A stretch of 64,000 bases of DNA from an uncultured Candidatus Rokubacteria bacterium (GTDB taxonomy: Bacteria; Methylomirabilota; Methylomirabilia; Rokubacteriales; DASRDR01): contig CAWDVE010000010.1 in NCBI GenBank assembly GCA_963805625.1, forward strand, positions 1,920,001 to 1,984,000, given 5' to 3'. Each line of letters opens with the position of its first letter. The stretch's first letter is position 1. Shown piece after piece: positions 1 through 64,000 of the stretch. The notes below the pieces were generated by a model. It saw only the letters and a list, made by a program, of their open reading frames with translations, ran no database searches and had not been told where the DNA came from. The translations under genes were made by a program, and so were the position numbers.

Positions 1-930
1 TGCGTCGACGCGGACGCGGCCGCGTTGCGCCACGCGACGACCGGATTGGGTGTGCCAGCCGAGCGCTGTCACGAGCGCCTCGAAGCTGCCCTGGATGCGT
101 CGCGCCCCGACGCGCTCATCGTCGCCACCCCACTGGACAGGCACGTGGACCCGTGCCGGACTGCCCTCGGGCGCGGCCTGCCCGTGCTGGTGGAGAAGCC
201 GTTCGCGACGAGCCTCCGCGAGGCCCGGCAGCTCCAGGCGCTTGCGGACCAGACGCGCGCCCCGCTCCTCGTGGGACAGAACTACCGGTACACGCGCATG
301 GTCCGAGCCGTCCGGCGGCTGGTGGACGAAGGCTCGCTCGGCCGGGTCGGCATGGTCTCCTGTCAGGCATACCGGGGCCAGCAGGACCCGACCGCGCCCT
401 CCGCGAGGACGGTTCGCGACGGCCTCCTCTGGGAAACCGCGGTCCACCATCTCGACGCCTTGCGCTACATGCTGGGCCAGGAGGTGGTCCGCGTCATGGC
501 CGAGAGCTTCTCCCTGCCCTGGAGCGCCTCGCCTCCGGGCGGCTCCGTCCAGATCCTGCTCGACTTCGACGGCGGCAGCCGGGCTTCGTACTGTGCCACC
601 TACGACACGGTGGGCAACGAGTTCTTCGAGCGCGGAAATCGCTTCTACCTGCGGATGCTCGGCGAGCACGGCACCCTGTCCGTGTGGCAGCGCTGGGCCT
701 TCCTCTGCCTGCGAGGCCGGGCGCCCCGGTTGGTCCCGCGCGGCCGCCGGAAGGTCTCGGAGGAGGTCACGCTCCTGCGTCAGCTGGAGCGGGCCGTGCG
801 ATCGGGGGAAGAGCCCGAGTGCAGCGGGCGCGACAACCTCAGGACCGTGGCGGTGCTCGAGGCCTGCGCCCGGTCGGCGGCCGAGGGGCGGTGGGTCGAT
901 CCGCGGGAGCTCCTCCGTGAGCCGATCTGA
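1..930 (+). CDS. Gfo/Idh/MocA family oxidoreductase (5' end outside window)
   Basis: DALIVATPLDRH and VLVEKPFA motifs, VGQNYRY, AVHHLDAL; frame open from the window start. Confidence 0.9.
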   Translation, partial: CVDADAAALRHATTGLGVPAERCHERLEAALDASRPDALIVATPLDRHVDPCRTALGRGLPVLVEKPFATSLREARQLQALADQTRAPLLVGQNYRYTRMVRAVRRLVDEGSLGRVGMVSCQAYRGQQDPTAPSARTVRDGLLWETAVHHLDALRYMLGQEVVRVMAESFSLPWSASPPGGSVQILLDFDGGSRASYCATYDTVGNEFFERGNRFYLRMLGEHGTLSVWQRWAFLCLRGRAPRLVPRGRRKVSEEVTLLRQLERAVRSGEEPECSGRDNLRTVAVLEACARSAAEGRWVDPRELLREPI

Positions 931-2407
931 CCGGCGCCCCGTGGTGGCCGTGGGGATCGACGCGGCCGAGCCGGCGCTGGTGCGGGCCCTGATGGCGCGG
1001 GGGGATCTCCCCTGCCTGCGGGCCCTCCTCGAGCGCGGCGCGTGGGGGCGCGTCACGTCGCCGGCCGACATCGGGAGCGGCGCCGTGTGGCCGACCTTCA
1101 TGACCGGCTCGGATCCCCTGCACCACGGCATCTGCTACGACTGGCCGTGGGATCCCGAGCGGATGCGCATCGCACACCTCACCACGAGCCACCTGACGCC
1201 CTTCTGGAAGACCCTCGCCCTGGAGGGGTATACGATCGGAGTCCTGGACGTCCCCTTCGCGCCCATCGCAGGCCTGCCGACAGGGATCGAGATCAGCGAG
1301 TGGGGCAGCCACGACTGGCTACTGGGGCGGCTGACGGTGTCCCCGGCGTCACGGACCGGCTGGGTAAGGACCCACGGTGGAGTCCATCCCTTCGCCACGA
1401 GCTCCGTCGACGACACCTCGGGGCCCGGCGACGCGCGGGGCCTCCGCCGGATGGCCGCCGCCTGCCTCGCTGGCGTCCAGGCTCGGGGCACGCTGGCGGT
1501 CCGGTTGCTCGCCGAGATGAAGCTCGACCTCCTGCTGGTGGTCTTCCCCGAGATCCACAAGAGCTCGCACGTTCTGTGGCACACCGTCGACCCGGCGCGC
1601 CCGGCCCACGAGGCCATGCCGCTCGACGGCGACAAGCTGGTGGAGATCTTCCGGGAGATGGACCGGCAGATCGGACGGCTCGCGGAGGCGGCAGGCTCCG
1701 AGGCCACGTTTCTCGTGTTCTCCCTCCACGGCATGCGCGCCCAACAAGGGGTGCCGACGATTCTCAACCCCTTGTTGAGCACGCTCGGCTTTGCGGCCGC
1801 CCGCAGCGGGCGAGCGCGGCCGTGGCCAGAGCGCGCCCGCCACGCGTTCGTCGCCGGAAAGCGCCTCGCCCCGGCAGCCGTCAAGCGGTTGTTTCATCAT
1901 CTGGCTCCCCGCTCGGTGACCCAGCGGGTGGACCACCAGAGCCTGCAGGTCGACTACGACTGGTCGCGGACTGTTGCCTTTCCCCTGCCGACCGACCAGC
2001 ACGGCTGGATCCGGCTCAACCTCGCTGGCCGTGAGAGTCAGGGGGCTCTCCAGCCCGAGCAGTACCCCGAGGTGTGCGCGCGTCTCGACCGGCTACTCAG
2101 AGGCCTGCGGACCGCGGACGGCCGACGCGTCGTCAGGGAGGTCCGCTGTATCGCCGGGGACGGGGACGGCCGCCCGCCCCGTACCCTCCCGGATCTCGTC
2201 GTTCACTGGGAAGATGCGGCCGAAGCCGCTCCCCTCCGCCTCGCGAGCCCCGCGGTACAGGCCTACCCCATCGGCACCAAGGTCTCGGGACACCACGCGC
2301 CCGTCGGCTTCTTCATCTGGCGCGGGCCGTTCGGGAGCCCCGCCGTGCCCGATGCTGTGGCGGCCGAAGATCTTCACCGGCTGCTCCACGGAGCCCTGAG
2401 AGGCTAG
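917..2407 (+). CDS. Alkaline phosphatase superfamily / type I phosphodiesterase-nucleotide pyrophosphatase
   Basis: VVAVGIDAA, SGAVWPTFMTG..P..HG, VFSLHGM, PDLVVHW, SGHH; GTG at 917 overlaps the upstream gene end. Confidence 0.8.
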   Translation: MSRSDRRPVVAVGIDAAEPALVRALMARGDLPCLRALLERGAWGRVTSPADIGSGAVWPTFMTGSDPLHHGICYDWPWDPERMRIAHLTTSHLTPFWKTLALEGYTIGVLDVPFAPIAGLPTGIEISEWGSHDWLLGRLTVSPASRTGWVRTHGGVHPFATSSVDDTSGPGDARGLRRMAAACLAGVQARGTLAVRLLAEMKLDLLLVVFPEIHKSSHVLWHTVDPARPAHEAMPLDGDKLVEIFREMDRQIGRLAEAAGSEATFLVFSLHGMRAQQGVPTILNPLLSTLGFAAARSGRARPWPERARHAFVAGKRLAPAAVKRLFHHLAPRSVTQRVDHQSLQVDYDWSRTVAFPLPTDQHGWIRLNLAGRESQGALQPEQYPEVCARLDRLLRGLRTADGRRVVREVRCIAGDGDGRPPRTLPDLVVHWEDAAEAAPLRLASPAVQAYPIGTKVSGHHAPVGFFIWRGPFGSPAVPDAVAAEDLHRLLHGALRG

Positions 2408-2415
2408 CCCACAGG

Positions 2416-3648
2416 GTGACCGACGCCCCCTCGCGCCGGCTTCGGGTTCTCGCCGTCATCGCCTCGTCGGACCTCGGGGGTGCCGAGCGTGCCTTCGCTT
2501 CAGTACTGAAGGGGCTCGATCCGGATCGCTTCCAGGTGTTTGTCGTCTGCCACGGCCAGGGGCCGATCACCGACGAGTACCGGCGGCATGCGGCGGGCCT
2601 GTGGGCGCTGCCGCTGACCAGCATCTTCGAGGCCCGGAGCGTGGCGGCCCTCGCCGGGCTGATGCGACGTCTGAAGTGCGAGATCGTGCACTCCTACCTC
2701 TGGACCTCCGACGTGCTCGTGGGGCTGGCAAGCACGCTGGCTCGGGTGCCGATCCGGCTCGCCACCGTTGGCGGCGAATACTTTCGCGCGGTCGACGACC
2801 GGGGGATTCGGCGGGCCAGGAAGGCGCTCCTCTCCCGCGGGTACCGCGTAGCCTACTGGCCCTTCGACCGGGTGATCGCCGTGTCCCGCCGCACGGCCGA
2901 GGACCTCACGAGTCGCACCGGGATCCGCGTCGACCCTCGGAAGGTGATCACCATTCTCAACGGCCTCGATCTCGATCGGGTCGGCCCGATGTCTGGAGTC
3001 TCGCGCGCCGACCTCGCGCTGGCCGGGACAGCCCCCGTGCTCGTGACCGTGGCCAACTTCGTGCCCATGAAAGGGCATCGGTGGCTGTTCGAGGCGATGC
3101 CCGGCATCCTGGCTCGGTTCCCCGACGCTACGCTGATCCTCGCGGGGAGCGGGCCCGGACTCGAGGCAGCCCGTGAGCGTGTCGCCGCCGCGGGCATGGC
3201 GCGGCGTGTCCGCATCCTGGGGCCTCGGGCCGATGGCGTGGATCTGCTCGGCCTGAGCGACGTGGTCGTGCTGCCGTCGGTCGCCGCCGAGGGGCTGCCG
3301 ATCGTGATCCTGGAGGCGCTCGCGCTCGGGAAGCCAGTCGTCGCAACGCGGGTCGGCGGTATTCCCGAGGTCATCCAGGACGGCAAGACCGGGCTGCTCG
3401 TCCTCCCGGGAGACCCACAGGCTCTGGCGGACGCGGTCTCGGCCCTGCTCGCGGACCCCGCGCGGGCCGCGGCGATGGCTGCGCGTGGGCGTGCGGCGGT
3501 GCGCGCTAGGTTCTCGGCCGACGCGATGGTGCGACAGATCGAGCGCCTCTATCTCGAGCTGGCGGCGGCCAAGGGCCTCATGGGCGGAGGCGCGGGAGCC
3601 CACAGGCCGCCACAGGCCGAAGGCCGTCCGAGGGATGCCGTCCGATGA
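2416..3648 (+). CDS. Glycosyltransferase family 4 (GT-B)
   Basis: GGAER, KGH and EGLPIVILEALALGKPVVATRVGGIPE motifs. Confidence 0.92.
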   Translation: MTDAPSRRLRVLAVIASSDLGGAERAFASVLKGLDPDRFQVFVVCHGQGPITDEYRRHAAGLWALPLTSIFEARSVAALAGLMRRLKCEIVHSYLWTSDVLVGLASTLARVPIRLATVGGEYFRAVDDRGIRRARKALLSRGYRVAYWPFDRVIAVSRRTAEDLTSRTGIRVDPRKVITILNGLDLDRVGPMSGVSRADLALAGTAPVLVTVANFVPMKGHRWLFEAMPGILARFPDATLILAGSGPGLEAARERVAAAGMARRVRILGPRADGVDLLGLSDVVVLPSVAAEGLPIVILEALALGKPVVATRVGGIPEVIQDGKTGLLVLPGDPQALADAVSALLADPARAAAMAARGRAAVRARFSADAMVRQIERLYLELAAAKGLMGGGAGAHRPPQAEGRPRDAVR

Positions 3649-3679
3649 ACGCCGGCGGAGACCGGGTAGCTCAGTGAGC

Positions 3680-4921
3680 ATGACGGACGCCGTGGACAGG
3701 CGTCACGACGTCATCTGCTTGTCGTCCATCGACTGGGACCTGCTTTGGCAGGGACACCACGAGATTGCGGTGACCCTCGCGGCGCGAGGGCACCGGGTCC
3801 TCTTCGTCGAGAACACCGGGGTGCGCCCTGCCGGGCTCCGGGACATACCCCGCCTCCGCCAGCGGATCCGCAACTGGCGGCGCGGCACCCGGGGGTTCCG
3901 CCGGGAGCGGGAGAACCTCTTCGTCTACTCGCCGTTGCTTCTGCCGTTCCCTTACTCGTCGATGGCCCGCCGGATCAACCGCGCGGTCATGCTCAGGACA
4001 CTGGGCGCGTGGATGGGACCGTCGGGCTCCGAACGCTCGATCGTCTGGACCTTCCTCCCCACGCCCCTGGTCCACGATCTGATCCACGGACTCCGGCCCG
4101 CCCTCACCGTCTACTACTGCGTCAACGACTTCGCGGCGAGCTCCCCGGCGGCTGTACGCATCATCCCCAGCGAAACCCGTCTCTTCGAGAAGGCGGACCT
4201 GGTGTTCGCCAGCTCGGAGACGCTCCGGGCCCGCGCCGCCCGGCTCGGCGACGACGTCCACCTGTTCCCGTTCGGAGTCGACTTCCGGATGTTCGAGGAG
4301 GCACGTCAGACGACGGCGGAGCTGCCGGAGGATCTCCAGCCGTTCCAGCGGCCGCTGGTAGGGTACCTCGGAGGCGTGCACCGGTGGGTGGATCAGGACC
4401 TTCTGGCGGCGGTCGCCGCGCGGATGCCCGAGGCGAGCTTCGTCCTCGTGGGCCCGGTCCAGGCCGAGGTCTCTCGGCTGGCCCGGAGTCCGAACGTGCA
4501 TTTCCTCGGCGCGCGGCCGCACGCGCAGGTACCGGGCTACATCAAGGGATTCGACGTGGGCCTGGTTCCCTACCGCCTGGCTCCGTACACGGCCGACGTC
4601 TATCCCGCCAAGCTGAACGAGTACCTGGCGATGGGAATCCCCGTGGTGGCCACCGACCTCCCCGCGATCCGGCGCTTCAATGCCGAGCACGGGCCGGTGG
4701 TGGCGGTGGGACACGACGCCGACGCCTTCGCGACAGCGATCCGAGAGGCCATGAACGAGCGCGCCCCGGCCACGATCGAGCGGCGGATCGAGGTGGCGCG
4801 GCAGAACCGCTGGGACGAGCGGATCGCCAGGATGCTGAGCCTCGTCGAGGAGCGACTCCGAGCGCGGGCGCGCGACACGGGCCGCCCCGCCCGAGTCGCA
4901 CAGGATCCCCGACCACCATGA
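3680..4921 (+). CDS. Glycosyltransferase (GT-B, TuaH-like)
   Basis: VICLSSIDW..LWQGHHEI, VYYCVNDF, FDVGLVPY, PAKLNEYLAMGIPVVAT. Confidence 0.88.
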   Translation: MTDAVDRRHDVICLSSIDWDLLWQGHHEIAVTLAARGHRVLFVENTGVRPAGLRDIPRLRQRIRNWRRGTRGFRRERENLFVYSPLLLPFPYSSMARRINRAVMLRTLGAWMGPSGSERSIVWTFLPTPLVHDLIHGLRPALTVYYCVNDFAASSPAAVRIIPSETRLFEKADLVFASSETLRARAARLGDDVHLFPFGVDFRMFEEARQTTAELPEDLQPFQRPLVGYLGGVHRWVDQDLLAAVAARMPEASFVLVGPVQAEVSRLARSPNVHFLGARPHAQVPGYIKGFDVGLVPYRLAPYTADVYPAKLNEYLAMGIPVVATDLPAIRRFNAEHGPVVAVGHDADAFATAIREAMNERAPATIERRIEVARQNRWDERIARMLSLVEERLRARARDTGRPARVAQDPRPP

Positions 4922-5112
4922 CGTCACGGTGACTCGGACGCTTCAAGCGGAATCGCTTCAGGGCGGCCCCCGGCGCCCGCCCAGGGCGGCGGTCACACCC
5001 CCGAACACCAGCGCGCGCCGACTCAGCACGCGCCGAGGCTATCCGCCCATCCGCGACAGGTCAAGCTTGCACATCGGGTGCACATCGGGCTGTGGACGTC
5101 ACCTTGAGGCGG

Positions 5113-5478
5113 CTAGCACGGCGAATCGATGCACGTGATGAGCTTCATGCGTCCGGCAACGAAATTGCCGACTTGCTTGGCTTGGTCGAACTTTGCCGCC
5201 ACGGCCATGACGACGGCGATGGCTGGCTGCTGGCCGCGACCGACGCAGGTGATCGCAACGTAGGCTCCGTCCTTCTCGCCGGCGACCTCCGCCCCGCTCT
5301 TGTGGGTGTTTCGAAAGCCTTGGTTGCGGGCGACGTCGCCCGCGAATCTGAGGCATGTAGCCTCCGACGCGGTCTTGACAGCGGTCTTCTCGAAGTACAG
5401 CGCGTCGGCACTCGCGCTCGAGGTGACACTCAGGGCGATCACCACGGCAGCGCAGGACACGGGGCATAGCTTGCGCAT
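5113..5478 (-). CDS. Small secreted Cys-containing hypothetical protein
   Basis: Signal peptide ending SASA-D, GGAGG RBS, four Cys in the predicted mature chain. Confidence 0.75.
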   Translation of the reverse strand: MRKLCPVSCAAVVIALSVTSSASADALYFEKTAVKTASEATCLRFAGDVARNQGFRNTHKSGAEVAGEKDGAYVAITCVGRGQQPAIAVVMAVAAKFDQAKQVGNFVAGRMKLITCIDSPC

Positions 5479-5573
5479 CGCGCACCTCCGTTAGACGAGA
5501 AGGAGTGAGACTACAGGGTGCCACCCTGCTCGGGCGGCGCGGCTCTGCTCGCTACGTCGTCCCCAACAGACTG

Positions 5574-6311
5574 CTACCGGAGCTTTCGGACGCGCACGCG
5601 CCGGAGGATCCGCCGGGCGCTGGGCGCGACTGGCGCGGCTCGACGCGACGCTGCCGGTGACCGCTTCTCGATCACGATCCGCGTCGCGCCCCGGATCCGG
5701 AACACCACGCCCTGCGCCGCGTGCACGGTCACCCGCGCGGGCTGGAACCCGTCCCGGCTGGCGTCGACGTATACGGGCGGCACGGTCCGCAGGTTTGTCC
5801 CCGGGGGAATCGGCGTGACCTGGATCTCCCCCTGCCCCGTCCCAGCCTGGCTGGCGACCGAGTAGGTGGTCGGCTCGATGAACGCCAGGGCGAACATGTC
5901 CCCGTCCGACAGGGCCCGGCTGTCGAACACCGCCCCGCCCCCTTCCTTCGCCTCCCCGACCACGACCGCATAGCCGCCCGCGCCGCGCGATGCGTGAAAG
6001 AGCACGTACCCCTGCGGAGACACCGCCGGGGCGCTCTCCGGATGCTCCCGGCAGGCGCACCGGGCCGGCGAGCCGATGGGAAGCGCCACCGAGGCCAGGT
6101 CGATGTTGAGCTGCGTGCCCGCCGTGTCGTCGGTGACCCGGAAGCACGTCGTGCCCACCCGCTCGCCGTCGCGGAGCACCACCGCCTGGTACGTTCCGGC
6201 GGCCGGGAAGCGGTGAATCACGTGCACGAGCAGACCGAGCGCTCCGCTGTCGAAGGACGAGGTCGTCAGCAGCCGATGATTGAGCCGGACGCTGCTCTTC
6301 ACGGTCGTCAC
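5574..6311 (-). CDS. Hypothetical protein with cupredoxin-like beta-sandwich motifs
   Basis: Two FDSxAL...F/P..TY repeats plus GFQPARVTV; start overlaps the upstream stop (GTGA). Confidence 0.7.
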   Translation of the reverse strand: MTTVKSSVRLNHRLLTTSSFDSGALGLLVHVIHRFPAAGTYQAVVLRDGERVGTTCFRVTDDTAGTQLNIDLASVALPIGSPARCACREHPESAPAVSPQGYVLFHASRGAGGYAVVVGEAKEGGGAVFDSRALSDGDMFALAFIEPTTYSVASQAGTGQGEIQVTPIPPGTNLRTVPPVYVDASRDGFQPARVTVHAAQGVVFRIRGATRIVIEKRSPAASRRAAPVAPSARRILRRVRVRKLR

Positions 6312-7246
6312 CCCACGCTTCCCTCGAGCACCAACTCGACGTCGTCGTTGGAGACGGTCAGATCGCGGATCGGGAGCTTCACCGGCACGAGATCGGGCAG
6401 CGGCGGCTGACCCGTCTTGTTGTTCGGATTGGGCGCCTTGTCCAGGATCGGATACGGGTCCTCCAGCTCGAACAGCGGATCATCGGTCACGAAGTGCTCG
6501 ATCAGAGCCTGCCCGATGATGTTCTCGAGACCGAGGCTGACGCCAAGGAGGTCGATGAGCCACTCCTGAACGTCGTCGCCGATGTCCAGGAGGCTGCGCA
6601 CCAGCTCCACGAGCGACCCCAGGATATCCGCGATCGGGCCCGGGATCCCGAGGGCCTCCACCGCGGCCTCGATGGCCTCGTCGAGCAGGTCGCCCACGGT
6701 GTCGGCGACGTCGATGATGTCGATGTCCACCGTCTTGGGATCGAGGAAGAGCTGCCAGGAGTTGGAGAGCTTCGGATCGGGAAGCTGGGCGTCCCACTGG
6801 TCCATGTTTGGGGGGCGGTCCGTGTTCACCTTGTACCGGGTGAGGAGCCGGCCGGTGATCGAGATCTCCGACGTGATCAGGCCGCCCAGCGGGAGCGTGA
6901 TCGAGATGTCCGGGTCGGCGCTGAACGCGCAGAGCGGAGGGATCTCCAGGATGCACCCGCCGAAAGGGTTCGGAATCAGGCAGAATCCCGGGATGCAGAA
7001 CTCCGGGATGTTGATGCCCAGGGTGAGGTTCAGCCGGTCCCACTTGAGGTCGAGCTCCTTCACCTGGACCGTGTTGTCGGCCCTCAGGTCGACACTCCCG
7101 CCTTCCAGGTGGACCTTGATGTCGTACCCGGCGGTGAACGGCCCGAGATCCACGGTGTCCGCCTTCTCGAAGACGAACTTCTCCACCACCTTGGCGAACA
7201 GCTTCTTGAAGGCCTGCTCCGAGGCGGCGACCCGCAGGTGCGGCAT
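6308..7246 (-). CDS. Uncharacterised protein (beta-rich, Cys/Pro hydrophobic loop)
   Basis: ATG at 7246 just after the upstream stop; protein-like MPHLRVAASEQAFKKLF...; GC3-biased frame. Confidence 0.8.
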   Translation of the reverse strand: MPHLRVAASEQAFKKLFAKVVEKFVFEKADTVDLGPFTAGYDIKVHLEGGSVDLRADNTVQVKELDLKWDRLNLTLGINIPEFCIPGFCLIPNPFGGCILEIPPLCAFSADPDISITLPLGGLITSEISITGRLLTRYKVNTDRPPNMDQWDAQLPDPKLSNSWQLFLDPKTVDIDIIDVADTVGDLLDEAIEAAVEALGIPGPIADILGSLVELVRSLLDIGDDVQEWLIDLLGVSLGLENIIGQALIEHFVTDDPLFELEDPYPILDKAPNPNNKTGQPPLPDLVPVKLPIRDLTVSNDDVELVLEGSVG

Positions 7247-7248
7247 GG

Positions 7249-8079
7249 CTAGCTCACCTCGAGATCGATGAAGGCCCGGACCTCGTCCTGCTCGATGGCG
7301 GGGTTGTTGGGCACCGCGGGCGACATCGCCACGGGCTTCGGCTGCACGGAGATCGTCACGTCGTCGGTGATGTCCAGCGCCATCTTCTCGAGCAGGATGC
7401 GCAGCTTCGGCAGGAAGCCCAGCCGGAGCGTCGCGTCGATGACGCACTCGATCCCGCTCTCGAGGTCCGCGGGCTGGATGTCGGAGATCTCGATCCGATC
7501 CACGAACGGCTCCAGGTAGAAGTGCTGGAAGTACTCCCGGAACCGCAGCCCGCCCACCGCGCAGGCGTCCAGGCAGACGCAGATGAGCTGCTGGTCGGGC
7601 GGCAGCACCACCTGGGGCGGCGGCGGGGGCGGCGGCTGGTTCGGGTCCGCGTCCGGGTCCGGCGGCGGCGGAATGAGATCGCTCACGACCTGGGCCGGCG
7701 GGCAGCCGATCCCCGCGCACACGCGGAGGCTGATCGCGAACCGCTGCACTCCCAGCGGGGACAGCTCGGGCGGCAGCGCCACCACGTTCGCGGGATGGAA
7801 GTCGATCTTGACGTCGACGAGCTGGACCGAGAAGTTCAGGGCGAAGTTGGTGCCCGGCAGCGCCAGGGGGTCGATGACCGTGACCAGCGGGTTGCTGTGC
7901 TGGTTCAGGCGCGGGTGCGCTGCGATGGGCTGCCGGCACAGCAAGGCCGGATTGTCCGCGATCGCCTGGGTCGCGTAGTTGAACATCGACGGCCGCTGGA
8001 ACCGGATGTGGTCGATGATCCGGTTGAAGCCATCCTCGTGGAAGGCCCCGAACACGTCGCAGTGGTCAGTGAACGCCAT
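7249..8079 (-). CDS. Uncharacterised protein with Pro-rich insertion
   Basis: 276-aa ORF with GGAGG RBS; MAFTDHCDVFGAFHEDGFNRII...; first gene of a tightly coupled operon. Confidence 0.82.
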   Translation of the reverse strand: MAFTDHCDVFGAFHEDGFNRIIDHIRFQRPSMFNYATQAIADNPALLCRQPIAAHPRLNQHSNPLVTVIDPLALPGTNFALNFSVQLVDVKIDFHPANVVALPPELSPLGVQRFAISLRVCAGIGCPPAQVVSDLIPPPPDPDADPNQPPPPPPPQVVLPPDQQLICVCLDACAVGGLRFREYFQHFYLEPFVDRIEISDIQPADLESGIECVIDATLRLGFLPKLRILLEKMALDITDDVTISVQPKPVAMSPAVPNNPAIEQDEVRAFIDLEVS

Positions 8080-8159
8080 TCACACGCCCTCCGCCGAACG
8101 CCGCCGCGCAGGAACCCGAGGTGTCGTCCGCATGTCACGTTCTCGGAGGTGCAGGGGAA

Positions 8160-8174
8160 GCGAGATTCGCGCCA
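8160..8174 (-). promoter_or_regulatory. Putative sigma54 (-24/-12) promoter
   Basis: Minus strand TGGCGCGAATCTCGC has GG and GC at the TGGCACGNNNNTTGC spacing, ~80 bp upstream of ATG 8079. Confidence 0.6.
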
Positions 8175-8358
8175 ACGGGGCGTGGCAGGCTCGAGAACGC
8201 CGGTTCTGGCTGCTTGGCCGGGCACTTGGGGCGTCGTGTCCCCGCCTCATTGCGAAGCGCGCCTCTCGGGGTGGGTGCACATCCAACAGTGCAATGCCCT
8301 TCCAGGCGGGGGCCTGAATCCACGCGGAACATCGGAGAATCGCCGGGTTCGAGGTCGC

Positions 8359-8397
8359 TGCACAGTAGACAGTGCACCCTGCACTGTGGACGGTGCA
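8359..8397. promoter_or_regulatory. Tandem TGCAC-N8-GTGCA boxes, putative enhancer (UAS)
   Basis: tgcacagtagacagtgca-ccc-tgcactgtggacggtgca, ~200 bp upstream of the sigma54-like site. Confidence 0.5.
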
Positions 8398-8628
8398 TCG
8401 AGGGCGCGCCAGAAGGGACGCGCGCTCCAGACCGCCCGGCAGGTAGATTGACGCACGACGTCACGACACGGCGGGACCGTGTTTCCACAGGGAGAGTCCC
8501 GAGGGCGTCTTTGCCGCCACGGACTCCCGGTCCTCGAACGCCTCCACTAGTGTATAGCGTCTGGTCCCCGAGGACATACTAGCCACTGCGGGTCAGCGGT
8601 GGCAGTGGCCGGATGGTACCGTACACGC

Positions 8629-9258
8629 ATGACCTCCGCTTCGGCGTTCCGGCCGCACCCCTGGCACGGGATCGACCCGGGTCCTCGGTTCCCCGAGCTC
8701 CTCGTCGCGTACATCGAGATCGTTCCCACCGACGGCGTGAAGTACGAGATCGACAAGCACTCCGGCTACCTCAAGGTCGACCGGCCGCAGCGCTTCTCCA
8801 GCTTCTGTCCCTCCCTCTATGGATTCGTTCCGCGGACGCTCTGCGGGCGCGGCGTGGCCAGCTATCCCCTCCCCGGCTCGCCGGCGGTGGATCGTGGGGA
8901 TCGTGATCCTCTCGACATCTGCGTGCTCACCGACCGGCCGATCTCGCGCGGTGAGATCCTCCTGGAGGCACGCCCGGTCGGCGGACTGCGCATGGTCGAG
9001 CGTGGCGAGGCGGACGACAAGATCATCGCCGTCCTCGCCGGCGATCCGACGTACGGAGACTTCACCGACGTGACCGAGCTGCCCTGGGCCGTGATCGATC
9101 GGCTGCGCCACTACTTCCTGACCTACAAGGCGATCCCCGGTGATACGGACGCACCGATCAGCGTCGATCCGGTCTACGGCGCGGAAGCGGCTCGCGGCAT
9201 CCTCGCCGCTGCGCAACGTGACTACGAAGACGAGTACCCGTCGCGGAAGACGCGGTAG
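8629..9258 (+). CDS. ppa: Inorganic pyrophosphatase (family I)
   Basis: HPWHG, KYEIDK, YGFVPRT, DRDPLDICVL, EADDKII motifs. Confidence 0.95.
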   Translation: MTSASAFRPHPWHGIDPGPRFPELLVAYIEIVPTDGVKYEIDKHSGYLKVDRPQRFSSFCPSLYGFVPRTLCGRGVASYPLPGSPAVDRGDRDPLDICVLTDRPISRGEILLEARPVGGLRMVERGEADDKIIAVLAGDPTYGDFTDVTELPWAVIDRLRHYFLTYKAIPGDTDAPISVDPVYGAEAARGILAAAQRDYEDEYPSRKTR

Positions 9259-9403
9259 CGACCGTTGGTGCTCCGGCTGAGGACGCGGGGGTGATCCGGA
9301 TCCGACCTCTCGCCGGCGGCTACCACGCCTGGACCGCCCGCGGCTTCCCTGTCGAAGCGCTCGGCGGCGAGGCCGGGCGTCCTCCCCGAGCGTCGGAGGC
9401 CCA

Positions 9404-10819
9404 TTGAGCGCGTGGGACGTCCGCCCCGACGGCGGCGACCGGCGGACGAAGATCGTCGCGACGATTGGCCCTGCCACCTCCACCGAGGGGGCGCTGCGGG
9501 CCCTCGTCCAGGCGGGGATGAACGTGGCCCGACTCAACTTCTCCCACGGGACCCCGGAGGGGCACCTTGAGACGATCCTCCGGCTTCGGCGCGTTGCCGG
9601 GGCGCTCGAGGTCCCGATCGCCATTCTCCAGGACCTCACCGGCCCCAAGGTCCGGATTGGCGAGTTCGCGGCCGGGACGGTGGATCTCCACCCCGGAGCG
9701 CCATTCACGCTGACGACGCGCGCGATCCTGGGCAGTCCCGACGCCGTCTCCGTGTCATATGCCCGACTGCCGGAGGCGGTCGCGCCCGAGGACCGGCTTC
9801 TCCTGGCCGACGGTGTCATCGAGCTCCTCGTCCAGGAGGTCGAGGGGTCCGAGATCCGCTGCACGGTGGTCACCGGCGGCACGCTCTCCGCACGCAAGGG
9901 GGTGAACGTCCCGTCGGGTCTCCCCGACCTCCCGATCCTCGGCGAGAAGGATCTCAGGGATCTCCGCTTCGGGTTGCAGCACGACGTGGACTACGTCGGG
10001 CTGTCGTTCGTCCGGACGGCCGAGGATGTTCGGACGGCCAAGCGCGAGATCGCCGGGCTCGGCGGCAGCGCGCCGGTGATCGCGAAGATCGAGACCCGGT
10101 CGGCGCTGGACCACCTGGACGAGATCCTGGCCGAGGCCGACGGGGCGATGTTGGCCCGCGGCGACCTGAGCATCGAGACCTCCTTCACGCGTGTGCCCAT
10201 CGTCCAGAAGGTGGTGATCGCCGAGGCCAACCGGCGCGCCAAACCGGCCATCACGGCAACGCAGATGCTCTACTCGATGGTCGAGTCCCCGACGCCCACG
10301 CGCGCCGAGGTGGCGGATGTGGCCAACGCCATCGTGGACGGCAGCGACGCCGTCATGCTCTCGGAGGAGACGGCGGTGGGACGCCACCCCGTGCGCGCGC
10401 TCCAGACGATGGCGGCGATCGCGGCGGAGACCGATCGCGCCGGACTCTCACGGGCTGGGGGGACGATCGACGCGCCCGGCCTCCCTCGGACCGAGCACGA
10501 CGCCGTCGTCGAAGCCGCGTCCCGACTGGCCGCCCGCCTGAACGTGGACGTGATCGCCACCATCACGCGGGACGGGGAGACCGCGCGCCTGGCCGCGAGG
10601 TACCGGCCGCGGCAGCCGATCCTCGCCATCACACCCCGCGCCGCGACCTTTCACCGGCTGGCGCTCGTCCGGGGGGTCGTGCCCGTCCTGCTCCCGACGA
10701 GCGGCGAGACGCCCGAGGCGATGCTGGGAGCGGCGCGGGCGGTCGCCCACCAGCACGGCTGGGGCGGGCGGCCGGCCATCTTCGTCGCTCGGGACCTCGT
10801 GCGGTGCATGACGGTCTGA
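9404..10819 (+). CDS. pyk: Pyruvate kinase
   Basis: RRTKIVATIGPA, ARLNFSHG, IAKIE, ARGDL, ATQML, DAVMLSEETA. Confidence 0.97.
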   Translation: MSAWDVRPDGGDRRTKIVATIGPATSTEGALRALVQAGMNVARLNFSHGTPEGHLETILRLRRVAGALEVPIAILQDLTGPKVRIGEFAAGTVDLHPGAPFTLTTRAILGSPDAVSVSYARLPEAVAPEDRLLLADGVIELLVQEVEGSEIRCTVVTGGTLSARKGVNVPSGLPDLPILGEKDLRDLRFGLQHDVDYVGLSFVRTAEDVRTAKREIAGLGGSAPVIAKIETRSALDHLDEILAEADGAMLARGDLSIETSFTRVPIVQKVVIAEANRRAKPAITATQMLYSMVESPTPTRAEVADVANAIVDGSDAVMLSEETAVGRHPVRALQTMAAIAAETDRAGLSRAGGTIDAPGLPRTEHDAVVEAASRLAARLNVDVIATITRDGETARLAARYRPRQPILAITPRAATFHRLALVRGVVPVLLPTSGETPEAMLGAARAVAHQHGWGGRPAIFVARDLVRCMTV

Positions 10820-11010
10820 GGACCGCTCCCGTTGCGGCGTATCCGGCAGTCAAGTCGATGCGAGCGTTCCCCGGCGAGCGCTTGACGGCTCACCCGCCAT
10901 TGGTGAGGATGCCCTGGTCGGCGGGCGGAGGCTCGACGCGCCCCGTCACGGTGAGGCGGGTGCGGACAAACCTCCCGTTGGCGGGCGTGGAAAGGCGAAT
11001 CGGCGTGTCG

Positions 11011-12102
11011 ATGGTGGGCGGCTCAGCGGGACGTGCGTGCCGGTGGTCTGCGCCGCTGAGCGTCATCTGTCTTCTGCTGGTCCACGCGTCCGCCCTCGCC
11101 CAGGCGCCGCCTCCGACGGTCTCGACGGCCGCCACCCTCACCGTGCTCGGAGGGACGGTGGACCTCGTGCGGGCCGACGGCGGGCGGGCCACCGCCGCCA
11201 GCGGGACCAGCCTGTCGGTGGGAGACCGCATTCTCACCGGGCCCGACGCCCGGGCCCTGATCACCTTCCTCGACGGCACCACCGTGACCGTCGAGCCGCG
11301 CTCCGAGATCACCGTCCAGGCGATGGACGTGGGCGGGCGCGAGCGCTCGAACATTCAGATCCTCATCACGGCCGGAACCGTGTGGGCCCGCATCGCCAAC
11401 CTTCTCAGCGGTCGGGGGACCGTGTCGCTCGCGTCCAACACCCACGCGGCGATCGCGCGTGATGGACTGATCGGGGCCGAGTCCCGGCGGGACGGGACCT
11501 TCGTGTGCTGGACTCGGGCGGGGACCGTGCAGCTCGTCGATGCGGGCGGAGCGGCCCAGGGCCTCCTCGACCCGGGACAGAAGGCGACCATTCCCGGTCG
11601 GGGGCGACCGGTGACCGAGGCCTTCTCGGTGCACCGGAGCGTCGTCGAGGTCGCCGCGCGGGGGCCCGTCTGGCCGCTGGTCGTCATGCCGGACGGCGTC
11701 CGCCTGGCGGGCTTCGTGGCCCCGGGGATCGAGGTGAACCAGGTGTTCGGCTCGCTGAGCGCACGTCGCGAGGGCGAGACGCGGATCGTGGAGGTCCCGG
11801 GCGGCTTGCCGGGCCCCTACCAGGTCCTCCTGACGGGCATCGCGGACGGGGCCTTCGCGGTCACGGTCACCGGGCGGGTCCGGGGGAGGGCGGTCTTCGA
11901 GCGGAAATGGGCCGGCCCCATCGCGCGCGGGCAGCGTCTGGCCGGCGGGGTGGTCCAGGACTTCGACGTGCGGCAGAGCGTCCCGGCCAGCGAGGCGGAG
12001 GTGCTCTACGGGATGGTCTCGTCGCTCCGGCCGGACCGCGATCCGACGCCCGGCTTCGTGCTGCTCTCGCCCCTCGAGGTGGCGGCGACGGAGCGGCGGT
12101 AG
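11011..12102 (+). CDS. Exported FecR-domain protein
   Basis: Signal peptide (ALA-Q); G.SLSVGDRILTGPDARALITFLDGTTVTV..SEI FecR pattern. Confidence 0.8.
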   Translation: MVGGSAGRACRWSAPLSVICLLLVHASALAQAPPPTVSTAATLTVLGGTVDLVRADGGRATAASGTSLSVGDRILTGPDARALITFLDGTTVTVEPRSEITVQAMDVGGRERSNIQILITAGTVWARIANLLSGRGTVSLASNTHAAIARDGLIGAESRRDGTFVCWTRAGTVQLVDAGGAAQGLLDPGQKATIPGRGRPVTEAFSVHRSVVEVAARGPVWPLVVMPDGVRLAGFVAPGIEVNQVFGSLSARREGETRIVEVPGGLPGPYQVLLTGIADGAFAVTVTGRVRGRAVFERKWAGPIARGQRLAGGVVQDFDVRQSVPASEAEVLYGMVSSLRPDRDPTPGFVLLSPLEVAATERR

Positions 12103-12106
12103 GGGC

Positions 12107-14254
12107 CTACTTCGTCTTGGCGACCCACACCCCGTCCCAGTCGCTCGCCGGGGGCCGCTCCAGGAGCTCGCGGGCGCGGCGGCGGTACAGCGCGACGGGC
12201 CCGTCGTCGGGAGCGGTCCCCGCGAGCTCCTCGAAGAGCGCCGTGGCCTCCGCCCAGCGGCGATTCCTGTACAGCGCCACGCCGCGCTCGTATCGCGTGA
12301 GAACCTCCCGCCGCTCGGGCGACAGGCTGCCGGCCCGTCCCACCAGCTCGTAGACCTGGACGGGCTCGGCCCGGCCCTTCACGGCTACCAGATCGAGGAA
12401 GCGGTACTCGAAGGCCTCGCCGGCCGCCTGCCGGGTGGCGTCGCCGATCACGATGTGCACGCCGTACGCCTTGCTCAGCCCTTCGAGCCGGGAGGCGACG
12501 TTGACCGGATCGCCGACGGCGGTGTAGGCGAGTCGGTCCCGGGATCCCAGGTTCCCGACGATCGCAATGCCGGTGTTGAGCCCGATCCCCATGTCGAGCT
12601 CGCCCCAGCCGTGCGCCGCGAACTCGCGCCGGAGGGCCCCGAGCGCGTCGATCATCTCCAGGGCGGCCTCGCACGCTCGGCGAGCGTGGTCGGGCTGGGT
12701 CATGGGCGCGTTCCAGAACGCTTCGAGGCCGTCCCCGGCGTAGTGGGCGAGCACGCCGTCATGCCGGAACACGATCGCGGTCATCTCGGTCATGTGGTCG
12801 TTCAGCAGCGCCACGAGGGTCTCGGGGGGGAGCGCGTGCGCGTGCGTCGTGAAATTGCGGAGATCGCTGAAGAGGACGGTCATCTCGCGACGCTCGCCCC
12901 CCAGGCGCAGCCGACGCGGGTCGGCCAGCACCCACCGGCTGACCGAGGGTGAGAGGTAGCGGGCCATCGCCTCCCGGATCCGCCGCTGCTCGGCCTGCTC
13001 GAACACGACGCGGTCCACGAGCGCCACGACGAATGTCAGGAGGAGCGCGGCGGGCGGGAGCACCAGGTCCAGGATGACGCCCGCTTCGAGCAAGAGGCTC
13101 GCCGCGATCAGGTACAGGCCGAGCATGCCGAGGACGAGCAGCCCCATGCCCAGCGGGCGCCGCCCGGCCGCGAGGAGCCCCGCGAGGAGCGCCAGGGCGA
13201 AGATCAGCGCGACGACGGCGGGGCGCGGCGCGGACACGAGGAAGCGCTGGTGCAAGAGCGTCTCGATCGCACTGCCGAGGATCTCGACCCCCCACATCCG
13301 TCGATCGCCCGTCGTCGGGGTGGGATGCTCGTCGACCCCCGGGGTCGTGAATCCCACGAGGACGATCTTGTCCTGCACCCACTGAGGATCGAAAGCGCCG
13401 TCGAGGACGTCCACCAGCGGGATGATGCGGAACGGCCCGCTCCCGCCCGGGTCGGACGGGGGGCCGAGGAAGTTGATGAGCATGGAGTCACGCTCGGCGA
13501 CCGGGATCGCGCGTCCCGCGGCGAAGACCGGACCGCCCGACGGCATCGCGTCGATGACACGCTCGCGCCGGGTGTACCGGGCCACGACGACGAGGGCGAA
13601 GCTGGGAACCTGCTCGTCACCGGCCCGGAGCACGAGCGGCAGGCTGCGCACCACACCGTCCCGGGCGGCCGTCACGTTCACGACGCCCTCGTCGAGGCGC
13701 GCGTCCCGAACAGCGTGAGTGGGACGGACGAACCGTTCGAACTCCTGGGCGACGCCCGGACGCGGACCGAAGGCCCGCGCCCCCTGCGCGACCACCGGGG
13801 TGATCACGTTGCCGGCGCGCCGGAGCGTGGTCGCCAGCGCCTCGTCGTCCGCCCGCGGGGCGTCGAACAGCACGGCCAGGCCGAGCAGCCTCGGAGAGGT
13901 CGCGCGGAGTGCCTCGATGGCCTGCGCGTAGAGCGATCGCGGCCACGTCGCGACCGGGCCGTAGCGAGGCCTGAGACGCTGCGCGCTGCGCTCGTCGACG
14001 CCCACGATCACCGTCGCGGTCGCCGGCCGGACCGGCCGCGCGAGCAGCAGGAGGTCCATGGCGCGTGCACGGGCGGCCGCCATCGTGTCGAACAGGAAGG
14101 CCCCGGTCAGCAGGCCGGCGACCGCCAGGGCGAGGAGCGCGGTCCTGAGCAGTCGCACTCGCGGGAGGCGCCCCGGAGCCGCGCCCGACGGACGGGCGTC
14201 GGACGCCGGCGCCGAGCGACCGGGTGGGCCGGGTGCGGGTGGCAGCGAGGTCAC
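12107..14254 (-). CDS. CHASE2-domain class III adenylate/guanylate cyclase
   Basis: CHASE2 (IVGVDERS, WPRSLYA, DGVVR, DKIVLVG), TM helices, LFSDLRNFT / GDGL / NVASRLE; start uncertain (14158 or 14254). Confidence 0.9.
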   Translation of the reverse strand: MTSLPPAPGPPGRSAPASDARPSGAAPGRLPRVRLLRTALLALAVAGLLTGAFLFDTMAAARARAMDLLLLARPVRPATATVIVGVDERSAQRLRPRYGPVATWPRSLYAQAIEALRATSPRLLGLAVLFDAPRADDEALATTLRRAGNVITPVVAQGARAFGPRPGVAQEFERFVRPTHAVRDARLDEGVVNVTAARDGVVRSLPLVLRAGDEQVPSFALVVVARYTRRERVIDAMPSGGPVFAAGRAIPVAERDSMLINFLGPPSDPGGSGPFRIIPLVDVLDGAFDPQWVQDKIVLVGFTTPGVDEHPTPTTGDRRMWGVEILGSAIETLLHQRFLVSAPRPAVVALIFALALLAGLLAAGRRPLGMGLLVLGMLGLYLIAASLLLEAGVILDLVLPPAALLLTFVVALVDRVVFEQAEQRRIREAMARYLSPSVSRWVLADPRRLRLGGERREMTVLFSDLRNFTTHAHALPPETLVALLNDHMTEMTAIVFRHDGVLAHYAGDGLEAFWNAPMTQPDHARRACEAALEMIDALGALRREFAAHGWGELDMGIGLNTGIAIVGNLGSRDRLAYTAVGDPVNVASRLEGLSKAYGVHIVIGDATRQAAGEAFEYRFLDLVAVKGRAEPVQVYELVGRAGSLSPERREVLTRYERGVALYRNRRWAEATALFEELAGTAPDDGPVALYRRRARELLERPPASDWDGVWVAKTK

Positions 14255-14336
14255 TGGTGCCGGGGCTCGGGTGGACGCCACCGTCCAACTCAATATACGC
14301 CGAACGCCGACCCCCGGGAGCGAGCCGAGGCACGAC

Positions 14337-14561
14337 GACTTCACCGACGTGACCGAGTTGCCCAAGGCCGTGATCGATCGGCTGCGCCACGACTTCCTGA
14401 CTTACAAGCTCCTGACCTACAAGGCGATCCCCCGGTGAGGCGGACGCACGGATCACCGTCGACGATCCGGTCTACAGCGCGGAAGCGGCTCGCAGCATCC
14501 TTGCCGCTGCGCGATGTGACTACGACGACGAGTACCCCTCGCGGAAGACACGGTAACGACC
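14337..14561 (+). pseudogene. ppa: Degenerate duplicate of the ppa 3' end (copy of 9058-9263)
   Basis: gacttcaccgacgtgaccgag...gcggaagac.cggta.cgacc is collinear with 9058-9263, with indels and an internal ctgac(t/c)tacaag duplication. Confidence 0.9.
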
Positions 14562-14680
14562 CTCCGCGACCGCTCACCTTGGGCGGGTACGGCGCCGAGC
14601 GCCGGGCGGCAGCCCACCCCGCGTCGAGCGGGTGTCCGGCGGCTTTGCCCCGCGGGACTACGGCAGGGTCGACCACTGGC

Positions 14681-14744
14681 GTGTCCCCGAGGAGATTCGC
14701 AGGCCCGTGGAAAGCAGGTATTTCAAGGGCTTATCAAGATTGCC
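14681..14744 (+). pseudogene. Orphan serine-recombinase C-terminal tail / att remnant
   Basis: gtgtccccgaggagattcgcaggcccgtgg...tttcaagggcttatcaagattgcc aligns with 22236-22297. Confidence 0.6.
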
Positions 14745-15061
14745 TCAGTCCACGCTCCATCCATCTCCTGGCATATCTACGAGTAAGACGAGGCCGCGCA
14801 GGAGTTCTACCTGTCCGACCGAAGACGGGAATGTGGTTGGCGCTCCTGCCAGGCTCTTGACTCGGCGCCGCCCCGCGGTAGAAGAGATGGGTGTAGTCCG
14901 GTAGTCCAGCCGACGATTCCGAGGTACGAGAGCCATGCTCCTGAAGAGGGCTCTGGACTATCCTTCGATGCCCCCGGTGGCCGTTGGGACCATGCGGGGG
15001 CGTTTGTGCTGGGGTGTCTGCTTCCCTCTCTAAACAGCCGACTTGGCGGAGGAACTCAACC

Positions 15062-15478
15062 ATGGCGTCGATGGCGAAAGTCGCTAAGGAATTCTTCGAG
15101 GCCTGTGAAGCCGGCAAGGGATGGGAGGCGTGCAGACAGTACTGTAAGCCGGGCGCCACGTTTTCTGCGCAAGCCGAGCCGCTTGCCGAGATTCGGAGCC
15201 TGCAACAGTATACGGATTGGATGAAAGGTTTGCTGACCTTCATACCCGATGGCCGGTACGAGCTGAAGTCCTTTGCGACCGATGACCAGCGGCACAACGT
15301 CTGCGCGTACGGCGTGTTCATGGGGACGCACACTGGCCCCGGTGGACCCTGCCCACCCACCGGCAAGCGCGTGAAGACCGACTACGTGTACGTGATGGAC
15401 TTTGATGGGGACAAGATCCGGCACATGACGAAGATTTGGCACTCCGGCCTGGCCGTCAAGGAGCTTGGCTGGGCCTAG
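15062..15478 (+). CDS. SnoaL-like / ester cyclase (NTF2 fold)
   Basis: GTHTG.GGPCPPTGK, YVYVMDFDGDKIRHMTKIW; GGAGG RBS. Confidence 0.88.
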   Translation: MASMAKVAKEFFEACEAGKGWEACRQYCKPGATFSAQAEPLAEIRSLQQYTDWMKGLLTFIPDGRYELKSFATDDQRHNVCAYGVFMGTHTGPGGPCPPTGKRVKTDYVYVMDFDGDKIRHMTKIWHSGLAVKELGWA

Positions 15479-15812
15479 CAGACCGACGGCGCCGCACCGA
15501 AGAAGACGGGCTTCTTGCGCGGAACATCGCAGCACGCGTCTGTGCGACTCGGACGACGGTGCGACATCGACGTCGAACCTTGGCCGGGGTCTTCAGCGCC
15601 CGGCCTTCGCTGCGCTCCCGACACCGGGCGACGCCCTTCGAGGTTCCCTCAGGTACAGCCTGGTCGTCACGCGCGGGATCACCTCCGCGACGCTTCAGGA
15701 TCTTCAGGTGTCCCTCGCGCGCCGCGTCTTCGACGGCAGACCGGCCGATGAAGGGGCCTTCCTTCCTCCCGCAGGATTCGGACGAGCCGCGAGGATTCCG
15801 CGAGGACTCCCC

Positions 15813-15842
15813 TTGACGCAGCCGCTCCGCCGATGCTAGCGT
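15813..15842 (+). promoter_or_regulatory. Putative sigma70 promoter of the ABC operon
   Basis: TTGACG-18 nt-TAGCGT with TG extension, upstream of 15924. Confidence 0.35.
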
Positions 15843-15923
15843 CGCCGTCAGCCTCCGGGGAGGTCCCTCCTTGCCGGATATGGCCCGTTCCGAACTTCCT
15901 GTCCGGTGTTGCGGAGGTGAGTT

Positions 15924-17651
15924 ATGGAATGGCGGTTCTTCAGAGCGTCAGGGATTCTCGGCCTCGTCCTCGTAGTAGCTCTGGTCTTGGCCCTCGCGTA
16001 CGGGCCAGCTCCGACTTTGACTTCGATCCCCCTGATCGGGGCGAGTCCGGCGGCGGCTCAAACGCCTGCGGCCAAGTCTGGCGAACCCTTCTACCTGAAG
16101 GCCATTGACCACGAAAAGGCCAAGCGCGGCGGCACCCTGAGGCTGGCGGCGCACGGCCCGCCCTCCATGTTCGACATCTACGCGTCCGGGACCATCGCCA
16201 ACGTCGGCGCCCAGGCGCCCATGTACGACCTGCTGGTGCGACAGGACCCGCGGGACCCGAAGCTGCCCATCATCCCGAGCCTGGCCACCAGCTGGACCAT
16301 CTCCCCCGACGGGATGACCTACACCTTCCACCTGCGAAAGGGCGTCAAGTTCCACGACGGGACGGACTTCGAAGCCGCGGACGTGAAGGCGACCTTCGAC
16401 CGGATCGTCTTCCCACCCCCCAATCTGATCAGCCTGCGGATTCTGCCCATCAAAGAGACCGTGGTGCGCGACCGCTACACCGTCGAGATGAAGCTCTCCG
16501 AGCCCCGGGACTCGTACACCTTCCTCGCCTCTCTCGCCGGGGGCTGGAACGTCATCACCAGCAAGAAGGCCCTCGACCAGCACAAGGGCGACCTGAAGCA
16601 AGTGGACAACTTCCCGGGCACCGGACCCTTCATGCACAAGAGCCGCACGACCGAATCCTGGGAGCAGGTGAGGAACCCCAACTACTGGAACCCCAATGCG
16701 CCCTACGTCGACCGCATCGTCCACGTCTGGCTGAAGGCCTGGACGCCCGAGCTGGCCGCGGCGCTGCTGGGCGGCCAGGTCGACTGGGCGATGTGGCTCG
16801 ACCCCAGCGCGTACCAGAAGGTGAAGGCCAGCGCCAACATGTCCGGCCTCGTCTGGCTGGCGCCGAACCTCTCCTCCTGGATCGGCTTCAACAACGACCG
16901 CGAGCCGTTCAACGACAACCGCGTGCGCCGCGCCCTGCACCTGGCCCTCGACCAGGACGCGCTGAGCAAGATCACCCAGCAGTTCGACCCGACAGCACAG
17001 ATGGCTGACTATCTTCCGCCGCCGTACGGCAAGAGCTACGACGAGCTGATGAAGGAGTACCCCTACGCGCCGGCCACGCGGGAGAAGGCCATCGCCGACG
17101 CCAAGAAGCTCATGGCCGACGCCGGATACGCGAACGGCATCCCCAAGACCTTCAACTTCGTGGTCAGGGAATCCCCGCAGAACCGACAGCTGGCAGCCTA
17201 CGCGCAGGCCGAGTGGGAGCGCCTCCTGGGAGTGAAGACCAACCTCGAGGTGGTGCAGGTCTCCGCGATGGTGGACCGGCAGGTCGCCGGGACGTTCGAC
17301 ATCATCTCTCACGCCACGTGTCTCGGCGGGGCCGACCTGAGCGCCACCATCCGGGCGTGCTACGGCGTCAACAAGACCACGGGCAAGAAGTCGGACAGCA
17401 ACTTCACAAACTTCAAGAACGCCGAGTTCGACAAGGTCCTGAACCAGTTCTCCGTGGAGGTGGACCCGCAGAAGAAACTCCAGCTGGGCCGGCAGCTGAA
17501 CCAGATCCTCAACAACGAGATGCCCAACACCGGCGTGCTCCAGAACGGTAGAGCGTACGGCTGGCACAACAACGTGAGAGGGCTGCCCAAGGTCGGCGGC
17601 AACTCCGACTACAACACCTACCAGTGGGACTTCGTCTGGCTTGACAAGTAG
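15924..17651 (+). CDS. ABC transporter substrate-binding protein, family 5 (Dpp/Opp)
   Basis: [52 protein letters not shown]. Confidence 0.95.
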
Positions 17652-17658
17652 TTGCCCA

Positions 17659-17686
17659 CGGGGGTGGCGCGTCCGCGCCACCCCCG
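17659..17686 (+). other. GC-rich intercistronic stem-loop
   Basis: cgggggtggcgcg-tc-cgcgccacccccg between the SBP and permease genes, no U-tract. Confidence 0.6.
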
Positions 17687-17716
17687 GTCGTCACATCGCG
17701 TAAGGAGTCGTCAGGG

Positions 17717-18673
17717 GTGCGGACGTACCTGGCCAGACGCCTGTTGCTCGTCGTGCCCACCCTGCTCGGCGTCACCATGGTCATCTTCATCGCCATGCGC
17801 CTGCTCCCGGGCGACCCTCTGGTGGCCATCTTCGGCCTCGAAGGGGCGAGGAGGATGACCGTAGAGCAACGCGCGAACCTGGAGCAGGCCCTGGGACTCC
17901 GCGACCCGTTCGTGGTCCAGTACGGCAAATGGCTCCGGGACATCGGCACCGGCGACTTCGGCAAGTCGTTACTGCGGGGAGACAGCGTCACCCAGTTCGT
18001 GCTGCGTCGCGGCCCCATCACGCTGGAGATAGCATTCCTGGCGACGCTGATCTCCTGGATGGTCGGCTTCCCCGTCGGGATCATCAGCACCCTCAGACCC
18101 AATTCCTGGCTGGATCACGCCGGCAGGATGTTCTCCATTCTGTTCGTCGCCATCCCCGGTTTCTGGCTAGGCCTGGTGGCGGTCCTTACCCTGATACTCT
18201 GGTTCGACTACAAGGCTCCGATTCTGCCCGTGTACCCCTGGGAGAACCCCTGGAAGAACCTTCAGATGGTGGCCGGCCCCGCGCTCGTCCTGGGCCTTGG
18301 ATTTGCGGGGTTCGTGGCGCGGATGGTCCGCTCTTCTCTCCTCGAGGTCATACAGGAGGACTATGTCCGGACGGCCAGGGCGAAGGGCCTGCAGGAGCAG
18401 CTCGTCATCGTCCGACACGGACTTCGCAATGCGATACTCCCGGTGATCACGTGGACCAGCCTCTTCCTGGGCGTCGCCCTGGGTGGCTCGGTCGCGGTCG
18501 AGAAGGCGTTCGGTGTCCCGGGGCTGGGCTTGACCATGATCGACGCCATCCTGGACCGAGACTTGCCCGTGGTCCAGAACCTCGTGCTCCTGTACGCGGT
18601 CGTGTTCGTGGTGGTGAACCTGATCACGGACATGAGCTACGCCTGGCTAGACCCCAGAATACGATACGACTAG
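17717..18673 (+). CDS. ABC permease (DppB/OppB-like)
   Basis: RLLPGDP, GDFGKS, EDYVRTARAKGL, DPRIRY. Confidence 0.95.
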   Translation: MRTYLARRLLLVVPTLLGVTMVIFIAMRLLPGDPLVAIFGLEGARRMTVEQRANLEQALGLRDPFVVQYGKWLRDIGTGDFGKSLLRGDSVTQFVLRRGPITLEIAFLATLISWMVGFPVGIISTLRPNSWLDHAGRMFSILFVAIPGFWLGLVAVLTLILWFDYKAPILPVYPWENPWKNLQMVAGPALVLGLGFAGFVARMVRSSLLEVIQEDYVRTARAKGLQEQLVIVRHGLRNAILPVITWTSLFLGVALGGSVAVEKAFGVPGLGLTMIDAILDRDLPVVQNLVLLYAVVFVVVNLITDMSYAWLDPRIRYD

Positions 18674-18784
18674 GACCGGCCAGCCAAGCATCCCCTGCGA
18701 CGGCTCTCCGCTGAGGGCGCCCTGTGGCAAGCAGGGAGATGCGTGGCCCAGTGAAGACCACCCGAGTTCTCACAGGACAACGAA

Positions 18785-19681
18785 TTGGCGGTCCAGGTCA
18801 GTCTTGAAGAGAGAGTCGTGAGGAAGCCCCTCGAGAGCGACCTCAAGTGGTTGCGGACCTTCGCCCGCCGCTACCCTCTTCCCGCCGCCTGCGGAATCGC
18901 GGCGGTGCTCATCACCCTGCTAGGCATATTCGCTACGCTCGTTTCGCCCGATGACCCCCTTCGGCCCAATGTCCTGGCGCGGGCCCAGGGGCCAAGCTGG
19001 GGGCACTGGCTGGGAACGGATTTCATCGGTAGAGACGTGCTCAGCAGGATACTCCACGGCACCAAATGGTCGCTGTTCGTCGCCGTCACGTCTGTGCTGC
19101 TGGGCACCACGTTGGGAGCGGTGTGGGGGGTCGCCAGCGCCTTTCTCGGCGGCACGTTCGACCTCGTAGCCGAGCGTGTGGTCGAAGTGCTGTTGTCCTT
19201 TCCGCCAATACTCCTGGCGCTGTTGCTCGCCTCGGCCCTTGGAGCGAGTACATGGACGGTCATACTGTCCATCGCCGCCACCAGAGTGGCCTATGGCGCC
19301 CGTATCATCCGGTCCCAGGCCTTGGCCGTGAAGGGGATTCAATACGTCGAAGCCGCCAGAAGCCTCGGGTCCTCCTCCTGGAGAATCATCTTTCTTCACA
19401 TCGCACCCCAGTGCATAGGGCCTTACCTGATTCTCGTCACGACGTCCCTCGGCATCGCCATCGTGCTGGAGGCCACACTGGGCTTCCTTGGCGCCGGAAT
19501 TCCGCCTCCCACGCCGACCTGGGGCAGCATGCTGGGCGACGCGGCCTCCATGCTGATCCCCAAGTGGCACCTGGTTGTCTTTCCAGGGGCAGCCATCGTC
19601 ATCACGGTCCTGGCCTTCAACCAGTTCGGCGACGGCCTGCGCGACGCCCTTGACCCCCGACTCCGCGGCAGCAGCATCTAG
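18785..19681 (+). CDS. ABC permease (DppC/OppC-like)
   Basis: HWLGTDFIGRDVLSR, YVEAARSLG, PTWGSML, GDGLRDALDPR. Confidence 0.95.
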   Translation: MAVQVSLEERVVRKPLESDLKWLRTFARRYPLPAACGIAAVLITLLGIFATLVSPDDPLRPNVLARAQGPSWGHWLGTDFIGRDVLSRILHGTKWSLFVAVTSVLLGTTLGAVWGVASAFLGGTFDLVAERVVEVLLSFPPILLALLLASALGASTWTVILSIAATRVAYGARIIRSQALAVKGIQYVEAARSLGSSSWRIIFLHIAPQCIGPYLILVTTSLGIAIVLEATLGFLGAGIPPPTPTWGSMLGDAASMLIPKWHLVVFPGAAIVITVLAFNQFGDGLRDALDPRLRGSSI

Positions 19682-19898
19682 ACGGACGTTTCTACCGCCC
19701 GCGCCCGCCGATCCGCGTCTCGCCCGCAACCCCCGCACCCGATCGACCCGCTCCGCGGCGCCAAGCACGATACGGGTCGTGCTCTCCCCGCGGGACATGC
19801 CCAGCGATCGCCCTGTCCACCACGCCGAGATCATGAAGACGATGACGCTACCGGCATTGGGGAAGATAGTCGGGCACGCGTGAGCCTTCCGGCGCGTC

Positions 19899-20351
19899 CT
19901 ACGCTCGGCGGTAGATCGGACCCCGCGCGGTTACGCGCGCGAGATCTGGCAGAGCCGCGGGCTCGATCCGGTAGCCACGCGGCTGCACCGGGCCGGGCTC
20001 GAGCCCGAGTCGCGTGATCGTGGCGGGGTGGCTGTAGAACCCGTCGTACGTGTGACGCACGAGCGCCTCGAACGGCTCGGGATGTGACCGCTCGACGCGA
20101 CGGAGCACTTCCTCACGTTCGGCAGCGCTCAGCCCGGCAAATCCTCGGGCAGCGCCGGCTTGAGCCCCCTCCTCGATGGCCTCGAGCACGCGCGACAGCA
20201 ACGACTCGAGCTCGACGGACACGCCGGCCATCGCGAGGACGTGGTCGAGCGCCAGGGCCCCGCTTTCCGGAAATTCCTCACCCACCGGCACGAGCGTGTC
20301 GAGCACCAGGGTCATGAGGTCGCGCTTCGTCCCCAGCCTTCCTTGCGTCAC
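19899..20351 (-). CDS. Gluconate 2-dehydrogenase subunit 3-like protein
   Basis: LDTLVP, FAGLSAAEREEVL, TYDGFYSHP; coupled to the GMC gene by a GTGA overlap. Confidence 0.75.
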   Translation of the reverse strand: MTQGRLGTKRDLMTLVLDTLVPVGEEFPESGALALDHVLAMAGVSVELESLLSRVLEAIEEGAQAGAARGFAGLSAAEREEVLRRVERSHPEPFEALVRHTYDGFYSHPATITRLGLEPGPVQPRGYRIEPAALPDLARVTARGPIYRRA

Positions 20352-21955
20352 GAGCGTCTCCGGATGATCCCGTCCGCGATATAGAGCGCTACGGCCTGAA
20401 TTGTCGAGGTTGGATTGACGCCGGCGCAGGTCACCATGACGCTGCCGTCGACGATGTAGACATTCGGCACGTCGTGACACCGCCCCTCGGCGTCGACCAC
20501 CGAGGTAGCCGGATCGTGCCCCAGGCGTGCCGTACCCATGAGGTGCCAGCCCCCGGCGCGCAGGAGCGGGTTGAAGGCGACCTCGCGGGCGCCGGCCGCT
20601 TCCAGGGCCTCGCGAGCGCGCGCGATGCCGTGGTCGAGCATGCGCCGGCTGTTCTCGCTGAGCGTGTAGGACACGCGCGGCGCGGAAATACCGTGCGCGT
20701 CGGTGAGCGCTGGATCGAGGTCGACGCGGTTCGCCGGCTCCGGCAGGTCCTCGCCGATGATGGCGACGGTGATGGTGCGGTCGAAGCGCTCGGCGTAGGC
20801 CCGCCGGTGCTCGCGGCCCCAGGGCACGCGGTCGCCGACCGGTCCGCCGTGGGCCGAGGCGATCGGCGAGAGTCCGCGGGCCACCTGGAACGAATAGCCG
20901 CGCACGAAGCCGCGCGAGAGGGCGGTCTCGTAGAACTCCTGGCTGATGATGCTGCAGCCGATCGGACCCCGATGGCCGCCGAGGGGACGATCGAAGACGC
21001 CGCGCACCATCGCGTACGGATGGAACATGAGATTCCGACCCACGAGACCGCTACGATTGGCCAGCCCGTCGGGAAACCTGGCCGACCGTGAGTTCAGCAA
21101 GAGCCGCGGTGTACCAATGCCGTTGGCCGCCAGCACGACCGCCCGCGCCTTCTGCGCGTGCTCTCGCCCCTCCCGGTCGTAGTACACGACGCCGTCGGCG
21201 AGCCCGTCCGGCCCGAGCGTGATCTCGCGCACCCGGGCGCGCGTGACGAGGCGCGCGCCGGCCGCGAGCGCCTTCGGCCAGTAGGTGATGTCGGTGCTCG
21301 CCTTGGCGCCGATCGGGCACCCCAGATCGCAGGGACCACAGTTCACGCAGGCCCGACGGCCGTCGTAGTCGCGCGTGAGGATGGCGCTGTCCGACGGCCA
21401 CCAGTGCCAGCCCAGCCGCTCGAAGCCGCCGGCGATGGTCACACCGAGCGTGTCGAGCGGGATCGGCGGCGTCTGGCGCGGCGACTTCGGAGGATAGGCC
21501 GGATCACCGGTGATCCCGGCCACTCCCATCATGCGGTCGTTCAGGTCGAAGTACGGCTCGAGCGTTGCGTAGTCGATCGGCCAGTCGTCGGCCACGCCGT
21601 CGAGACTTCGCACGCGAAAGTCCGAGGGTCGGAAGCGCGGGAAGTGCGCGCTCCAGTGGATCGTGCTGCCGCCCACCGCGTTGTACATCAGTGGCGAGAT
21701 CGCGGACGCCTGGTCGTTGACCGGGTAGTCCTGGGGGAGCCGGCGGACGTTGGGCTCGGCGCTCCAGTCCGTCTGCCGGTGGAGCTCCCAGTCGGCACGC
21801 CAATGCGGATAGGCGTGCGCGTCGACCCAGTCGCCCTGCTCCAGGCATACCACCCCGATGCCGGCGCCCGCGAGCCTCCAGGCGACGGCGGCGCCGGAGG
21901 CGCCGGCTCCGATCACGAGGACGTCAGTGCGATCGTCCGTGGCCATGGCACTCAT
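20348..21955 (-). CDS. GMC family oxidoreductase
   Basis: VIGAGASG, VGGSTIHW, CVNCGPCDLGC, GRNLMFH, HLMGTAR, NPTSTI. Confidence 0.95.
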   Translation of the reverse strand: MSAMATDDRTDVLVIGAGASGAAVAWRLAGAGIGVVCLEQGDWVDAHAYPHWRADWELHRQTDWSAEPNVRRLPQDYPVNDQASAISPLMYNAVGGSTIHWSAHFPRFRPSDFRVRSLDGVADDWPIDYATLEPYFDLNDRMMGVAGITGDPAYPPKSPRQTPPIPLDTLGVTIAGGFERLGWHWWPSDSAILTRDYDGRRACVNCGPCDLGCPIGAKASTDITYWPKALAAGARLVTRARVREITLGPDGLADGVVYYDREGREHAQKARAVVLAANGIGTPRLLLNSRSARFPDGLANRSGLVGRNLMFHPYAMVRGVFDRPLGGHRGPIGCSIISQEFYETALSRGFVRGYSFQVARGLSPIASAHGGPVGDRVPWGREHRRAYAERFDRTITVAIIGEDLPEPANRVDLDPALTDAHGISAPRVSYTLSENSRRMLDHGIARAREALEAAGAREVAFNPLLRAGGWHLMGTARLGHDPATSVVDAEGRCHDVPNVYIVDGSVMVTCAGVNPTSTIQAVALYIADGIIRRRS

Positions 21956-22084
21956 CCCGACCGACTGTACTACGACCGGCAAACGGAGTGGATGGGCGCG
22001 GACGCATGATCCGGGAACGAGAAGCCCGAACCCGCGCCAGCTGAGGCCGAGCCCCGGGACCCCGCGCGCACCACGTGGCGCGCT

Positions 22085-22300
22085 TTGAAGCAGTGGATGC
22101 GCGAAGGCGACGTCGTGAGGCGAAGGAGGCTGCGGCGCGAGGTCTACCCCGAGATCAGGCTGCGGCCCAAGATGGGCCGCACGCCCCGGACACGCAAGGC
22201 ACTGGTCACCGCCAACGTGGAGGAACGTACTTGTGGTGTCCCCGACGGGATCGCAGGCTCGTGGACACAGGACTTTCGAGGACTCATCGAGGTCGCCTGA
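22085..22300 (+). pseudogene. Large serine recombinase C-terminal remnant
   Basis: Ends gtggtgtccccgacgggat-cgcaggc... (VVSPTG[F]AGSWTQDFRGLIEVA with one base restored), resembling the tails at 14681 and 33717. Confidence 0.55.
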
Positions 22301-22332
22301 TCACTCCAGCGCCCCATGGGCAGGTGTGGAGA

Positions 22333-22378
22333 TGGTGACTTCAACGGGATTCGAACGCGTGTTTCAGCCTTGAGAGGG
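22333..22378 (-). other. tRNA-Glu(CTC) 3'-half fragment (att site)
   Basis: Reverse complement ccctctcaaggctgaaacacgcgttcgaatcccgttgaagtcacca: anticodon loop, T-loop and CCA; no 5' half. Confidence 0.85.
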
Positions 22379-22416
22379 TTGTGACATGGTCTGTAGCGGC
22401 GCGGACTTACGGCGCG

Positions 22417-22437
22417 GTTGCCACGGGCGGTTGCCAC
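22417..22437. repeat. Arm-type repeat pair GTTGCCAC x2 (13-bp period)
   Basis: Same pair at 55343/55356 and inverted at 33645/33658. Confidence 0.75.
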
Positions 22438-22486
22438 CTTCGCTCTGAGCAGCCTTGGTGGCCGAGCATTGAGGACGGTCCTCTTG

Positions 22487-23497
22487 CTAGTCGTGACTCC
22501 GCTGATACCGGCGGGCACGATATTCGTCGACCCAGCGACGGGTACTCCGCCACTGGCCACGCGCATCGCGCTGAGCACGGAGGCGCCCCCGATCGGCCGC
22601 AGTGCGAAGCGCTCGGGCGCTCAGTTTGGCATCGGCGAGGGCAGCCAAGGGCACCAGTCGGGCCGGGCCAGCCACAGAGGGCACGATAAACCGCACGAGC
22701 GTGTCGATGATGGCCCGGGCGAGGAACTCGCCGAGCGGAGCCGGATCTCCGCCGTCGGCCCGACGGAGGTTCTGTAAGTAGCGCGTTCGGTCGGCCTTGC
22801 GGATGATGGCCGGCGGATACCCGAGTCGGATGAGGAGGAGGTTGGTCACGAGGCGTCCGGCTCGACCGTTTCCATCTAGGAAGGGGTGCACGCGTTCGAA
22901 CTCCGCGTGAACGTCGGCGAGTGCCTCCGGGAACGGACCCTCGACCCGTGTCAGCTTGCAGGCGCGCTCCACCCAGGTCGACATGCGGGCCGGAATGTCA
23001 GGCCAATCCGGTGGCTGCATGCCACCCGGGGATGGCTTGATCCCGTGGCGCCGAAACGCACCGGGCCTCTCCTGCTCGGTCGCGTCAGGATGCGGGGCCA
23101 CCTCCCACACCTTTGACATGGCGAGGGTGTGGACGTGGCGCACCTCGGTCAGCGTGATCAGGTCGCCCGTGGTCCAGTCGCCGGGAGTCAGCCCCTGCCG
23201 ATAGACCCACTGGGCGGCGTCCGCATAGCCTCGGACCTCGAGGTATTCCGTAAGCTGCTTGGCACCGACCGCTCGGCCCTCACCCAGAAGGGCCTCGACC
23301 TCCTTGAGCACAAGGGTGTTGCCCTCGATGGCGGTCGAGTTGTGGGCCTCTTGGTACCAGATGTCACCCCAGATGTCCTCGGCCTCGAGAGGGGTTGGGA
23401 GGCCGCCGAGTCGGGCCTTGAGCTCCTCTACCCCCTCTGCCAGCTGCCGGTAGATCGCTTGGCGACTCGGCCGGCCTCGCGTAGATTTACCAGACAT
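22487..23497 (-). CDS. Fic family protein (class II) with C-terminal HTH-like extension
   Basis: HPFLDGNGRAGR catalytic motif and STAIEGN inhibitory motif. Confidence 0.93.
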   Translation of the reverse strand: MSGKSTRGRPSRQAIYRQLAEGVEELKARLGGLPTPLEAEDIWGDIWYQEAHNSTAIEGNTLVLKEVEALLGEGRAVGAKQLTEYLEVRGYADAAQWVYRQGLTPGDWTTGDLITLTEVRHVHTLAMSKVWEVAPHPDATEQERPGAFRRHGIKPSPGGMQPPDWPDIPARMSTWVERACKLTRVEGPFPEALADVHAEFERVHPFLDGNGRAGRLVTNLLLIRLGYPPAIIRKADRTRYLQNLRRADGGDPAPLGEFLARAIIDTLVRFIVPSVAGPARLVPLAALADAKLSARALRTAADRGRLRAQRDARGQWRSTRRWVDEYRARRYQRSHD

Positions 23498-23739
23498 ATC
23501 AGAACGATACACGAATGTGCGTCGGCTATGTCAAGTAAATGCACACGACGCACATTGACCGCGCCCCGCCCCTCCCCCCGGCCGAATTGGCGTCGTTCTA
23601 CCCTGGGAAACTAGCGCGACTCGATTTGAGGCTCGGCCCCACGATGGCTCCGGCCTCCCCACCAATCTCGAACGATGAGGCGATAGGCGATGCCCAACCT
23701 GTCAGGCCAGATAGGTAGCCACCGGCGATTGCCAAGTCA

Positions 23740-24667
23740 TTAGCTCGCCCGGGCGAAGACCTCGTATCGCTCGGCGAGCCAATCGCGATTAGGCTGGAGG
23801 CGCTCATCCCGAGGGACCGCGATCCTCACACCTTGGAACCCCCGAAGCCCGTGCTGGAGCATCGGCCCGTCCGCCTCACGCAGCACATCCAGCCGAACGT
23901 CCACGACGAGATCCGGGCGGATCCCGAGCACGTACCGATCGAAGGCCGCATGATGCAGCGTGCAGAGCGCCACGCCATTGGAGACGATGGGCTCGCCTCG
24001 CGGGTCGCCGTCCGGCAAGATGTGGGCGGCCTCGAGCAACTCCAGATGCCGAAGCTGGCAGATCGCGCATCGCTCCTGATACGCGCGCACAACACCCGCT
24101 GTCGGAACGTCTGCTGATGAAGCCGTCGTTGCGTGACGACGGTCACGTACGCGCGCCGCGCTTCCACAACCCGATCATCATCGCGCGCCACGGGCAGAGC
24201 ATGCTTTTGGTCGTCGACGGAGACAAGGAAGCTCAACGTCGCGAGCTCGTCTCCGACCACGTACACAGGCCAGACCGGCATGTACTGGCCCGGGACCACG
24301 CCAAACAGGTAGATGAGCGGGAGCCGACGTTGCATGGCGCGACGGAGTCCCACGTTGTCCGGGTGGTGTGGATCGGTTCCACGGTAGCGGTACCGCAATC
24401 GCCCCTCCGCGTCCATTTCGTCGGCATAAGGGCGAGCTCGTCCCTCTTCCTCGGGCGCGGTCCGGATCGTGAGCGGCACCTCGGGCAGGATCGCGGGCTT
24501 GAAGATGCCCGGCTGGCTCACCAGAGGAACCCGGCGGCCCTGAAAATCGAAGCCCTGAAGCAGGCGGGCCCACGAGACGGTCTCGCCGTGCAACCGCGTC
24601 TGCTGGGCCAGGAATTCGAAGGCGGCGACACGCACCTGCCGATCGAGAGCGTCGCCCGCCACCTCGG

Positions 24668-24671
<4 letters not shown>
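23740..24671 (-). pseudogene. SRA-like + HNH putative modification-dependent endonuclease, frameshifted near 24090
   Basis: YRYRGTDPHHPDNVGL N-domain; RLHQQTFRQRVL then in another frame RAYQERCAIC...EAAHI...NGVALCTLHHAAFD; extra tg in gtgttgtgcgcgcgtat. Confidence 0.85.
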
Positions 24672-25838
<1,167 letters not shown>

Positions 25839-25974
25839 TACGTGAGTACCGCCGATGGGGTAGCCCAGCAAGGTTAGCCCGCTGCTACAAGATGGAGCTG
25901 ATCGAGAGCCCGCAAGCCGGCACACGCCCGGGAATTCAGGCTCCCGCGGCCTAACTTGTCTTCGGTAACGGCAC

Positions 25975-26104
25975 TCAGACAGAACTTCGCGGCCGCCGGC
26001 AACGCCGTGCCGCACTGGGCGCACGTGGGCGCAAGCCGGCTCCCGCATTCGAGGCAGAACTTCGCCGGCGGCGGGTTCTCGTGCTGGCACCGGGGACAGT
26101 GCAT
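25975..26104 (-). pseudogene. Truncated double zinc-ribbon N-terminus of a cyclase-AAA gene
   Basis: CPRCQHENPPPAKFCLECG...CAQCG...AKFC similar to the 45367 N-terminus, then breaks off. Confidence 0.75.
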
Positions 26105-26199
26105 ACCCAGCTTCTCCGCGTAGAGTGCCGCCAGCCTAACACGCTGGGAATCGCGCCCTTACACGCGATCAACCGAGCGACGTTCCGCCGACCAGACAG

Positions 26200-26387
26200 G
26201 CCTAACCCTATGCCTGTTGCGGATTCGTTGTGGATTCGTTGCGGATTCCGCCGAGGACCACGCAGAGGTATGTCCCTCGAGGTTCTATTCACCACCTGTT
26301 GGGAAGCGCTCGCTTGGATCGGTTAGACTGGCAGGCGTCCGCCGAGTAAGACGGTGGACGTACGAGCAACTCTAGGAGGTGTTAGGT
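26200..26387 (+). other. attC-like site
   Basis: GCCTAAC ... GTTAGGT ends with an internal cctgttgc / gcaac..agg pairing; ORF starts 2 nt later. Confidence 0.5.
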
Positions 26388-26388
26388 C

Positions 26389-26769
26389 GTGCTGAATTGG
26401 AAGGAAGTTTCACCCGAAACGCTCGCGACCATGCTGTCGACGGGCGAGGCCCAGCCTCTCGCGCGCGAGGCCTGGCCCCGATGGGCTCAGACACCGGCGT
26501 TCTCCGGTGCATGGTTCACCTACGTCGGCAGCCCTCTCGCCACGTCCACCGGCACACTGTCCACGGGGAACGTTCAAGGCTACGTCGACATCGAGCGCAC
26601 GGCAACGAAGCTTCCGTCTTTGCGTTACTACCGCCACTTCTACGTGAAGATGGTCGACGGCCGCGTATTCCATGCCGGACCGATTAAGGATCTTGAGTAC
26701 GAGCGTCACCGCGAGCAGAGGCCGGGATGGTTCGCTTCCTACTTTACGAGAACGACGTCCACGAGTTGA
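26389..26769 (+). CDS. Hypothetical cassette-like protein
   Basis: 126-aa ORF between GTTAGGT and GTCCAAC; lower GC than the flanks. Confidence 0.55.
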   Translation: MLNWKEVSPETLATMLSTGEAQPLAREAWPRWAQTPAFSGAWFTYVGSPLATSTGTLSTGNVQGYVDIERTATKLPSLRYYRHFYVKMVDGRVFHAGPIKDLEYERHREQRPGWFASYFTRTTSTS

Positions 26770-26892
26770 TGTCCAACCTCACGCTAAACGGGACCGCTGG
26801 ATCGCATTCACTCGACGCCACCGGTCAGCCCGTGGGGTCTCCACTGATCGCTTGCGTCGGTAAGGTGCGGCCCGCACAGTGAGCGACCTGGC

Positions 26893-27306
26893 TCAATCGG
26901 CCGAACCAGGCGGGATCTCCTCGAAGCGGTACTCCTGGACTTCTGCCACGGGGACGTAACCGATCCGCCGATAGATGGCGTTCGAAGTCGGTTGGCGGCG
27001 TCCGTGAAGAGGAAGCAGAAGCGACGCCCCTCGGCGAGGAGCCGCGCGCTCAGCGCCGCCACGCACGCGGTCGCGTAGCCGCGGCCCCGGTGCTCCGGCG
27101 GCGTGTAGACCCCGTTGACCCGGATCCCGTTCGGCGTGGGCCCTGTGGCCGACGCCATCGACACGGGGCCGGCGTGATCCCAGACGAACAGCCAGCCGGC
27201 CCCGAAGTTGTGGCGGGCGACCTTCATGCCCGTCTGGCCCGCCAGGCCGCCGCCAGCCTCCGTCCATAACGCCTCGAACCACGTGGCCAACTGTTCGAGT
27301 TCGGCC
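26893..27306 (-). pseudogene. GNAT acetyltransferase, 5'-truncated by IS and frameshifted
   Basis: VYTPPEHRGRGYA, FLFTDAAN / PTSNAIYRRIGY split across two frames. Confidence 0.85.
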
Positions 27307-28634
27307 TGTCCTTCGCCAAAAGTCCGCCGACGGGCAAGTGGTTGATCTGTCGCCTCTGATCGGGGGAAAATCCCAGCTCGATGATCACACTCCTGCTCCA
27401 CCTGCTTCGACTCCTTCCGTTCCTCTGCGGCGGCCACCGCCAGCTCGCCCTGGAGAACCTCGCCTTGCGACAGCAACTCGCCGTGTACAAGCAAACGGTG
27501 AGCCGGCCGAAGCTCCGCATGAGCGATCGGCTTTTCTGGGTCTGGCTGGCCACGGTCTGGGCCGGGTGGCGGGAGTCCCTCCTGATCGTGACCCCGGACA
27601 CCGTCCTGCGGTGGCAGCGGCGCCGCTTCCGCGAGTACTGGACCAAGCGCTCCGGCCGGCCTCGGGTGGGCCGTCCGCCGATCAACGCGGAGATCGCCGC
27701 CCTCGTCAGAGCAATGGCCGTGACGAATCCCTTGTGGGGTGCACCCTGAATCCACGGCGAACTCATGAAGCTCGGCGTAGAGGTGGCAGAGCGGACCGTT
27801 TCCCGGCTAATCCCCAAGCGGCGCACCCCGCCGTCGCAGACCTGGCGCACGTTCCTCGCCAACCACGTCCGGGACCTGGTCTCCCTCGATTTCTTCACGG
27901 TGCCCACCGCGGGCCTGCGGGTGCTCTTTGTCCTCGTCGTGCTCGCCCACCATCGCCGGCGCGTCGTCCACCACAACGTGACCGAACACCCCACCGCGCA
28001 CTGGACGGCCCAACAGATCGTGGAGGCCTTCCCAAACGACACCGCGCCGTCCTACCTTCTCCGCGATCGCGACCGCGTCTACGGCAACCCGTTCCGGCAC
28101 CGAGTAAAGGGCCTCCGCATCGATGAAGTCCTCACTGCGTCCCACAGTCCTTGGCGGAATCCGTTCGTGGAACGGCTCATCGGCTCGGTGCGGCGCGAGT
28201 GTCTGGACCATGTTCTCGTCCTGAGCGAGCCGCACCTGCGTCGGATCCTGACTGCGTACTTTGCGTACTATCATCGCGCCCGAACCCATCTATCGCTCGA
28301 GAAGGATGCGCCAGACGTGAGGCCAGTCGAACAGCCGGACGCGGGCAGGGTCGTGGCGCTTCCCGAAGTCGGTGGCCTGCATCATCGCTACGTCCGGCTA
28401 GCGGCCTGATCTCGCATCACCCGGCCAGTCCGCGCCACCAGCTGGCCACGCCCGGCACCGTCGGGCCGTCCTCCGTTCCTCCCGGAGCCCCACCCCTTTC
28501 CTCTGGGAAGCCTGGCAGGCGCGACGGCTGGAGAAGGCCGACTGCCCGACCTTGGGCTCGCTGAACACCAACCTTCTACCGTTCCAGCGATGAATCGTCG
28601 CTAACCGAGTCGGACGCGGTTGTGGCGAGGGACA
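27307..28634 (+). mobile_element. IS481/IS3-like DDE insertion sequence with an inactivated transposase (27381-28409)
   Basis: Ends tgtccttcgccaaaa / ttgtggcgagggaca (TGT..ACA); DFFTVPT, DRD, ERLIGSVRRECLDH; in-frame TGA at 27747 replaces R in WGAPRIHGEL. Confidence 0.85.
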
Positions 28635-28992
28635 GGACCCTGTACGAGCGCCTTGGCGGTTACGAGGCCATCGCGGCAGTGGCGAATGATCTGCTCCCCC
28701 GGCTCGGGCCGATCCGCAGCTCGGCCGCTTCTGGGCGCATCGCGGGGAAGACGGCGTGCAGCGCGAGAAGCAGCTCCTGATCGACTTCCTCTGCGCGAGT
28801 GCAGGCGGACCCATGTACTATCGCGGCAGGGACATGGTGCTCGTCCATCGAGGCATGGGGATCAGCGAGGGCGACTGGAGCGCGTTCCTCGGGCATGCCG
28901 CCGCGACCCTGGCGAAGTTCAAGGTGCCCGAGGCCGAGCAGCGCGACGTGGTTGCATTTGTCCAGAGCCTCAAGAAGGACATCGTCGAATAG
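28635..28992 (+). pseudogene. Group 1 truncated hemoglobin, start lost at the IS end and frameshifted near 28705
   Basis: TLYERLGGYEAIAAV..., FLCASAGGPMYYRGRDM..HRGMGIS. Confidence 0.85.
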
Positions 28993-29161
28993 CGCTGGCT
29001 CCCGCAACCCCGGCTCAATGCGGCTTCTTGCACTGCTTGCCCAACGTCAGCTACCAGCCGCCGGTCATGCGCGGGTCGGTGATACGGTTGACCGCGCGCG
29101 CCTTGCTCGTTATCGAAACGCACGCCGCCGAGTTGCGGCACCATGACGTAGGGACAGTTTA

Positions 29162-30245
29162 CTAGTCAGTCCCTAGTATAGGCGACACTTGGCGCATGAA
29201 AGAAGGAGCGAACCAGAGCCGGTCGCGCTTGAATACCCGCCAGATCCACCTGGACGCGGCTTCGAAGCGATTCGTCTTTCCGCAACGGGGTCTTGCTGCC
29301 GCCTTGGCGCTTGAGGTGGTTCCAGACGAACTCGTCGGGGTTCAACTCCGGCGCAGAGCCGGGCAGGAAATGCAGCTCGAGGCGACCGGCAAGCTGCTGG
29401 ACGTACTGCGCGACTACGTTGGCGATGTGCGCGGGGTGGCCGTCGAGGACGAGGAACACGGCGCGCTTGCGCCCGCGCATGAAGTGCGTCAGCAACTCGA
29501 CGAACCGTGGGGCGTTGAGCCGTTCGGTGTAGATCTCGTACCAGAAGGCGCCGCGGGCGTTGACGGCGGAGATGGCGCTCACGCTCTGGCGCCGGCCGCT
29601 CGTGGGGACCTCGGGCGTCTGCCCCCGCAGACCCCACGTCCGCCCGAGGACTTGGTCGGAACGGACCCCGGCCTCATCGAGGAAGAAGATCTTCGCGCCG
29701 ACGCGCTTGGCCCGCGCGCGCAGGCGGGGGAACACCGCCGTTTTCCAGTGCTCGATCGCCACGGGATCGCGCTCGTAGGCGCGGCGCAACGGTTTCTGGG
29801 GCGTGATGTCCAACTCGGTGAGGAGGCGACCGACGGCGGTCACGCCCAGCCGCACGCCGAACTTCTGTGCGATCAGCGCCGCTACAATCTGCCGAGTCCA
29901 GAGGCCAAAGTCGAAGCCGTACTGGCGCGGGTCCTTGCCATTGATCCATCGCCGGACCTGGAGCTTCTGGCGCGGCGTCAGGGCCGGCTTCCGCCCCGGA
30001 TGTGTTCGCGCGGTGAGCGCCGCTGGGCCGCGTCGCCGCACCGCGGTCAGCCATTTGTAGATCGTGGTGCGACACAACCCATAGCCTTTGATGACGTCGC
30101 TCGGCGCTTCGCCTTCCTGCACGCGCCGCACGGCCATGCGCCGGATTGTCTCGGAGGTCTCGTGCGACAGGGTCCGCCCGTCGATCCGCATAACCCTTCA
30201 TATCACAATCCGATCGCAGTGTAGCCTAAAGACAGGACTGGTTAG
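29162..30245 (-). mobile_element. IS630 family element
   Basis: TA on both sides (29160-61, 30246-47); imperfect ~28-bp TIRs ctagtcagtccctagtataggcgacact / agtgtagcctaaagacaggactggttag. Confidence 0.92.
29166..30191 (-). CDS. IS630 transposase
   Basis: FFLDEAG, LVLDGHPAH, PELNPDEFVW. Confidence 0.95.
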   Translation of the reverse strand: MRIDGRTLSHETSETIRRMAVRRVQEGEAPSDVIKGYGLCRTTIYKWLTAVRRRGPAALTARTHPGRKPALTPRQKLQVRRWINGKDPRQYGFDFGLWTRQIVAALIAQKFGVRLGVTAVGRLLTELDITPQKPLRRAYERDPVAIEHWKTAVFPRLRARAKRVGAKIFFLDEAGVRSDQVLGRTWGLRGQTPEVPTSGRRQSVSAISAVNARGAFWYEIYTERLNAPRFVELLTHFMRGRKRAVFLVLDGHPAHIANVVAQYVQQLAGRLELHFLPGSAPELNPDEFVWNHLKRQGGSKTPLRKDESLRSRVQVDLAGIQARPALVRSFFHAPSVAYTRD

Positions 30246-30449
30246 TAACCAACGGCGCGCCGGGACAGCTGATATCCCAGTGCGTTAGCGTCTTGTTGCT
30301 AATCTTCAGATGGACCTCGACCGCCGACATGCCCCCGTGACGTCGAGCGGAATCTCAGGGGGCGCCACGGTGCCAATCGCTCGAGCGCGACCAGACCACT
30401 TGGCGCGGTAGGCGCCATAGGGTCGGTCGATCCACCCGCTCTCATCGAG

Positions 30450-30944
30450 CTACAACCACCGGCGCACGGAGGCCTTGTAGTCCCGGTACTCGGCAGCGAA
30501 TCTCGCCTCGAGGTATCGCTCCTCCCTCGGCACGACGACCCACTGGATAATTGGGACAGCAGTCGCGAGCGTGGCGATGAGCCACCAGCTGTTCACCCAA
30601 ACCGCAATACCCAGCTGCAAGAGCGAGAATGCCAGGTAGATCGGATTCCGGCTGAAGCGGTACAGACCGGTCCGGACAATGACCGTGGTCGGCTTCCGCG
30701 CGGGCACCGGCGTGCCGGCAGCGCGGAACCGCTGCACCGAGAAGCCAAACAGTAGGAGGGACCCCACGACCAGGATGGCTCCCAGGGGAGCCGGTGCCAC
30801 CCCGGATAGAACGGGGCGCGGCCACACCCAGTGGAAGGCCAGTCCCGTGGATATCGAAGCCAGGTAGATGAGCGGTGGGCGGAAGACGCCCAGATTGGCC
30901 ACCGCCTCAGTCTGGGAGCCGCTGTTTCGGGGCGTGGTCGCCAT
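30450..30944 (-). CDS. Isoprenylcysteine carboxyl methyltransferase family membrane protein
   Basis: TGLYRFSRNPIYL, EERYLEARF..EY..YKASVRRWL. Confidence 0.9.
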   Translation of the reverse strand: MATTPRNSGSQTEAVANLGVFRPPLIYLASISTGLAFHWVWPRPVLSGVAPAPLGAILVVGSLLLFGFSVQRFRAAGTPVPARKPTTVIVRTGLYRFSRNPIYLAFSLLQLGIAVWVNSWWLIATLATAVPIIQWVVVPREERYLEARFAAEYRDYKASVRRWL

Positions 30945-31379
30945 AGATCAGTTCCAGGCACAAGCTCCGCACACGAATCGGGCTACTCCTTGACCTTCCG
31001 ATCGGCGCGCAGCCGTTGACTCCTCGCGGCTTTGAGCTGGAGCATGACGGTCTCGTGAGCCTTCACCGCTCTGAATTGAGCATGACTCATGATGAAGCCC
31101 GGACCGGCGTTCGGCTCGCTACGGTTGCGGTCGCTGGGTCGAGCTCCATCATGCTAATCTCACAATCAGCGTGGGCAAGGCCAGCGAAGAGCGGGATCGC
31201 CTTGAGCTGGTCCACATGTATCGCCACGTCTCTCCTCCGGGGAGCTCTTCCACTACACGACCAAGCGCTCGAAGAGGGTCGCCGCCACGCTCTGTGCGAT
31301 GGATCACCGTGATCCAGGGACTTCGCTCGCCTTCGGCCCTCCCACAGGCCGAAGGCCGTCCGATCAGGAACGTCGAAGA

Positions 31380-31594
31380 GTACCGGGGGCCGTTCTTGAA
31401 CACGCCGAGCACGTGGTATTGCTTCTTGATCTCTTCGGGGTCGACCTTCGCCCAGGTCGCATCGGAGCAGGAGTCGCGGGTGGCCGCCCGCCGTTCAGGT
31501 CGGTGCTGTTGTAGAACTCGGCTTGGAGGTCCTTCGTCACCGCGTCGCCGCCGATCAGGAAGAGCTCGCAGTAGCGGAGCTTGTTCCAGCCCAT
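31380..31594 (-). pseudogene. Frameshifted fragment of an unknown gene
   Basis: LRYCELFLIGG...EFYNSTDLN and CSDATWAKVDPEEIKKQYHVLGVFKNGPRY lie in adjacent frames. Confidence 0.45.
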
Positions 31595-31623
31595 GAGGAT
31601 AGAACCTGAGGCGACCTCGGAGG

Positions 31624-32376
31624 CTACTGGCCGAGTTGGGCAAGAGCCGCGCGCAGGGGAGCGCTCGAGATCTGGATCAGCCCTGCGAAAGGCGTGTCCA
31701 TTTCGAGAATCAGGAAGAGCGCGCCCGAGACCGAGAGCGCACAGATGACGAGCGTCGCGATGGCCGTCGTGTTGGAAGGCGCGAAGAGCCCGAAGCTCAC
31801 GAACATCACGGTGAGCCAAAAGACGACCACCACCAAAAACGGCGTGGAGATGGCACTACCGCTCTGCTCGAACATCAACCAGCGCGCCCGTGTGAGCTCC
31901 ATGGCGACGTTCAGCGCCTGGGCTTGAAGTGAGCGGTGCGAGTCATCCTTCGGTGTGAGTTCCTGGAGCTTGTCATAGAGAATTTCGTCTCCCGCGCTCC
32001 TCGGCGCGAGGGAAGGCCGTGAGCGGTCTTCCGGCCAGATCTGAGCGAGCGCACGTGTGGTCGCAGCTCGTAAGAGCTCACGGACCTCCTTCGTTTCGGG
32101 ACCATAGTGAGCCAGGATGCGGTCGAGTACTACGATCCCGGCAGACATCTGGACCAACTCGCTCTTTTGTGTGTCGTACGAGCCCTTCGCCGAGGCAACC
32201 ATGAGACCGAGAACCAGCGCGGTCAACGCTCCGACCAGGCCCATCCCGACTTTCACGAGGTCCTTGGAGTCCGCACTCAAGTGATCCTCGGGAAGGAACG
32301 CGCGAAGCACCATGCCGAGGAACGCGCCTCCGAGGATGCAGGCGAACGCCCAAAGACTGGCCCAGAGTGGCATCAC
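31624..32376 (-). CDS. DUF4239 / bestrophin-like membrane protein
   Basis: TM helices, ALVLGLMVASAKGSYD, LILEMDTPFAGLIQISSAPL. Confidence 0.8.
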   Translation of the reverse strand: MMPLWASLWAFACILGGAFLGMVLRAFLPEDHLSADSKDLVKVGMGLVGALTALVLGLMVASAKGSYDTQKSELVQMSAGIVVLDRILAHYGPETKEVRELLRAATTRALAQIWPEDRSRPSLAPRSAGDEILYDKLQELTPKDDSHRSLQAQALNVAMELTRARWLMFEQSGSAISTPFLVVVVFWLTVMFVSFGLFAPSNTTAIATLVICALSVSGALFLILEMDTPFAGLIQISSAPLRAALAQLGQ

Positions 32377-32468
32377 GTGAGGTCCTCCTTGTCCCGTTCG
32401 CTCGCGTGATGAAGCGCGACTTCCATCGAACCGAGCGACTTTGAGCCCGAACTTAATTTTGCTCCCGG

Positions 32469-33512
32469 CTACCCGGCCACTCTTCGGCCGGGCTCGAACT
32501 TAGCGACCATGTGTTGCAGGAAGAGCAGCGAGCCGTCGTTGACGCGCGGCAGCCCGGCGCCGAAGCGGCCGGCAAAACCTTGCTTGTCGTGCTCCCGCTC
32601 GATCTCCTTCTGCTGCTTCCAGTCCACGCCGAAGGGCGGGTTGGTGAGGAAGTAATCGAAGGTCTCGCCCGCGAACTGGTCCTCGGTGAAGCTGTCGCCG
32701 AAGCGGATGTTGTTGCCGCCTCCGTTGTGGTCGACCTGCTTCATCAGCATGTCGGACGCGGCGGTGGCGAAGGCGCGCTTGTTGTAGTCCTGGCCGTAGA
32801 CGTAGAGCCGCGCGGCGCCGTGGTGGTCGCGCAGGTAGTTCTGGGCCTCGGCCAGCATGCCACCGGTACCGCAGGCCGGGTCGAGGAGCTTCCGCACGGT
32901 CCCGGGCGTGGCGAGCAGCTTGTCGTCCTGGATGAAGAGAATGCTCACCATCAGCCGGATGACCTCGCGCGGCGTGAAGTGGTCGCCCGCGGTTTCGTTC
33001 GCCAGCTCGTTAAAGCGGCGGATGAGGTTCTCGAAGATGAGGCCCATGTGCTCGTTCGGCACCGCGTTCGGGTGCAGGTCGACGTCGCAGAACTTCGAGA
33101 CCACGAGGTAGAGGATGTTGGCCTCGCGCATCTTCTCGATCTCCGTCTCAAACTCGAAGTACTCGAAGATGCGGCGGACATTGGCCGAGAAGCCCTTGAT
33201 GTAGCTGACGAGGTGCTGGGCGATGTGGTCGGGGTCGCCCTTGAGCTTCTCGAAGTCGAGCGGCGAGTGGCTGTGGAATCGCTGGCCGGACGCCTTGTTG
33301 AGCCGCGCGTCCAGCGCATCGCCCTTGAACCTGTCTTTCGAGCGCTCGTACTCGGCCAACACTTTGGCCTTGGTGGAGGCGAGCACGCAGTCGAAGCGGC
33401 GGAGCACGGTCATGGGCAGCATGACGCGCTCGTACTGCGGCGGGCGGTACGGCCCGCGCAGCAGGTCGGCGATCTGCCAGATCAGGTTACCGAAGTAGCT
33501 ATGATCAGGCAT
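32469..33512 (-). pseudogene. hsdM: Type I restriction-modification M subunit, C-terminally truncated
   Basis: IWQIADLLRG, HFTPREVI, DPACGTGGML, NPPF; ends shortly after LLFLQHM; no hsdS/hsdR nearby. Confidence 0.88.
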
Positions 33513-33644
33513 TATCTCCTCGCTACCCTTGTCTGCGCGGCTGGCCCGCCCTGCGCAGACTGATGATATGCCGCGGCGCGCCACTCAGGGCATACTAGTC
33601 CAAACTCGAAGATGCCCTCCGGAGGATCGACTGGACCCGCCGGA

Positions 33645-33669
33645 GTGGCAACAAGCCGTGGCAACAAGC
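33645..33669. repeat. Arm-type repeat pair GTGGCAACAAGC x2
   Basis: Inverted counterpart of the GTTGCCAC pairs, 13-bp period. Confidence 0.75.
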
Positions 33670-33749
33670 GGATGAGCGGAGCGGTCGATGATGCGGAAAC
33701 CCGCGTCAGAACGGTGGTGGCTCCAACGGGATTCGAGCGCCTTTGTACA

Positions 33750-33935
33750 CTGAGCTTCCGCGGGATTCTACCGTGACCAGGGACCCCCGGATACCGTCCA
33801 CCCTCCCGGACGCCGGACAAACGGCCAGTTTCGTCGAACACAATCGCTCTCGGCTGGCTAGCCTATGCCTATGTAGCCTGACGGTGGTCAGACGCCGTTC
33901 TAGTCCTCCGAAGTGGCCATTTGTCCGAGACGCGC
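33750..33935. repeat. Element left-end module, copy 1 (copy 2 at 35952-36165)
   Basis: Collinear similarity between copies; inverted 14-mers cggacaaacggcca / tggccatttgtccg offset by 100 bp. Confidence 0.75.
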
Positions 33936-34384
33936 GCGGCGCGATGCCTCCTCATTCACGCTGAGGTTCCCAGATCAGACCGATCACCGGCGGGTGGCCG
34001 CGCGCAATGACCTCGGTCGAGGACCCACTCGCGGTGCGCCAGCTCCCCTCTTCCAACGGTTAGCCCAGCCGCTCGGGCCGCCCGGTTCGCCGGGCGGTGC
34101 CGTCGCCATGGCCACCCGACCTCTCCCGACTCATCTGCAGGAGTGGACCCAGGGCTCTCGGTCTGTAGCGGTGGATGGCCAGCCGCGTCTCCTTGCCCGT
34201 CGCCTAAGGCCGTCCTCTTCCGGGGCGCGACGCGTACCTCCCGGCGGTGCCGTCCTTGACACCGCCCGCGGTGGCCATGCAGCATCGAGGTCGAGTGCGG
34301 TAGGGCTGCCTTCGTCCCCCGGCCCCCTGGGGAACGCGGTAAGGGCCATGAGACTTCCCACTTCGTGGCTGACGGAGGGAAACG

Positions 34385-35770
34385 ATGAGCGACGAAGCCA
34401 CCAAGACATTCGAGCAGAGTCTTCGCGGGCGATTGGTCCGCCCCAGCCATCCTGACTACGACGACGTACGCAAGCTCTACAACGGCATGATCGACAAGCG
34501 GCCGCGGCTGATCGCGCGGTGCGTCAACGTGGCCGATGTGATGACCGCCGTGAATTTCGGCCGCGACAACAGCCTACTCATCGCCATACGTGGTGGAGCT
34601 CATAATGGGCCGGGACTCGCGACCGTTGACGATGGTCTGGTTATCGATCTGTCGCTCATGAAGGGCGTGCGCGTGGATCCCGAGAAACGCACCGTGCGTG
34701 TGGAATCAGGTTGCACGTCAGGCGATGTCGATCACGCCACCCATCCGTTCAGGCTGGCCGTCCCCTTCGGGATTGTGTCCACGACCGGCGTGCCTGGGCT
34801 GACGCTTGGCGGCGGAACGGGCTATCTCACACGCCAACATGGGCTCACCATTGACAATCTTTTGGAAGCCGACGTTGTGCTAGCGGATGGCCGATTCGTG
34901 ACCGCAAGCCAGACCCAGAACCCCGACCTCTTTTGGGCCCTCCGCGGAGGAGGCGGCAATTTCGGCGTGGTCACGAGCTTCCTGTTCAAGGCACACCCGG
35001 TGAGCCAAGTCTATGCTGGGCCGATCTTCTGGGACGCCGCGCACGCGCGCGTGATCATGCGGGCGTATCGAGACTTCCTGCCGAACGCGCCGGAGGAGCT
35101 CGGGGCGTTTGTGGGTCTCAAGACCTTTCCGTCAACCGACCCGTTCCCGCGCGACCATTGGGGCAAGCGAGCCTGCGCCGTCATCTCCAGCTACAATGGC
35201 GCCGCGGAGGACGGTGAAAAGGCGATCTCGCCGCTCCTGAAGGCCTTGCCAGCGCCGGTGTTCAATTGGATGGGCGCGATGCCGTTCCCGGCGATCCAGC
35301 GGCTATTTGACCCGTTCTTCCCGAAAGGCCTGCAGTGGTACTGGAAGGGCGACTTCGTTAAATCGCTACCCGACGAGGCGATCGACACTCACATCGCCCA
35401 GGCTGCGAAGGCGCCGAGTGAACTGTCGCTGATGCACCTTTACCCCATCGATGGTGCAGTCCATCGCGTGGGGAAGGACGCGACGGCGTGGGGAGCACGC
35501 GACGCGACCTGGTCGATGGTGATCGCCGGGATTGACGCCGATCCGAAGAAAGCGGGAGATCTGAAGCAGTGGGCCAGGGGCTATTGGGAAGCCGTGCATC
35601 CCTACAACCTCGAAGGCGCCTACGTGAATTTCATGATGGACGACGAGGGCGACGCCCGCATCAGGGCGACGTATGGCGACAACTACAAGCGGCTCGCCGC
35701 GATCAAACGCAAATATGACCCGAAGAACGTGTTTCGCGTCAACCAGAACGTCAAGCCTGCATCCAGCTAG
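34385..35770 (+). CDS. FAD-binding oxidoreductase (BBE/VAO family)
   Basis: IRGGAH, GLTLGGGTG, DLFWALRGGGGNFGVVTSF, YDPKNVFRVNQN. Confidence 0.95.
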   Translation: MSDEATKTFEQSLRGRLVRPSHPDYDDVRKLYNGMIDKRPRLIARCVNVADVMTAVNFGRDNSLLIAIRGGAHNGPGLATVDDGLVIDLSLMKGVRVDPEKRTVRVESGCTSGDVDHATHPFRLAVPFGIVSTTGVPGLTLGGGTGYLTRQHGLTIDNLLEADVVLADGRFVTASQTQNPDLFWALRGGGGNFGVVTSFLFKAHPVSQVYAGPIFWDAAHARVIMRAYRDFLPNAPEELGAFVGLKTFPSTDPFPRDHWGKRACAVISSYNGAAEDGEKAISPLLKALPAPVFNWMGAMPFPAIQRLFDPFFPKGLQWYWKGDFVKSLPDEAIDTHIAQAAKAPSELSLMHLYPIDGAVHRVGKDATAWGARDATWSMVIAGIDADPKKAGDLKQWARGYWEAVHPYNLEGAYVNFMMDDEGDARIRATYGDNYKRLAAIKRKYDPKNVFRVNQNVKPASS

Positions 35771-35951
35771 CTCATCTCCTGGGACGTGAGACTTGAACTG
35801 TCGATACTGCCATGATCGCCTTTCTGGTTTGTGGCCTAGTGACGCCTCCGGCAGAAGGCCTCGACCCGATGAACGAGAATGCCATCTCCATCTTCCCGAC
35901 AGGTCGTGGGCGTCTAGCGCCGAGCGGGCTGCGCCATCCTCGCCTCGCCTT

Positions 35952-36165
35952 CTGAGTTTCCGCGGGGTTCTATCGTACCCGAGACGGGCCGGGCCTTGCT
36001 CGCGCGCTGCCAGACCAGCCGCGTGTCCCCGGCTCGCGGACCCCGGGCAAACGGCCAGTTCCGTTGGCTACGACCGCATCTGGCTGGCTCGCCTATGCCC
36101 ATATAGTCGGGCTGTCGTCAGCCGCCGTTCCAGGCTGCCGAAGTGGTCATTGATCCGAAACGCGC
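35952..36165. repeat. Element left-end module, copy 2
   Basis: ctgagtttccgcggggttcta..., cgggcaaacggcca (36044) / tggtcattgatccg (36144). Confidence 0.7.
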
Positions 36166-36428
36166 TGCCCGGCGGCCCGCGCTCAACTGGCCAGCCGCGA
36201 TCAACGAGCCGGCCATTTGACCAGACGTGTGTACGGTCCCGCTCGGCCCGCAGCTCCCCGCCGCCTGATTCGGCGCTGCTCCCAGGCTCCACGGCGCCGA
36301 CCGACCTCCCAATGCGGTTGCCGACCTGGACGGCCGCACGCTACCCCCGGGGGTACCGGGCCTATGGGCCACGGGGGCGGGGGAAAGGACCGAACCGGCC
36401 TTCCGTCGCAGCCTGATTGGGATTCGAC

Positions 36429-36575
36429 ATGGCTCCGACTGAACTGTATCTGGTCCGCCACGCCATCGCGGCCGAGCGCGGGGACGAGTGGCCCGACGAC
36501 ACGAAACGCCCACTGACCAAGCGGGGCATCAGCCGCTTCCGGGAATGCGTGACGGGCCTGCGCGAACTGGAAGCA
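36429..36575 (+). pseudogene. sixA: SixA-like phosphohistidine phosphatase N-terminal fragment
   Basis: ELYLVRHAIA..RG..WPDD.KRPLT..G, after which similarity is lost. Confidence 0.7.
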
Positions 36576-36736
36576 GCAGCCGGGCGATGCCGTTCAAGAA
36601 GGGCGGTGTCTGCCGTGTTGACATCGAGAGCCTCAGGTCGAGGAGCGCCGGAACGTTGATCTGGTTCGTCGGACCGAAGGTACTCCGCGAGCTTGGTTCG
36701 TAGATCGCCCGCATCTAGGAACACCAACCCTGGGAC

Positions 36737-36939
36737 ACCTAACCTTGAACGGTGAATCTTGCAGGCCCGAGAGTCATCCGAGGCCCGCTCTAGTCGCGGT
36801 GATTAGCGCACCCTCGTGGTCTGTTCCAGCCGCCCTCCGAGGGGCGTTGGTGATGGGTCACCTGGGGACGCGGGGGAAGCGTGATGACAATGGTTTCCAT
36901 GTCCATCACCGTTCTCCGAATCGCCGATTGGGGTTAGGA
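36737..36939 (-). other. attC-like site
   Basis: Minus strand TCCTAAC (contains the stop of an upstream ORF) ... GTTAGGT; internal perfect 9-bp IR gaacggtga / tcaccgttc. Confidence 0.4.
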
Positions 36940-37231
36940 TTCCCACACCACGACGCACTGGCTCTCCAAGAACGCCCGTGACAAATAGGCGACCTGCTCC
37001 ACCGGATGCCGGTTCGCGACCGTCCGTCGGAAGAGCTCTATCTGTACGCGCCGCCTTGCCCGTGCGCGGACCGGTCGATCCACCTCGGCCTCAATAGCAC
37101 TGACGATCGTCTCCGCGACATTTCGCCAGCCCTCCGCCGTCAGACCCCTCGCCCCGCGCTCACGCACGGATCGTCTCACTCGATGCTCAACCGTCTCCTC
37201 ATCCCCCCTCTCCTCCAGGGGTGCGCGTTCG

Positions 37232-38717
37232 TTGCCGCTCATCGTGGTCACGAACCGCGAACTTCGCGATCTGACCGAGGACGCCCTCGAAGCGGTGCGA
37301 CGCGCCAACGAGCCCCCCACCCTGTTCCAGCGGGGCGGAGCCCTGACCCGGCTCCGGCACAGTGAGCACGACGTCCCGTTCTTGGAGGTGCTGTCGGAGT
37401 CGGCGGTGCGCGGACTGATGGCGCGAACGGCGGACTGGCGCCGGATCACGGAGCAGGGCCAACTCGTCCCAGTGGCGCCACCGATGCCCGTGGTCAAGGA
37501 CGTGCTCGCGCTCCCCGAGTGGCAGGACATCCCGATCCTGCAAGGGATCGTGGAGGCGCCCACATTCAGTCGCGATGGCACGTTGCTCACGCAGCCAGGT
37601 TATGACGCCGAGGGCCGTCTCTGGTTCCACGCCGGCCCTGGGCTGACGATCCCCGCGGTGCCGGAACACCCGTCGCCGGAACACGTGGGCGCGGCACGAG
37701 GCCTGCTCCTTGACGAGCTCCTTGGCGACTTCCCCTTCGCCGATGAGGCCGCGCGCGCTCATGCCCTCGCGGCGATGCTCCTGCCCTTCGCGCGAGAGCT
37801 TTGCGGGGATCGCACACCGTTGCACTTGATCGACGCCCCCACGCCAGGCACCGGGAAGGGGCTTCTCGCGGACATGCTCACGATCCCTGCGACGGGCCGG
37901 AGCGCCGAGATCATGGCGGAGGGGCGCGATGATGAGGAGTGGCGGAAGCGCATCACGGCCATCCTGATCAGAGCACCAGGCTTCATCCTGGTCGACAATA
38001 TCCGCCGCCGCATCGACTCGTCGGCCCTCGCGGCGGTGCTGACGGCCGGACACTGGACTGACCGGCTGCTCGGTCACTCGCAGACGGTCACGCTCCCGGT
38101 TCGCGCCGTCTGGCTGGCCACCGGGAACAATGTCGGTCTCTCGAATGAGATGGCACGCCGCTCGGTGTGGATCCGACTGGATGCCCGCCGCGATACCCCG
38201 TGGACGCGGACGGACTTTCGGCATCCCCAGCTCGGCGCATGGGCACTGGAGCACCGCGGTCGGCTGATTCACGCCTGCTTGACGCTCATCCAGGCATGGC
38301 TCGCCGCGGGACGGCCCGCCGGCGCCGCCACCCTCGGGTCGTTCGAGACATGGGCCACGACCATCGGCGGCATCTTGGGCGTGGCGGGCGTGCCGGGCTT
38401 CCTCGGCAACGCGCACGCGCTCTATGCCCAGGCGGACGAAGAGGTCCAGATGTGGCGCGCGTTCGTCCTCGCCTGGTGGGACACGCATCGCCAGCAGGAG
38501 GTGGGCACCGAGGAGCTGTACAAGCTCGCCATCGAAGAGACCCTGTTGGCGGAGGTGCTCGGGGACGGAGGCGAGCGGTCGCAGCGGACGAAGCTTGGGA
38601 AGGCGCTCGGGCGGATGCGGGAACCGAATCATTGGCACCTACCGCATCGTGAGCGAACACGAGGATGGCAAGGGCCGGCGGCTCTACCGTCTGGAGCCCA
38701 CGGAGCTGCCGACGTGA
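37232..38717 (+). CDS. Phage/satellite primase-associated P-loop helicase domain protein (likely 5'-truncated; +1 frameshift near 38622)
   Basis: PGYD, DFPF, Walker A APTPGTGKG, ILVDNI, DRLLG, WLATGNN, RRSVWIRLD; C-terminus continues as RIIGTYRI...LYRLE in another frame. Confidence 0.8.
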
Positions 38718-38975
38718 GGCAGACGTGCGGCAGACGTGTCGCGTCCACGTCTGCACGCAGGAAGCGCTGTCAGGACGCGGACTTACAGTCCAAAGGCAGA
38801 CGTTGCCGACGTTTTCCGGTCCTCCCCTCCCGTACAGCAGAATCCTGAGAAGCGAAAACTACAGTTTGGGCCCGGAAAACGTCTGCCCACGTCTGCTATG
38901 ACGCGGAACCTTGCGGAACATCGTGCGTATTTCCCGCCGACGTGTGTGCCGACGTGGTGCCGACGTGGCAGACGT
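38708..38975. repeat. Iteron-like GC(C/A)GACGT cluster, putative replication origin
   Basis: 12 copies in both orientations: 38708, 38719, 38730, 38747rc, 38796, 38805, 38879rc, 38889rc, 38936, 38948, 38959, 38968. Confidence 0.7.
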
Positions 38976-39043
38976 GGCGCCTCGCCCACGTGCTCTTTTC
39001 CCCAGCCGGGCGCGACGGCGCCCGCAGCGAGAAGGACAGTCAC

Positions 39044-39586
39044 ATGACCTACGACGAGACGACCCAGAACCCCCAGCCGGACACGAGTTCCTCCGGTACT
39101 GCTGCCTCCCGCCGCCCGCAGGGCTCGAGGGTCTCCAGGCGGGCTACACGGGCACTCGCCACAACCCCCGGGAATGCCCCGACATGCAGCGCAGTCAACC
39201 GCCATGGAAGGGCCTGTAGCGCCACGCCGACGCTCGCCTCCGGCGGCAAGTTCTGCTGGACCCACGATCCCGCGGTGCCTCGCGACGAGAAGCTCGCCGC
39301 GGCCCTTCGCGGGGGCTACGCCGCCACGCGGCAGACAGTGCTTCCAGTTGACGCGCTCCCGGCGCCGCTCCGCACCCCTGAGGACGCCACGGCGTTGATC
39401 GAAACCACGGTGCATCAGGTGCGCACGGGGCAGATCGCCCCGACCGTGGCGAACAGTATTGGCTATCTGATCAGTGTGGCCCTCAGGAGCTTCGAGTTGG
39501 ATATCATGCGTCGCCTGGACGAGCTGGAGCGCGCCCGGGCCACTCACGCGAAGCCCGTGCGGATCGCCAGCGAGCTCCCGCGATGA
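39044..39586 (+). CDS. Zn-finger (C..G..C..FCWTH) protein, small-terminase-like of satellites
   Basis: CSAVNRHGRAC...FCWTHDP and a helical C-terminus VRTGQI...RRLDELE. Confidence 0.6.
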   Translation: MTYDETTQNPQPDTSSSGTAASRRPQGSRVSRRATRALATTPGNAPTCSAVNRHGRACSATPTLASGGKFCWTHDPAVPRDEKLAAALRGGYAATRQTVLPVDALPAPLRTPEDATALIETTVHQVRTGQIAPTVANSIGYLISVALRSFELDIMRRLDELERARATHAKPVRIASELPR

Positions 39587-39825
39587 GTCGGCACCTCCGA
39601 GCCCGCCTCGCCAAGCTGGCCCAGGATCTCGACGACGAACCGAAGGTCGTTCTGGTGTTCCAACCGTGGGCGCTTCCGCAGCCTGCGCCAACTCCCGAGA
39701 CGCCCGCGACCTCGCCAGGCCCCTCCCCGCCCGAGCCGCGGGCCGAGGAACCCGACTCGCGGTGCCCGACGTGTGGGGCTGAGCGCAATCGCTGCACCAC
39801 GTCCGAGACGAGGGAGGCCCAGTGA
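39583..39825 (+). CDS. Hypothetical protein
   Basis: ATGA overlap with the upstream gene; LRARLAKL, CPTCG. Confidence 0.5.
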   Translation: MSRHLRARLAKLAQDLDDEPKVVLVFQPWALPQPAPTPETPATSPGPSPPEPRAEEPDSRCPTCGAERNRCTTSETREAQ

Positions 39826-40262
39826 CCAGTACCGACACCTTCTACCGCGTCAGCGGCACCTCTCCACCGGGCGAGGATCGCGTTGCGCTTGACAGCGGCC
39901 GTGCATCCGAGTCGCCGCCACTACCGCCTGAGTTCGTCGAAGACCTCGCCCAACTCCTCGCCGACGCGCTCATCGCCGACATCCGCCACTATCCGAAGCT
40001 CGCGGAACTCAAGGCGAAGTGTGAGTCTACGGTCGAATCCCCCTCGGGATTGAACCGTAACGTGGCGTGTCCAGCGGCAAGGACGACGATCGCAGCCCCA
40101 GGTGTCGACGACCCGGCCGCGGTTCGGACCAGAAGACCCGCGCGGGAGTCATCGCGATCGACCCCCCACCCGGCCTCGCGGAACCCCCACCCAAGAAAAA
40201 CGCGCGATTCAGGCACGCCTCGGATGGTCGTCCGCCACAGCGTCGAAAATTCAGGAGTTTAG
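39822..40262 (+). CDS. Hypothetical protein
   Basis: GTGA overlap, GGAGG RBS; LAQLLADALIAD helix. Confidence 0.45.
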   Translation: MTSTDTFYRVSGTSPPGEDRVALDSGRASESPPLPPEFVEDLAQLLADALIADIRHYPKLAELKAKCESTVESPSGLNRNVACPAARTTIAAPGVDDPAAVRTRRPARESSRSTPHPASRNPHPRKTRDSGTPRMVVRHSVENSGV

Positions 40263-40271
40263 GAGACGATC

Positions 40272-40637
40272 ATGACAAGCGAACACGTCGCCGCGCGCAA
40301 GCACGTGCAAGACCTGGCCCGACCAATGCGGTTCCGCATCGCCTACGATACCGAGGGCTTCCCCGTAATTCCCGCACGCCACGGCCGTGTCGAGTGGTTC
40401 GAGGGGCGTAACCTCGCCGTCTACTGTGATCGTCCGCGCCTCTTTGCGAAGCTCTGGGCGATCCCCGGAGTCCGGCGCCACCAGACCGGTGACCAGGAGA
40501 TGCGGGCGGTCTTCCCGGCCGAGGCGCTCGATCAGGTGGCCGGGGTCATCCGGGCCCGGCGGCAACGCTGCCTGGCCCCGGAGACCGCCCGTAGGCGGTC
40601 AGGACTTGCCACAGTCAGGACGACTTCCGGCGGCTAG
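40272..40637 (+). CDS. Hypothetical protein
   Basis: AGGAG RBS; globular alpha/beta-like sequence (QTGDQEMRAVFP). Confidence 0.65.
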   Translation: MTSEHVAARKHVQDLARPMRFRIAYDTEGFPVIPARHGRVEWFEGRNLAVYCDRPRLFAKLWAIPGVRRHQTGDQEMRAVFPAEALDQVAGVIRARRQRCLAPETARRRSGLATVRTTSGG

Positions 40638-40750
40638 GATCGCATTTCAGACTCCGGCAAGGTATCGGGGTAGGTCCTCGAAGGGCAGGCGCGAAAGTGG
40701 CCGGTTGTCCGTGCTACCCTGGCCGCGCTCCGACACGGGAGGGCCCCGGT

Positions 40751-43700
40751 ATGCAATGTCCCCGGTGCCAGCACGACAACCCACCGCGGGCCAAGTTCTG
40801 CTTGGAGTGTGGGACACCCGCGGACGGTGTGGCCTCGTCCCATGCAGACCTGAAGGCCGAGCTCGAGGGACTGAGGAGCTCGCTCGGCGAGGCGCTGGAA
40901 CAGCAGACCGCCACCGCCGAGATCCTGCGCGTCATCTCCAGCTCTCCGACCGACGTCCAACCCGTGTTCGCGGCGGTGTTGACGAGCGCCGCCCGTCTGT
41001 GCGACGCCTCCGATGCCACGATCTTCCAGGTCGATGGCGACGAGCTCCGCATCGTCGCTCACGAGGGCCCGATCCCTCTTACTCCTGTCAGCGCGCTTCC
41101 TCTGATACGCGGAACGGCCGCGGGACGTGCGGTGCTCGACCGGCGGACAATCCACGTTCCCGATTTGCAGGCCGAGGTTGACGAATACCCTGAGAGCAGT
41201 GCCCTCGCCCGGTCCCATGGTTCCCGGACGGTGCTCAACGTGCCTTTGTTCCGCGGGGCCGAGGCCATCGGGGCGGTCTCCATCCGGCGGACCGAGGTAC
41301 GTCCGTTCACCGACCGGCAAATCGAACTCCTGCAGACCTTCGCCGCCCAGGCCGTCATCGCCATCGAGAACGTCCGGCTGTTCACGGAGCTGCAGGAGAA
41401 GAACCGCGTGGTCATAGAGGCCCACGCGCAGGTGACCGAGTCGCTGGAGCAGCAGACGGCGACCGGCGAGATCCTACGGGTCATCGCGAGCTCGCCGACC
41501 GAGCTCCAGCCCGTCCTGGATGCTGTCGTGGGGAGCGCCGTGAGGTTCTGTGCCGCAGATGACGCGGTCATCCTGCGCCTCGAGGGCGACCGCTTTTCGG
41601 TGGTCGCTCACCACGGCCTGGTTTCTGCTCCTCTCGGGTTCGTGGTTCCGGTGGCCGGGACGACTTCGGGGCGCTGCGTGCTCGAGCGGCGGCCGGTTCA
41701 CGTGGCCGATCTTCAGGCCGCCACGGAGGAGTTTCCCGAGGGGAGCGCCAGCGCCCGAGAGCTGGGCGTTCGCACGATCTTGAGCGTCCCGCTGTTCCGG
41801 GAAGATGTGACGCTGGGCGTGATCATGCTGCGGCACACGCGGGTCGAGCCCTTTTCGGACAAGCAGGTGGCGCTGCTCCAGACCTTCGCCGACCAGGCCG
41901 TGATCGCCATCCAGAACGTGCGGCTGTTCAACGAGACGAAAGAGGCGCTCGAGCAACAGACGGCCACGAGTGAGATCCTGCGAGTCATCGCGAGCTCGCC
42001 GACCGATCTCCAGCCGGTCATGGCGGCGGTTGCTGAGAACGCCGCCCGGCTCTGTGGAGCGAACGACGCGATGATCCTCCGCGTGGAAAACAACATGCTC
42101 CATCCGGCCGCCGTGTTCGGGGGAATGCCGAGCGTGTCGGTCCCACTCTCCCGCCGGTCACCGGGCGGCCGCACGGTGATCGACCAGCAGACTTTGCACA
42201 TCCATGACGTTGCAGCGGTCGCCGCAGAGTATCCCGACAGTCCGGCCGCTGCCCGTGGCGTGCGCACCCTCCTGAGCACCCCGTTGCTGAGCCAGGGCGG
42301 CTCCATCGGGGCGATCGTCATCCGCCGGATGGAGGTCAAGCCGTTCACCGACCAGCAGATCGCTCTCCTTCAGACCTTCGCCGACCAGGCGGTGATCGCG
42401 ATCGAGAACGTGCGGTTGTTCACCGAGTTGCAGGAGAAGAATCGCGCGCTCACCGCCGCCCATGCCCAGATCAGCGAGACCCTGGAGCAGCGGACCGCCA
42501 CGGCCGAGATTCTCCAAGTCATCTCGCGCTCGCCGACCGACGTGCAGCCGGTTTTCGATACCATCGTCCGGTCCGCGGTGCCCCTGTGTGCCGCAGTGCG
42601 GAGCAACGTCCAACTGTTCGATGGCGAACTGATGCATTGGGTTGCGCAGTACAACGTCCGCTCGGAGGCGATGGACTTGATTCACCGGCTCTACCCGATG
42701 CAGCCGGATCGAAGCCAGACAGCGAGCCGCGCGGTCCTGACGAGAAGCGTCGTGCACCTGCCCGACGTCCTGGACGATCACGAGTACCGCCGAGAGCTGG
42801 CTTTGAGTGGCGGCTGGCGCAGCATGCTGTCGGTACCGATGATCCGGGCGGGAGACCCCATCGGGGCGATTACGGTCGTGAGGGACGAGCCCGGGCGGTT
42901 TTCGGAGACCCAGATCGCGCTGCTCCAGACCTTCGCCGACCAGGCCGTCATCGCCATCGAGAATGTGCGGCTGTTCACGGAACTGGAAGGGAAGAACCTG
43001 GCCCTCACGAAGGCCCATGCCCAGGTCACGGAGGCGCTCGAGCAGCAGACGGCGACGGCCGAGATCCTGCGGGTCATCGCAAGCTCGCCGACCGATGTCC
43101 AGCCCGTGTTCGACGCCATCGTAGAGAGCGCGGTGCGCTTGTGTGAGGCGCGGTATGGAGCGGTGTTCAGCTTCGACGGTGAGCTCCTTCGCTTCGTCGC
43201 GCACTACAGCCTTCCCGAGGCAATTTTGGAGGCGGTTCGCAGGCAGTTTCCGGTGCATCCGAGCCGCGCAGTAATTGCGGGTCGGGCGGTCCTGAGCGCC
43301 GAGGTCGTCCAGATCCCCGACGTCTATCTAGATCCCGACATCACTCCCAACGCGGCACGGGCAGGCGTCCGAGGCCTGCTGGCAGTCCCGATCCTCCGCG
43401 CGGATGCCCCCATTGGGGCGATCGTCATCTACCGGACAGATCCAGGCTCGTTCGCCGACAACTACATTTCGCTGCTCAAGACCTTCGCCGACCAGGCGGT
43501 GATCGCCATCGAGAACGTCCGTCTGTTCAATGAGACGAAAGAGGCGCTGGAACAGCAGACGGCCACGGCTGACATCCTGCGCGTGATTGCAGGCTCACCG
43601 ACCGATCTGCAACCGGTCATGGAGGCCGTCGCCGAGAATGCCGCGCGGGTGTGTGGGGCATTAGATTCCTCGATCTTCCGTCTCGAAGGGGAGCACCTGC

Positions 43701-45370
43701 GTGTGGTGGCGCGGCATGGATCGCTGCGCCGATCCCTGGCGGTTGGCGACACCATCCCGGTCAGTCGCGGCACCATAAGTGGACAGGTTGTGGGCAACCG
43801 ACGGACGATCCACGTCGAGGACATCATGGCGGCGGAGGTGGAGTTCCCAGACAGCGTGTCCCGCCTGAGGCAGACCGGGGCCGCGGTCCGGACGGCGCTG
43901 GCGACACCGCTGCTGCGCGAGGGCACACCGCTGGGCGTCATCACCATCTCCCGGGGACCCGAGGTCCGTCCCTTCTCCGAAAAGCAGATCGCGCTCCTCG
44001 AGACGTTCGCCAACCAGGCGGTCATCGCGATCGAGAACGTCCGCCTGTTCCAGGAGCTCGAGGCTCGGACGCGAGACCTGACGCGGTCGGTGGAAGAGCT
44101 GCAGGCCCTAAGCGCGGTTAGCCGGACAGTGAGCTCCACCCTCGACCTCCCCACCGTCCTGACCACGATCGTCAGCCGCGCGGTGCAGCTTGCCGGAGCG
44201 GCGGGCGGAGTGATCTACGAGTATGACGACGCCACTCAGAAGTTCCAGCTCCGGGCGAGTCACCGGATGGAAGAGGAGCTCGTCGAGGTGCTGCGCGCGG
44301 CCCCGATCTCCCTCGGCGAGGGGGCGACGGGCCAGGCGGCCCTTCGCCGCGAGCCGGTTCAGTTGCCGGACATCGGCGACGCGGAAGCGTTCAGCGCGAT
44401 CCGCATCCGGACGGTTCTGTTGCAGCTGGGCTATCGCTCGGTCCTGGCCGTGCCCCTCCTGTCAGAACAGAGGATCCTCGGTGTGCTGACGGTCTGGCGG
44501 CAAGCTGCCGGCCTCTTTCCCGAGGAGGTCGTAAACCTCCTCCAGACCTTCGCCAGCCAGTCCGCGTTGGCCATCCAGAACGCCCGCCTTTTTCGGGAGA
44601 TCGCCGACAAGAGCCGCCAACTCGAGGCGGCCAGTCGCCACAAGTCGGAGTTCCTCGCCAACATGTCCCACGAGCTCCGGACGCCGCTGAACGCGATCCT
44701 CGGGTTCTCGGAGGTCCTGGCCGAGCGGATGTTCGGGGAGGTGAACGAGAAGCAGGCCGAGTATCTGCAGGACATCCTGTCCTCGGGTCGGCATCTACTC
44801 TCGTTGATCAACGACATCCTCGACCTGTCCAAGGTAGAGGCCGGCCGGCTCGAGCTGGAGCTCGGGCGGTTCCACCTGCCCACCGCGCTCGACAACGCGC
44901 TGACCCTGGTCCGGGAACGGGCGACCCGGCATGGGATCAGGCTCACCCAGTCCGTAGCCGAGGGGGTGGGCGACATCGTCGCGGACGAGCGGAAGGTGAA
45001 GCAGATCCTGCTGAACCTCCTCTCCAACGCCGTGAAGTTCACCCCGGAGGGAGGACGGGTGGCCCTCACCGTCACGGCGGCCGAGGGCGTCGTCACCATC
45101 ACCGTCACCGACACGGGGGTCGGAATCGCGCCTGAGGACCAGGCGGCGATCTTCGAGGAGTTCCGCCAGGTCGGGCGCGAGGACGCCCGGAAGCAGGAAG
45201 GCACGGGACTCGGGCTGACGCTGGCCAAGAAGTTCGTGGAGCTGCACGGGGGGCGGATCTGGGTCCAGAGCCAGGTGGGTCAGGGGTCCACGTTCACGTT
45301 CACGCTACCCGTTCGGCTTGACTGCGGGAGTGCGAGCGACCACGGCGAAGGGGCGTCTCTACAGCAATGA
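40751..45370 (+). CDS. Zinc-ribbon + 7 GAF sensor histidine kinase
   Basis: Repeated EQQTAT.EILRVI...FADQAVIAIENVRLF units; FLANMSHELRTPLN, NLLSNAVKFT, DTGVGI, GTGLGL. Confidence 0.95.
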   Translation: MQCPRCQHDNPPRAKFCLECGTPADGVASSHADLKAELEGLRSSLGEALEQQTATAEILRVISSSPTDVQPVFAAVLTSAARLCDASDATIFQVDGDELRIVAHEGPIPLTPVSALPLIRGTAAGRAVLDRRTIHVPDLQAEVDEYPESSALARSHGSRTVLNVPLFRGAEAIGAVSIRRTEVRPFTDRQIELLQTFAAQAVIAIENVRLFTELQEKNRVVIEAHAQVTESLEQQTATGEILRVIASSPTELQPVLDAVVGSAVRFCAADDAVILRLEGDRFSVVAHHGLVSAPLGFVVPVAGTTSGRCVLERRPVHVADLQAATEEFPEGSASARELGVRTILSVPLFREDVTLGVIMLRHTRVEPFSDKQVALLQTFADQAVIAIQNVRLFNETKEALEQQTATSEILRVIASSPTDLQPVMAAVAENAARLCGANDAMILRVENNMLHPAAVFGGMPSVSVPLSRRSPGGRTVIDQQTLHIHDVAAVAAEYPDSPAAARGVRTLLSTPLLSQGGSIGAIVIRRMEVKPFTDQQIALLQTFADQAVIAIENVRLFTELQEKNRALTAAHAQISETLEQRTATAEILQVISRSPTDVQPVFDTIVRSAVPLCAAVRSNVQLFDGELMHWVAQYNVRSEAMDLIHRLYPMQPDRSQTASRAVLTRSVVHLPDVLDDHEYRRELALSGGWRSMLSVPMIRAGDPIGAITVVRDEPGRFSETQIALLQTFADQAVIAIENVRLFTELEGKNLALTKAHAQVTEALEQQTATAEILRVIASSPTDVQPVFDAIVESAVRLCEARYGAVFSFDGELLRFVAHYSLPEAILEAVRRQFPVHPSRAVIAGRAVLSAEVVQIPDVYLDPDITPNAARAGVRGLLAVPILRADAPIGAIVIYRTDPGSFADNYISLLKTFADQAVIAIENVRLFNETKEALEQQTATADILRVIAGSPTDLQPVMEAVAENAARVCGALDSSIFRLEGEHLRVVARHGSLRRSLAVGDTIPVSRGTISGQVVGNRRTIHVEDIMAAEVEFPDSVSRLRQTGAAVRTALATPLLREGTPLGVITISRGPEVRPFSEKQIALLETFANQAVIAIENVRLFQELEARTRDLTRSVEELQALSAVSRTVSSTLDLPTVLTTIVSRAVQLAGAAGGVIYEYDDATQKFQLRASHRMEEELVEVLRAAPISLGEGATGQAALRREPVQLPDIGDAEAFSAIRIRTVLLQLGYRSVLAVPLLSEQRILGVLTVWRQAAGLFPEEVVNLLQTFASQSALAIQNARLFREIADKSRQLEAASRHKSEFLANMSHELRTPLNAILGFSEVLAERMFGEVNEKQAEYLQDILSSGRHLLSLINDILDLSKVEAGRLELELGRFHLPTALDNALTLVRERATRHGIRLTQSVAEGVGDIVADERKVKQILLNLLSNAVKFTPEGGRVALTVTAAEGVVTITVTDTGVGIAPEDQAAIFEEFRQVGREDARKQEGTGLGLTLAKKFVELHGGRIWVQSQVGQGSTFTFTLPVRLDCGSASDHGEGASLQQ

Positions 45371-48300
45371 GGTGCCCCCGGTGCCAGCACGAGAACCCGT
45401 CCGAGTCGAACTTCTGCCTCGGGTGCGGAGTCCGCCTCGGTCTGCGATGCGCCTCCTGCGGCAGCGACCTCCCGACAGAGTCTCGATTCTGCAACAAATG
45501 CGGTCACGCGGTCGGTGACCAGGTTGATTCGGACCGACGCTTCTCCTCGCCTGACGCCTACACGCCCAAGCACCTGGCCGAGAAGATTCTCACCTCCAAG
45601 GCCGCCCTCGAGGGCGAGCGGAAGCAGGTCACGGTGCTCTTCGCCGATCTCAAGGGCTCGATGGAGCTGCTTGCCGATCGGGACCCCGAGGAGGCGCGGA
45701 AGCTTCTCGATCCCATCTTGGAGCGGATGATGGAGGCCGTCCACCGCTACGAGGGCACCGTCAACCAAGTCATGGGCGACGGCATCATGGCGCTGTTCGG
45801 GGCGCCGCTCGCCCACGAGGATCACGCGGTGCGGGCCTGTTACGCGGCGATCGATCTCCAGCGTGCGATGCGGCGGCTGACCGAGGCGCTCCGGCTCTCC
45901 CACGGGCTCACCGTCCAGGCCCGGGTCGGCCTCAACTCCGGCGAGGTCGTGGTGCGCACGATCGCGAGCGACCTCCACATGGACTATACGGCCGTGGGCC
46001 AGACCACCCACCTGGCCGCCCGCATGGAGCAGCTCGCCAGCCCGGGCACGACGCTCCTTACCGCCGACACCCTCCGCCTTGCGGAAGGGTACGTCGAGGT
46101 GACGCCGCTCGGCGCCATGCCGGTCAAGGGGCTGCTCACGCCGGTCGAGGCCTACGAGCTCATGGGCGCGGGACCCCGGCGCTCGCGCCTCTCCGCGGCG
46201 GCCGCGCGCGGGCTGAGTCGTTTCTTGGGCCGGGACGGGGAGCTGGACCAGCTCCGGGAGGCGCTCGGTCGTGCGGCGAGCCGGCACGGTCAGGTGGTGG
46301 CGATCGTCGGCGAGCCCGGCGTCGGGAAGTCGCGGCTCGTCTGGGAGGTGACCCACTCCCACCGGGCTCACGGCTGGCTGATCCTCCAGGCGGGCTCGGT
46401 GTCGTACGGCAAGGCCACGCCGTATCTCCCGGTGATCGACCTCCTCAAGGGCTACCTCCAGATCGCCGACCGTGACGAGCCCCGCGCCATCCGGGAGAAG
46501 GTCACGGGCAAGCTCCTCACGCTCGACCGTACCCTTGAGCCCGCGCTCCCCGCGCTCCTCGCGCTGCTCGACGTGCCGGGGGAGGACCGCCGGTGGGAAG
46601 CGCTGGACCCGCCCGCGCGGCGGCAGCGGACCATCGAGGCTTTGAGACGGCTCCTCCTGCGGGAGAGCCAGGCCCAGCCGCTCCTGGTCGTGTTCGAGGA
46701 CCTCCACTGGATCGACGCGGAGACGCAAGCCGTCCTCGATCGGCTGGTCGAGAGCCTGCCGACGGCCCGGTTCCTGCTCCTCGTCAACTACCGCCCGGAG
46801 TACCGGCACGACTGGGGTGGGAAGACCTACTATCGCCAGCTCCGGCTCGATCCGCTCGCGCCGGCCAATGCGACCGCACTGCTGGAGACCCTGCTCGGCG
46901 GCGACGCCGGTCTCGAGCCGCTAGAGCGCCTCCTCCTCGCGCGGACCGAAGGCAACCCGTTCTTCCTCGAGGAAAGCGTGCGGAGCCTCGTGGACGACGG
47001 GGTGCTCGCGGGCGAGCGCGGCGCGTATCGGCTCGTGAAGGCGGCGGACACCATCCACGTGCCGGCCACGGTGCAAACGATCCTGGCGGCGCGGATTGAC
47101 CGGCTACCGCCGGAGGACAAGACGCTCCTCCAGACCGCCTCGGTCGTCGGCACCGACGTCCCGGTCGCCGTGCTCGCGGGCGTCGCCGACACAGCCGCGG
47201 AGGCGCTGGCCGACCGCCTCGGCCGCCTCCAGGCCCGCGAGTTCCTCTACGAGACGCGCCTCTTCCCCGACGCCGAGTACACCTTCAAGCACGCGCTCAC
47301 GCATGAGGTGGCCTACGGGAGCCTGCTCCAGGATCGCCGGCGCGCACTCCACGCCCGGGCCGTCCCGGCCATCGAGGGCCTCTACCCTGAGCGGCTCGCC
47401 GAGCACGTCGAGCGCCTGGCCCACCACGCGCTCCGGGGCGAGGAGTGGGAGAAGGCTGTCTCCTACCTCCATCAGGCCGCCAGAAAGGCGTTGGCGCGCT
47501 CGGCCTACCGGGAAGCCGCGGCCAACTTCGAGCAGGCGCTCGACACGCTCCGGCACCTTCCGGAGGGTCCGGAACGGACGAAGCAGGCCATCGACCTCCA
47601 CCTCGACGCCGTCGGCGCGGTGGTAGGGGCGGGCGCGTGGGTGAAGAGCACCGAGCATATCCACGAGGCAAAACGCCTCGCCGAGGCGCTGGGGGACGAG
47701 CGCCGGCTGGGGCGGACCTTGGCGGCGCTAGCAGTCTGGGCCTGGAGCGCGGGTGATCCCGATCAGGCGCTCGAGCTGAGCCATCGGGCTCTGGCCATCG
47801 CCATTGGCCACAACGACGAGTCCCTCCAGGCATTGGTTGGCGACCGCCTCGGCGCGATCTGGCAGGAGAAGGGAGACTATCGGCAAGCTGTCGAGCACCT
47901 CAGCCGGGGCGTGGAGGCGCTTCAGGACAATCGGCAGTACAAACGGACACCGACCGGCGTCGTGGTGTCCATCTGGGCGCGGGATCGGCTCGCCGCGTGC
48001 CTCGCCGAGTTGGGTGACTTCGCCGAGGCAATGGCGCGCGCCGAGGAGGCCGGCCGGATCGCCCGCGAGATCGATCATGCCCCCAGCCAACTCTGCGCTT
48101 ACCGAAGCCTGGGGCTCGTGTCCCTCCGCCGCGGTGATCTCGTACAGGCGATTCCTCCGCTCGAGCATGCCGTCGAGCTGTGCCGAGGCATCCCGGCACC
48201 GAACTACTTCGACGGCTCGGCTGCACGCCTCGGCTACGCGTACGCGCTGTCGGGCCGCCTTCCCGAGGGCGTGGCCCTTATCGAGGAGGCGTTGGCCAAC

Positions 48301-48735
48301 CCTGCGGCGATGGGCGGCGTCGCCAACCATCCGCTGTTCCTGGCCTACCTCGGCGAGGCACACCTCCTGACCGGCCGTGCGGGCGATGCGCTCGAGGTCG
48401 CCCGGCGCGCCCTCGACCTCGCGCAGCGCCAGAAGGAGCGCGGCAACGAGGCGTGGGTGCTGCGCCTCCTTGGCGAGATCGCCGCGCACGACGACCCGCC
48501 AGACGTGAAGTCAGCCGAGGACCACTACCGCCAGGCGCTCGCGCGATCCGACGAACTCGGCATGCGCCCCCTGGTCGCCCACTGCCACCTCGGCCTCGGC
48601 AAGCTCTACCGGCGAACCGGGGACGGCGCGAAGGCCGAGCAGCACCTGACGATCGCGAGAGCCATGTATCGGGAGATGGGCATGAGTTTCTGGCTGGAGA
48701 AGGCAGACACGGAGCTGGGTGGAGTCCAGCGATGA
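45367..48735 (+). CDS. Double zinc-ribbon class III cyclase-AAA ATPase-TPR protein
   Basis: LFADLKGS, GDGIMALFG, GEPGVGKS, VFEDLHW, GNPFFLEE, TPR-like C-terminus. Confidence 0.95.
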   Translation: MRCPRCQHENPSESNFCLGCGVRLGLRCASCGSDLPTESRFCNKCGHAVGDQVDSDRRFSSPDAYTPKHLAEKILTSKAALEGERKQVTVLFADLKGSMELLADRDPEEARKLLDPILERMMEAVHRYEGTVNQVMGDGIMALFGAPLAHEDHAVRACYAAIDLQRAMRRLTEALRLSHGLTVQARVGLNSGEVVVRTIASDLHMDYTAVGQTTHLAARMEQLASPGTTLLTADTLRLAEGYVEVTPLGAMPVKGLLTPVEAYELMGAGPRRSRLSAAAARGLSRFLGRDGELDQLREALGRAASRHGQVVAIVGEPGVGKSRLVWEVTHSHRAHGWLILQAGSVSYGKATPYLPVIDLLKGYLQIADRDEPRAIREKVTGKLLTLDRTLEPALPALLALLDVPGEDRRWEALDPPARRQRTIEALRRLLLRESQAQPLLVVFEDLHWIDAETQAVLDRLVESLPTARFLLLVNYRPEYRHDWGGKTYYRQLRLDPLAPANATALLETLLGGDAGLEPLERLLLARTEGNPFFLEESVRSLVDDGVLAGERGAYRLVKAADTIHVPATVQTILAARIDRLPPEDKTLLQTASVVGTDVPVAVLAGVADTAAEALADRLGRLQAREFLYETRLFPDAEYTFKHALTHEVAYGSLLQDRRRALHARAVPAIEGLYPERLAEHVERLAHHALRGEEWEKAVSYLHQAARKALARSAYREAAANFEQALDTLRHLPEGPERTKQAIDLHLDAVGAVVGAGAWVKSTEHIHEAKRLAEALGDERRLGRTLAALAVWAWSAGDPDQALELSHRALAIAIGHNDESLQALVGDRLGAIWQEKGDYRQAVEHLSRGVEALQDNRQYKRTPTGVVVSIWARDRLAACLAELGDFAEAMARAEEAGRIAREIDHAPSQLCAYRSLGLVSLRRGDLVQAIPPLEHAVELCRGIPAPNYFDGSAARLGYAYALSGRLPEGVALIEEALANPAAMGGVANHPLFLAYLGEAHLLTGRAGDALEVARRALDLAQRQKERGNEAWVLRLLGEIAAHDDPPDVKSAEDHYRQALARSDELGMRPLVAHCHLGLGKLYRRTGDGAKAEQHLTIARAMYREMGMSFWLEKADTELGGVQR

Positions 48736-49706
48736 CGCGAGTCTTGTCGATCATACTGATCGTTGCGGCTCTCGCCGCGCCGCTCGCCACCGAAGCGCAA
48801 CAGCCAGCGAAGGTTCCCCGGATCGGATATCTAGAATCCGGCGCCCCTGGCACGCCCCTCGTGGAGGCATTCCGGCAAGGGCTCCGCGATCTCGGCTGGA
48901 TCGAGGGCCAGAGCATCGCCGTTGAGGTCCGGGCCGCCGACGGGAAGTATGATCGGCTGCCTGAACTCGCGGCTGAGCTTGTCCGTCTCAAGATTGACGT
49001 GATCTTCGCCTCGAGCACGCCAGCGGCCCTGGCTGCCAAGCAGGCCACCACGACGATCCCCATCGTCATCGGGCGTGTGGCCGATCCGGTTGGGAGTGGG
49101 CTGGTCACCACGCTGGCGCGGCCGGGGGGCAACATCACGGGGTGGACGCATCAGGGTCTCGAGTTGCGGGTGAAGTACCTGGATCTGCTCAAAGAGGCCA
49201 TACCGGGGGCCACGCGGATCGGTATCCTCTGGAACCCTGCCAACCCCATCCATGGTCCGTCGTTGAAGTCCATCGAAGCCACGGCCGAGGCACTCAAGGT
49301 GGAGCTTCACCCCGTGGGGGCGCGAGATCCTCAAGAGATCGAGAGCGCCTTCTCTGCGCTGGCCGAAAAACGCGTGCAGGCGCTCACGGTGTTTCAGGAT
49401 GGGATGTTCTTGGCTCAAGGACAGCGGATCATCGCCCTCGCTGCACGAGGTCGAATCCCGGCGATGTACGGTCTCACGGACCTTGTGAGGGCCGGTGGAC
49501 TCATGGGCTATGGAGTCAACTTGCCCGGCATGTACCGGCACGGGGCATCGTTCGTGGACCGCATCCTCAAGGGCGCCAAGCCGGCCGATCTCCCCATCGA
49601 ACAGCCCACCACGTTCGAGTTCGTGATCAACCTGAAGACCGCCAAGGCCCTCGGCCTCACGATCCCGCCGGCGGTGCTCGCGCGGGCGGATCAAGTGCTT
49701 CAGTGA
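48732..49706 (+). CDS. ABC-type substrate-binding protein (DUF534/Trp-Tyr-like)
   Basis: Signal peptide; RIGYL, LARPGGNITG, ILKGAKPADLPIEQPT.FE.VINLKTAKALG. Confidence 0.92.
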   Translation: MTRVLSIILIVAALAAPLATEAQQPAKVPRIGYLESGAPGTPLVEAFRQGLRDLGWIEGQSIAVEVRAADGKYDRLPELAAELVRLKIDVIFASSTPAALAAKQATTTIPIVIGRVADPVGSGLVTTLARPGGNITGWTHQGLELRVKYLDLLKEAIPGATRIGILWNPANPIHGPSLKSIEATAEALKVELHPVGARDPQEIESAFSALAEKRVQALTVFQDGMFLAQGQRIIALAARGRIPAMYGLTDLVRAGGLMGYGVNLPGMYRHGASFVDRILKGAKPADLPIEQPTTFEFVINLKTAKALGLTIPPAVLARADQVLQ

Positions 49707-50683
49707 TGGACCGACGGGGTTTTGTCGCCGGCGCGGTCAGCGTCCTCGCCGGGCCGCTCGTGGCCTGGGCGCAGCCGGTTGGGCACCTCCCAGCGCGGAT
49801 TGGCTACCTGGGGAACGGGAACTCGAACCCGAATACCTCACTGAAGGCGTTCCGGCAAGGCCTTCGTGACCTGGGTTGGATCGAGGGCCAGACGGTCGTG
49901 ATCGAGTACCGCTGGGCCGAAGGCCACCTCGAGCGCCTCCCGGCGCTGGCGGCCGAGTTGGTCCAGGTCAGGTGCGACGTCATCGTCGTGGCCGGGACTC
50001 AAGGGATCCAAGCGGCCAGGCAAGCGACCAGCCGCATTCCCATCGTCATCGGTGCCCTCCTGGTCGACCCGGTCGGCCTCGGCTTCGTAACCAGCCTGGC
50101 GCACCCGGGTGGGAACATCACCGGACTCGCCTCCGAATACGAGGCCATCGTCACGAAGCAAGTACAGCTCCTGACGGAAGCAGTCCCGAGGCTTGCCCGG
50201 CTAGTCCTGCTCCGTTACGCACCCGGTGTGCAGGGTCCAGCCGCCGCCGCGGCCGGCGCCGCCGACACGCTTGGTCTCAGGTTCCGAGTGCTTGAGGTCA
50301 AGGAGGCCGCCGAGCTCGAGGGCGCGTTCCGAACGGCCCGCGACGAGCACGCCCAGGCCATTCACGTGCTACCGAGCCCATTTTTCGACGTGCACCGGCG
50401 TCTGTTGGCCCAGCTGGCTGCCCGCTACCGCCTCCCGGCCATGTACGAGTTCAGGGAATATGTCCAGGACGGAGGCCTCATGTCGTACGGACCGAGTCTG
50501 CCTCAGATGTTCCGGCGGGCTGCCACCTATGTCGACAAGATCCTCAAAGGCGCCAAGCCCGCCGACCTCCCCATCGAGCAGCCGACGAAGTTTGAGCTCG
50601 TCATCAACCTGAAGACGGCGAAGGCCCTCGGCCTCACCATTCCGCCCTCGGTGCTGGCCCGGGCGGACGAGGTCATCCAGTGA
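49706..50683 (+). CDS. ABC-type substrate-binding protein (DUF534-like), Tat-like signal
   Basis: MDRRGFV signal; same conserved C-terminus as the paralogue. Confidence 0.92.
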   Translation: MDRRGFVAGAVSVLAGPLVAWAQPVGHLPARIGYLGNGNSNPNTSLKAFRQGLRDLGWIEGQTVVIEYRWAEGHLERLPALAAELVQVRCDVIVVAGTQGIQAARQATSRIPIVIGALLVDPVGLGFVTSLAHPGGNITGLASEYEAIVTKQVQLLTEAVPRLARLVLLRYAPGVQGPAAAAAGAADTLGLRFRVLEVKEAAELEGAFRTARDEHAQAIHVLPSPFFDVHRRLLAQLAARYRLPAMYEFREYVQDGGLMSYGPSLPQMFRRAATYVDKILKGAKPADLPIEQPTKFELVINLKTAKALGLTIPPSVLARADEVIQ

Positions 50684-50818
50684 TCCCGAATCTGACGCCC
50701 GGGGCCGGCGCGCGGTAGGGTTCGGGCAGGATGGCCGCGCGGGGTCGCCCCGAACGGAGGACGCGGTGACGGACCGACTCCTCGCGTTCCTGTACCAGCA
50801 CGCGGTGAGGACTGCGCC

Positions 50819-51430
50819 ATGAACTGGAGGTTCGCCTATTCGATTGGCTTCCACCCCTGGGAGGACGCCGTCACCGATCCACCATTCGTCGAGAAGGCTT
50901 CGGAACTGTTCGACCGCGAGGAGCAGGGGCGCGAGCCCCCCTACGGGCTGGCACTTGATCTGGGCACGGGGAGCGGAATCTGGGGGATCCAGCTCGCGAA
51001 GCGCGGCTGGCAGGTCACGGGTATCGACTTCGTCGAGAAGGCCCTCCGGCGCGCCCGCGACCGGGTCCAGAACGCCGGCGTCGCCATGCGGCTCATCCAT
51101 GCCGACGTGACCGCTCTGCGAGCGGCGGGCGTTGGCCAAGGCTTCCGGTTGGTCCTGGACACCGGAACCTTCCACGACCTGGACATGGTCCAGCGCGAGG
51201 CAGTGGGTCGGGAAGTCAGCGCGGTCGCGGCGGCCGATGCCACCGTGTTGCTGCTCGTGTGGCCGAAGCGCTGGAGACCACTAATACGGGGCGCGAGCCG
51301 GAGCGAGGTCGAGGCGGGGTTCCCCGGATGGAAGGTGACGAACGTGGAACCCTCGCACTTTCGGCCACCCAAGGTGCTGGAGTTGCTGCTGAGGCCCGAT
51401 GAGCACTGGTATCGGCTTCGTCGAGCCTGA
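50819..51430 (+). CDS. Class I SAM-dependent methyltransferase
   Basis: ALDLGTGSG, VTGIDF, LVLDTGTFH. Confidence 0.9.
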   Translation: MNWRFAYSIGFHPWEDAVTDPPFVEKASELFDREEQGREPPYGLALDLGTGSGIWGIQLAKRGWQVTGIDFVEKALRRARDRVQNAGVAMRLIHADVTALRAAGVGQGFRLVLDTGTFHDLDMVQREAVGREVSAVAAADATVLLLVWPKRWRPLIRGASRSEVEAGFPGWKVTNVEPSHFRPPKVLELLLRPDEHWYRLRRA

Positions 51431-51474
51431 GTTGTACGCTTGTCCATAGTGGCGCGGGCAGACGTGGTGATCCA

Positions 51475-51756
51475 GTGACGCCACCGATCTGGCTCGACGC
51501 CGCTGGCCGGCCCCGTCTGACGCGCGCCTGCTGGACCTGTGGCCGGGAGGTGGCGCCCATGCGGTTCCGGGCTGAGGACCTTCGCCCGCACGGGTGGCGA
51601 CCGCCCCAGACCCTCCAGATCCCTGACTGGTGTGGCTGCTCGACGGAATACCTTCCGGTCCCCACGGGTGATGGCTGGTGGCAGCTGGTGCCGATCTGGG
51701 ACCCTGGGCAGACCACCAATCCACTACGGCGCTATGAGACGCCCGAGCCCCGGTGA
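51475..51756 (+). CDS. Small Cys/Trp-rich hypothetical protein (possible Zn finger)
   Basis: CWTC...WCGC motif; followed after 3 bp by the next ORF. Confidence 0.55.
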   Translation: MTPPIWLDAAGRPRLTRACWTCGREVAPMRFRAEDLRPHGWRPPQTLQIPDWCGCSTEYLPVPTGDGWWQLVPIWDPGQTTNPLRRYETPEPR

Positions 51757-51759
51757 GCG

Positions 51760-52044
51760 ATGGCGATCCGGCGGATCCGGCGCCCACCCCATCCGATCGC
51801 CCTGACCACGAAGGCCCAGGCGCTCTACGAGGTCGCGCTCAGTGCGGTGCCCTCGCGGGCCTGGCGCGCCGCCTTCCTCCGGCCGCCGCCCGCGCTGACG
51901 CCCGCGCGGTACACGCCGGAGCTCGGCCGTCTGGGCCTCGAGGGTGCCCGGGTCAGCTTCCGGACCAGCCCGCCCCATCTCCACCGGTGGCTCCGCCGGA
52001 TCGACCGCTGGATCGAGTACGCCAACTCGATAGTGGAGGAGTGA
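51760..52044 (+). CDS. Hypothetical protein
   Basis: LS..PS..W..AF...EGA.V.F...IDRWIEYAN pattern. Confidence 0.65.
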   Translation: MAIRRIRRPPHPIALTTKAQALYEVALSAVPSRAWRAAFLRPPPALTPARYTPELGRLGLEGARVSFRTSPPHLHRWLRRIDRWIEYANSIVEE

Positions 52045-52091
52045 TCCCGTCTGGCGCCTAGGAACGGGGGAGCTCCAGCCTCAGACGAGGC

Positions 52092-52120
52092 TTGACCGAA
52101 TGTCACTTATAGAGGACAAT
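52092..52120 (+). promoter_or_regulatory. Sigma70 promoter with overlapping palindromic operator
   Basis: TTGACC-17 nt-GACAAT containing TGTC-N3-TATA-N3-GACA (52101-52118). Confidence 0.6.
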
Positions 52121-52322
52121 GGCACCTATCAAACGAGTGTCGAAGCGTCTGAAGCGACTACGCACGGAGCGAGGGATGAGTCAGCAGACCCTGGCCACGA
52201 AAGCGAAGATCAGCCGCGGATACTTAGCGCGCCTCGAAGCGGCCGCGCAGGATCCCACGCTCGGCGTGCTCGAGCGCCTTGCCAAAGCGCTCGGCGTGCC
52301 GGTGACGGCGCTGCTGGAGTGA
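52119..52322 (+). CDS. XRE-family HTH regulator
   Basis: LKRLR..RGMSQQTLA...ISRGYLARLE....PTL..L..LAKALGV. Confidence 0.9.
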   Translation: MAPIKRVSKRLKRLRTERGMSQQTLATKAKISRGYLARLEAAAQDPTLGVLERLAKALGVPVTALLE

Positions 52323-52339
52323 AAGGAAAGGAGACTCCC

Positions 52340-52639
52340 ATGACCAGGGACGAGGGACGAGCCTTCATTCGAGCGCGCCTCGACTCTCAGTTCGGCAAGA
52401 CCCACAACATTAGCGACGAGGGGTCCAGCCGGACCCAACTGGTCAGCTTCGTGTTGAGTCCGGTCGCCTCCGGCGCCACGTACTACGTGCTGGAGATCCA
52501 CGAGGATCTGCTCGCCAGCGAAGAACTGGAGACGCAACTCGCGGAGGCGCACGTCATCGATCAGTTTCGGAACAAGGGCGTCAGGAGACTTCGCATCCCG
52601 CCGAACGGACCCGCGGAGGTACTCGATCGATACGAATAA
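52340..52639 (+). CDS. Hypothetical protein
   Basis: AGGAG RBS; 99-aa ORF downstream of the XRE gene. Confidence 0.6.
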   Translation: MTRDEGRAFIRARLDSQFGKTHNISDEGSSRTQLVSFVLSPVASGATYYVLEIHEDLLASEELETQLAEAHVIDQFRNKGVRRLRIPPNGPAEVLDRYE

Positions 52640-52773
52640 GGCGCACGTCGGCCCGGCAGGTCCTTGGCGCCCCCCCCGAGCCGGACACGGGCGCGTGCGG
52701 CGACCTCACGCACATCTCGACGCCACGCCGGACGGCCACGGGCGCCGCGGCTGCTCGAGGAGGGAGGGAACTG

Positions 52774-53058
52774 ATGCAACAGATTCGGATCGTGGACGAC
52801 ACGACTCGCGCCCAGGACGCGACGCGAATCCAAGACACCGAGAACATGCGCCTCACGCTCTCCGATGAACCGGACCAAACGTGGATCGCCCGGCTGCGCC
52901 AACTCGCCGCCGCGATGGATCCCGAGTTGGCTCTCAAGCTGCACGTGGAGGGCCGCACGCTCGTGTTTGCGTGCGCGGATCGAGCGACTCTCTTGGCGCG
53001 CCGGCAGCTCATCGGGCAGCTGGTCGAACAGACGAACACGACCGAGGGTTCAACATGA
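52774..53058 (+). CDS. Hypothetical protein, possible distant paralogue of 51760-52044
   Basis: LS..PD..W.A.L...EGR.L.F...I..LVEQTN pattern; GGAGG RBS. Confidence 0.65.
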   Translation: MQQIRIVDDTTRAQDATRIQDTENMRLTLSDEPDQTWIARLRQLAAAMDPELALKLHVEGRTLVFACADRATLLARRQLIGQLVEQTNTTEGST

Positions 53059-53129
53059 TCGGCCGTCTCCGCGCGCAAGTCGACCCCGCGGATGGCGGCG
53101 CTGGAGCTGTGAGCGCCGAGGAGTCACGT

Positions 53130-53549
53130 ATGTTCAAGCACATCCTGGTCCCAATCGATCTCAGCCATCGGAATGAGCGTACGTTGCGCATCGCGGTCGG
53201 GCTCGCGCGGATCACGCAGAGCCGGGTGACGCTGTTGCACGTCATTCAAGGTATCGCCGGGGTGTCGACGCGGGAACTGCGCACCTTCTACAAGACACTC
53301 GAGCAGCGCTCGCTGCGCACGCTCGCACGGGCGGCCAAGCGATTCGTCGACGCCGAGGTGGCCGTCCGCGCCATCGTGGTCATCGGGCATCCCGCCCACG
53401 AGATCATCAAGGCAGCGAGGGCTCGGAAGGTGACCCTGATTGTGATGGGCTCCCACCGCGTGATGCCGGGACGCCCTGGCCGAGGCTTGGGCGCCACCAG
53501 CTACAAGGTCGGGATCGGCTGTCCGTGTCCGATTCTCCTGGTGAAGTGA
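53130..53549 (+). CDS. Universal stress protein
   Basis: MFKHILVPIDLS, VTLLHV, LIVMGSH, LGATS, PCPILLVK. Confidence 0.92.
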   Translation: MFKHILVPIDLSHRNERTLRIAVGLARITQSRVTLLHVIQGIAGVSTRELRTFYKTLEQRSLRTLARAAKRFVDAEVAVRAIVVIGHPAHEIIKAARARKVTLIVMGSHRVMPGRPGRGLGATSYKVGIGCPCPILLVK

Positions 53550-53598
53550 ACCGAGGTCGACGGACTCCGGGGCCGCACGCCGTGAGTCGGAGGATTCC

Positions 53599-55299
53599 AT
53601 GATCGCCGCGATCTACGCCCGCAAGTCCACTGAGCAGAACGGCATCAGCGATGAGGAGAAGTCCGTCACTCGCCAGATCGAGCACGCGAAGGCTTACGCG
53701 ACGAAGAAGGGCTGGGCGGTCGCCGAGGACTACGTCTACGTCGACGACGGCATCAGCGGCGCCGAGTTCGTGAAGCGTCCGGGGTTCCTGCGACTCATGA
53801 ACGCGCTCAAGCCGACGCCATCGTTTGGCGTACTCATCATGTCGGAGGAGTCTCGCCTGGGACGCGAGCAGATCGAGACCGCCTACGCGCTGAAGCAGAT
53901 CATCACGGCTGGCGTGCGCGTCTTCTACTACCTCGAGGACCGGGAGCGCACTTTGGAGAGCCCGACCGACAAACTCCTGCTCTCGGTCACGGCCTTCGCC
54001 GATGAGATGGAGCGCGAGAAGGCGCGCCAGCGGACCCACGATGCCCTCGTACGGAAGGCGCGAGCGGGGTACGTCGCGGGCGGCTCCGTCTACGGCTACG
54101 ACAACATCGAGGTCACGGTGCCCGACACCGTGACCGGGAAACCGAAACGGCTCCATGTCGAGCGGCGAATCAACGAGACGGAGGCCGTAGTCATTCGCGA
54201 GATCTTCGAGAAGGCGGCGGCAGGCTGGGGTACCCGCCGGATCGCCCACGACCTGAACGCCCGTGGAGTTCCGGCTCCCCCACCCCGCAGGGCGGGGCGA
54301 CCGCGGGCGTGGGCGCCCTCAACCATCTACGCCATGCTGACTCGATCCCTGTACCGAGGCGAGGTCGTCTGGAACCGCAGCCGCAAGCGGAACGCCTGGG
54401 GCATCAAGCGTCAGACCGGGCGGGCCGAGGCGGAATGGGTTCAGCTCGAAGTGCCGGGCTTGCGCATCGTCCCGGAGCCCCTGTGGCAGGCGGTCCGCGA
54501 GCGATTCCGGGACACGCGCGCGTCGTACCTCCGGGCCACCAACGGCCAGCTCTGGGGCCGTCCAGCCAACGGCATCGAGTCGCGATACCTCCTGACCGGC
54601 TTGGCCCAGTGCGGGCTCTGCGGGGGGAGCCTCGTCCTCCACAGCCGGGCTTCCGCAGGCCGACGGACCCCCGCCTACCTCTGCAGCTACCATCATCTGC
54701 GCGGGAGCACGGTCTGTCCCGGCGGGCTGGTCCTCCCGATGGACCTGACCAACGAGGCGGTCCTGAAGACCATCGAGCAGGAGGTCCTGCACCCCGAGGT
54801 GGTGCAGCGCGCGCTGCGCCGGGTCCTGGGCGAATTGAACGCGCCCACCGACACCGTGGTGCCCCACCGGACCGCCCTCCAAGCGGAACTCGCCGTCTTG
54901 GAGCAGGAGCTCGCTCGGCTCGCCGCTGGCGTGGCTCAGGGTGGCGACCTCAAGGTGCTGCTGGAGGGCATCCGAGCCCGGGAGCAGCGTCGACGCCCCC
55001 TCCAGGAGGAATTGGCCGGGCTGGAAGGTCTCCGGCCCGTCAGCGCCCGGGACCTGCAGGTCATCCAGCGAGAGGTGGAGGTACGACTGACCGACTGGCG
55101 GGGTCTCCTGCGGCGCCAGGTCGTGCAGAGCCGCCAGATCCTCAGAAAGCTTCTGGTGGGACGGATCGTCTTCCGACGACGGGGGGATGGGGTCTACAAG
55201 TTCAGCGGCCAGGCCTCGCTGGGCCGGCTCCTGGCCGGAATCGTCTGTACAAAGGCGGGCGTGGCTCCAACGGGATTCGAACCCGTGTTTCAGCCTTGA
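53599..55299 (+). CDS. Large serine recombinase (integrase)
   Basis: IYARKST catalytic Ser, DDGISG..RPG, SRLGR, recombinase domain, CGLCG...YLC...C zinc ribbon, coiled coil. Confidence 0.95.
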   Translation: MIAAIYARKSTEQNGISDEEKSVTRQIEHAKAYATKKGWAVAEDYVYVDDGISGAEFVKRPGFLRLMNALKPTPSFGVLIMSEESRLGREQIETAYALKQIITAGVRVFYYLEDRERTLESPTDKLLLSVTAFADEMEREKARQRTHDALVRKARAGYVAGGSVYGYDNIEVTVPDTVTGKPKRLHVERRINETEAVVIREIFEKAAAGWGTRRIAHDLNARGVPAPPPRRAGRPRAWAPSTIYAMLTRSLYRGEVVWNRSRKRNAWGIKRQTGRAEAEWVQLEVPGLRIVPEPLWQAVRERFRDTRASYLRATNGQLWGRPANGIESRYLLTGLAQCGLCGGSLVLHSRASAGRRTPAYLCSYHHLRGSTVCPGGLVLPMDLTNEAVLKTIEQEVLHPEVVQRALRRVLGELNAPTDTVVPHRTALQAELAVLEQELARLAAGVAQGGDLKVLLEGIRAREQRRRPLQEELAGLEGLRPVSARDLQVIQREVEVRLTDWRGLLRRQVVQSRQILRKLLVGRIVFRRRGDGVYKFSGQASLGRLLAGIVCTKAGVAPTGFEPVFQP

Positions 55300-55305
55300 G
55301 AGGGC
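55261..55305 (-). other. tRNA-Glu(CTC) 3'-half fragment overlapping the recombinase stop
   Basis: Reverse complement gccctctcaaggctgaaacacgggttcgaatcccgttggagccac; the CCA end is at 33715-33717. Confidence 0.85.
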
Positions 55306-55342
55306 GGTGACGAGGACTGCTAGGGCGAGGACTTACGGGGCG

Positions 55343-55363
55343 GTTGCCACTCGCCGTTGCCAC
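55343..55363. repeat. Arm-type repeat pair GTTGCCAC x2
   Basis: Preceded by ggacttacgg as at 22403. Confidence 0.75.
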
Positions 55364-55443
55364 GGCGCCTTCGACTTGGAAGGGTCGCAACCTGCGATCT
55401 AGGCGTGCTGGGGCCAGCCGGCGCCCGGGGGGTGCGGCGGCGC

Positions 55444-58400
55444 TCAGGACCGAGAGGGATCGGGTCGCAGGCCCGGCGGGGCGCTCGCCGCTGGGGTCAC
55501 GCGGTCCAGCGCCACCCGAGCCAGCCAGAACTGCATGTCCAAGGCCCTGAACAGCCCCACCGCGTGATCGAGGTGGAACGCGGCCGTCTTTGTCTCGCCG
55601 AGACGACGCTCGAGCCGCCCGAGAGAAAGGTGACATCGGGCCATCAGCGGCCGCATGCCCAGCCGCTCGGCCAGTGCCAGGGCCTCGACGAGAAACCGGC
55701 GCGCCGCCTCCTCGTGCGGGGGAGTGTCCTCGCCGAGGACCACGCCCAGCAGGCGGAGCGCATAGACCTGGTTGCCGCGCTCGTTCCGCTCTCGAGCCAG
55801 ATCCAGCGCCCGCTCGGCGTGGCGGCGAGCCGCCTCGAGCCGGCCGCCGAACAGGTGGATCTCGCCCAGGTGGGTCACGATCAGCGACAGGCGGCCGATC
55901 CGACCCATGCGCTCGCCTTCCGCCACCGCGCGCTCACCGAGTTCGCGCGCGGCGTCCGGGCGTCCCGACAACGCGTAGACGACACCAAGGTCCGCCGCCA
56001 ACGGGGGCGCGAGGAAGGGCACGTCGTGCGTCAGCTCCAGGCCGCGCTCGAGGACGCCCATGGCCTCGCCCAAACGCCCTTGGCGGACCAGCGTCCCGCC
56101 GAGGCCCACGTGGGCGTGAGCCAACCCGTAGGCGCTCCCCGCGGCCTGCGCGAGCCGGATGGCTTCCTCGGCGTGCGTGACCGCGTCCGCGAACTCGCCG
56201 AGCTCGGCCAGGCACCACGCCAGCTGGCCGCGCGCGAGGATCGCGGTCGGAGCCGGCATGCCGCTGGCGACCGTGACCGCTCCGGTCGGGTTCGCGATGC
56301 TCCGGCGCAGGCAGGCGGCGGCGCGGCGATAATCTCCGGCCGCGCGCGCCATCGCCCCGAGGGCGTGGTTGGCGAGACCCTGGAGGTCGCGGTCTTCCAG
56401 CTGGTCGGCAACGGCGGCCGCCCGCTCGGCCGCGGCGAAGGCCTCGGCGGAGTGCCCAAGCTCAGTGTGCGCCGCGCAGATGAGGGAGAGCGTCGTCGCC
56501 AGCCGGCGTCGGTCGCCCAGCTCCGCCGCGAGCGCCTCGGCCTGGGTCAGGACGTCGAGGATCCGCGCGTGCTGGCCCAGCGGGGCCAGCACGCGGGAGA
56601 AGTCATGACGCACGTCGACGGCGAGTGCCCGGTAGTCAGGCCGGTCCCTCAAATGCTCGAGCGCGGTCAACGCCCGTTCGCCAAAACCGGCGCGCTCGCG
56701 AGCGCCCACCGACCCGCCGGCCTCTCCGGCCGCGAGACGCAGGTATCGCACCGCCGGCTCCCACGCCTCGGACTGGAACGCGTGATGGGCGAGCTCAGCC
56801 ACGGACACGCCCCGGCCCGCGTCGCGCTGCCTCTCGAGGGCGTCGAGGACCCGCTCGTGCAGCCGACGCCGAAGCTCGTGGAGCAGGCTGCTGTATGCCA
56901 CGTCGTGGATCAGCGTGTGCCGGAAGGCGAAGCACGGCTCCGGGAAGACGGTCCGCTCGTCGAGGAAGGCCGCCGCTCGCAGTCGAGCGGCCACGGCCAG
57001 CACCCTCTCGCCAGGCAGGCCGGCCACAGCCTCCAGGAGGCCGCGGGACACCTGCTCCCCAATCACGGCGGCGCACTGGAGGAGCCGCTTCTCCTCGGCG
57101 TCGAGCCGATCGATACGGGCCTCGATGACCGATCGCACCGTCATCGAGGCCTGAATGTGCGCCGCCACCGGCCCCGGACGGTACCGCCCAGGCTCGCCGA
57201 CCAGCGCCCCGGTCTGGGCCAGGTCGCGAACCGTCTCCTCCAGGAAGAGCGGGTTGCCGCCCGCCGCGGTGCCGAGCTGCTGCCTCAGCGGCGCCAGCGC
57301 CTCTACCGGACCGAGGAGAGCCTCCGCGAGCTCGGAGGTCGCCTCGGCTGACAGCGGGCCGAGGGCAAGGCGCGGCACGCTCGGCGGCAACCAACTGTCA
57401 TCGTAATCGGGCCGCGAGGTGACCACCACGAGGCATCCCTTCGGCAGGGACTCGGCCATCCGCGCGACGGACTGCCGCGCGTCCGAGTCCATCCACTGGA
57501 GATTCTCGAGCACGATGACGACCGGGCGCCGCCGAGCCTCCATGCGCATCAGGTCGAAGTAGGCGGCGAGCGCCCGCTGGCGTCGAACGGTCGGCTCCAG
57601 CTTCCCGAACGGGCTGTGGTCGGGCAAGGCGCCGAGCTCCCAGAGGATCGCGGGCGTGACGTCGTCCAGCAGTGCCTCCATGGACGCCATTCGCTCCGCC
57701 ACCCGCTGGCGAACCTCCGAGGGAGGATCGCCGGCGTCCACCCCGAAGTAGGCGCGCACCACGTCCATGCCGACGCGGTGTCCGATGGCCCGCGTGTGCG
57801 GGCGCGCGGCCGCCATGAACGGGGCGCAGCCCTGGGCCGCACACTGCCGGACGAACTCGTACACCAGACGGGTTTTGCCAATCCCCGGCTCCCCCACGAT
57901 GGCGAAGAGGACCCCCGGCCCCTCCTGCGCGCGGCGGAGCGCATCCCCCAGGCGCTCCATCTCGGCCGACCGGCCAACCAGTCGGGCGCACGCCCACGGG
58001 CGGGGGGCGCCGGGATCGACCGACTGTCCGGCGCCGGTGACCTCGCAAACCTCCATGGCCTCCGGCACACCCTTGACGAGCACCGGCCCCAGCGACCTGA
58101 ATCGCACCCCCGCCCCCGCGAGCGACACCGTCGCGACGGTCGTGAGAATCGTTCCGGGTTTGGCCAGCTGCTCCATCCGCGAAGCGAGGTGCACGGTCGG
58201 GCCGACGATCGACACCACCTCGGTCGACCCTCCCCCGGGCGGCGGCCGGAGCACGACCTCTCCTGCGTGAAGTCCGACACGGATGAGCACCGCGAGACCC
58301 TGCGTCCGGCGCACTTCGTCCCCGAAGGCGGTGACGCGCTCTTGCATGCGGAGCGCGGCGTAGCAGGCGCGCGTCGCATGGTCCTCCTGCGAGACCGGAA

Positions 58401-58767
58401 CGCCGAACAAGGCCATGATGCCGTCGCCCAGGGTCTGGTGGACCGTGCCCTCGAAGCGGTGGACCGCCTCGATCATGAGAGTCAGCACCTGGTCGAAGAG
58501 GCGCGCCGCCTCCTCGGCGTCCTGCCGGACGAGCATGGTCATGGACGCCGCCGTATCGGCGAACAGCACGGTGGCCTGCTTGCGCTCGCCAGTGAGGGGA
58601 GCGGCGCTCGCGGGAGGCCGCGGTGAGGGGTCAGGGACACGAGGGTTTCCGGCCACGGCGACGGGAGCGGTGAGCGAGGCGCCGCACAGGTTGCAGAACC
58701 GGCTGCCGCCCGGATTCAGGTGGCCGCAACTCCCACAGCCGAAGCGACCGGCACCAGCCCCCAGCAC
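55444..58767 (-). CDS. Zinc-ribbon class III cyclase-AAA ATPase-TPR protein
   Basis: CGSCG..N....FC..CG, LFAD, GDGIMALFG, GEPGIGKT, GNPLFLEE. Confidence 0.92.
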   Translation of the reverse strand: MLGAGAGRFGCGSCGHLNPGGSRFCNLCGASLTAPVAVAGNPRVPDPSPRPPASAAPLTGERKQATVLFADTAASMTMLVRQDAEEAARLFDQVLTLMIEAVHRFEGTVHQTLGDGIMALFGVPVSQEDHATRACYAALRMQERVTAFGDEVRRTQGLAVLIRVGLHAGEVVLRPPPGGGSTEVVSIVGPTVHLASRMEQLAKPGTILTTVATVSLAGAGVRFRSLGPVLVKGVPEAMEVCEVTGAGQSVDPGAPRPWACARLVGRSAEMERLGDALRRAQEGPGVLFAIVGEPGIGKTRLVYEFVRQCAAQGCAPFMAAARPHTRAIGHRVGMDVVRAYFGVDAGDPPSEVRQRVAERMASMEALLDDVTPAILWELGALPDHSPFGKLEPTVRRQRALAAYFDLMRMEARRRPVVIVLENLQWMDSDARQSVARMAESLPKGCLVVVTSRPDYDDSWLPPSVPRLALGPLSAEATSELAEALLGPVEALAPLRQQLGTAAGGNPLFLEETVRDLAQTGALVGEPGRYRPGPVAAHIQASMTVRSVIEARIDRLDAEEKRLLQCAAVIGEQVSRGLLEAVAGLPGERVLAVAARLRAAAFLDERTVFPEPCFAFRHTLIHDVAYSSLLHELRRRLHERVLDALERQRDAGRGVSVAELAHHAFQSEAWEPAVRYLRLAAGEAGGSVGARERAGFGERALTALEHLRDRPDYRALAVDVRHDFSRVLAPLGQHARILDVLTQAEALAAELGDRRRLATTLSLICAAHTELGHSAEAFAAAERAAAVADQLEDRDLQGLANHALGAMARAAGDYRRAAACLRRSIANPTGAVTVASGMPAPTAILARGQLAWCLAELGEFADAVTHAEEAIRLAQAAGSAYGLAHAHVGLGGTLVRQGRLGEAMGVLERGLELTHDVPFLAPPLAADLGVVYALSGRPDAARELGERAVAEGERMGRIGRLSLIVTHLGEIHLFGGRLEAARRHAERALDLARERNERGNQVYALRLLGVVLGEDTPPHEEAARRFLVEALALAERLGMRPLMARCHLSLGRLERRLGETKTAAFHLDHAVGLFRALDMQFWLARVALDRVTPAASAPPGLRPDPSRS

Positions 58768-58944
58768 GCGTTCACGCTACCACGGAGGGCAGGCCTTATC
58801 ACCGGCGTCGTGCGGAGACGATCTGATCCGGGCGGACCGCGCCGGTGGCGACACCGGGCGGCGGGCGGCGTGTTGGTCTGGCCAGGCCGCCAGCCAACGG
58901 TCCGGGAACGGGGCCTCATATCATGGCGCAGGTCCAGGCCGCCG

Positions 58945-59120
58945 ACCGGCGATGCGCCAGGAGCCGCCGGACGCGGCGGTGGAGTCGCGTGAGCAGCGCC
59001 GCGATGTCGGGATCGGTGGGCGGTGGCACGCGGTAGAAGACCGGGCGCGCCCGGGCGTGGGCGCATGTAGACACCCTCGAGGATCAGTGAGTGGAAGTCC
59101 ACGTTGAGATTCGCGGCGCC
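58945..59120 (-). pseudogene. IS91-family (Y2/HUH) transposase remnant
   Basis: GAANLNVDFHSLILEGVY and FYRVPPPTDPDIAALLTRLHRRVRRLL on the minus strand. Confidence 0.7.
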
Positions 59121-59198
59121 GCACGGCGGGGCAATCTGGCGGTACCACGACGAAGGGGCCGACCAGAAGCCGGGAACGTGCTTTGCGGTTCCGAGGTT

Positions 59199-59591
59199 CT
59201 AGGGTCTCTGAGCTGCGATCGCCCCGAGCCGTCGATACCCCGCAAGCTCCTCGTTGAGTCGGCGAATGCGCGATGACATCAGCCCAAGGATCCGGTACGC
59301 GAGGGACGGATCCTCGTGGACCTGCCGCATGAAGGCGCGCTTGTCCAAGGTCAGCACCCGAACCCTGCCCTCGGCGCGGACAGTCGCCGAGCGAGGCTGC
59401 CGGTCGATGAGCGCCATCTCGCCGAAGATGTCCCCGCTCTTCATCTCCCCGATGACAACCTCGCCGATGCCGTCCTCGCGCCAGACCGTCACGCGGCCGG
59501 CCTGAATCACGTACATCTGATCGCCCCGTTCTCCCTGACGGCAGATGACCTCACCGTCGGCGTACTCCCTGCCCAGCACACCCTCATCCAT
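59199..59591 (-). CDS. Stand-alone cyclic nucleotide-binding domain protein
   Basis: QGERGDQMYVI..G, FGEMAL...PRSATV. Confidence 0.92.
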   Translation of the reverse strand: MDEGVLGREYADGEVICRQGERGDQMYVIQAGRVTVWREDGIGEVVIGEMKSGDIFGEMALIDRQPRSATVRAEGRVRVLTLDKRAFMRQVHEDPSLAYRILGLMSSRIRRLNEELAGYRRLGAIAAQRP

Positions 59592-60936
59592 AGACGCTTG
59601 CCCTCCTACCGCGCCGGATCCACCGCGCGCCAGCCGACAGCGTGCTTTCCCACATGAAGCGCCCCAGGAAGCGGGGGTCCAGGGTTCGGACGAGAATCTC
59701 GCGGTATGGAGCGCTCCCGGTGAACATGTCCCAGAGGACGATGCTCATCCGCTTGGGGCGGCCGGAGCCTCCTTGTTCCCTCGCCGACATCCTCATGACG
59801 CCTCGGAGCAACGGCTCGACCGACTTGATCACGTGGACAACCGCGAAGATCAGCAGGCCGCAGCGGTTGTCACGCGCGATCGAGCGGTAGAGAGGCCGGT
59901 AGTGTCTCCGGAAGTCCTCGGCGGACACGCCGCTGAAGACCGCGGTTCGCGCGGCGGCCTTGGCCATGCGATAGGCGGCCCCGATGCCGTCCTTGTACAA
60001 GCGGGTCGCGCCGCAATCACCCAGCAGGACGACGCGGTCCATGAAGGGCTGGCTCGCTTCGCGAATGTTGATCTTCGGAGAGCAGTGGCAGGCCCCCTCG
60101 GCCCCGTCCCAGGCGTCCGAGAAGCAGCGCTTCACCGCGGGGCTGCCGAGGAACGCGCCAACCAGATCTTTGTCGATGTCCTGGCCGAGGAGACAGACCG
60201 TGAGAAAGTCTCCCTTGGGGATGATCGCCGCGAAGTCCAGGCGAGGAAGGTTCACCAGGAACATGTGCATCGAGTTCCCGAAGTGCCGAGCGACCGCCTC
60301 GCTGCCGAGGCGGATCTCCGTGACGTAGGCCTTGGTGGTCTGGTAGCGCTTGGACGGCAGTCCCAGCTTCTCAAATAGCTGCCAGCCGGTCGAATTGACA
60401 CCGGTAGCCCCCACGAGGAGATCATAGGTCTGGCTCGTATCCGGGAGGCGGACCTGAGGTCGCCCGGCGTCCCAGGCCACGTCGCCGACGCGGGCCGGCA
60501 CGACGTTGGCTCCAAGGCTCCGCGCAAGGGTTAGCAGGTAGCCGTCCAGACCGCCCCCCCTGACCTCTTGGATATCCCTCGGCCCTCCGCCCCGGTGGAG
60601 CGCGGCAATCCGCCTCTCGTGCAGAGGCGTGTCGATCCGGACACTCTGGCGGTCCGTATGGAGGACGTACGAGTCGATCCCCCGCTGGACGACCGTGGAC
60701 GGGAGGTCAATGCCCTCGATGGTGAGCGCTTGGACGAGGGTTTCGGAGACGATGCCACCGCACATGTTGCAGCCGGCTGGGCCGGGCTTGGTGAAGTCCC
60801 GTGGCTCATAGATATCGACGGCCAGGTTCAGATCGATGCGACTGGCGAAGCTGAGGAGGAAGTAGGCGAACAGCGACCCGGCAGGGCCACCGCCGATAAC
60901 GCCGACCCGCGAGCCGTCCTCAAGCAAGATGCTCAT
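59584..60936 (-). CDS. FAD-dependent oxidoreductase (geranylgeranyl reductase-like)
   Basis: VIGGGPAG, CNMCGG, LVGATG, VLLGDC....YKDGIG. Confidence 0.85.
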   Translation of the reverse strand: MSILLEDGSRVGVIGGGPAGSLFAYFLLSFASRIDLNLAVDIYEPRDFTKPGPAGCNMCGGIVSETLVQALTIEGIDLPSTVVQRGIDSYVLHTDRQSVRIDTPLHERRIAALHRGGGPRDIQEVRGGGLDGYLLTLARSLGANVVPARVGDVAWDAGRPQVRLPDTSQTYDLLVGATGVNSTGWQLFEKLGLPSKRYQTTKAYVTEIRLGSEAVARHFGNSMHMFLVNLPRLDFAAIIPKGDFLTVCLLGQDIDKDLVGAFLGSPAVKRCFSDAWDGAEGACHCSPKINIREASQPFMDRVVLLGDCGATRLYKDGIGAAYRMAKAAARTAVFSGVSAEDFRRHYRPLYRSIARDNRCGLLIFAVVHVIKSVEPLLRGVMRMSAREQGGSGRPKRMSIVLWDMFTGSAPYREILVRTLDPRFLGRFMWESTLSAGARWIRRGRRASVYG

Positions 60937-61932
60937 GTGCTGGCCCCGGCTCTGCCCCTCACAGGGGTGCGCGGAGGGCAGCGGTCGTCGCCTGTCGGCG
61001 CGGCCTCGACGCCCCGCGGGTGAACGCGTTCAGGGATCGCCACCAGGCGACCCACACTTAGCGAATGGTTCGTGGTACTGCAATCCGCCAGAGACACCAT
61101 CTGTCTGATGTGATCGCCTCACGGTCACGCCAGTCCGCGCGAGTTAGGGCCCTAATGGGGATCGAACGCCTCGACTACGCCCGCCCAGGCTCGGGCTGAG
61201 GGCTGGCGGGCTGCGGCGTGATCTCGTGTCTTTGCTGGCTAGTACAGTGTGCCGAGAGGGCGCCGCGCTTTCTGAGGTGTGGCGGCCACTCTGAATCCAC
61301 TAATTTCGTTGAAATACCGAAATCTTGCGGTGGTGGCAATACGCCCAGGGCGATCCTCCGGAAACGCTCGCCGACGCTCGAACCTCTGCCGCGAACCCAC
61401 GCGGGTCGACCTCGATGACTTTGGTCCGCGCAGAGGTACCCCGTCTTCCGTGACCTCGGAGCACCCGAGAAACCCCATCCACAGACAAGCGCCAAGCGTT
61501 GCCTGTCGCCTACCGCACCCTCGGCGTAGAACGCCCAGCATCCAACCCGCTCACCGGAGAATTCTCGTGAAGCAATTGATCTCGTAAAATGATGCAAACG
61601 GAGGATTCTCTCAAAGGCTGAGCGGCGCTATGTGGAAGGCAGCCGAGGTGCGGAGGCGGAGGGAATAATCGGCAGGAGGAGACCGGGCCTCAGACGGTGC
61701 CCGGCCCGCCATGCAGGAAGCCTGAAGTCCACACACTAGCACCCGCGTAGCTGTCGGTGTGCCAGTCAGCCCGGACCTCATCCGCAGGTAGCGGTCGCCT
61801 CCGTCGCGGTACGGGCCTAGCACTCAGAGGCCCTACCCATCAGAGATGTATCTCTCCGAGCGCGGGGCCCGTCTACGAGTTTGAGAGACGACCTAGGAAC
61901 CAGAAGATAGGGCTGGCCGTTGAAACATCCAC

Positions 61933-62166
61933 GAGGAGCTCCCGCCCCAGTACCAATCGACTGTGATCCTTAGCGAGGACGCTGGACTCACCAACCAGCA
62001 GATCGCCGAGGTATTGGGAAGCACCCTCGACACGATCAACATCAGACTGCATCGTGCGCGGGGGCGGCTCAAGAAGACCCTCGGCACTGGCTGCGCATTC
62101 TATCGGGACGAGCGCAACGAACTCGCATGCGAGCCCAAGATCGCGAGTGTATCTCCGAGCGACTGA
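61933..62166 (+). pseudogene. ECF sigma factor C-terminal (region 4) remnant
   Basis: ELPPQYQSTVILSEDAGLTNQQIAEVLG.TLDTINIRLHRAR..LKK...C......C. Confidence 0.7.
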
Positions 62167-62203
62167 CCTTCGTCTATACGGTCGGAGAAAGGGGGGCAGG
62201 GCC

Positions 62204-62455
62204 ATGAAGCTGGACAATCGGATCATCGAGTTGGTGGCCATTGGGGCGTCGGTCACCGCGAACTGCCTCTCGTGCCTGGAGTACCACGTCGGGAAGGCAA
62301 CGGAGAGCGGCATCGATGCCGAGGAGATCGCCCACGCGATCGAAGTCGGGAAGATGGTCCGTAAGGGGGCGGCGGGCAAGATGGATAAGCTCGTAGAGAA
62401 CCTTCGCAGGGCTTCTCCGTCGCCAGCGGGTGCCTCGACCGCATGCTGTGGGTGA
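62204..62455 (+). CDS. Carboxymuconolactone decarboxylase / AhpD-like protein
   Basis: ELVAIGAS..ANCLSCLEYH...A...G...EEI; C-terminal CCG. Confidence 0.85.
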   Translation: MKLDNRIIELVAIGASVTANCLSCLEYHVGKATESGIDAEEIAHAIEVGKMVRKGAAGKMDKLVENLRRASPSPAGASTACCG

Positions 62456-62485
62456 GGCGCTTCCCTCACCAGACAGGAGGACTCG

Positions 62486-62728
62486 ATGATGATGTGGGGA
62501 CCAGGACCGTGGGGAGCGCCGATGTGGGGCGGGTGGTGGATCTTCCCGCTCCTCGGGTTGCTGTTCATCGTCACCATGATGGTGTTCTGCGCCCGCATGA
62601 TACGGGGGATGATGGGCGGCACCGGGATGTGTGGCCATGGCGGGCACCGCGTGAGTGAAGCGGACGACCTTCGCCGCGAAGTGCGTGAGCTCCGCGAGGA
62701 GATCCAGAAGCTCCGCGCCGGTAGCTGA
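62486..62728 (+). CDS. Small membrane protein
   Basis: Met/Gly/Trp-rich N-terminus, one TM helix, coiled-coil tail; AGGAGG RBS. Confidence 0.75.
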   Translation: MMMWGPGPWGAPMWGGWWIFPLLGLLFIVTMMVFCARMIRGMMGGTGMCGHGGHRVSEADDLRREVRELREEIQKLRAGS

Positions 62729-62917
62729 GCAGGGGGCCATGGCGGGTACGCCAGGGCTCTTCGTGCGGTCCGTTGTCGGCGGTCGTGGCGGACACCGAGT
62801 TGACGGACATCGCCGAAGGGTACCTCTCGAATGAGCTGAGAGTGTGCGGTGACGATAGTCGGGCACTCAGGAGGTGACTCCAATGTGCTTCTTCGTCACG
62901 AGAGGAGGAACATCGGC

Positions 62918-63049
62918 ATGAATGAACACATGATCGAAAAGATGAAGGTAGGCATGGGGATGTGTCCGATGTGCCGGGAGATGAACTGCCAAGAGATGAT
63001 GGAGAAGATTAAAGCGGGCGGAGTGCTACCCTTCCGTCGCCGGCAATAG
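62918..63049 (+). CDS. Small Met/Cys-rich peptide
   Basis: AGGAGG RBS; MGMCPMCREMNCQEMM. Confidence 0.5.
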   Translation: MNEHMIEKMKVGMGMCPMCREMNCQEMMEKIKAGGVLPFRRRQ

Positions 63050-63279
63050 CTCCTCCACCATGTCGGGCGGGGGCGGCGGCGTGGCGCATCCTCGATCGAC
63101 GAGCGCGCATCACCTGCACGACACGCGTCTCAGTGATCTGGGAATGCCCTCAGCCGCCCCCCAACCGTTCCGACCACCATCTCCGATCGGGAACCTCAGC
63201 GTCTGGATCGGGCATGAGCTCTCCGGCCAGGCTCCTCGGCTGTCAAGCTTGGGAGCGGCAGCATGCCCCATTTCCTCTC

Positions 63280-63645
63280 TCAATGGATCGGCCAGAACTC
63301 CCCGGTGTGTCGTGCGGCCGGACGACGGCGCGTAGCGTCCTTGCAGCCGCGCCGACACGCGACCGCAACCGCGGGCTCGAAGGCGCTGCACTCCATGACG
63401 CGGAGGGTCTGCCGAAAGCCCGGGGGCCCCCCCTCCTCGAATAAGACTTCGACGTCCCGGCGGGCCGCCGGGCACCAGAAGCGGCGGGGCCGCACGGTGC
63501 GGCACGACGCTCCCACCACGCTTCCGAGCGCGATCGCCAGGACGCCCAGCCCCGCCGTCCAGGCCAGCAGGGCAGCGAACGCGCGCATTAACGCCTCCCA
63601 CTCCTGCGCCACCTGCGAAGCCATGATCTCCACCTGCCAGTCCAT
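63280..63645 (-). CDS. Hypothetical membrane-anchored Cys4 protein
   Basis: AGGAGG RBS; TM helix, then FWCP...VEVLF...CSAF...C.R.C. Confidence 0.65.
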   Translation of the reverse strand: MDWQVEIMASQVAQEWEALMRAFAALLAWTAGLGVLAIALGSVVGASCRTVRPRRFWCPAARRDVEVLFEEGGPPGFRQTLRVMECSAFEPAVAVACRRGCKDATRRRPAARHTGEFWPIH

Positions 63646-64000
63646 GCCTCACCTCCTGCCGGAGCTCTCGGCGGATCCCCCCACAACTGGGTGCAAGACG
63701 GCGGCCGATGGGCGCTGGATGGTCACCGTCGTGTAAGTGCGCGCCCTGACAGGCGGTACTCCCCGACCTCCCTGTCAGGGCTCAGGGGTAGGCTGGGGCT
63801 CGTACGACCCGACTGGGGCGACCGCGCCCGGGGGATCATCGCGAGTCGTGATCGCCTTCCCGTTGCTCCGCGGTGAGGAATCGAGCGCGCGGCGCTCAAA
63901 CGGCGGCTCGACGAGCTGGCCGCGGCCCGTCCGCCAGACGGAAAGATGGACGGCCCCCTGAAGGCCGGCGCGCTCACCCCCACGCCCAGCACCGGCTCCG

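Follow-up and report, generated by a model that had tools for sequence, protein, structure and literature searches.

The window analysed is a stretch of 64,000 nucleotides from an uncultured Candidatus Rokubacteria bacterium. It contains four open reading frames, all on the minus strand, with the sizes and spacing given by the original prediction: gene A (7249-8079, 276 aa), gene B (6308-7246, 312 aa), gene C (5574-6311, 245 aa, GTG start) and gene D (5113-5478, 121 aa). The gap between A and B measures 2 bp and that between C and D 95 bp, with B and C sharing an overlap of GTGA. The N-terminal segments and the Cys/Pro loop that had been quoted from the proteins were found in the sequences. 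The reported lack of signal peptides in A and B extends to their relatives, an N-terminal hydropathy of 2.0 or more being present in none of 49 A and none of 46 B homologues. D does look secreted: its N-terminus is hydrophobic, reaching a hydropathy of 2.8 in the best window of 10 residues, and is followed by four cysteines. Scans of A, B, C and D against Pfam, NCBIfam, PHROGs and PADLOC returned zero matches, and PDB sequence searches gave no match under E 0.03. The A-B-C family is absent from the databases and literature searched.

A, B and C stay together among their homologues. The order A-B-C is found in 49 of 55 loci, and four of the six exceptions are at contig ends. D, which had been counted as part of the system, is missing from all 55 cassette loci and is rejected as a core member; it follows C in one relative only, which is 89% identical. 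Four metagenome loci contain D, with A-B-C alongside in one and D alone in three. By its distribution, D is a local passenger. The search for a terminator between C and D found none, so that read-through into D would be possible. In the one metatranscriptome run (share 0.06), contigs extend over A, B and C but miss D; they are mostly from relatives and show neither transcription nor its absence.

The hosts of the cassette belong to at least ten bacterial phyla, both monoderm and diderm, and to the archaea, with Nitrososphaeraceae, Bathyarchaeota and methanogens among those from soil. Cultured hosts are Hydrogenophaga, Nonomuraea and Chitinophaga. The distribution is patchy (3 of 201 genomes of the phylum, 2 of the 10 other genomes of the genus), and archaea are intermixed with unrelated bacterial phyla in the cassette tree. 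Two copies (L037 and L067) are located inside phage head or tail modules. No toxin family recurs among the neighbours (176 scans, 173 distinct ORFs), and a linked toxin is not supported; nor is there a conserved transporter, lipid enzyme, immunity gene, secretion gene or fourth gene, and PADLOC gave zero matches for 15 proteins.

The AF2 models of A and B (pLDDT of 85.4 and 80.5, respectively) both display the TULIP layout of a strand, helix A, long strands and helix B, with a twisted antiparallel sheet round a long helix. Each model spans one barrel plus the strands of the BPI central sheet (BPI residues 2-229). A superimposes onto BPI residues 3-229 with a Z score of 6.7 and an rmsd of 4.9 over 174 residues (Foldseek E 6.8e-4). 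Its top matches are BPI, YceB, CETP, LBP, P47 and OrfX (Z 6.7-5.1), followed by the first non-TULIP protein at Z 3.7; these scores were obtained by rescoring Foldseek's candidates and are all below 8, a range rated common by the fold-comparison tool. The scores of B come from a search among 48,161 chains, of which the top nine are all TULIP proteins. B superimposes onto YceB with Z 12.3 (rmsd 3.7 over 159 residues) and onto BPI with Z 10.9 (rmsd 4.1 over 208 residues), CETP and P47 scoring 9.1 and 8.8. With B as query, neither Foldseek nor the viral structure library gave a match at E ≤ 0.001. In most core strands the hydrophobic residues are conserved on one face; hydrophobic alternation is slight or missing in three. 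A also possesses a Pro-rich loop, and a conserved Cys and acidic motif preceding the long helix. A and B are predicted to form one TULIP barrel each; counting against this, the TM-scores are 0.3-0.37. The earlier guess of a BPI/TULIP fold is supported by the Foldseek and Z-score searches of the predicted models. The pore-forming fold and the toxin complex suggested with it are not: no pore-forming toxin is among the fold matches listed, and neither these nor the neighbour scans support a toxin.

A and B are encoded as a single ORF in 17 of the 55 related loci, about one third. Among the best 150 representatives, the 21 that exceed 500 aa all have A ahead of B, and the fused protein measures 565-670 aa. 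Nonomuraea and Nitrososphaera provide examples of the natural fusion. Given this fusion in relatives, A and B are predicted to be the N-terminal and C-terminal halves of one BPI-like double-TULIP, encoded here as two genes. When compared through diverse alignments, the sequences of A and B show a faint likeness only (E 0.012, probability 3.7%); a sequence-profile match between them was traced to a read-through tail in one homologue and discarded. The original prediction had overlooked that the two may be halves of the same protein. Member-wise Pfam scans of the 46 B homologues produced scattered weak matches, none to OrfX or P47.

B is strongly acidic, with 22 Lys/Arg and 52 Asp/Glu. Residues 84-106 (6929-6997, minus strand) form a hydrophobic β-hairpin with a mean hydropathy of 1.11 and strands that are paired in the model. 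It harbours two Cys pairs (84/106 and 89/98) predicted to form disulfides. In 109 full-length representatives, which are related sequences and hence not independent, C84 and C106 are both kept in 65 and both lost in 41. These two residues co-vary, while cross pairs among the B cysteines do not; the co-variation of C89 and C98 is less clean, with 25 of the 109 discordant. Because the cysteines are lost in pairs, they suggest disulfides and a function outside the cytoplasm. The modelled hairpin is a candidate membrane-inserting or dimerising tip. Further along, residues 174-228 (6563-6727, minus strand) comprise an amphipathic helical hairpin between two conserved acidic clusters, D174/176/179/182 and D221/224/225/E228, which are invariant in 46 of 46 aligned homologues and found in 78-91 of the 109 more distant representatives. 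The region has hydrophobic moments of 0.40-0.53 and is a candidate cation-clamped membrane anchor, residues 181-230 being modelled with a low pLDDT of 49-68. Its matches to TcdA (E 1.1) and to a phage fibre (E 0.036) are weak and look compositional.

C contains an internal repeat (hhalign probability 73-78%) and is internally duplicated and likely a circularly permuted cupredoxin-like β-protein. The sequence leads are to cupredoxin/PKD (Atlas, 0.78). Cupredoxin_1 is matched by 9 of 51 C members, all below the cut-off (best E 0.0034), over profile positions 16-55 and in the C-terminal part of C. The sole conserved copper-type residue is H33 (50 of 51 members), without a conserved Cys, second His or Met. 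The type-1 His/Cys/His/Met ligand set being missing, C is rejected as a copper protein; what stands of its proposed cupredoxin-like nature is a weak, sub-threshold likeness. The C-terminal tail is basic, with a positive charge in 46 of 51 members. In complex predictions, the contact of C with the complex scored 0.60, as compared to 0.00 for the best of three controls and 0.00 when B was replaced; at least 46% of the contacts recur between runs, and the partner pLDDT is at least 78. The score mark is reached by 116 of 157 solved pairs and by 2 of 215 mismatched pairs. Since few of the solved pairs (18 of 157) but both mismatches pass with scores of 0.60 or less, contact of C with the complex, dependent on B, is only weakly predicted. 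C is likely an adaptor. No longer fused form of C (528-2000 aa) was present among 7989 candidates, which is weak evidence.

A sigma54-type -24/-12 box is located at 8159-8175 on the minus strand, 80 nt before A. Upstream of it are three TGCAC-N8-GTGCA palindromes of 18 bp each (8276-8293, 8359-8376 and 8380-8397, with spacings of 83 and 21). A lone box is not above chance, the loose pattern giving 176 matches versus 215 expected; the layout of box plus palindromes is above chance. The position of the box is the same in loci L001 and L063, and all loci showing the layout are from Rokubacteria. Thirteen palindrome clusters are present in the genome, nine of which lie 50-130 nt from a sigma54-type box, and the tandem palindrome pair occurs in 11 of 15 genomes of the genus (reversed control, 0). 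The fixed distance to the boxes disfavours plain REP-like repeats, and the palindromes are likely the activator-binding enhancer of a genus-wide regulon. Together with rpoN, which is present in the genome, the box and upstream palindromes support the proposed sigma54 control in this lineage, and to judge from the sequences it is a genus-level addition to the cassette. The conserved neighbouring activator that had been envisaged is not supported: none of the 39 activator genes of the genome lies inside the window. No sigma70 promoters were found. Over about 245 bp, two further promoter regions show 68-74% identity, so the promoter module has itself undergone duplication. The co-regulated genes include signal-bearing peptidases. 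In this genus, a sigma54 activator acting in trans would likely switch on the cassette along with the peptidase genes, and this co-regulation would fit a biomass-scavenging programme.

On balance, we consider it probable that A and B form a lipid tube, likely as a heterodimer, which likely binds C and likely docks to membranes to extract and carry lipids. This reading starts from what is observed, namely the gene order, conservation and fusion, the absence of signal peptides, the paired loss of cysteines and the acidic clusters. As in BPI, a central sheet common to both would join A and B. Contact with the target membrane would be made by the disulfide-stapled hydrophobic hairpin of B and by its Asp-flanked amphipathic helices, possibly clamped by Ca2+. 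C may gate or target the tube, in the manner of TipB of Bdellovibrio. The complex would act outside the cytoplasm, after leaderless release by lysis or vesicles. Beneath this scheme are two predictions, the TULIP fold of the halves and the B-dependent contact of C; the other steps we infer. A more ambitious version, which is possible but doubtful, is a self-contained, horizontally mobile three-part machine of bacteria and archaea that harvests lipids or attacks membranes, with a leaderless BPI-like tube, disulfide-stapled and Ca2+-clamped hairpins as anchors in foreign membranes and a copper-less cupredoxin opener. It would be a counterpart of BPI/CETP for both ether and ester lipids.

The patchy, mobile distribution, the mixing of archaea and bacteria in the tree and the two copies in phage modules could also point to a membrane-damaging conflict or defence module, in which the TULIP tube would be a targeting stalk and the helices of B would disrupt rival or own membranes. 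In addition, hydropathy exceeds 1.8 over a window of 19 residues in 19 of 46 B homologues, and TipA disrupts bilayers in vitro. Such a module is nevertheless unlikely, as pore-forming toxins, PADLOC matches and conserved immunity or secretion genes are all lacking in the searches above, and the helices of B are acidic, with weak matches to TcdA and phage fibre. We give still less credence to a lipid shuttle or a membrane-stress protein that remains in the cytoplasm, with its cysteines reduced or binding metal. A cytoplasmic location agrees with the lack of signal peptides, with hosts of very different envelopes (monoderms, diderms and archaea) and with the basic tail of C, which could bind the anionic inner leaflet. 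However, the cysteines of B are lost pairwise and not jointly, which fits disulfides better than a four-Cys metal site; the conserved acidic clusters would suit Ca2+-rich extracellular conditions, and the co-regulated peptidases bear signals. A TULIP fold need not mean lipids, as OrfX2 binds a protein through it (PMC13030710). An OrfX/P47-like scaffold, binding or protecting a cargo protein such as a toxin or hydrolase encoded elsewhere, would agree with P47, OrfX2 and OrfX3 being among the fold matches and with a weak Atlas lead to an OrfX-like cluster (score 0.81, with 18% of members carrying the family). This is the least probable of the alternatives: toxin genes adjoin most orfX-p47 clusters (PMC7020563) and none recurs here, Pfam gives no OrfX/P47 match, and YceB and BPI outscore OrfX for B.

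Read as a lipid tube with an adaptor, the cassette would offer a testable model of adaptor-gated lipid tubes beyond Bdellovibrio, and its cultured hosts make testing possible. To our knowledge, prokaryotic TULIP families are few, and those on record are anchored in the envelope, secreted or linked to toxins. The cassette stands apart in being leaderless, split or fused, with an obligate non-TULIP partner, and present in archaea and many bacterial phyla. Halves encoded by separate genes also bear on how the pseudo-dimeric BPI fold arose. For the biology of Rokubacteria, the genus-wide sigma54 regulon offers a handle of its own.

Like BPI, LBP and CETP, the putative A-B pair has two predicted TULIP barrels with central-sheet strands, in the same tandem order when fused. 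It differs from them by an identity of about 10%, by being acidic and usually encoded by two genes, by the additional Cys hairpin and helical insert of B and by the obligate third gene; the signal peptide and Pfam match of the family proper are both missing. The clostridial OrfX1/2/3 and P47 are likewise bacterial TULIPs; they are encoded in clusters of several genes, assemble into heteromers and give fold matches with Z 5-9. Unlike them, the cassette has no linked toxin, its partner is a cupredoxin-like protein where those clusters have more TULIPs, and A and B have no OrfX/P47 match in Pfam or PDB sequences, the Atlas lead being the only one. YceB (DUF1439), the best structural match of B, DUF4403, DUF2140 and DUF2993 are also bacterial TULIPs, and DUF4403 is a pseudo-dimeric BPI-like protein (PMC6791001); these have hydrophobic N-termini or lipid anchors, whereas A and B have neither, nor a match to these Pfam families. 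In Bdellovibrio, the pair bd2538/bd2539 encodes TipA, a single secreted double-TULIP chain that homodimerises, and TipB, a C2-like protein that binds TipA (10.1101/2025.09.09.675085). The cassette departs from this pair in its leaderless A and B and in C, which is duplicated and, by its sequence leads, cupredoxin-like; PDB sequence searches found no link between the systems, and the cassette hosts are not known predators. It shares with the pair a double-TULIP, predicted in the case of A-B, followed, with a 4-nt overlap, by the gene of a small β-protein, a hairpin insert at the tip of a barrel, and the binding of the partner, shown for TipB and weakly predicted for C. A-B-C is best read as a putative leaderless membrane-docking lipid-extraction complex, analogous to TipA/TipB.

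The feature in the window is real. Four minus-strand open reading frames (ORFs), A (7249-8079, 276 aa), B (6308-7246, 312 aa), C (5574-6311, 245 aa) and D (5113-5478, 121 aa), are present with the lengths and motifs of the original prediction, and the 2-bp gap, GTGA overlap and 95-bp gap between them were each found. None has a match in Pfam, NCBIfam, PHROGs or PADLOC. The four ORFs are flanked by glycosyltransferases on one side, and by a pyrophosphatase and a pyruvate kinase on the other. The C-terminal portion of this pyrophosphatase gene (8599-9258) is repeated in a short stretch at 14330-14440, likely a duplication remnant.

A and B belong to the superfamily of tubular lipid-binding (TULIP) proteins by predicted fold. 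Their AlphaFold2 models (A: pLDDT 85.4, pTM 0.77; B: pLDDT 80.5, pTM 0.71) share a common order of strand, helix, long strands, long helix and closing strands. As had been guessed, TULIPs head the structure matches of both models. They top both Foldseek lists with TM-scores of about 0.3-0.37 (best E 6.8e-4 for A; 2.1e-3 for B, which has no match at 0.001). When B was searched against 48,161 chains independently of Foldseek, the nine best were all TULIPs, including YceB (Z 12.3, r.m.s.d. 3.7, 159 aligned), BPI (Z 10.9, r.m.s.d. 4.1, 208 aligned), CETP (Z 9.1), P47 (8.8) and OrfX2 (8.4); the tenth was Aha1 (7.0). For A, re-scoring of Foldseek's 1000 best chains gave BPI (Z 6.7, r.m.s.d. 4.9, 174 aligned), YceB and CETP (6.6 each), LBP (6.5) and P47 (5.8), the first non-TULIP scoring 3.7. 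As these values are below 8, the assignment of A relies on the agreement within the list and on its fusion to B. Each protein covers BPI residues 2-229, corresponding to one barrel and central-sheet strands.

A and B form one ORF in 17 of the 55 loci listed, about 600-670 aa long when complete and with a Gly-rich linker in most. Among the best 150 representatives, A precedes B in all 21 proteins longer than 500 aa, none of which contains a match to C. A tree built from 46 B sequences requires two changes of fused/split state, against a shuffled mean of 13.4, and midpoint rooting would make the fused form basal. The fusions and the tree indicate that a BPI-sized protein of two TULIP halves is the natural unit, present in the window in split form; A and B would pair as a heterodimer. 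Confidence in the fold and in the relation between split and fused forms is high, and both are much firmer than the biological role. P0143 and P0370 each combine, in one protein of about 312 aa, an N-terminus of A type with a C-terminus of B type, and are either A/B recombinants or assembly chimeras.

In the model of B, residues 84-106 would form a hydrophobic hairpin (mean hydropathy 1.11). Among 109 full-length B representatives, which as kin are not independent, 65 have both C84 and C106, 41 have neither and 3 are discordant, and C89 and C98 co-vary less cleanly (70, 14 and 25, respectively); cross pairs showed no association. This pairwise pattern agrees better with a pair of disulfides than with a single metal site. 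Four amphipathic helices (moments 0.28-0.53) replace the single long TULIP helix; D174/176/179/182 and D221/224/225/E228 flank the first two. These acidic clusters are invariant in all 46 aligned sequences, and 78-91 of 109 more distant sequences retain them. At the corresponding turn from strand to helix in A, E197, E207 and E211 are invariant. The acidic residues would form a cation site.

The two halves of C are related (hhalign probability 73-78%). Its C-terminal part resembles the first strands of a cupredoxin profile in 9 of 51 members (best E 0.0034, all short of the cut-off), and the Atlas cupredoxin lead stands at 0.78. We take its repeated DSG...PG-Y segments, by eye, to resemble the C-terminal part of cupredoxins. 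These likenesses in strand order suggest a circularly permuted cupredoxin-like protein. A type-1 copper protein was rejected because just one His is conserved; the cupredoxin-like label originally given to C finds weak backing in the sub-cut-off profile matches. The C tail is basic in 46 of 51 sequences, and B has a net charge of -16 to -44. In a three-chain A-B-C prediction, C scored 0.60, against 0.00 for the best of three controls, including one with B replaced; contact agreement between runs was at least 46% and partner pLDDT at least 78. Of 157 solved complexes, 116 attained the mark for this score, which was calibrated on pairs and not trios, as did 2 of 215 mismatches; just 18 of these solved complexes, but both mismatches, lay between the mark and 0.60. 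The prediction hints that C may bind the A-B complex.

Searches yielded 500 B matches among 4893 candidates and 240 A matches among 1089, and the B-family profile (46 sequences) gave 333 clusters at 50% identity. A GTDB genome scan found at least 55 cassette loci. Hosts among those listed are bacteria (Pseudomonadota, Actinomycetota, Bacteroidota, Chloroflexota, Acidobacteriota, Bacillota, Cyanobacteriota and others) and archaea (Nitrososphaeraceae, Bathyarchaeota and methanogens); the closest named relatives among the matches listed are Candidatus Rokubacteria (81-86% for B). The synteny check proposed originally found A, B and C together, in this order in 49 of the 55 loci listed. Four exceptions are at contig ends (L014, L031, L040, L053), and two are degraded cassettes: L046 (3338-6796) has a large ATPase-like gene, then B and C, without A, and L054 (9520-10213) has a fragmented A and a disrupted B reduced to its first 71 residues. 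D, once counted in the system, accompanies the cassette in none of the 55 loci listed and was not found in two genus genomes with the cassette; it lies 3' of C in one relative (L063, 89% identical) and alone in three other metagenome loci. All-against-all clustering of ORFs across loci gave no conserved fourth gene. Two 760-aa Pro/Cys-rich proteins, alike by eye and without Pfam match, adjoin the cassette at L008 (2276-4549) and L023 (7585-9888), 13 bp upstream of A at one locus and downstream of C at the other. At L001 (12333-14816), C is followed by an 828-aa protein without Pfam match at the thresholds applied, presumably with papain-like and hydrolase-like motifs, by eye. Two cassette copies lie within phage modules for head or tail: one (L067, 2592-5099) is in a phage contig, with terminase and head-tail/portal genes to either side on the opposite strand, and the other (L037, 9123-11651) is immediately ahead of a central tail fibre gene. 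Both are cargo-gene positions. Distribution is patchy (phylum, 3 of 201 genomes; genus, 2 of 10 others), and distant taxa intermix in the B tree. The cassette behaves as a mobile, self-contained unit.

A is preceded by a sigma54-type box (8159-8175, minus strand) and three palindromes TGCAC-N8-GTGCA (8276-8397). Matches to a loose sigma54 pattern show no enrichment across the window, so that the box alone proves nothing; the evidence is its layout with the palindromes. The host genome, in which rpoN was found, has 13 palindrome clusters against about 0.2 expected, with spacings mostly of 21-22 and 82-84. A box lies 50-130 nt outside 9 of the 13, against 2.5% of random positions (p 2e-12, overstated as the pattern was tuned after the sites were seen). 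Of 15 genus genomes, 11 have the tandem pair and none has the reversed control. The clusters are on contigs C4, C10, C13, C16 and C17, and the regulon is genus-wide; another genome, G108, has 13 tandem sites. The triplet precedes A in L001, L002, L062 and L063, with a box by pattern in L001 and L063 and none in L002 and L062, and is absent from the other 48 loci with upstream DNA. At L063, a C fragment and a second triplet lie 3' of D (4252-4507), a sign of local rearrangement. The sigma54 control first proposed is thus supported for this lineage, its layout having been seen in Rokubacteria loci, but is not part of the cassette definition: it is probably a lineage-specific recruitment. The neighbouring activator sought is missing, as none of 39 activator genes lies within the window. 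Other targets include peptidases (matrixin-like, thermolysin-like and subtilase), a TPR/HupE-UreJ pair, a ferredoxin-like gene and, adjoining an NtrC-type regulator, a short peptide; one is presumably a PEP-CTERM-like remnant. At L072 (C17:894751-900400), an NtrC-type response regulator is directly followed by a triplet and a sigma54-type box. Next come a 44-aa peptide whose N-terminus is hydrophobic, a solute-binding protein and a histidine kinase; this locus is a candidate master regulator and a possible peptide-signalling loop of the regulon. At L068 (C10:2143328-2143722), two sigma54 boxes, identical and divergent, enclose four palindromes, and two activator genes and two metallopeptidase genes are adjacent.

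In the most likely mechanism, which we consider moderately probable, A and B would assemble into a BPI-like tube, the hairpin and helices of B would dock on a membrane, lipids would pass into the tube, and C would be an adaptor or a gate. Action outside the cell, after leaderless release, is suggested by the disulfide signal and by the peptidases that are co-regulated. No signal-like N-terminus was found in 49 A or 46 B homologues, in line with the lack of signal peptides reported at first. The same crude threshold was passed by 9 of 51 C sequences, presumably owing to a hydrophobic strand, conserved in C, at about residues 25-34. A cytoplasmic shuttle is improbable. A membrane-damaging conflict or defence module is a little less unlikely than the shuttle; Pfam scans of 93 nearest and 83 further neighbour ORFs (80 picked from 155 listed second or third neighbours, plus 3 repeats; genes called by our own script) assigned unrelated functions, and no family of toxins, transporters or secretion proteins recurred. 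An OrfX-like scaffold for cargo is the least probable of these readings. OrfX2 is described as binding NTNH (PMC13030710), and orfX-p47 clusters are tied to toxin genes (PMC7020563).

By the tests run, A-B is no member of the BPI family proper, of OrfX/P47 or of the known bacterial DUF families. P47, OrfX2, YceB, DUF4403, DUF2140 and DUF2993 are listed in a survey whose main text, in the part available, leaves archaea unmentioned (PMC6791001), and another TULIP version is noted to be fused to Lipocone domains (PMC12419801). A preprint calls the fold ubiquitous across all domains of life (10.1101/2025.09.09.675085); archaeal TULIPs as such may therefore not be new. No description of the cassette or regulon was found in the literature searched, which covers few subscription journals. 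The closest analogue of A-B-C is the TipA/TipB pair of Bdellovibrio: the same preprint describes TipA as a double-TULIP that is secreted, binds to lipids and to bilayers, and is opened by a beta-sandwich protein from its operon (10.1101/2025.09.09.675085). A-B, possibly with C, is predicted most likely to work like such a BPI/TipA-type lipid tube.
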